Below, in pieces: positions 1 to 28,326 of a stretch of DNA of 28,326 nt. The stretch comes from a virus (taxonomy: Duplodnaviria > Caudoviricetes), in the IMG/VR virus record IMGVR_UViG_3300044723_009834, positions 1 through 28,326 of that record; one strand, 5' to 3'. Position 1 is the first letter of the stretch. Every line of letters starts with the position of its first letter. Under the pieces are notes generated by a model that was not told where the DNA came from, did no database searches, and saw only the letters and a list, made by a program, of their open reading frames with translations. A program made the position numbers and the translations under genes.

Positions 1-2
1 TA

Positions 3-1871
<1,869 letters not shown>

Positions 1872-1876
1872 CAAGA

Positions 1877-1918
1877 GCATATAAATATGCTATGATGTAA
1901 AAATCATAACTTAGGAGG
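1877..1918 (+). promoter_or_regulatory. Putative extended -10 promoter with two small palindromes and RBS for the modification cassette
   Basis: TGcTATGAT at 1888-1896; inverted repeats GCATAT-aa-ATATGC (1877-1890) and TATGAT-n6-ATCATA (1891-1908); AGGAGG at 1913-1918 before ATG 1923. Confidence 0.5.
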
Positions 1919-1922
1919 GTCT

Positions 1923-2492
1923 ATGAACGCCATATGGCAAATGTGGGATAAAGCCTTGCCCAATGATCTATGCGATAAAATAATCACGGAGTGTGAATAT
2001 TATAAAGTACAAGATGCAACAGTCGGTTCAGACGTTGCTACAAAAAATAACAAAGTAAGAAGCTCAACTGTAAGATGGATAGAGCCTACTGATGTTAACT
2101 CTAAATTTATCCATGACATACTTTTTGATTATGCAACACAGGCAAATAGAAACGCTTTCGGTTTTAATATAACCTCTTTGCACCAAATACAATACACCAT
2201 CTATGATGGAGAACAACAAGACTTCTATGACTGGCACTTTGATACCTTTTGGGGTAATTCTAGTCAATACGACAGAAAAATAAGCATTACTATACAGTTA
2301 TCAGATTCAGAAGATTATGAAGGTGGTGATTTTGTATTTGACAAACAATATGAACAACCAAACGCACAAGAACTAAGGAACAGGGGTACTGTTCTTGCTT
2401 TCCCATCCGTAATAAGTCATTGTGTAAAACCAGTAACCAAAGGCATAAGAAAAAGCCTTGTAGCATGGATAGAGGGTGCTAAATGGAGATGA
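1923..2492 (+). CDS. 2OG-Fe(II) oxygenase (prolyl-hydroxylase/PKHD-like)
   Basis: YDWHFD (HxD), RKISITIQLS..DYEGGDF, FPS..SHCVKPVTKGIRKSLVAW (distal His, RxS). Confidence 0.9.
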   Translation: MNAIWQMWDKALPNDLCDKIITECEYYKVQDATVGSDVATKNNKVRSSTVRWIEPTDVNSKFIHDILFDYATQANRNAFGFNITSLHQIQYTIYDGEQQDFYDWHFDTFWGNSSQYDRKISITIQLSDSEDYEGGDFVFDKQYEQPNAQELRNRGTVLAFPSVISHCVKPVTKGIRKSLVAWIEGAKWR

Positions 2493-3067
2493 AAACATTT
2501 ATAGAAATAGGTACTTGTGATTTTGATACAAACATTCCACTTATAGAAAGTGGTGAATGGACTGGGGTTATGTGCGAGCCTGCTCCTACATACTTTAAAA
2601 ACTTAGAAGATATATGCAAAGACATTAAGCATAGAGAAAATCTTTTTTTAGATAATGTAGCCATTACAGATTACACAGGTCATGTATCTTTTGCTGAAGC
2701 TAGAGAAAACAACAGACCTGAAGATCAATGGCAAAGAGGTATTTCTAGCATAGTCCAAGATCACCATAGAGGAGAAAGAATTTTTGATATCTTTTCAAAC
2801 CAACGCCTTATTAATGAAAGGTTAGATGTACCTTGCACAACCCTAGATGATTTAATTAATAAATACGATTTAGAGTCTGTGGATTACCTTAAGATTGATG
2901 CAGAAGGACATGAAATGAATATTCTTGATGCTTACACATGGCACATAAAACCTACCTTTATTAAATTAGAGCATACACATATTGATGATATCTATGTTAG
3001 CAATATGCTTAAAGATTTAGGCTACATTGTTTACACAGAACAAAGAGATATATACGCTATTGTATGA
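2483..3067 (+). CDS. FkbM-family SAM-dependent methyltransferase (start may be 2489)
   Basis: FIEIGTCDFD, G.MCEP, NVAITDYTG, VPCTTLDDLI, DYLKIDAEGHE, FIKLEH. ATG at 2489 overlaps the upstream TGA. Confidence 0.85.
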   Translation: MEMKTFIEIGTCDFDTNIPLIESGEWTGVMCEPAPTYFKNLEDICKDIKHRENLFLDNVAITDYTGHVSFAEARENNRPEDQWQRGISSIVQDHHRGERIFDIFSNQRLINERLDVPCTTLDDLINKYDLESVDYLKIDAEGHEMNILDAYTWHIKPTFIKLEHTHIDDIYVSNMLKDLGYIVYTEQRDIYAIV

Positions 3068-3465
3068 TAAAAAAAGGTTTTACTTGTGGAGCTTTTGATT
3101 TGTTACATTCAGGGCATATAGTTATGCTTATGGAAGCTAAAGAGAATTGTGATTATCTTATCGTTGGATTGCAAACAGACCCATCTTTAGACAGAAAAGA
3201 AAAAAATATGCCTATACAATCTATGTATGAAAGATACATACAATTAAAAGCCGTTAAATATGTTGATGAAATATTGCCATACGACACAGAAAGCAGTTTA
3301 TTAGATTTATTAGAAGCTACACAAATAGATATAAGGTTTGTCGGTGAAGATTATAAGAATAAAAAATTTACAGGTCATGGTTTGCATAAAACCTATTTTA
3401 CAAGTAGAAATCATAGCTTTTCTACAACATCTCTCAGAGAAAGGATTGAAAGTGCTAAGAAATGA
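3064..3465 (+). CDS. HxGH cytidylyltransferase (TagD/glycerol-3-phosphate cytidylyltransferase-like)
   Basis: GAFDLLHSGH, DYLIVGLQTDP, PIQSMYER, VKYVDEI, GEDY, SRNHSFSTTSLRERI. Confidence 0.9.
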   Translation: MIKKGFTCGAFDLLHSGHIVMLMEAKENCDYLIVGLQTDPSLDRKEKNMPIQSMYERYIQLKAVKYVDEILPYDTESSLLDLLEATQIDIRFVGEDYKNKKFTGHGLHKTYFTSRNHSFSTTSLRERIESAKK

Positions 3466-5300
3466 AAAAACTTGTTATATCTTTGCTCAAAAGAGCAGAC
3501 AGAAAAGTTGCATTTCAAAAAAACAACTTACTTGATTTTGAATACATACAAGCCATTGATGGTGAAGCCAACATCTTTAGGCATATACAGGCTAGACCTA
3601 ACTGGTTAGACCCTTTTCAAAATAGACCCTTACAACAAAACGAGGTAGCTTGTTTTCTGTCACATATCAAAGCTTGGGAAAGGTGTGTTGAATTAAATGA
3701 ACCCGTCATAATCATGGAAGATGATGCAATCATTAATCAACACTGGGATGAATCAAAGTATGCAGAGCTTATAAAAGAATATCCTTTTATCTATTTGCAA
3801 CGCAACGAAAATGTGCCTGACCAAGTTACCCCAATAAATGACTACATAGAACGACCAAGCTATCCATACAACATGACCGCTTATTGTTTACACCCCCTTG
3901 GTGCAAAAAAATTACTTCATACAGTTAATTACAATGACTTTATACCCGTTGATGAGTTTTTGCCCGAAGTTTTAAAAACAACATCACTGCAAATAGTTGC
4001 CTTAAAAGAAGATGCTTGCAATCAAATACACAGAGATTTATCACAATCTGATATAGAAAACAGCAAACCTTTTAGACCATACAAAGTCCATGCAGTAACT
4101 TGTGGCACAGATAGAAAAAAATGCACTTATGTAAACACCAGTGCTAGAAAATATGGCATAGATATAGTCAATGTTGGAACAAACATAGAATGGGAAGGAA
4201 CTGATATGTCAGCATTAGGCGGTGGCATGAAGATTAACCTGATGAAAGATTATGTAGAACATTTGCATGATGATGACATAGTTTTATTTACAGATGCCTA
4301 TGATGTTTTTTACGCTGATGATCTTGAGACAATCACGGAAAGATTTTTAGAATTTAATAAAGAAATAGTTTTTAGTGGTGAGTTATATTGTTATCCACAT
4401 GATCAACTAGCAACAGAATTTCCAAACGCACCTACAAGGTTTAAATACATAAACAGTGGAACTTATATTGGCAGGGTTAGAGAATTAAAGAAGTTATACA
4501 ACCATGAAAAAATAGAACATTGGGATGATGATCAGCTCTATGTGCATAAATGTTTTCTCTATGGAGATTTTGACATAGCGATAGATTATGAGTGTTATAT
4601 ATTTCAAACGCATTTTGAAGGCACTATTAAGCTAGGAGAACAGCTTAACAATCCTGAAACCAACTGTTGCTCGTGCATTTATCATGGCAATGGGGGTCAA
4701 GACACCACTGCTAAGTTTTTAAGCCTGTACAACGCATTTCACGCACCCTCAAGTGCATATTTTATACCGCATAACAAAGTAGATTACCTATCAGAAGATA
4801 TGCTTGTAGTAGACTTTATGACTCAAGAGCAGTGCGAAAAATTAATAGAACTGGCAGACAGACATGGTGGTTGGGGTTCATTGTCTTATGATAAATTTCC
4901 TGCACAGGAGATTCGCATGAAAGAATTGGGATTGTGGGAAGAATTAGAAAAGGCTTGGCAAGACTACATTGTTCCGACAGTAGAAAGATATTGGAACCCA
5001 TTAGAGATGTATGGTCTTAGAGACGGATTTGTAATGCGATACTCACTTGAGACACAGACAAATTTAAATCTGCACCATGACGCAAGTTTAGTTACAGGAA
5101 GCATAAAACTTAATGATGACTATGTGGGTGCTGACTTAATATATCCAAGACAAGGAATAACCAATAAAGATATACCAGTGGGTAAATGCATTTTATTTCC
5201 CGCACAAGTTACTCATGGTCATGAGTGTTTGCCATTAATACAAGGAATTAAATATAGTTTAACAATATGGTCAAAAAGATTCCCCGCTGATACAATTTAA
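3462..5300 (+). CDS. Three-domain collagen-modifying enzyme: GT25 (COLGALT-like) + PLOD-type glycosyltransferase + PLOD-type lysyl hydroxylase
   Basis: aa ~1-203: ISL.KRADR, AIDG, DPFQNRPL..NEVACFLSH..AW, MEDDA, AY.L...GAKKLL, IPVDEFLP. aa ~208-415: W.G.DM...GGGMK, LFTDAYDV, FSGELYCYP, YINSGTYIG, DDDQL, IFQ, HGNG. aa ~445-612: C.KLIE....G.W, FVMRY...Q..L..HHDAS, FPAQVTHGHECLP...GIKY. Confidence 0.88.
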   Translation: MKKLVISLLKRADRKVAFQKNNLLDFEYIQAIDGEANIFRHIQARPNWLDPFQNRPLQQNEVACFLSHIKAWERCVELNEPVIIMEDDAIINQHWDESKYAELIKEYPFIYLQRNENVPDQVTPINDYIERPSYPYNMTAYCLHPLGAKKLLHTVNYNDFIPVDEFLPEVLKTTSLQIVALKEDACNQIHRDLSQSDIENSKPFRPYKVHAVTCGTDRKKCTYVNTSARKYGIDIVNVGTNIEWEGTDMSALGGGMKINLMKDYVEHLHDDDIVLFTDAYDVFYADDLETITERFLEFNKEIVFSGELYCYPHDQLATEFPNAPTRFKYINSGTYIGRVRELKKLYNHEKIEHWDDDQLYVHKCFLYGDFDIAIDYECYIFQTHFEGTIKLGEQLNNPETNCCSCIYHGNGGQDTTAKFLSLYNAFHAPSSAYFIPHNKVDYLSEDMLVVDFMTQEQCEKLIELADRHGGWGSLSYDKFPAQEIRMKELGLWEELEKAWQDYIVPTVERYWNPLEMYGLRDGFVMRYSLETQTNLNLHHDASLVTGSIKLNDDYVGADLIYPRQGITNKDIPVGKCILFPAQVTHGHECLPLIQGIKYSLTIWSKRFPADTI

Positions 5301-5308
5301 TTTTAGTC

Positions 5309-5563
5309 ATGGATCATCAGTCAAAAATAGAAATACATCAACATCAAAATAAAACTTGGTATAACTTAGCCGAGGGTTTTGATAAGTGGCGAGTCTTTCC
5401 TAGATTGCTTATTACTTTATATGGTTATGCTTTCTATAAAACCACAGAATGGTTTATGACCCTACCTGATCCAACCAATGCACAATCAGCATTTGTTTCT
5501 GTTATCGTTGGTGCAGGTGCTGCATGGTTTGGTTTGTATGTTGGCGGAACACCTAGAAAATGA
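5309..5563 (+). CDS. Small two-TM membrane protein, holin/antiholin-like
   Basis: Two hydrophobic segments (VFPRLLITLYGYAFY; AFVSVIVGAGAAWFGLYVG), basic C-terminus, ATGA/TGA-type overlap with the next gene. Confidence 0.6.
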   Translation: MDHQSKIEIHQHQNKTWYNLAEGFDKWRVFPRLLITLYGYAFYKTTEWFMTLPDPTNAQSAFVSVIVGAGAAWFGLYVGGTPRK

Positions 5564-5940
5564 TTGATAAATTAATTGAGCCAGTCACACAGATACTGGA
5601 TAAATTTGTTGCTGATAAAGATCTAAAAGCTAAGTTAGATCACGAAATCAAAACTCAATTTCATAAAATTGATCTCGCTCAAATTGAAGTTAATAAAGTA
5701 GAGGCATCACATAGATCTATCTTTGTGGCTGGTTGGAGACCTTGTTGCGGATGGATATGTGCTATTGCACTTGGTTATCATTTTGTTTTACAACCTATCA
5801 TTCTATTTGTTTTGTCTCTTAACAACTTGCAATACGACCTACCAGAGTTTGACATGGGTGCATTGCTGTATGTCTTAGGCGGTATGTTGGGTCTTGGTGG
5901 GTTAAGAAGTTATGAAAAGTCAAAAGGTTTAACAAAGTAA
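5560..5940 (+). CDS. 3TM holin (GTA_holin_3TM-like)
   Basis: FVAGWRP..GWIC motif, C-terminal GMLGLGGLRSYEKSKG. Confidence 0.8.
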   Translation: MIDKLIEPVTQILDKFVADKDLKAKLDHEIKTQFHKIDLAQIEVNKVEASHRSIFVAGWRPCCGWICAIALGYHFVLQPIILFVLSLNNLQYDLPEFDMGALLYVLGGMLGLGGLRSYEKSKGLTK

Positions 5941-6033
5941 ACCATTATAACAACCTTAGATTTTAGACTTTAGCTGTGGTATCTTTTGGTTTTGGGTCGT
6001 CTCAACAAAAAAAGTAATGAAGAGGAATAAAGT

Positions 6034-7716
6034 GTGGCAGGTTTTAAATTACAAACATTTACAGGTCTTAATGAAAAATTAAGCCCAAGGCTTTTGCCAG
6101 AAGATGTTGCACAAGAAGCAGAAAATGCTTTTTTAGATAGAGGAAGATTGGAGGCTATACCTCAAGACGTTAATGATGACTCTGAGGCTGGTCCCTCTCA
6201 TCCAGCTTCTCACATAGACTCAACAACAAAAACAATATATAAAGCACTAGATAGTTCTTGGTTTACTTTTTCAGATGATGTTGATGTTATAAAAAGCCCA
6301 ATAAAAGAAGATTCTTTTAATAGGTTTTATTTTACAGGAGTTAGTGGATCTTCTGGTTTTCCAAGAATGGTGGATGCATCCAACGGTATATCTGGCTCTG
6401 GACCCTATCCTGTAACTTCTTATAGGCTTGGCTTGCCCACGCCACCAGCATTTACCACTGGTCCCAGTGTCAACAATGCCACAGCAGCAGAGGGTGCAAC
6501 AGAGTCATCAAGGGCTTATGTATATACAGAGATCACCGAATTCGGGGAAGAAGGACCACCAAGCATTGTTTCTGTTGACGATATTGTTGATGCCGCAAAC
6601 GGTGCCACAGTAACCCTATCTTTACCAACAGCAACAAGTGGCACATACAATATTTCTAAAAGAAGAATTTACAGAACAGACCTAAATGGTATATTCAGGT
6701 TTGTTAAAGACGTTCTTGGCACATCTGCTGGAACTACAGATGATACAGTTTTAGACGCCTCGCTCGGGGAAGAGATAGAGTCAACAGACAACCTTGCACC
6801 CCCAGATGACACATCGGCAGATCATCCAGATGGACCAATGTTTGGCATTACAGCAATGCCTAATGGCATAACAGCAGGATTTAGTGGCAACACACTTTTA
6901 TTTAGCGAGGCTTTTTTGCCGCACTCATATCCGCTATCTAACCAAATAACCACAAAGGACGACATAGTTGGAATAGCCTCTATTGCTTCTGGCTTATTGG
7001 TAACCACAAAAGCCAAGCCATTGTTAGTCTCGGGGACAGACCCAAGTGCCATGGCTATGGTTGAGATAGACGCAAACCTACCTAACGCAAACAAAAGATC
7101 GCTTGTAGATATGGGAGAATATGCTATTTACTCTTCTCCAGACGGATTGGTGTTAGCTTCAAACTCAGGAATAAATCTTGTAACCGAGCAAATTTTTACA
7201 AGAGATCAATGGCAAGATTATTATCCTTCTAACATAGAGGGCTATGAGTATGAGGCAAAATATATTGGGTTTACTTGGGATGGATCAAACTCAAATACCA
7301 AGAAAGGATTTATCTTTGATCCAAGGGGTGGAAAGAATGCTTTTGTTAACTTAGATTTCTATGCTCATGCTGGATTTAATGACAGAGAAAACGATGAACT
7401 TTATTTGGTTGTTGGGGGCACTCTTAAAAAATTTGCAAGATCTACAAGCAAAAGATCCTACACATGGAAATCAAAAGAATTTTACACAAACCGCCCAATA
7501 TCACCGGGTGTAGCGAAAGTAAGTGCTGACTCTTATAACAGCCTTACGTTTAAGCTTTATGCAGACGGATCGCTTAAACATACACAGACCGTTACTAACA
7601 ACAATATATTTAGATTACCCGGAGGCTATCAAGCAAAAGCCTTTCATATCATCCTTGAAGGAACCGACGCAGTAAATGAGGTCTGTGTATATGAAAGTCC
7701 ACAGGAGATTACCTAA
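6034..7716 (+). CDS. Virion tail structural protein (stabilisation/nozzle-like, beta-rich)
   Basis: GTG start with GAGG RBS; N-terminal F.G....SPRLLP...AQ.A.N motif; YVYT....GEEGPPS and RRIYRT motifs seen in podovirus-type tail proteins; position in the tail module. Confidence 0.65.
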   Translation: MAGFKLQTFTGLNEKLSPRLLPEDVAQEAENAFLDRGRLEAIPQDVNDDSEAGPSHPASHIDSTTKTIYKALDSSWFTFSDDVDVIKSPIKEDSFNRFYFTGVSGSSGFPRMVDASNGISGSGPYPVTSYRLGLPTPPAFTTGPSVNNATAAEGATESSRAYVYTEITEFGEEGPPSIVSVDDIVDAANGATVTLSLPTATSGTYNISKRRIYRTDLNGIFRFVKDVLGTSAGTTDDTVLDASLGEEIESTDNLAPPDDTSADHPDGPMFGITAMPNGITAGFSGNTLLFSEAFLPHSYPLSNQITTKDDIVGIASIASGLLVTTKAKPLLVSGTDPSAMAMVEIDANLPNANKRSLVDMGEYAIYSSPDGLVLASNSGINLVTEQIFTRDQWQDYYPSNIEGYEYEAKYIGFTWDGSNSNTKKGFIFDPRGGKNAFVNLDFYAHAGFNDRENDELYLVVGGTLKKFARSTSKRSYTWKSKEFYTNRPISPGVAKVSADSYNSLTFKLYADGSLKHTQTVTNNNIFRLPGGYQAKAFHIILEGTDAVNEVCVYESPQEIT

Positions 7717-10139
7717 TGGCAAAAACCAAGGGTACATTTGTTGTTCCAAGAAATTTTGATCATGAGGGTAAGAGGTTTGCTACCAAGGTTAATGAATCTA
7801 TTGCACAATTAAAAGGAGAGCTTGGCGACCCATTAGACGGTGCTGTTACATTTAGAGATCTTATTGATGCTGGATTAGCCAAGAGAGATATACGCATTGG
7901 ATCTAATGGACAGATTGTTGGGACTAATTCAAACGATATTACTTTTGGTGATGAAAATGTTCTTGATACTCCACCAGCACCAACGGGCGTAAGTGCAGAC
8001 GGTGCTTTTCAAAACATAATTATTGAATGGGACGTTCCAACATTCTTTGGTTTCTCTCATGCAGAGGTATGGGTGGCAACTACAGATACGTTTGCTGATA
8101 GGGTTTTTGTAGGTCAAACAACAGCAGCGGTATTTTCTCATCAGGTTGGTAACGATCAAACAAGATACTATTGGATTAGGTTTGTTAATATACAAGACAC
8201 TGTAGGACCTTTTAACTCTACAACGGGTACAGAGGCATCTACAGCACCAGATATAGCCGCACTAATGACTGAACTTTCTGAAGACTTGTCTAATTTGCCG
8301 GGATATCAAACATTAATAGCCGACGAGTTTAGTGGTATAGCAAACGATATATCGGTATTAAATAATTCAACCACCAGAGTAATTAAATCAACTTCTGCTC
8401 CCACACAAAGGGAGGATGCAACAAGCTTGCAAGCAACCGATGTTTGGATTGATACAGATGATAATAATCAAGTTTATGTAAGAAATGCTGGTAACACCGG
8501 GTGGCTAAAATCAAGAGACTCCAGTTTAGTAACGCTTGTTGGAACATCTAGTTTCACAGGAAGTGATTTATCTTCAGCGATGGCTTCTGCTCAGTCTGAC
8601 ATTATTACAGCAACAAGTACGAATACCTCTCAGGCAACCGCAATTACAAATTTACAAAGCGACCTTAGCACAGCGGAAGGCGATATCACTACTAACGCTT
8701 CAGCTATATCAAGCCTAGGCACGAGGGTTACAACTGCTGAGGGAAATATCACAAGCATAACCTCAGATGTTACAACATTACAAAACGATCTTAGTACAGC
8801 AGAGGGTGACATTAGTACTAATGCTTCAGCTATCTCTGGATTACAAACTCAGATAACGGCAAACGACGGAGACATCTCATCAATAAGTAGCTCTATAACA
8901 AGCCTAACAAGTGATTTGTCTTCAGCTGAAGGAAATATAACCAGCAATGCAACTGCAATATCTTCTTTACAAACAACAGTGACATCTCAGGGCACCAGCA
9001 TTAGCTCAAACGCTACTGCAATCAGCTCATTACAAAGCACCACAGGAGACAACAGTGCAAACATTACCACATTACAAACAGCAACTACGAACTTACAGAA
9101 CGATGCAAGTGCGTCTTATGTATTAAAGGTTGAAGCAAATGGATCTGTTTCTGGAATGGTGCTAGAGGCAAATGCCTTTGGTGCAGGAGCAGGATCGGCT
9201 GTTCAATTTACCGCAGATAAGTTTGCTATTTGGAATGGGTCCTCTGGTACCGCCCCCTTTATTGTAAGTGGGGGAACTGTTTTTATTGATAATGCACGGA
9301 TCCAAAACGGAGCTATAACAAATGCGAAGATTGGAAGCTTGGCTGTCGATGATGCAAAAATTGCAAACTTAAGTGCAACAAAAATAACCTCAGATCAGAT
9401 AGATACAGCAAGAATTAACGTGGCTGGTTTAATTACTGCCGGAGGATTAATTGTTGGTAGTGACCTTTCTACTAACGGGAGTACCACTATTCATGGTGGT
9501 AACATTATCACAAACACAATTGCTGCAAATAAATTAACAATTACACCTCTTGAAGCAGGTCAGGCTGCGGCAGATATTAACAGCAACACAACCACGATTG
9601 ACGGGGGAAAAATAACAACCAACACGGTATCTGCCACCCAAATCAATACAACCAATTTGTTTTTACCATCATTTGGAGGAGAAAAAACTGGGACCACATT
9701 AGGTTATTGGAATGAAAATGATCTTAACTACCGTCACGTTGCAGAAATAGGAAGTGGGTCTGGTTTTTATACTGGCTATATAAGGGTTTATAAAGGAAGT
9801 TTTGCGGGTCAAATTAAAACAATTAGTTTTTTAATTTCAGATGGAACCTTTGGCACTAGCAGTTCGTTTAATGTTAATACAAGTGTAACCTTTAGTGACA
9901 CCACAAAAGTTCTAGAAAGTGCTTCACACGCTATTTTGGTTACTCCTGATCTTCAATATTTATCAGGTGGTTGGATAGCCGACAGTAGACTTACAACAGG
10001 AAAAGACAGCTCTAACATTCCTTTATCTTTTAGATATACTGGCTCAGGAACTTTAAATATTTTTATATATGCACAAGGAGATAGCAACACTCAATACATG
10101 GGCGGGGCTGATGCTAGGTTTGTGCATTTTAGTACATAG
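7716..10139 (+). CDS. Tail fibre/host-specificity protein (Fn3-like domain, long coiled coil, DUF1983-like region)
   Basis: PPAPTGV...IEW...AEVW...YYWIRFVN...GPFN (Fn3-like); 21-aa heptad repeats; FTADKFAI..PFIV....VFIDNARIQNGAITNAKI resembling tip-attachment protein J C-terminal regions. Confidence 0.8.
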   Translation: MAKTKGTFVVPRNFDHEGKRFATKVNESIAQLKGELGDPLDGAVTFRDLIDAGLAKRDIRIGSNGQIVGTNSNDITFGDENVLDTPPAPTGVSADGAFQNIIIEWDVPTFFGFSHAEVWVATTDTFADRVFVGQTTAAVFSHQVGNDQTRYYWIRFVNIQDTVGPFNSTTGTEASTAPDIAALMTELSEDLSNLPGYQTLIADEFSGIANDISVLNNSTTRVIKSTSAPTQREDATSLQATDVWIDTDDNNQVYVRNAGNTGWLKSRDSSLVTLVGTSSFTGSDLSSAMASAQSDIITATSTNTSQATAITNLQSDLSTAEGDITTNASAISSLGTRVTTAEGNITSITSDVTTLQNDLSTAEGDISTNASAISGLQTQITANDGDISSISSSITSLTSDLSSAEGNITSNATAISSLQTTVTSQGTSISSNATAISSLQSTTGDNSANITTLQTATTNLQNDASASYVLKVEANGSVSGMVLEANAFGAGAGSAVQFTADKFAIWNGSSGTAPFIVSGGTVFIDNARIQNGAITNAKIGSLAVDDAKIANLSATKITSDQIDTARINVAGLITAGGLIVGSDLSTNGSTTIHGGNIITNTIAANKLTITPLEAGQAAADINSNTTTIDGGKITTNTVSATQINTTNLFLPSFGGEKTGTTLGYWNENDLNYRHVAEIGSGSGFYTGYIRVYKGSFAGQIKTISFLISDGTFGTSSSFNVNTSVTFSDTTKVLESASHAILVTPDLQYLSGGWIADSRLTTGKDSSNIPLSFRYTGSGTLNIFIYAQGDSNTQYMGGADARFVHFST
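8664..9041 (+). repeat. Six degenerate 21-aa (63-bp) coiled-coil repeats
   Basis: LSTAEGDITTNASAISSLGTR / VTTAEGNITSITSDVTTLQND / LSTAEGDISTNASAISGLQTQ / ITANDGDISSISSSITSLTSD / LSSAEGNITSNATAISSLQTT / VTSQGTSISSNATAISSLQST. Confidence 0.85.
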
Positions 10140-10146
10140 GTAGATT

Positions 10147-10494
10147 ATGGCTTGGAACAGCACAGTAACAGATATGCACACTTTTAATTGTGTAATCACG
10201 GTCACTGAAATTTATCATCAGCAATATGAGGTTGGTGGAAAGAATATTGTTTACAATATTAAGTTTAATGTTGCTGGCACAGACACAGATGGCAGCGAAA
10301 ATAATTACACCCTTGAAAATGAAATGCTTGCATTTAATCCATCTTCAGTTGACACGTCGTCTGATTCTTTTATAGATATAGAAAATATTACAGATGATAT
10401 AGCAAGGGGTTGGGTTGAGGATTTTTTTGCTAACAACAATAACTTAGACGCAGCTTTTACAAATTTACTTTATGGACCCCCAGATCCAGAGTAA
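10147..10494 (+). CDS. Hypothetical acidic protein, possible tail-fibre-associated/assembly protein
   Basis: ATG 7 nt after the fibre stop; FI..ENIT.D....WV motif common in small proteins following fibres. Confidence 0.6.
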   Translation: MAWNSTVTDMHTFNCVITVTEIYHQQYEVGGKNIVYNIKFNVAGTDTDGSENNYTLENEMLAFNPSSVDTSSDSFIDIENITDDIARGWVEDFFANNNNLDAAFTNLLYGPPDPE

Positions 10495-10573
10495 TTAAAA
10501 TCAAAATTGCAACCGTCTGAATAGTAACAAAGGACTACATTAATGGTAAATTTAGTGATATCTTACGGACAGA

Positions 10574-10978
10574 ATGCTATCTTTAGTTGATGTAAGATTA
10601 TATTGGGACGACATCCTACCCGGTATTAAAAAGATCAAGGATGAGTCACAACCGGAGTGGCGGATTGAGGATGTCTATACATCACTTGTTTCTGGGATAG
10701 CTGAGCTGTATGTTGATCTTGAACAAAGACCAAATACTAGCTTCATTGTGTTGCAAGAAAAGCCCTTGATCTTCAAACCGGGAAAAAGTTTATTGGTCTG
10801 GATTGCCCATGACGATAGGGCGGATGCAGCAAAGAAATATATGGACGAGGTTGAAATGATAGCTGAAACAAAAGGATGTTCTAAGATAGAGTTCTGGACT
10901 CCTTGGGATGGTTTAGTGAAAGCACTAAACACTAGAGGCTACAACCTTAAATATTACATAGTAGAAAAGGAGATCTAA
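10574..10978 (+). CDS. GNAT-fold acetyltransferase-like virion morphogenesis protein
   Basis: L.VWIA...... A...GC.KIEF...W.G......GY pattern; sits directly before the internal virion genes. Confidence 0.65.
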   Translation: MLSLVDVRLYWDDILPGIKKIKDESQPEWRIEDVYTSLVSGIAELYVDLEQRPNTSFIVLQEKPLIFKPGKSLLVWIAHDDRADAAKKYMDEVEMIAETKGCSKIEFWTPWDGLVKALNTRGYNLKYYIVEKEI

Positions 10979-11556
10979 TGTCAGGTGGCGGAAGCACAAA
11001 AATTAAAGATACCCCAGCACAAAAGTCATTGGCTAGAATTGCTGCACAAAGGTTTAATCTTTATCAACAGTATTTTGTACCTTTAGAAAATCAGTTTATT
11101 TCAGACGTTTTTGCAATGAAAGACCCGTCCGCTTACGAAAGCGTAGAGGGTTTTGTTAATGCAATACAACAACCTGAGTTTCAAAAGGCTCGAGGTCAAT
11201 TAGAACAACGAGCTTTTCAACAGGGCGTCGATCCAACATCTGGACAGTTTAGAGGAACATCTCAACAGTTTGCACAAACACAAGCACGAGGCATGGGTCT
11301 TGGAACCGCCGAAGCCTTATCAGGGCAAACTGATAGATACTATCAAGGACTACAAAATATTATTGCACTGGGTGAAGGACAGGCTGGTCAAACAATGTCT
11401 GGTCTTGCAGATGTTGCAGATATAGCAAGACAAAGATCTACAGCTGAAGCAAAAAGTGAGTTTGCAAGATCTTCTATGTTGGGAGAGGTTGTCGGTACTG
11501 GGCTCGGTCTCGGTGCTGGATATGCTTTTTCTAATAAATCTGGAGGTGGTGGCTAA
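10978..11556 (+). CDS. Putative internal virion/DNA ejection protein
   Basis: MSGGGS N-terminus, Q/A/G-rich helices, C-terminal GxxxG hydrophobic segment; TAATG-coupled. Confidence 0.6.
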   Translation: MSGGGSTKIKDTPAQKSLARIAAQRFNLYQQYFVPLENQFISDVFAMKDPSAYESVEGFVNAIQQPEFQKARGQLEQRAFQQGVDPTSGQFRGTSQQFAQTQARGMGLGTAEALSGQTDRYYQGLQNIIALGEGQAGQTMSGLADVADIARQRSTAEAKSEFARSSMLGEVVGTGLGLGAGYAFSNKSGGGG

Positions 11557-12092
11557 TGGCTGATCCTATAACCAACCTATTTCAAGGAGCATCTTTGGGC
11601 TTAATGCCACAAACGAGAATGAATTTTGATCTTGATCGTGGAGGATATCAGTTTGTAAACCAAGGTCAGTTTTTTGTAGACCCATATAGAACGGGAGATC
11701 AGGCTGCACAAGAAACCCTAGCAGATTTATATGAAGCAGAATATGCCGATTACTTAAACAGATTTTTTCCAGTACAACAACAGATGATCTCTGAGGTAAC
11801 AGACCAGTTTCCGGGTCTTAGACAGGAAGAAATATCTAGAGCACAACAATCTGTAGCCAAGGCTTATGCAAATATATCTGGACAACAAAGAAGAAGAATG
11901 GGTGGTTTTGGTTTAAGAGAATCAGAAAGTTTTTATAAAGATCTAGAAAGATCACAAACATCAGCAACCGTAGCAGCAAGAAATCTTGCAGCACAAAGAG
12001 CAGATGAAAGAAAAATGGAATTAATGTCTGGAAACATAGGCGGAGCCCTAGGAACCAGAGCAATCGCAACCCAAGGAGGAATAGGTGGCTAG
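11556..12092 (+). CDS. Putative internal virion protein
   Basis: Helical Q/A/R-rich protein, Gly-rich tail, coupled within the ejection operon. Confidence 0.55.
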   Translation: MADPITNLFQGASLGLMPQTRMNFDLDRGGYQFVNQGQFFVDPYRTGDQAAQETLADLYEAEYADYLNRFFPVQQQMISEVTDQFPGLRQEEISRAQQSVAKAYANISGQQRRRMGGFGLRESESFYKDLERSQTSATVAARNLAAQRADERKMELMSGNIGGALGTRAIATQGGIGG

Positions 12093-12576
12093 TTTATTAA
12101 CAACAGGTAGACAGATTAAAGGATCGGCTATGGCTGGTCTTAGTTCGGCAGCAAGATCTGAGGCTCAAACAAACATTGCAGAAGAGCAATTAAAGCAAGC
12201 AAAAGAAGCACAACAGGCTCAATTGCTTGGAACTGGTCTTGGTATTGGTGGTGCATATATGATTACCCAAGGTGCTGGAGGAGCAGCAGCCGCCGCAGGA
12301 GGAGTCCTTGCATCTCCAGTTGCTGGAGGAGCGGCAGGAGCAGCAGCCGCAGCCAACCCAGCAGCAGCAGCAATGGGATTGCAAACCGGAACAGCGGCAG
12401 CAGGAGCGGCTGGAGCAGGAGCTGGAGCTGGAGCGGCAGGAGCAGGAGCTGGAGCGGCAGGAGCAGGAGCTGGAGCGGCAGGAGCTGGAGCAGCCGGTGG
12501 TGCAACTGCATTATTAGCAAATCCTATGACTTGGGCTGTAATAGCTGGATTATATTTACTTAAAAAGGTGTTTTAA
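12085..12576 (+). CDS. Ala/Gly-rich putative ejection (membrane-active) protein
   Basis: GTG start after AGGAGG; long AGAAGAG tract and C-terminal hydrophobic helix (NPMTWAVIAGLYLLKK). Confidence 0.65.
   Translation: MASLLTTGRQIKGSAMAGLSSAARSEAQTNIAEEQLKQAKEAQQAQLLGTGLGIGGAYMITQGAGGAAAAAGGVLASPVAGGAAGAAAAANPAAAAMGLQTGTAAAGAAGAGAGAGAAGAGAGAAGAGAGAAGAGAAGGATALLANPMTWAVIAGLYLLKKVF
12403..12492 (+). repeat. 21-bp tandem repeat (GGAGCTGGAGCGGCAGGAGCA) encoding GAGAAGA
   Basis: Three near-exact copies at 12424-12486 plus degenerate flanks. Confidence 0.85.
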
Positions 12577-14087
12577 TGGCAATCGCAGACGGATTACAAA
12601 GCGGATTTAATTTTGCAATCAACGCACAAAAAATGAGGTTGCTTGATGAAGAAGAGAAAAGAAGCTCTGAAATTTTTGAATTAGAAAAACAAGAAAAGCA
12701 GGCTGATATAGATTATCGAGAATATTTAATGTCTCAAAAAGATCAGCAAAGAAAAGAAAGCGACGCCCTTATAGAAATGCGATCAGCATCTACAGAAAGA
12801 GATCAAGCATTAACAGCAACAACAAATTTTAATTTAACTCAAGCAAAAGAAAAAGCAAAACTAGATGGAAATTTAAGAAGTGTTTTAGCCTCTTATTCAA
12901 TTTTAGAAGATATGCAGGCTTGGGCAGATGATCCCGAGCTTAACAAAAGAATTAATACTCCTGTTTTCGACACATGGGCTTCTAATACTAATGGTGCAAT
13001 AGTTGAACTTAGAGAACAAGATAATGGTTACGATATTTTAGAAATATTAGATTATAAAACAGCAAGAGCTTTAAATAATTTAGCACCGATATTAGATAGT
13101 AGAGACTTTTCTCAACTGGGCGAGTCTAATTCACAAGACTTAACACAGCTGTTTAAAGGAAGTATTAATAAATTTTTAGGTAAAAAATTTCAAGATACAG
13201 ATGTACAGGGTGAAATTATTGATGTCAATCTAACTGGAAACTTTCAAGCAATTGAAAATGGTCAGAACACTTTAGTTGAAGCAAGGTATACCGTTTTAGA
13301 TAACAAAGGCAACAAAGTACAAAAAGTTGGTTTTCTTCCAGATACAACAACAAACATTATTTCTTCTGAAATAGAACCATCTGATGCAAAAGCTGTTTCT
13401 GTTGCAGATCTTGTTGATGTTGCATCTGTTACATCATCAATTTTAACCAAAGCCATGGAATCTCCAAAAATGATTGATGTTGCATTGAAGTTAAGTCAAA
13501 GAACAATCAAGGGATACTATCCCCCAGACCGAGCTGAAGACGCCAAAATTGCTGTGTATGCCGATCAAATATATAACCAATCAAGAAATGAATGGAGTGC
13601 AGCACTGGCAACATATGGTGGAGCCGATATTGGGACCACAAACTTTCAAGACCCAAAAGAAGTTGATGAGCTTCTCACAACTTTAAAAATTGGTTTTCCA
13701 GACTTACCAACGGTAACCAAAACAAGCGAAGATGGCTCACAGTTGTTAGCAATTCCTAATGGTTATGAAACTATTTTTGATTTAACTGGATCACAAATGC
13801 TTACCTTTGAGCAGGCTGAAGAGCGTGCTAGAAGAGGCGATAGTGCTCTTAACAGAAAAATATCAATCAGAACAAGACCAGAATCATATGCTTTTGGGGA
13901 TCTTACAATACCATCAGACTCTGGCAGGTCGGCATATACTGATCGCCTATCAGATCTATTTGGAGATGATATAATACAAACCCAAATTAATAATATTGAG
14001 GAAGCATTTAAAACTGAATATGGTAGAGAGATAAGAGACGAAGAGCTTCTTGATCAGCTCAATCTATTGCTAAGAAGGAGACCTTAG
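12576..14087 (+). CDS. Putative internal virion/ejection protein
   Basis: 503-aa ORF, N-terminal amphipathic segment and coiled coil, immediately before the giant protein. Confidence 0.6.
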   Translation: MAIADGLQSGFNFAINAQKMRLLDEEEKRSSEIFELEKQEKQADIDYREYLMSQKDQQRKESDALIEMRSASTERDQALTATTNFNLTQAKEKAKLDGNLRSVLASYSILEDMQAWADDPELNKRINTPVFDTWASNTNGAIVELREQDNGYDILEILDYKTARALNNLAPILDSRDFSQLGESNSQDLTQLFKGSINKFLGKKFQDTDVQGEIIDVNLTGNFQAIENGQNTLVEARYTVLDNKGNKVQKVGFLPDTTTNIISSEIEPSDAKAVSVADLVDVASVTSSILTKAMESPKMIDVALKLSQRTIKGYYPPDRAEDAKIAVYADQIYNQSRNEWSAALATYGGADIGTTNFQDPKEVDELLTTLKIGFPDLPTVTKTSEDGSQLLAIPNGYETIFDLTGSQMLTFEQAEERARRGDSALNRKISIRTRPESYAFGDLTIPSDSGRSAYTDRLSDLFGDDIIQTQINNIEEAFKTEYGREIRDEELLDQLNLLLRRRP

Positions 14088-14088
14088 T

Positions 14089-17000
14089 GTGGCAAAAGAG
14101 TATCAGTTTGGCGTCCCCCTTTTTGATGAAGAAGAGGAATTAGAGTCTTTACAACAACCAGAACCCAAAGAAGAACAATTCAAGTCTTATGAATATGGCG
14201 TATCTGTTCTTGATTCACAAAATAAAAGAGGTCCCTCTTATAAAAAACCATCTGTTGATTTAAAAACAGGAGAACTCTCCGGAGAAATTCCTAAGATCGC
14301 AAAGCCCGGAACGCTACGCAAAGCAATTGATATTGGTGGCGTTGCTTTAAAAATGATACCCAACAATGCATTAAAAATGATTAATGGGTTGCAAGACACA
14401 TATGCTAATGAATTTCTTTCGCAAGATCTAAGCTATGATCCAACCAAGCCACTTGTAGCAACATTGGGTGAGTTTGCTTTAAGCAAAGTTCCCACGATAA
14501 GAGGAGCCGCAGAAAACTTATTAAAAGAAAACGAAAAAGAGTATAAGCAATTAGAAAAAAAATTAAACAAAATATATAAAGACGCAGACTTAAGCGAAAC
14601 CCAGATGGCTGTTGCGTCTGGTCTTTCTAGTTTTGTAACCCAAGCACCTTTTCTTCTCGCAACAGCTGTTACAAGAAATCCAAAATTTGCTTATACGTCT
14701 CTTGGTTATTTTGGGTTGCAAGAAAAGGGCTTATCCTACAAAGAAGCTAGAAAGCAGGGGCTTGACCACAAAACAGCTGTAGCTAATTCAAATCTAAATG
14801 CAATGTTTGAAATTGGAACAGAGCTTATTCCAACAAAAACTTTTACAGATTCAATGCTTAAATATCTTAAGGGTAATGATCGAACAATAAGAGGGTTTTT
14901 AAAAGATGGTGCAACCACCATGATTACAGAAACAGCCTCAGAAAATCTAAACACTTTTTTACAAGAAACTAATAATGCTTTATTTGGCATACAAAATGAG
15001 TTAAGAGTTGCGTGGGATAATCAAGATAACCCACTATACAACGGACCCACTGTACCACAGGTTTTAAAAGATCAAGCCTATCTTACAACCATATCATCCT
15101 TGGTTAGCGGTGGAGCAAACGTAACCCTTCGTGGTGCGGTTCAGTATGCTGAAGATGTAAAGCAAACTCTTAAAACTAAAGATCCTATTGATGCAGAAAA
15201 TATTTTAAATCAACTTAATACTTTAGTTAGAAACAATGAAAGAACTTTTCAGGCAATGGATCTTATGGCAAGAGAGGCATTAGATATAGATTCTATTGAT
15301 GATAGTCAGTTTGATCCTTTAGATTATTTTTCTGAAAATTATATTAAGCTTGACTTAGAACAGCCTAAAGCCGGGAAAGAAAAAGAAGAAAAAACTGTTG
15401 AAAGCTTTAAAGGTCCAGCAATTAAAACTGCTGCTATGAAAGAGTTTGCCCCAACAACAACATCAATTGATGAATCAACAGATCCAAAAAAACAAGAAGA
15501 CATGCAACGTATTATGGATGACATTGCTGGGGATATAGATGTTGTGGGTCCCGTTGATATTAAAACATCAGACTTTGATATATCTCAAGAGCCTCAGCTC
15601 AAAAATATTAAAGACTTTATTGTTGATACAAGGGTTTATTCTGAAGATATGATAGAAAACATTACATCATCGAAAGAAGATTTTGTACAAGAGATGGATA
15701 GATATAGGGACTTAAGCTTACAAGAATCCTTTAATCTTTCTACTACCTTATATAGATTAGAACAGGCTGGCATGCCTCTTAATATTTTAGAAGATTTAGA
15801 TTTTATTGGTGTTTTTGGTGTTAATGAGCTTGGCGGTAGAGATCAATCGTTTAATGTTGCAGAATATCTTGTGGGTGCTAATACGCTTGGTCTAAGTGGG
15901 TTAACAAAAATTAATCGTCTTGTTGCACCCGCAGATAGGGCTTATTTAACTCATGTGATTGCACATGAGCTTGGTCATCATTTAGATTATCGTTATGGCG
16001 AGGTTGTAGATGACAAAAAAGGCGGGTCTGTAATCTTACCCCTTCATTATGATAGTCCGCTTTTTAATATACCGGAATACACAATTAAGTCTGATCCTCT
16101 AGGAGACAACGAACGCAGGGTTAAAATTGGAAAAGATGCAAGATCTCCTGTGCTAGAAATTGTTGAGGGTCAACAAGAGGGTGTCATTATACAAGAAGCC
16201 TTTAATGTATTTCAAAACATGCGTCTTCAAGTTAAGCACATGAGGCAATCAGACGGAAGATATTTTGATGGTCACCTTTTGACTTATCCATTATCTCAAT
16301 TTTCTTCTATGATGTTTGCTCGTGCTAGAGGAGATAGCAATAAATTAATTATTGACAATAATTTACAATTTCTTAAAGGAGAAATTTTTGCACAGATGCA
16401 TTCCTTGTATTACACTAACAGGGAGTTACTGGAGCAGGGTGCACCAGAAACAATAAAACTTATAAAGAGAATTTATGATGCAATTGCAATTGACGGAATT
16501 GGAAATAAAAGCGGCAGACTACTTGCAGCAGTTCTCTCACCCCGTACCAGCAGAAGTCTACAGGTCCCTGCCTCCGACAGCACTGGTCCAACTGATCAAT
16601 CAGTCACTGGAACAGAACCAGCCGGTCAAAGAGTGGGAACAGAGACAGTACCAGCAGACGGGGACCCCAGCAGATTACCAGTACAAGAATCTCAACAATA
16701 TGTAGAGATTGGACCCCTTGTTCTTAAAAAGGACAATACCTATGATGGTGCTCCTAAAAATAAATTAGGTAAATTTAAAAACACACAAAAAGATTTTGAT
16801 AATTTAGCTCAAGAGCTTGTTTCTTTTGCTGAACAAGAAGATCTATCTTTACCAGATCAAAGCAGGGACTGGTATAAAAATGCTTTAGATTCTATTGATG
16901 AGCTAACCCAAGGAGACGCCAAGCTTAAAGAAGATGTCTTGCGGATGTTTGTTATTTACTCATCACAAACACCAGTTGAAACAAACCTTGCATATGTTTT

Positions 17001-20000
17001 AAGGTCTTTAGTTTCTATGGCAAAAGAGGGCGACCCTTTGCCGGGTTTTCAACCAAAAGCTGGAGAGTATGCTAAAACAGCAATAGAGGCTGATGACTTT
17101 GGTCAAAAACTACCCGGTGTTGGTTTTAAATTACAAAGCTTTTACGACAACATGACAGGAGCAAAAACTGATTCGGTGACCATGGATACGTGGATGTTTA
17201 CCATGCTTGGATTTCAAAAAGACCAAACAAGCATTTCAAATCATAGATACGGCACATCTGTTATTCAAGAGGCTACAAGGCTGTATAACGAAAAAAATAA
17301 TGACAACATGACACCAATGCAGCTTCAAGCTGTTCTTTGGACTTATGCTAGAAATAAAAAAATGCAAGAGCAAGGCAAGCCTGCTGAATATATTGGTTAT
17401 GAAACTTATATTGATAAAGCTATGGCTACTGTTACTGGTGAAGTTATACCTAGTACCTCAATACCAGAACTTAAATTTGCAGACAGTTTAGATCCAACAG
17501 CAAAAATGCAGCTTACAAAAGAGCTGCTTGAGATAATCACCACAGAAGAAGGCAAGAATGAAATTATGAACCTTCTTCCCGGCACTGGCTTGTATAAGTT
17601 TTCACATAGTTTTGGTGCTTATGACGGAAAAATAAATCCCAATATAATAAGCAGCTTAGTATTAGAAAAAATAAGTGGATCAAAACAATTTAATAAATTA
17701 GATCTTACTTATGCTGATGATTTTTTACGAGCTTGGGGTTTTGTTTTTAGACAGGATGCAATGCCTTATTTTGTTTCTGATGAGTCAATATCTGATACAG
17801 ACATAAATGATTTATCTAATGAGTCTGTAAATATTGGTTCAGAAGTACAGCTTATAGATACACAAACAAATCAGCCTATTGAAATGACTGATGTATTAAG
17901 AAATCAAATTAATACTGAGTTGGCTAAAGAGGGAATTGATGGGTTTACACAACTAGATGCTGGCACGATTGGGTTAATTAATTTTAAATTTGATAACGCT
18001 ATTATTGAAAACTTTAATGAAAAAATAAAAGATGCTCTATCCCGTGTTAACATAGAAAATGTCAGGGCTGATATTACAGAAAATATAAAGTACAATACAC
18101 AATACCTTACAAATAATTGGGAGGAGAACCCAGATGGAAGTGAATATCTTACAGGAAGACTCGAAAAAGAAAGCATACGAGAGGGGCTTGTACGTCTCAG
18201 GACAAAGGTTGATGAAATCTACACCAAGTACAGAGAAGGAAGATATGACGACGACCCCAGCGGAGGATTCCCTACAACCAAACCAGACTCAACCACAGAG
18301 TTAAAAGAAGAATCCCAACCAGCACAAGAGCAAACACCCCCGCCGCTTAAGCCGGCAGGCATGGCACCGCCCTCAAGACCACCATCAGGTAATGAAACTG
18401 ATATTAATAATCAGTGGACTATGGGCGATGAATCAAATGCTTCTTTATTCTTGCAGAGCTTTAGAGAAAGAATTGTTAATAACTTTGATAGGGTTCTTCA
18501 AATTGAAAACAAGATTGAAGATCAATTTGGTGCTCCGGCTATGCGGGGGAAAAGAGTTACTCAAAAAACAGATCTGCATCATGGCAAAGTTAAATATGGT
18601 CTAGATGAGGCAATGAAAGATGTGGACTCTCTTCTTAAGTTTATTGTAACAAACAAAATAGATCTAAAAGACTTTAATGAATTCTTACAAAACTTACACG
18701 CACCAGAAAGAAATGATTACATAGATACTTTAAGAGAGCCCGGTAAGCCCGGCTCTGTTAAATACAAGGGCAGGGGGTCTGGCATACCAACCGAAATTGC
18801 TTTAGAAAAATTAAGATCTTTTGGTGTTGACATGATCTCTGGAGAGGCAACAGCCATTAATGAGCAAGGGGCAAAATATTTAGCTGCATTTAAAGAATTG
18901 CAAAAATTTATTGAAGGTACGATAAATATTTATGATAAAGAAGGATTGCTTGAAGAGGGCGTATCAGAAGATTGGAGGGGTCGTTATAAATATTATGTGC
19001 CGTTGGTTGGTTTTGCTTCTGATACAAGAGAAGATCAAAGACCATCTGCATCTGGCAAAGGTATGACCATATATGGACCCGAGTTAAAAAAAGCAAAAGG
19101 AAGGGTTTCTATATCTGGTCCTCCGTTTGAGCAAGCAATCATACAAAGACAGAACGCTGTAGTGCGAGCAGAAAAAAACATTGTTGCAAAACAATTTGCA
19201 AATCTTGCTAGAGAATTTCCTAATCCTGAAATGTATGAAGTTATTGAAGACGCTCCACAAATTCAACCAAAACTTACCGACTGGAATCCAGACAAAGGAT
19301 CTTATGTTGGATTTAAAGAAGACGGCAAGATTAAATATGTGCATATCTTTGATGAAAGACTTGCAAGAGCCTTTCAGGGATGGTCAACATCAGACATACA
19401 TGGATTAACAAGAATGGCTTTAGGATTTACAAGATACTTATCTTTAATAAATACTGCTTATAACCCAGAGTTTATGGTAACGAATGCTATGCGAGACATT
19501 CAAACTGGATTTTTTAATTTGCTGGCAGAGCAAGAAATCCCCGGCGGTAGAGCTGAAGGTTTAAAAATTGCAAAACAAGCCTTTAATCCAAAAACTTTAA
19601 CATCGAGAATGAAAGATTTTTACAGGGGGGCTAGAGGTAAAAATATTAAAGATAATGAAATACAAAAAATGTATGACGCTTTTATTAAAGCTGGTGCCCC
19701 AACAGGATATATTGATCAACCCACTATAGAAGATTTAACCAAAAATTTAGATAAACTAATTGCAATGCATCAAGGAAAAGTTGGGAGAAAATTAGCCAGC
19801 ATTTCTTATGAGCCCGTACTGAATCTTATATATGACTCAAATACAGCAATTGAAAATGCTGCAAGGTTTTCTGTCTTTATTGAATCAATTAATGCTCAGG
19901 GCGGTTTAAATAAAGTAGACGAACAAACTATAGAACAAGCCGCAGTGTTAGCCAAAAATTTAACTATAAACTTTAATAGAAAAGGAACTTGGGGACCGGG

Positions 20001-21315
20001 ATTAAATGCAACATATATGTTCTTTAATGCGGGCGTTCAGGGATCTGTAAATTTCTTTAGAGGATTTCTTCCCGGAAAAAGATTTTCTAAAACAAAAGCT
20101 GCCGCAGCATCTGGTATTGTTATGACTGCTTTTGCAAGAACAATGTATAACATGTTAATTTCTGATGAAGACGAAGATGAAACTCTTGTATATTCCAAAA
20201 TACCAAGCTTTGAAAAAGAAAGAAATATGATCTTTTTATTACCCGATGTTGTGGGAATTAAAGATGGAGAATTTAAAGTAGAGAAATTTGGTGCTATTAA
20301 AAAATATTACCAAGGCGACATACCAGTCGCTTTAGCAATACCCTTGCCTTATGGTTACAACGTGTTTGATAACATAGGAAGAATAACAGCGGAAATGTTT
20401 GCACAAAAAATGTTTGATCTTAAGAATCCTGTGTTAACACCATCTAAGGCAGGTATTGAGTTAACGGGTGCTTTTGCGGGCTCATTCTCTCCAATTGGTC
20501 TAGGCTTTACAAACGATGAGGGCATACCGGGCGTTGCAAAAAGATTAGGCAAAACAGCAATACCAACTTATGGCAAACCTTTTTATGAAATTTCTATAAA
20601 TGAAAATTGGTTTGGTGCCCCAATAACAAGAGAACAATTTCCCTTTGGACCACAGCTACCAGAGTCTGGGCTAAAATTTAAAAGCACGTCTGATGCATAT
20701 GTTTGGGTAACAAAAGAATTAAATGAGCTTACTGGTGGCAATGATTATTATTCTGGATGGGGAGATATTCAGCCAAACACATTACAATATATTACAGAAT
20801 TTTTAGGTGGTGGTGCTTTAAGAACAGTAAATAGAACTACTACATTTTTTAAAAATGTTCTTGATGGAAAGCTTGATCAACAAGAGCGGGGAGAAATTCC
20901 TTTTGCAAGAGTGTTTTCCGCAGAACCTCAAGGCTTTGTTAATGGAAGAAAATATTTTGAAAATTCAGTTGAGATTGAAGAGCTGGCAAATGCTTATGCA
21001 AACCTTACAGGAGACGATAGGAAACAATTTAAAAAAGATAAAGGCTGGGATTTAATTAAACTTGGTCAATGGAGAAACGACATGGAGAAGGCTGCTTACA
21101 AAAAAAGCACCGGCATATCATTTAAATCAGAGCTTGCAAAAGCAGAAAATAAACTAAAAGAGATTAGAGAAAAAGAAAAAGCTGCGGAGATTAGATATAA
21201 AGCAAAAGACCCTGAAAAATTTGTCAAACTTATGGACAAGTATGAAGAAGATAAGCAAGAAATATATTTAAAATTCAATAAAATTTATAACAGAACAATT
21301 GAAAAATCTAAATAA
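14089..21315 (+). CDS. Large polyvalent/ejection protein (zincin metallopeptidase-like, HhH-glycosylase-like and LPD38-like regions)
   Basis: 2408 aa, GTG after AAGGAG; HVIAHELGHHLD + GEIFAQ; LPGVGFK...VTMDTWM...QLQAVLW; C-terminal A..AKNLTINFNRKG, YMFFNAGVQG, IPLPYGY, N.NWFGAPI motifs typical of LPD38-bearing proteins. Confidence 0.8.
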   Translation: MAKEYQFGVPLFDEEEELESLQQPEPKEEQFKSYEYGVSVLDSQNKRGPSYKKPSVDLKTGELSGEIPKIAKPGTLRKAIDIGGVALKMIPNNALKMINGLQDTYANEFLSQDLSYDPTKPLVATLGEFALSKVPTIRGAAENLLKENEKEYKQLEKKLNKIYKDADLSETQMAVASGLSSFVTQAPFLLATAVTRNPKFAYTSLGYFGLQEKGLSYKEARKQGLDHKTAVANSNLNAMFEIGTELIPTKTFTDSMLKYLKGNDRTIRGFLKDGATTMITETASENLNTFLQETNNALFGIQNELRVAWDNQDNPLYNGPTVPQVLKDQAYLTTISSLVSGGANVTLRGAVQYAEDVKQTLKTKDPIDAENILNQLNTLVRNNERTFQAMDLMAREALDIDSIDDSQFDPLDYFSENYIKLDLEQPKAGKEKEEKTVESFKGPAIKTAAMKEFAPTTTSIDESTDPKKQEDMQRIMDDIAGDIDVVGPVDIKTSDFDISQEPQLKNIKDFIVDTRVYSEDMIENITSSKEDFVQEMDRYRDLSLQESFNLSTTLYRLEQAGMPLNILEDLDFIGVFGVNELGGRDQSFNVAEYLVGANTLGLSGLTKINRLVAPADRAYLTHVIAHELGHHLDYRYGEVVDDKKGGSVILPLHYDSPLFNIPEYTIKSDPLGDNERRVKIGKDARSPVLEIVEGQQEGVIIQEAFNVFQNMRLQVKHMRQSDGRYFDGHLLTYPLSQFSSMMFARARGDSNKLIIDNNLQFLKGEIFAQMHSLYYTNRELLEQGAPETIKLIKRIYDAIAIDGIGNKSGRLLAAVLSPRTSRSLQVPASDSTGPTDQSVTGTEPAGQRVGTETVPADGDPSRLPVQESQQYVEIGPLVLKKDNTYDGAPKNKLGKFKNTQKDFDNLAQELVSFAEQEDLSLPDQSRDWYKNALDSIDELTQGDAKLKEDVLRMFVIYSSQTPVETNLAYVLRSLVSMAKEGDPLPGFQPKAGEYAKTAIEADDFGQKLPGVGFKLQSFYDNMTGAKTDSVTMDTWMFTMLGFQKDQTSISNHRYGTSVIQEATRLYNEKNNDNMTPMQLQAVLWTYARNKKMQEQGKPAEYIGYETYIDKAMATVTGEVIPSTSIPELKFADSLDPTAKMQLTKELLEIITTEEGKNEIMNLLPGTGLYKFSHSFGAYDGKINPNIISSLVLEKISGSKQFNKLDLTYADDFLRAWGFVFRQDAMPYFVSDESISDTDINDLSNESVNIGSEVQLIDTQTNQPIEMTDVLRNQINTELAKEGIDGFTQLDAGTIGLINFKFDNAIIENFNEKIKDALSRVNIENVRADITENIKYNTQYLTNNWEENPDGSEYLTGRLEKESIREGLVRLRTKVDEIYTKYREGRYDDDPSGGFPTTKPDSTTELKEESQPAQEQTPPPLKPAGMAPPSRPPSGNETDINNQWTMGDESNASLFLQSFRERIVNNFDRVLQIENKIEDQFGAPAMRGKRVTQKTDLHHGKVKYGLDEAMKDVDSLLKFIVTNKIDLKDFNEFLQNLHAPERNDYIDTLREPGKPGSVKYKGRGSGIPTEIALEKLRSFGVDMISGEATAINEQGAKYLAAFKELQKFIEGTINIYDKEGLLEEGVSEDWRGRYKYYVPLVGFASDTREDQRPSASGKGMTIYGPELKKAKGRVSISGPPFEQAIIQRQNAVVRAEKNIVAKQFANLAREFPNPEMYEVIEDAPQIQPKLTDWNPDKGSYVGFKEDGKIKYVHIFDERLARAFQGWSTSDIHGLTRMALGFTRYLSLINTAYNPEFMVTNAMRDIQTGFFNLLAEQEIPGGRAEGLKIAKQAFNPKTLTSRMKDFYRGARGKNIKDNEIQKMYDAFIKAGAPTGYIDQPTIEDLTKNLDKLIAMHQGKVGRKLASISYEPVLNLIYDSNTAIENAARFSVFIESINAQGGLNKVDEQTIEQAAVLAKNLTINFNRKGTWGPGLNATYMFFNAGVQGSVNFFRGFLPGKRFSKTKAAAASGIVMTAFARTMYNMLISDEDEDETLVYSKIPSFEKERNMIFLLPDVVGIKDGEFKVEKFGAIKKYYQGDIPVALAIPLPYGYNVFDNIGRITAEMFAQKMFDLKNPVLTPSKAGIELTGAFAGSFSPIGLGFTNDEGIPGVAKRLGKTAIPTYGKPFYEISINENWFGAPITREQFPFGPQLPESGLKFKSTSDAYVWVTKELNELTGGNDYYSGWGDIQPNTLQYITEFLGGGALRTVNRTTTFFKNVLDGKLDQQERGEIPFARVFSAEPQGFVNGRKYFENSVEIEELANAYANLTGDDRKQFKKDKGWDLIKLGQWRNDMEKAAYKKSTGISFKSELAKAENKLKEIREKEKAAEIRYKAKDPEKFVKLMDKYEEDKQEIYLKFNKIYNRTIEKSK
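16475..16705 (+). CDS. Candidate nested (+1 frame) small protein, possible immunity protein of the metallopeptidase domain
   Basis: 76-aa ORF starting at the end of the HExxH domain, over a low-complexity main-frame linker with ~54% GC (hand count 16501-16680); globular-looking sequence Y...F..P.P....L...I...LE...P. Confidence 0.5.
   Translation: MMQLQLTELEIKAADYLQQFSHPVPAEVYRSLPPTALVQLINQSLEQNQPVKEWEQRQYQQTGTPADYQYKNLNNM
18134..18304 (+). CDS. Candidate nested (+1 frame) 56-aa protein
   Basis: GGAGGAG 7 nt before ATG 18134; MEVNILQEDSKKKAYERGLYVSGQRLMKSTPSTEKEDMTTTPAEDSLQPNQTQPQS; GC-elevated linker region. Confidence 0.35.
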   Translation: MEVNILQEDSKKKAYERGLYVSGQRLMKSTPSTEKEDMTTTPAEDSLQPNQTQPQS

Positions 21316-21377
21316 AAAAAGCGAAGCCGCCAAACATACAGTAAAAGGGGGGTTATATGATTAACTGGCAGCCCCGC
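21314..21377 (-). terminator. Intrinsic terminator-like long hairpin between convergent operons
   Basis: On the minus-strand RNA, GCGGGGCUGCCA pairs fully (3 G-U) with UGGCGGCUUCGC and is followed by a U-run (A-run at 21314-21320 on +). Confidence 0.65.
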
Positions 21378-21393
21378 AAGAAGGTATCAAACC

Positions 21394-22194
21394 TCAAGAT
21401 ATCAAAGATATAGTATTCTCACAAGCCTCATTAAGATAATCTTTCGACAGATGAGCATACCTATTTACAATATTAAAGTCGGACCACCCACCAAGATGTT
21501 GCAGAGTATGTAAGGGAGTACCATTCTGCACATGATGAGTAGCCCATGTATGTCTAATGTCGTGCCACCTGAAGCCCTCTAAGCCACACTTTTTAAGTGC
21601 CTTATACCATCCAGTGTTTGAGGTTCTTGTAAGCTTCCTACCGGCGTATGTGAAGACGTAAGGACCAATTTGTTTTATCTTGTTCAACAACTCTTGTGCA
21701 TCTTTATTTAAAGGCACCGCAAGAGATCTCCCATTCTTGGTCTCGTCTGCATGAATAGATACCCATCCGTCTTGTATATCTTTCCATTTTAGGTTTAGGC
21801 AGTTGGACATCCTGACACCAGTCATAAGGGAGAAAACAAACACAGGTTTAAGGTGCTCAGGCAAAGCCTCATGCAACCTAGCACACTCTTCAAGCGTAAA
21901 GAACTTCACCCTCTTGGATGACTCCTTGACTCTTTTAAGAGTTGGCTTTGTGTCCAACCAGCCTAAATCTTCGTAGCAGTAATTAAGAACTGCTCTTAAA
22001 AAGTTTATGTATCTATTGACAGTACCGGGAGATTTTTTTATCCCCGCCCTAGCGTTGGCTAGATCTTCTTTAGATAACTTATTAATATTCTTTTTACCAA
22101 AACACTTAGTAAAATATTTAATGTAAGTGGGATCATTCTTTCCGGGATTCTTGACTTCATAATATCTTTGTACGGCTTCATTAAAATCTTTCAT
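21394..22194 (-). CDS. int: Tyrosine recombinase/integrase (short form)
   Basis: TGVR (R), TKNG (K), HDIRHTWA (HxxR), LGGW, RYAH (Y). Confidence 0.92.
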   Translation of the reverse strand: MKDFNEAVQRYYEVKNPGKNDPTYIKYFTKCFGKKNINKLSKEDLANARAGIKKSPGTVNRYINFLRAVLNYCYEDLGWLDTKPTLKRVKESSKRVKFFTLEECARLHEALPEHLKPVFVFSLMTGVRMSNCLNLKWKDIQDGWVSIHADETKNGRSLAVPLNKDAQELLNKIKQIGPYVFTYAGRKLTRTSNTGWYKALKKCGLEGFRWHDIRHTWATHHVQNGTPLHTLQHLGGWSDFNIVNRYAHLSKDYLNEACENTISLIS

Positions 22195-22331
22195 TTACCT
22201 TGCCCCCTATATTTTTTAAAGTTAGCTTTTTTCTTTTTGTTCATACCCGAACCATAACTAAGTCTTGAATTACCTATGGAGGTTTTTTTCTTAACCGATG
22301 TAATTGATTGTACTGTTTTTGATTTAGCCAT
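22191..22331 (-). CDS. 46-aa highly basic protein (not in ORF track)
   Basis: MAKSKTVQSITSVKKKTSIGNSRLSYGSGMNKKKKANFKKYRGQGK; exactly fills the gap, with TAATG overlap upstream and ATGA overlap with int. Confidence 0.8.
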   Translation of the reverse strand: MAKSKTVQSITSVKKKTSIGNSRLSYGSGMNKKKKANFKKYRGQGK

Positions 22332-22579
22332 TATGAAACCCTCCAAACTCTCCAGCCACCATCGACAGTTCTTATTGCAAAGTTTCTATCGAAGTCCCTT
22401 AAAGTATTTTTATAGTTATGAGCCCTACCACGAAACCTAACAGCTTCCTGATAGTCATGAAAGAAAACAGAGTCATCCACCTCCATGGCGTATAAGGTCT
22501 CTTTAATTTCGTCATGTTTTCTTGTTGAGTGTTTCTGCCAGTTAGGTGGCATCGGTATATTTTTTTCAATCTGTAACAT
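22331..22579 (-). CDS. Small conserved phage protein, putative DNA-binding
   Basis: IEKNIPMP...MEVDDS.F...RTVDGGWRVWR motif; AAGGGAG RBS. Confidence 0.7.
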   Translation of the reverse strand: MLQIEKNIPMPPNWQKHSTRKHDEIKETLYAMEVDDSVFFHDYQEAVRFRGRAHNYKNTLRDFDRNFAIRTVDGGWRVWRVS

Positions 22580-22608
22580 ATAAACTCCCTTTTAATGTTT
22601 AAGTTTAG

Positions 22609-22636
22609 ATTATAAAGACTTTGTATACTTAGTCAA
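22609..22636 (-). promoter_or_regulatory. Sigma70-like promoter for the 82aa-46aa-int operon
   Basis: Minus strand TTGACT-16 bp-TATAAT. Confidence 0.7.
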
Positions 22637-23088
22637 TCTTTTATTAAATACTGTTTAAATAAATTTATTGGAACTAAGCAGGCTCTTTTTAATTCATCAT
22701 CGCCCTCACCAAGAATGTCTATTGATTTAATGTTGTTTATCATAATGCATTCCATAATTAACCTTGGTGTGGTCCACATAATTTCTTCGCCGGTATAAAA
22801 GACCCAATAGTCAGCCTCGGTAGATAACAAAGCAGATGGTTTATTAAACATTTTTAATTCAATTAATATGTTGTTTGTTTCTAAGCTTTTATAATCTGCC
22901 TTGACCTCAACCTTGTCTCCGGTCTCAGGAATAAATATGTCATAGGGTTTAAACTTCCCGGGAATTAAAACAGCTGACGGATATTTTTTTTGAATAGATT
23001 CAAGGACCTTGACTTCAAGCCGTTGTCCAACCTGAAGGTCTCTTTGAAAAGCTTTACTCGAATTTTGATTTGATTGTTTGATAGTCAT
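22633..23088 (-). CDS. PD-(D/E)xK-like nuclease-fold protein (start re-called to 23088, 151 aa)
   Basis: F..DL..G...E, YDI, VEVK.D, N.LIE, PS.L..T.ADYW. The first 32 codons of the tracked ORF overlap the upstream gene. Confidence 0.7.
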   Translation of the reverse strand: MTIKQSNQNSSKAFQRDLQVGQRLEVKVLESIQKKYPSAVLIPGKFKPYDIFIPETGDKVEVKADYKSLETNNILIELKMFNKPSALLSTEADYWVFYTGEEIMWTTPRLIMECIMINNIKSIDILGEGDDELKRACLVPINLFKQYLIKD

Positions 23089-23539
23089 CTTCCGAAAGAA
23101 TTGACTGTAACGAGATGTCATTAAACTTATGATCTGAAGTAATGATCTTTGTAAGTATAGCAATACACTTATGGTCTTGATCAAACATTTCGCCTTGGCT
23201 GGTAGCCACAGAGAGAACTCTTTTTATGGCGTCTCTGATTGTAAGGTTATCTATGGTTTTCAATTTTTGATACTCCGCCCAACGCTCGTCCTGAGATTCT
23301 AGTTGTCTAATCTTAAATCCAGCAGCAGCATTCTTTATGTTAATAAGTTTCTTTTGATGAGAAGACATTGTGTTCCAGTCGGTAATCTCGGTTTGAGTTC
23401 TACCACAAGTGTGGCAGTGAAGATCACCGTATGTCGTAGAGCACACTCCCCTACAAGGGCTGCCGTCTAATCTAGCCTCCCCTTGGAGTGAAGCAAGCCT
23501 CTCATTAGATGAAAGGCTCTTTGTTTCTATTGGAGTCAT
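23054..23539 (-). CDS. DUF1289-domain (4-Cys) protein with helical C-terminal extension
   Basis: SPCRGVCSTTYGDLHCHTCGRTQTEITDWNTMS. Confidence 0.8.
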   Translation of the reverse strand: MTPIETKSLSSNERLASLQGEARLDGSPCRGVCSTTYGDLHCHTCGRTQTEITDWNTMSSHQKKLINIKNAAAGFKIRQLESQDERWAEYQKLKTIDNLTIRDAIKRVLSVATSQGEMFDQDHKCIAILTKIITSDHKFNDISLQSILSEDDYQTIKSKFE

Positions 23540-23548
23540 TTCAAATAC

Positions 23549-23836
23549 TTACGAATCTTTTTTTGTCTCGCTTGTATTTGATTCTACTTCATCTGTTTTA
23601 CTTTGTACAACCTTAAAGCCATCACTGGGTAGCAATGGTGTAAGCTCGCTTTGCAAAACCCTCAAACCCATTTGCATTAAAGCAAGCTCACTTGAGCGTG
23701 TATTAATTAAAGTGTTTGATATCTGAAGATCTCGTACTTTGTTTTGAGCTGCCTCAGAGAAAGTACTGCTATCGTACTCTCTCTGTTCGCCGTCAACAAA
23801 GACAACAATTTTGTTATTGTCAGTTGAATCACTCAT
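23549..23836 (-). CDS. Hypothetical protein (beta-hairpin + coiled coil)
   Basis: 95-aa ORF, TAATG-coupled to the upstream gene. Confidence 0.65.
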   Translation of the reverse strand: MSDSTDNNKIVVFVDGEQREYDSSTFSEAAQNKVRDLQISNTLINTRSSELALMQMGLRVLQSELTPLLPSDGFKVVQSKTDEVESNTSETKKDS

Positions 23837-24078
23837 TAGAAAGGCAGGTCTTCAGCTGTTACTTGTGCCGCTGGTGCTGGTGCTGGTTTAGCCCCGACAT
23901 TGTTTGGCTCAACAAAACTTAAATTAAGAGCTGGTGCCCTGTCATTTTCAGTTTCATTTTTATATGCAAATACAAGCATCTCTTTACCGTCAACTTTTAC
24001 CTTGCCGTTTAAGATATATTTCTTAGAAGAGTCCTCTGTTTTCCAAAGAGCTCCCTTGTTATTATCATCATATTCCAT
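23836..24078 (-). CDS. Small SSB-like protein
   Basis: Beta-rich core (GALWK, GKVKVDG, AP.LNL), Pro/Ala linker, acidic-aromatic tail EDLPF; in the recombination operon. Confidence 0.6.
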   Translation of the reverse strand: MEYDDNNKGALWKTEDSSKKYILNGKVKVDGKEMLVFAYKNETENDRAPALNLSFVEPNNVGAKPAPAPAAQVTAEDLPF

Positions 24079-24253
24079 TGGCTTCTACCTCCTTTTCTTT
24101 TTGGTACCAATCTTCTAAAATTTTAGCAACCTTGTAAGACATGCCTCTGTCATAGAACCTATGTCCTTCTTGGCTACTAACCCTTTCAAGATAATCATGA
24201 ACCTCATGATCAACCCTCGAACTTACTGATTTTTTTGGATTTAAATCATCCAT
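24068..24253 (-). CDS. Ribbon-helix-helix-like small DNA-binding protein (start re-called to 24253)
   Basis: GGAGG 6 nt before ATG 24253; KKSVSSRVDHEVHDYLE...MSYKVAKILEDW strand-helix-helix pattern. Confidence 0.55.
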   Translation of the reverse strand: MDDLNPKKSVSSRVDHEVHDYLERVSSQEGHRFYDRGMSYKVAKILEDWYQKEKEVEANGI

Positions 24254-25211
24254 TTTTGTCCTCCACAATTCTTGTATATATTCTAGTATCGCCCTCTGAT
24301 CTATATCCCTCTACCTCATGAACTGGAATGTCTTTATCTTCGATCAATCTTTTATAATCAATCCTTCCAGTTGCCTGAGTTAAGTGACATTTCACAGATG
24401 GGGTTCTAAAAGCTCCGTTGTTTTCACTAATCAACTTTGCCGATATTTCTTTTTTATCAGCATCGAGCTCTTTAATTTTTTGTTGTAGTATTTTTATTTC
24501 AAGCATAATGCTTACAAGTTTTTTAGTATCCTCGTTGTCATCTACATCTTTATAAGGAACGCCGGGTTCTTTATATTCAACAGACCAACGTGCAATATTC
24601 TCGGGATCTTTCTTGGCTGTGTTATACCAATCAATAAACTCTTTTGCTTTTGGTATATAGATATTTGCCCAATCAGGATCTCTATCAACCCACTCTTGGA
24701 CATACTCTCCGGTTTCATACCACTGAAAGAACAACATCTCATCTATGTCCATGCACTCCATACCAAGCTGCATTTGATGCCAATAGTTTCTTTTTTGTTT
24801 TTTAACATCCTTGATTGGTTTTGTTTGTGGACATTTAATTTCAACTGCTGCTGGTCCACCTTTTCTACCCTTAAGAAGTATTCCATCCGGGCTCATTCCC
24901 AGCCAATCATAATCAGGATGACTCACAAAAGGTGAGTCTTGAATAATATAACCAAGAGCCTCTAAAGTTTTAATTGCCTTGGGCTCGTTTTCTTTTCCCC
25001 TAGTAATGGCGTAAAGTGCACGAGAGTCAAAAGGTCTTTGTGGAAGCGTGTGCTCTTCTCTAAACATATCAATAGCTAGGTCATCCCATTGATCTCCCTT
25101 AGCCCATATATCTTCTTTTACAGCACGTTGTATTCTTGTGCCAGTAATTTTGCCCATTCTTAAAGCAAACCATTCTTTGGTTCCTTGAACTATTTTTGCT
25201 GACTGTGTCAT
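24246..25211 (-). CDS. YqaJ/lambda-exonuclease-family recombination exonuclease
   Basis: QGTKEWFALRMGKITGT, G.ENE, GMSPDG, VEIKCP, YWHQMQ. Confidence 0.9.
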   Translation of the reverse strand: MTQSAKIVQGTKEWFALRMGKITGTRIQRAVKEDIWAKGDQWDDLAIDMFREEHTLPQRPFDSRALYAITRGKENEPKAIKTLEALGYIIQDSPFVSHPDYDWLGMSPDGILLKGRKGGPAAVEIKCPQTKPIKDVKKQKRNYWHQMQLGMECMDIDEMLFFQWYETGEYVQEWVDRDPDWANIYIPKAKEFIDWYNTAKKDPENIARWSVEYKEPGVPYKDVDDNEDTKKLVSIMLEIKILQQKIKELDADKKEISAKLISENNGAFRTPSVKCHLTQATGRIDYKRLIEDKDIPVHEVEGYRSEGDTRIYTRIVEDKNG

Positions 25212-25816
25212 TTAGCACCTGCCATTTTTGTGTAATGTAGGTTAATTTTTTCTCTCGCTTCTTTATCTCCAGCAAGTGTTGCAACCTTGTCGTAGTTTCT
25301 AAATATTTTTTCTTGTTGTGTTTTATCTGTGACCTTTGATATTTCACTAACAAACATATCAAATATTTTTTCTTCAGCTGGCTCGTCTTCATCACCAACC
25401 ATTTCGGGTTCTACTGTTTGCTCAAAAGGTACGCAGAAAAATTGAATCAAGGCATCCCTGTATGCAAAAGATTTTGCAGCTTCAAGATCTCTACCTTGTG
25501 TTGACTTGCTTTGACCAACGTATGCTGTATCGACATAAGAGCCATCTTCCAAAGATAAAAATCTTAGAGTTCCTTTCAATAAGGAATATGAAGTTTTGCC
25601 GTCCTCAGATAATCTTGTTCTTACCTTAAGGTCTGGCAAGAAGTTTGTGGTTACCTTGTTCATCGCCAAGGGTTTAGCGAGAGATGCATAGACGTCGTCT
25701 ATACCTCTATAGTTATATTTTGAGAAACTATTATATTTAGATTTCTCGATTGGGTTTTCTAATAAGTACTCTTGTATGTTTGCAAGAGCACCAAATATTT
25801 TATTGTTCTGTGACAT
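25208..25816 (-). CDS. erf: ERF-family single-strand annealing protein
   Basis: K.KYN.F.KYNYRGIDDV, A.SFAYR.AL...F.VP; GGAGG RBS; coupled to the exonuclease. Confidence 0.85.
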   Translation of the reverse strand: MSQNNKIFGALANIQEYLLENPIEKSKYNSFSKYNYRGIDDVYASLAKPLAMNKVTTNFLPDLKVRTRLSEDGKTSYSLLKGTLRFLSLEDGSYVDTAYVGQSKSTQGRDLEAAKSFAYRDALIQFFCVPFEQTVEPEMVGDEDEPAEEKIFDMFVSEISKVTDKTQQEKIFRNYDKVATLAGDKEAREKINLHYTKMAGAK

Positions 25817-25852
25817 TGATACCTCCGTTTCTTAAGATACATTGTAAATTAA

Positions 25853-25890
25853 TTGACAAAAGAATACAACAGAATTATTCTACTCGTCAA
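25853..25890. promoter_or_regulatory. Symmetric overlapping divergent sigma70-like promoters
   Basis: + strand TTGACA(25853)-17-TATTCT(25876); - strand TTGACG(25890)-18-TATTCT(25866-25861). Confidence 0.7.
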
Positions 25891-25900
25891 AGGAGGTTAT

Positions 25901-26548
25901 ATGTCATTACAACACATCACATCGGTCGTCAGTTTAGAAGGGATCACACCAACACAAAAATTAATTTTATTCATACTTGCAAATTACTCAGATGAGTTTG
26001 GTCAGTCATACCCGTCACACGGCAGAATTATGAAAATAAGTTGCCTTAGTAGAAATGCTGTCATATCCAATTTAAATATTCTTAGGGACCAAGGTTACAT
26101 TGATTGGGAGAACCGGGACAACTTCTCAAATCTTTATAAATTACATGTTAATCAAGGGGGTACTCCTGAAGTACAGGGGGGTACTCCAAAAGTACACAAT
26201 ACTAAAGATAAAACTAAACAAGTATATATATTAGATTACGAGAAGATTTATGAGATATATAAATCTAAGTGCGATAAAAAATATTTTACACATTCTGCTA
26301 ACTCTTATCTTATTAGAAACAGATGGAATGAATTAAAACAATTAGCAAGGAAAGGATTGGTTTCACCTAAGACGGGAAAAAAATTAGACCTAACAACAGA
26401 AGAGTTTTGGGAATCATATTTTGAAATAGCAAACAACTCACCTTATTACAGAAACAAGTTAGATGGTCTTATGAAAAACAAACCTGACTGTAGGACCCTA
26501 TTATCACCCACACAATTTAATTCAATCATAGAGAGGAAACATGGATAA
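25901..26548 (+). CDS. Phage replication initiator (N-terminal HTH; start re-called to 25901)
   Basis: AGGAGG at 25891-25896 before ATG; KLILFILANYSDE.GQSYPS..RI....LSR..V...L..L...GYI winged-HTH; precedes dnaB. Confidence 0.8.
   Translation: MSLQHITSVVSLEGITPTQKLILFILANYSDEFGQSYPSHGRIMKISCLSRNAVISNLNILRDQGYIDWENRDNFSNLYKLHVNQGGTPEVQGGTPKVHNTKDKTKQVYILDYEKIYEIYKSKCDKKYFTHSANSYLIRNRWNELKQLARKGLVSPKTGKKLDLTTEEFWESYFEIANNSPYYRNKLDGLMKNKPDCRTLLSPTQFNSIIERKHG
26153..26196 (+). repeat. Two 21-bp direct repeats, iteron-like (putative origin)
   Basis: CAAGGGGGTACTCCTGAAGTA / CAGGGGGGTACTCCAAAAGTA inside the initiator gene, followed by an AT-rich tract. Confidence 0.6.
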
Positions 26549-27866
26549 GAAAATTTTTGATAAAGAACTAGAAGGCAACATCATTGCTGCCATGATTATG
26601 GAAAGAGAATGTTTTGAAACAGCACAAGAAAAAGGAATAGCCCCCGATGATTTTGTGCACCCAGCATTTAGCAAGGCTTACAACATTATGTTTACAAATA
26701 ACATCAATGACTATGTGAGCATATCTTCTGCCATAGGTAATGAAATGCAGGCACAGGAAATTAAAGAAGAGGTGCTGGGCTTTATATCCTCAGCATCATT
26801 TAGTCACTGGCTTAAACTTCTGCTAATTAAATCAGCTCATAGAAAGTTGAATACTCTTGGGGATGAGATACCAAGGATTGTTCACGAAGAGGGCAGCATC
26901 GAAGAGAAGATTGACAGAGTCAACGCCAAGCTAATGGAAAACAAGATTACAAAAAACTTTGGCATTCCTAAATTAGCTAAAGATATTTCTCTTAACATTA
27001 TGGATGAGCTATCTCAATCGGGGGAAAGTAAAACAACCATCAAGACTGGATTTTCTAACGTGGATGACAAAATCCTAGGATTCAAGCCCGGTGATCTTAT
27101 TGTTATAGCTGGTAGACCCGCCATGGGTAAGACAACCTTTGCTATGAATGTTGCAACTAACAATGCACTGGCTGGTAAGAACGTGTTGGTATTTAGTTTA
27201 GAGATGACTAACGAGCAGCTACTTAAGAAAATTATTAGCTCAATCGCAGAGGTTCCCATGGACAACATTCTTAAAAACAGCATGGACGAAAACCAAACCA
27301 AGAAGTTTATAGATGCAATGCAGATGATTAACGAGACAAGCCTTTATCTTTTTGATAACGCACCCGTAACCATTGAAACATTAATCAACAAAACAAACTC
27401 ACTTGCTGTATCTAAAAAAATAGATTTAATTGTCGTGGATTATTTACAGCTACTCATGACATCATCGAAGGCTCCTACCAATAGCGACTCAAGGGCAGCT
27501 TCTATGACTTATATTTCCAATCTTCTGAAGGGGCTGGCGAAACAAGTTTCGTGCCCAATAATTGCTTTGTCTCAATTAAACCGTGGTGTTGAGGGTAGAA
27601 CCGATAAACGTCCGGTCCTTTCGGATCTTAGAGACTCAGGCTCCATAGAGCAGGACGCAGATATGGTAGCCATGCTTTACAGGGATGGGTATTACACAGA
27701 GAACCCGCACGACACAGCGTCTGAAATTATATTTAGAAAGAATAGATTAGGTGACATAGGTACATTTGGTTTATCATTCCAAGGTGAGATATCAAAGTTC
27801 TCTTCTACCTTAGATGAGATATTTGGAAGTACTAACAAAGTTAAAGACCTTTACGAGCAGATATGA
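26541..27866 (+). CDS. dnaB: Replicative DNA helicase
   Basis: AGRPAMGKT, FSLEM, VVDYLQL, ALSQLNR, DLRDSGSIEQDAD, KNRLG. Confidence 0.95.
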   Translation: MDKKIFDKELEGNIIAAMIMERECFETAQEKGIAPDDFVHPAFSKAYNIMFTNNINDYVSISSAIGNEMQAQEIKEEVLGFISSASFSHWLKLLLIKSAHRKLNTLGDEIPRIVHEEGSIEEKIDRVNAKLMENKITKNFGIPKLAKDISLNIMDELSQSGESKTTIKTGFSNVDDKILGFKPGDLIVIAGRPAMGKTTFAMNVATNNALAGKNVLVFSLEMTNEQLLKKIISSIAEVPMDNILKNSMDENQTKKFIDAMQMINETSLYLFDNAPVTIETLINKTNSLAVSKKIDLIVVDYLQLLMTSSKAPTNSDSRAASMTYISNLLKGLAKQVSCPIIALSQLNRGVEGRTDKRPVLSDLRDSGSIEQDADMVAMLYRDGYYTENPHDTASEIIFRKNRLGDIGTFGLSFQGEISKFSSTLDEIFGSTNKVKDLYEQI

Positions 27867-28198
27867 ACCAAGAAGAAAATTTTCACCAAATGCTTAGGGA
27901 TATTATTCCTAAGATTCAAGAAACAAGAATTAATGTTCTTAAAGCAGAAGCCAATCTTAAAAAAGTTTTTTGGATACAGCTTTGTATAGCCAAGGACGAC
28001 GGGGAAAGAAGTTACAACGCACAAAAATCTAAAGCCGAAGCATCAGAAGATTACTACTCAGCATCTATGGGTGTAGCAACAGCCAAGGCTAGTCTAGATG
28101 CATTGCAGACAGAGAAGGCTGCGATTGATATGCAGTTTGAGGAATGGCGTACCAAGATGGCTAACTTAAGAATGGAGCGATCTAGGTATGGTGCTTAA
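27863..28198 (+). CDS. Hypothetical coiled-coil protein
   Basis: 111-aa helical ORF, ATGA overlap with dnaB. Confidence 0.7.
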   Translation: MNQEENFHQMLRDIIPKIQETRINVLKAEANLKKVFWIQLCIAKDDGERSYNAQKSKAEASEDYYSASMGVATAKASLDALQTEKAAIDMQFEEWRTKMANLRMERSRYGA

Positions 28199-28326
28199 GG
28201 GTAAGGCACCAAACAAAGAAGAGAAAGCTTGGATGGACGCAATTGCAACCATGGGTTGCATAGTTTGCTGGGATCAGTTTGATACTTTTAGCCCAGCTGA
28301 AGTGCATCACATTGATGGTAAAACAA
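28188..28326 (+). CDS. Ref/DUF968-like HNH nuclease (3'-truncated)
   Basis: MVLKGKAPNKEEKAWMDAIATMGCIVCWDQFDTFSPAEVHHIDGKT: CxxC plus PAEVHH. Confidence 0.7.
   Translation, partial: MVLKGKAPNKEEKAWMDAIATMGCIVCWDQFDTFSPAEVHHIDGKT

Follow-up and report, generated by a model that had tools for sequence, protein, structure and literature searches.

Does an open reading frame that lies out of frame within a large phage gene, directly behind the peptidase domain, encode a protein of its own, and if so, what would this protein do? The DNA in which this question arises, referred to here as the window, is the entire analysed stretch of 28,326 nucleotides, a linear viral record of 54% completeness whose stretch is contained in sequencing runs of estuary and marine metagenomes. 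Besides tail genes, internal virion genes and an integrase, it carries one very long gene, organized as follows (coordinates refer to the window):

14089..21315, plus strand: the host gene, encoding a 2408-aa phage polyvalent protein with a zincin peptidase, a DUF7178 domain, an unnamed domain and an LPD38 domain
15709..16500, plus strand (aa 541-804): zincin metallopeptidase domain, ATLF/M90-like
16855..17358, plus strand: DUF7178 domain; in many relatives, other domains take its place
20191..20904, plus strand: LPD38 domain, a marker of phage-type polyvalent proteins (main text of Iyer et al, 2017; PMC5512222)
21394..22194, minus strand: tyrosine integrase

The host protein is composed of several domains of effector type, among them a zincin MPTase and LPD38, both of which mark phage polyvalent proteins according to the main text of Iyer et al (2017; PMC5512222). 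From that description, and from the position of the gene after the tail and internal virion genes, we infer that the protein is packaged in the virion and injected. The tyrosine integrase suggests a temperate phage.

The elements around the end of the peptidase domain are:

16462..16473, plus strand: purine-rich, Shine-Dalgarno-like stretch preceding the start of the nested gene; a weak signal in the window (-2.9 kcal/mol)
16478..16705, plus strand: the nested gene, in the +1 frame relative to the host gene, 75 aa, a candidate peptidase inhibitor
16510..16700, plus strand: linker in the host frame, produced by reading the nested gene out of frame; its sequence is poorly conserved but kept stop-free

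The earlier note had described a 76-aa +1 ORF at 16475-16705. This ORF exists, and 76 residues result from the upstream alternative ATG at 16475, but the homologues align with the second ATG, at 16478, which yields 75 aa. Likewise, a linker is indeed present, but it does not begin exactly where the ORF opens: the ORF starts about ten codons earlier, at host codon 797, within what is predicted to be the final peptidase helix (aa 786-801). An independent marine-metagenome contig covers 15700-17200 without gaps, and the nested ORF is therefore no assembly artefact. AlphaFold2 models its product as a small helical protein (pLDDT 76) with helices at residues 7-19, 25-30 and 33-46 followed by a weaker tail. 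Its core is predicted to be three-helical, and its motif is composed of Y15, F19, H21, P24, P49 and W53. Single-sequence searches with the 76-aa ORF gave no match, no Pfam or PHROG family scored above the cut-off, comparison of the fold with viral models returned no match at E<=0.001, and the matches in the ESM Atlas were confined to unnamed clusters under 0.9.

Such a frame might be a mere shadow, open by chance over a GC-rich linker. Taken alone, the window leaves room for this reading, since synonymous resampling gives an open +1 frame with P ~0.055, and the host gene contains four other open +1 stretches of 71-99 codons. Because of this value, the evidence for coding rests on relatives. 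Searches with the peptidase yielded loci L001-L063; 41, including the window, were left after removal of 21 duplicates and two loci without the peptidase end. An ORF of the same family occurs in 40 of these 41 distinct loci, which share the upstream HExxH zincin domain; it lies at the matching place with an ATG in 39, and in L039 (on the same contig as L141) it is found farther down, 259 codons after HExxH. The exception is L040, in which an unrelated 57-aa +1 ORF follows the HExxH peptidase.

These relatives separate the two frames clearly. Over the nested DNA, the +1 frame has a dN/dS of 0.32, compared with 1.59 for the host frame; in the flanking peptidase end the relation is reversed (host 0.23, +1 1.09). 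These values come from 13 disjoint pairs in an alignment-free test anchored on the ATG. Conservation only in the main frame, one of the refuting conditions of the earlier note, is thus not what these loci show; they are conserved in the +1 frame. Among 31 loci under 90% nucleotide identity, nucleotide diversity tracks the +1 codon phase (0.49, 0.39, 0.57) and mean amino-acid identity is 0.37 in +1 compared with 0.25 in the host frame, in an alignment that was built on +1 and is hence biased towards it. Invariant +1 residues overlie variable host residues. Stops in the +1 frame of homologues, which the earlier note had named as another refuting condition, are absent from all 2176 codons of the 31 loci; the host frame also has none in 2077 codons, and the +2 frame has 176. 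Resampling of synonymous codons under a fixed host protein predicts 2.1 open +1 frames where 31 of 31 are found (background windows: 6 of 876). Conversely, given the nested protein, 0.4 of 77 host frames should be open and all 77 are, so that read-through is selected too; these counts are not independent events, because the loci share ancestry. Furthermore, a profile of the small protein retrieves 151 proteins among 1.84 billion representatives, mostly of 50-130 aa. Stop counts in homologues and per-frame dN/dS refute the shadow reading, against which the codon-phase diversity, the invariant +1 residues and the 151 profile-matching proteins also speak, and we consider it hardly credible. On these comparative grounds, the nested +1 gene is almost certainly real and under purifying selection.

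A further argument for dual coding had been drawn from base composition. The GC figures themselves are exact (98/180 in 16501-16680; 14/60, or 23%, in 16741-16800), but they make weak evidence, because the rise sits in host codon positions 1 and 2, because the 23% comparison window lies below the usual 30-44% of the gene, and because another linker, at 18319-18408, also attains 54%.

The start region bears on how the small protein is produced. All 77 aligned loci have an ATG here (the nearest ATG being picked by script), usually a few codons past an in-frame stop. The ribosome-binding signal, previously judged weak, is so in the window and stronger in most homologues: anti-Shine-Dalgarno pairing averages -4.93 kcal/mol across the 77 loci, compared with -2.96 in the synonymous null and -1.44 at 5812 other +1 ATGs, and lies below the mean of the null in 65 of the 77. 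The RNA data consist of one or two short contigs in each of four RNA runs. Programmed frameshifting would provide another route of expression, resulting in a short isoform of the polyprotein that ends in the small domain; in one database protein, P0036, the peptidase end does run into the small domain, which may reflect an assembly indel. Against this stand the ATG shared by all aligned loci and its usual position just past a stop, the Shine-Dalgarno-like signal beyond the synonymous null, and the separate genes that encode the relatives behind MuF genes (see below), so that we regard frameshifting as very improbable.

The domain upstream of the nested gene is a zincin metallopeptidase. HExxH is encoded at 15964-15978 and the third-ligand glutamate of an ExFAQ motif at 16381-16383. 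The active-site residues, comprising the H, E and H of the motif, the following Asp and the ExFAQ Glu, are intact and do not vary across all 77 aligned loci; presence of HExxH was a criterion in choosing these loci. The Pfam family ATLF matches 46 of the 77 family members, the copy in the window not being among them, and, among solved structures, the peptidase profile matches zincins of the lethal-factor/PPEP class. Foldseek with a truncated peptidase model gave no match, whereas sequence profiles did.

How tightly is the small gene coupled to this peptidase? Two scans of viral contigs used DNA motifs derived from the small protein alone and were thus blind to the peptidase. All 41 matches of the first, 20 of which lie on contigs already known, are nested in +1 and located 148-189 codons after HExxH. 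Of the 71 matches from the second, 64 were new. Each of these new matches is nested in +1 and scores at least 34 bits on the family profile, and HExxH lies upstream in 63, the remaining one (L124) being cut by the contig end. The proposal that homologues would be found downstream of HExxH domains is therefore borne out in 41 of 41 and 63 of 64 scan matches. Around this pair, 75 non-redundant loci show 12 clusters of domains after the ORF and 16 clusters before the peptidase. As the flanking domains vary and the peptidase and the small gene stay together, the pair appears to move as a cassette. A homologue in a Vibrio phage that has the LPD38/C-terminal region and is devoid of HExxH has no family member either (one case). 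In cultured phages, there was no match to the peptidase or the small proteins. Weak matches in MN067430 and OR838459 were rejected, one being a tail gene and one an antisense match, and plasmid matches were spurious.

Relatives of the nested protein also exist as separate genes. A motif from a short subgroup of the 151 proteins identified 15 viral loci, 11 of them distinct. In 14 of the 15, a free-standing small gene abuts (-16 to +4 nt) a gene of 556-653 aa that ends in an HExxH domain, and Phage_Mu_F is present in ten of ten upstream genes tested. The small proteins with a Y..F...P...I...L...P pattern from behind toxin-bearing phage genes, to which the earlier note likened the ORF, thus exist, free-standing right behind HExxH-bearing MuF genes. 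At L211, a free-standing small gene follows an upstream gene that is in pieces and ends in a peptidase-like ExFAE tail. Profile-profile alignment of nested and free-standing small proteins gives probabilities of 98.3% and 96.9%; for the two groups of peptidases, aligned in their C-terminal parts, it gives 94.6%, with a match that covers 41 columns only. At least 10 bits on the MuF-partner profile are reached by 28 of 77 nested proteins, including that of the window (10.3), versus 0 of 77 reversed sequences. Taken together, these scores point to a remote kinship between the nested proteins and the small MuF partners.

This kinship bears directly on function. According to the main text of Jamet et al (2017; PMC5576092), a small ORF follows 89.4% of MuF toxin genes and is proposed to be an immunity gene, and metallopeptidases account for 20% of MuF toxins; the small ORFs behind MuF peptidases are themselves predicted immunity genes. 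Since the free-standing relatives come right after the MuF HExxH domain, in the classic toxin-immunity layout, the nested product is likely to be a peptidase inhibitor. Overall, the nested gene is conserved, and its product is probably a binding partner and inhibitor of the zinc peptidase that the immediately preceding part of the same host gene encodes. Every linkage and selection result would fit equally well with a helper, such as a chaperone, an activator, a substrate adaptor or a timer of self-cleavage in virion assembly. The main text of Iyer et al (2017; PMC5512222) in fact predicts polyvalent-protein peptidases to be either self-processing or effectors, and favours autoproteolytic processing over toxicity. 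However, the free-standing relatives are found behind MuF peptidase domains at the C-terminus, where toxin domains and their immunity ORFs have their place, and bacterial orphan copies without a peptidase (see below) would make more sense for an inhibitor than for an activator. We therefore consider a helper unlikely.

If the small protein is an inhibitor, ribosomes would initiate internally on the late polyprotein mRNA to produce it, and in the producing cell or a lysogen it would keep the peptidase from acting. Packaging and injection would then carry over the polyprotein but not its inhibitor, so that the peptidase would become active only in the next cell. Such an arrangement could have originated from a peptidase-plus-immunity cassette in which the peptidase once ended at a stop. 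Reading of the peptidase frame through the immunity gene would then have made the peptidase internal and turned the immunity DNA into a linker. We infer this direction, from free-standing to nested; it suggests a route by which a C-terminal toxin becomes an internal domain with its antidote kept.

The family extends beyond viruses. Among 19 motif matches in bacterial genomes, 14 were due to chance, one is nested (L173) and four are free-standing without an adjacent peptidase. The latter are orphan copies in marine bacterial genomes:

L177, 3429-3668, minus strand: orphan copy
L187, 3450-3671: orphan copy
L179, 3498-3671: orphan copy
L175: orphan copy

The peptidase family was sought in these four incomplete genomes and not found. 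L177 and L187 are labelled as K189A clade; judging from sequence, we take the genes beside them to be type I restriction-modification subunits, and a gene near L177 is presumably smpB-like. Such copies are rare, as G001 is the sole strong match among 401 genomes of its order. They represent possible orphan immunity. Other members of the family occur in fusions, either with T5orf172 (P0120 and P0135) or as two copies of the domain per protein (P0041, P0049, P0134 and P0137). The orphans and the T5orf172 fusions could also indicate that the small protein has an independent job, for example as a small anti-defence protein, and that its link to the peptidase is merely historical. A weak Pfam score for the Thoeris inhibitor Tad5 (PF25190) points the same way, with a best E of 0.029 in 3 of 32 members, below the cut-off, and none for the protein of the window. 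Yet the small gene stays at the peptidase end, whether nested or free-standing, while the neighbouring domains change, and the LPD38 relative without HExxH also lacks it (one case). An independent job thus appears quite improbable, and inhibition of the peptidase remains our preferred reading.

Phage genes nested within other genes are known: Rz1 lies in Rz, and E of phiX174 lies in D. Both are lysis genes, unlike an inhibitor cassette within the linker of a polyprotein. The MuF toxins (main text of Jamet et al, 2017; PMC5576092) resemble the present system as virion-associated phage metallopeptidases with a small ORF immediately after, and the MuF peptidase loci found here share its small-protein family. 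In contrast to them, the 2408-aa protein of the window has no Phage_Mu_F domain in a Pfam scan, its peptidase is internal rather than C-terminal, with ~1600 residues coming after it, and the small gene lies wholly inside the host gene in +1. The polyvalent proteins (Iyer et al, 2017; PMC5512222) have the same multi-domain composition, with a zincin HExxH..D peptidase and LPD38; the words "overlap," "immunity protein" and "small protein" do not occur in the main text of that paper. Tox-ALFMetallopeptidase and Tox-MPTase1-5 (Zhang et al, 2012; PMC3482391) are of the same zincin fold class, in line with the ATLF matches in 46 of 77 members. The table of that paper pairs Tox-ALF with Imm-SuFu and gives no immunity family for Tox-MPTase1-5; the small protein described here differs in matching no Pfam family above the cut-off. 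A gene within a gene, leaving the reading frame aside, is also described in a preprint on Synechocystis, in which Slr0489S lies within Slr0489L and offsets the harm caused by it (bioRxiv 10.64898/2025.12.20.695498); the proteins are different.

In a full-text search covering few subscription journals, no paper came up that describes immunity genes nested in polyvalent-protein genes; the supplements of PMC5512222, PMC5576092 and PMC3482391 may list MuF-associated small ORFs. Because gene callers drop fully nested ORFs, nested genes are largely missing from marine-phage annotations. The locus varies the toxin-immunity layout, in what may possibly be a general design of polyvalent proteins. A dedicated partner would imply that their peptidases need restraint, which bears on the choice between self-processing and attack on the host, and the small protein would be a reagent for testing it. 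The absence of +1 stops after a domain could also serve as a simple screen for hidden inhibitors and unrecognised effector domains.

In 20 homologous genes mapped on the window, +1 stops occur at 4.4-12 per 100 codons outside three stretches. These are aa 801-840 (0.00), aa 841-880 (2.5), which contains the tail of the first ORF, and aa 1361-1400 (0.19), which marks a second nested ORF:

17431-18273, plus strand (aa 1115-1395): unnamed third domain, between DUF7178 and the second nested ORF
18134-18304, plus strand: second nested +1 ORF, encoding 56 aa where the unnamed third domain ends; its family is unrelated to the first

All 31 loci with the motif at this domain end are open for at least 63 codons in +1, with an ATG in 30, and 18 of 18 non-redundant loci are open compared with 0.7 expected. 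In codons 2-27, pN/pS is 0.48 in +1 and 0.75 in the host frame; in codons 28-45 the relation is reversed (0.87 in +1, 0.34 in the host frame). By this measure, the first ~27 codons of the second ORF are selected in +1, a weaker case than that for the first ORF. Its profile matches 31 database proteins, several of which have different tails. A suspected kinship with an ORF in L177 and with P0128 and P0181 was unsupported by this profile. The domain itself (aa 1115-1395) has no match in Pfam or the ESM Atlas and is a candidate for an unrecognised effector.

A possible third nested family is represented by L040 (6119-6292), in which a divergent HExxH peptidase is followed by the unrelated 57-aa +1 ORF with a GGA-type upstream signal. 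A broader view, which we offer tentatively and would not rate as the probable one, holds that polyvalent proteins are chained effector-immunity cassettes in which every immunity gene is read through out of frame, so that unannotated antidote genes appear as "disordered linkers" (two here, a third family in L040), and that the orphan copies of marine bacteria would disarm the injected peptidase.

The longest of the other open +1 stretches in the host gene (18305-18604, 99 codons) overlies a Pro-rich linker and is likely a shadow, because homologues show a normal stop density there. Elsewhere in the window, positions 12085-12576 contain a Gly/Ala-rich, repetitive, internal-virion-like gene, the GC content of which (57%) is the maximum of the window.
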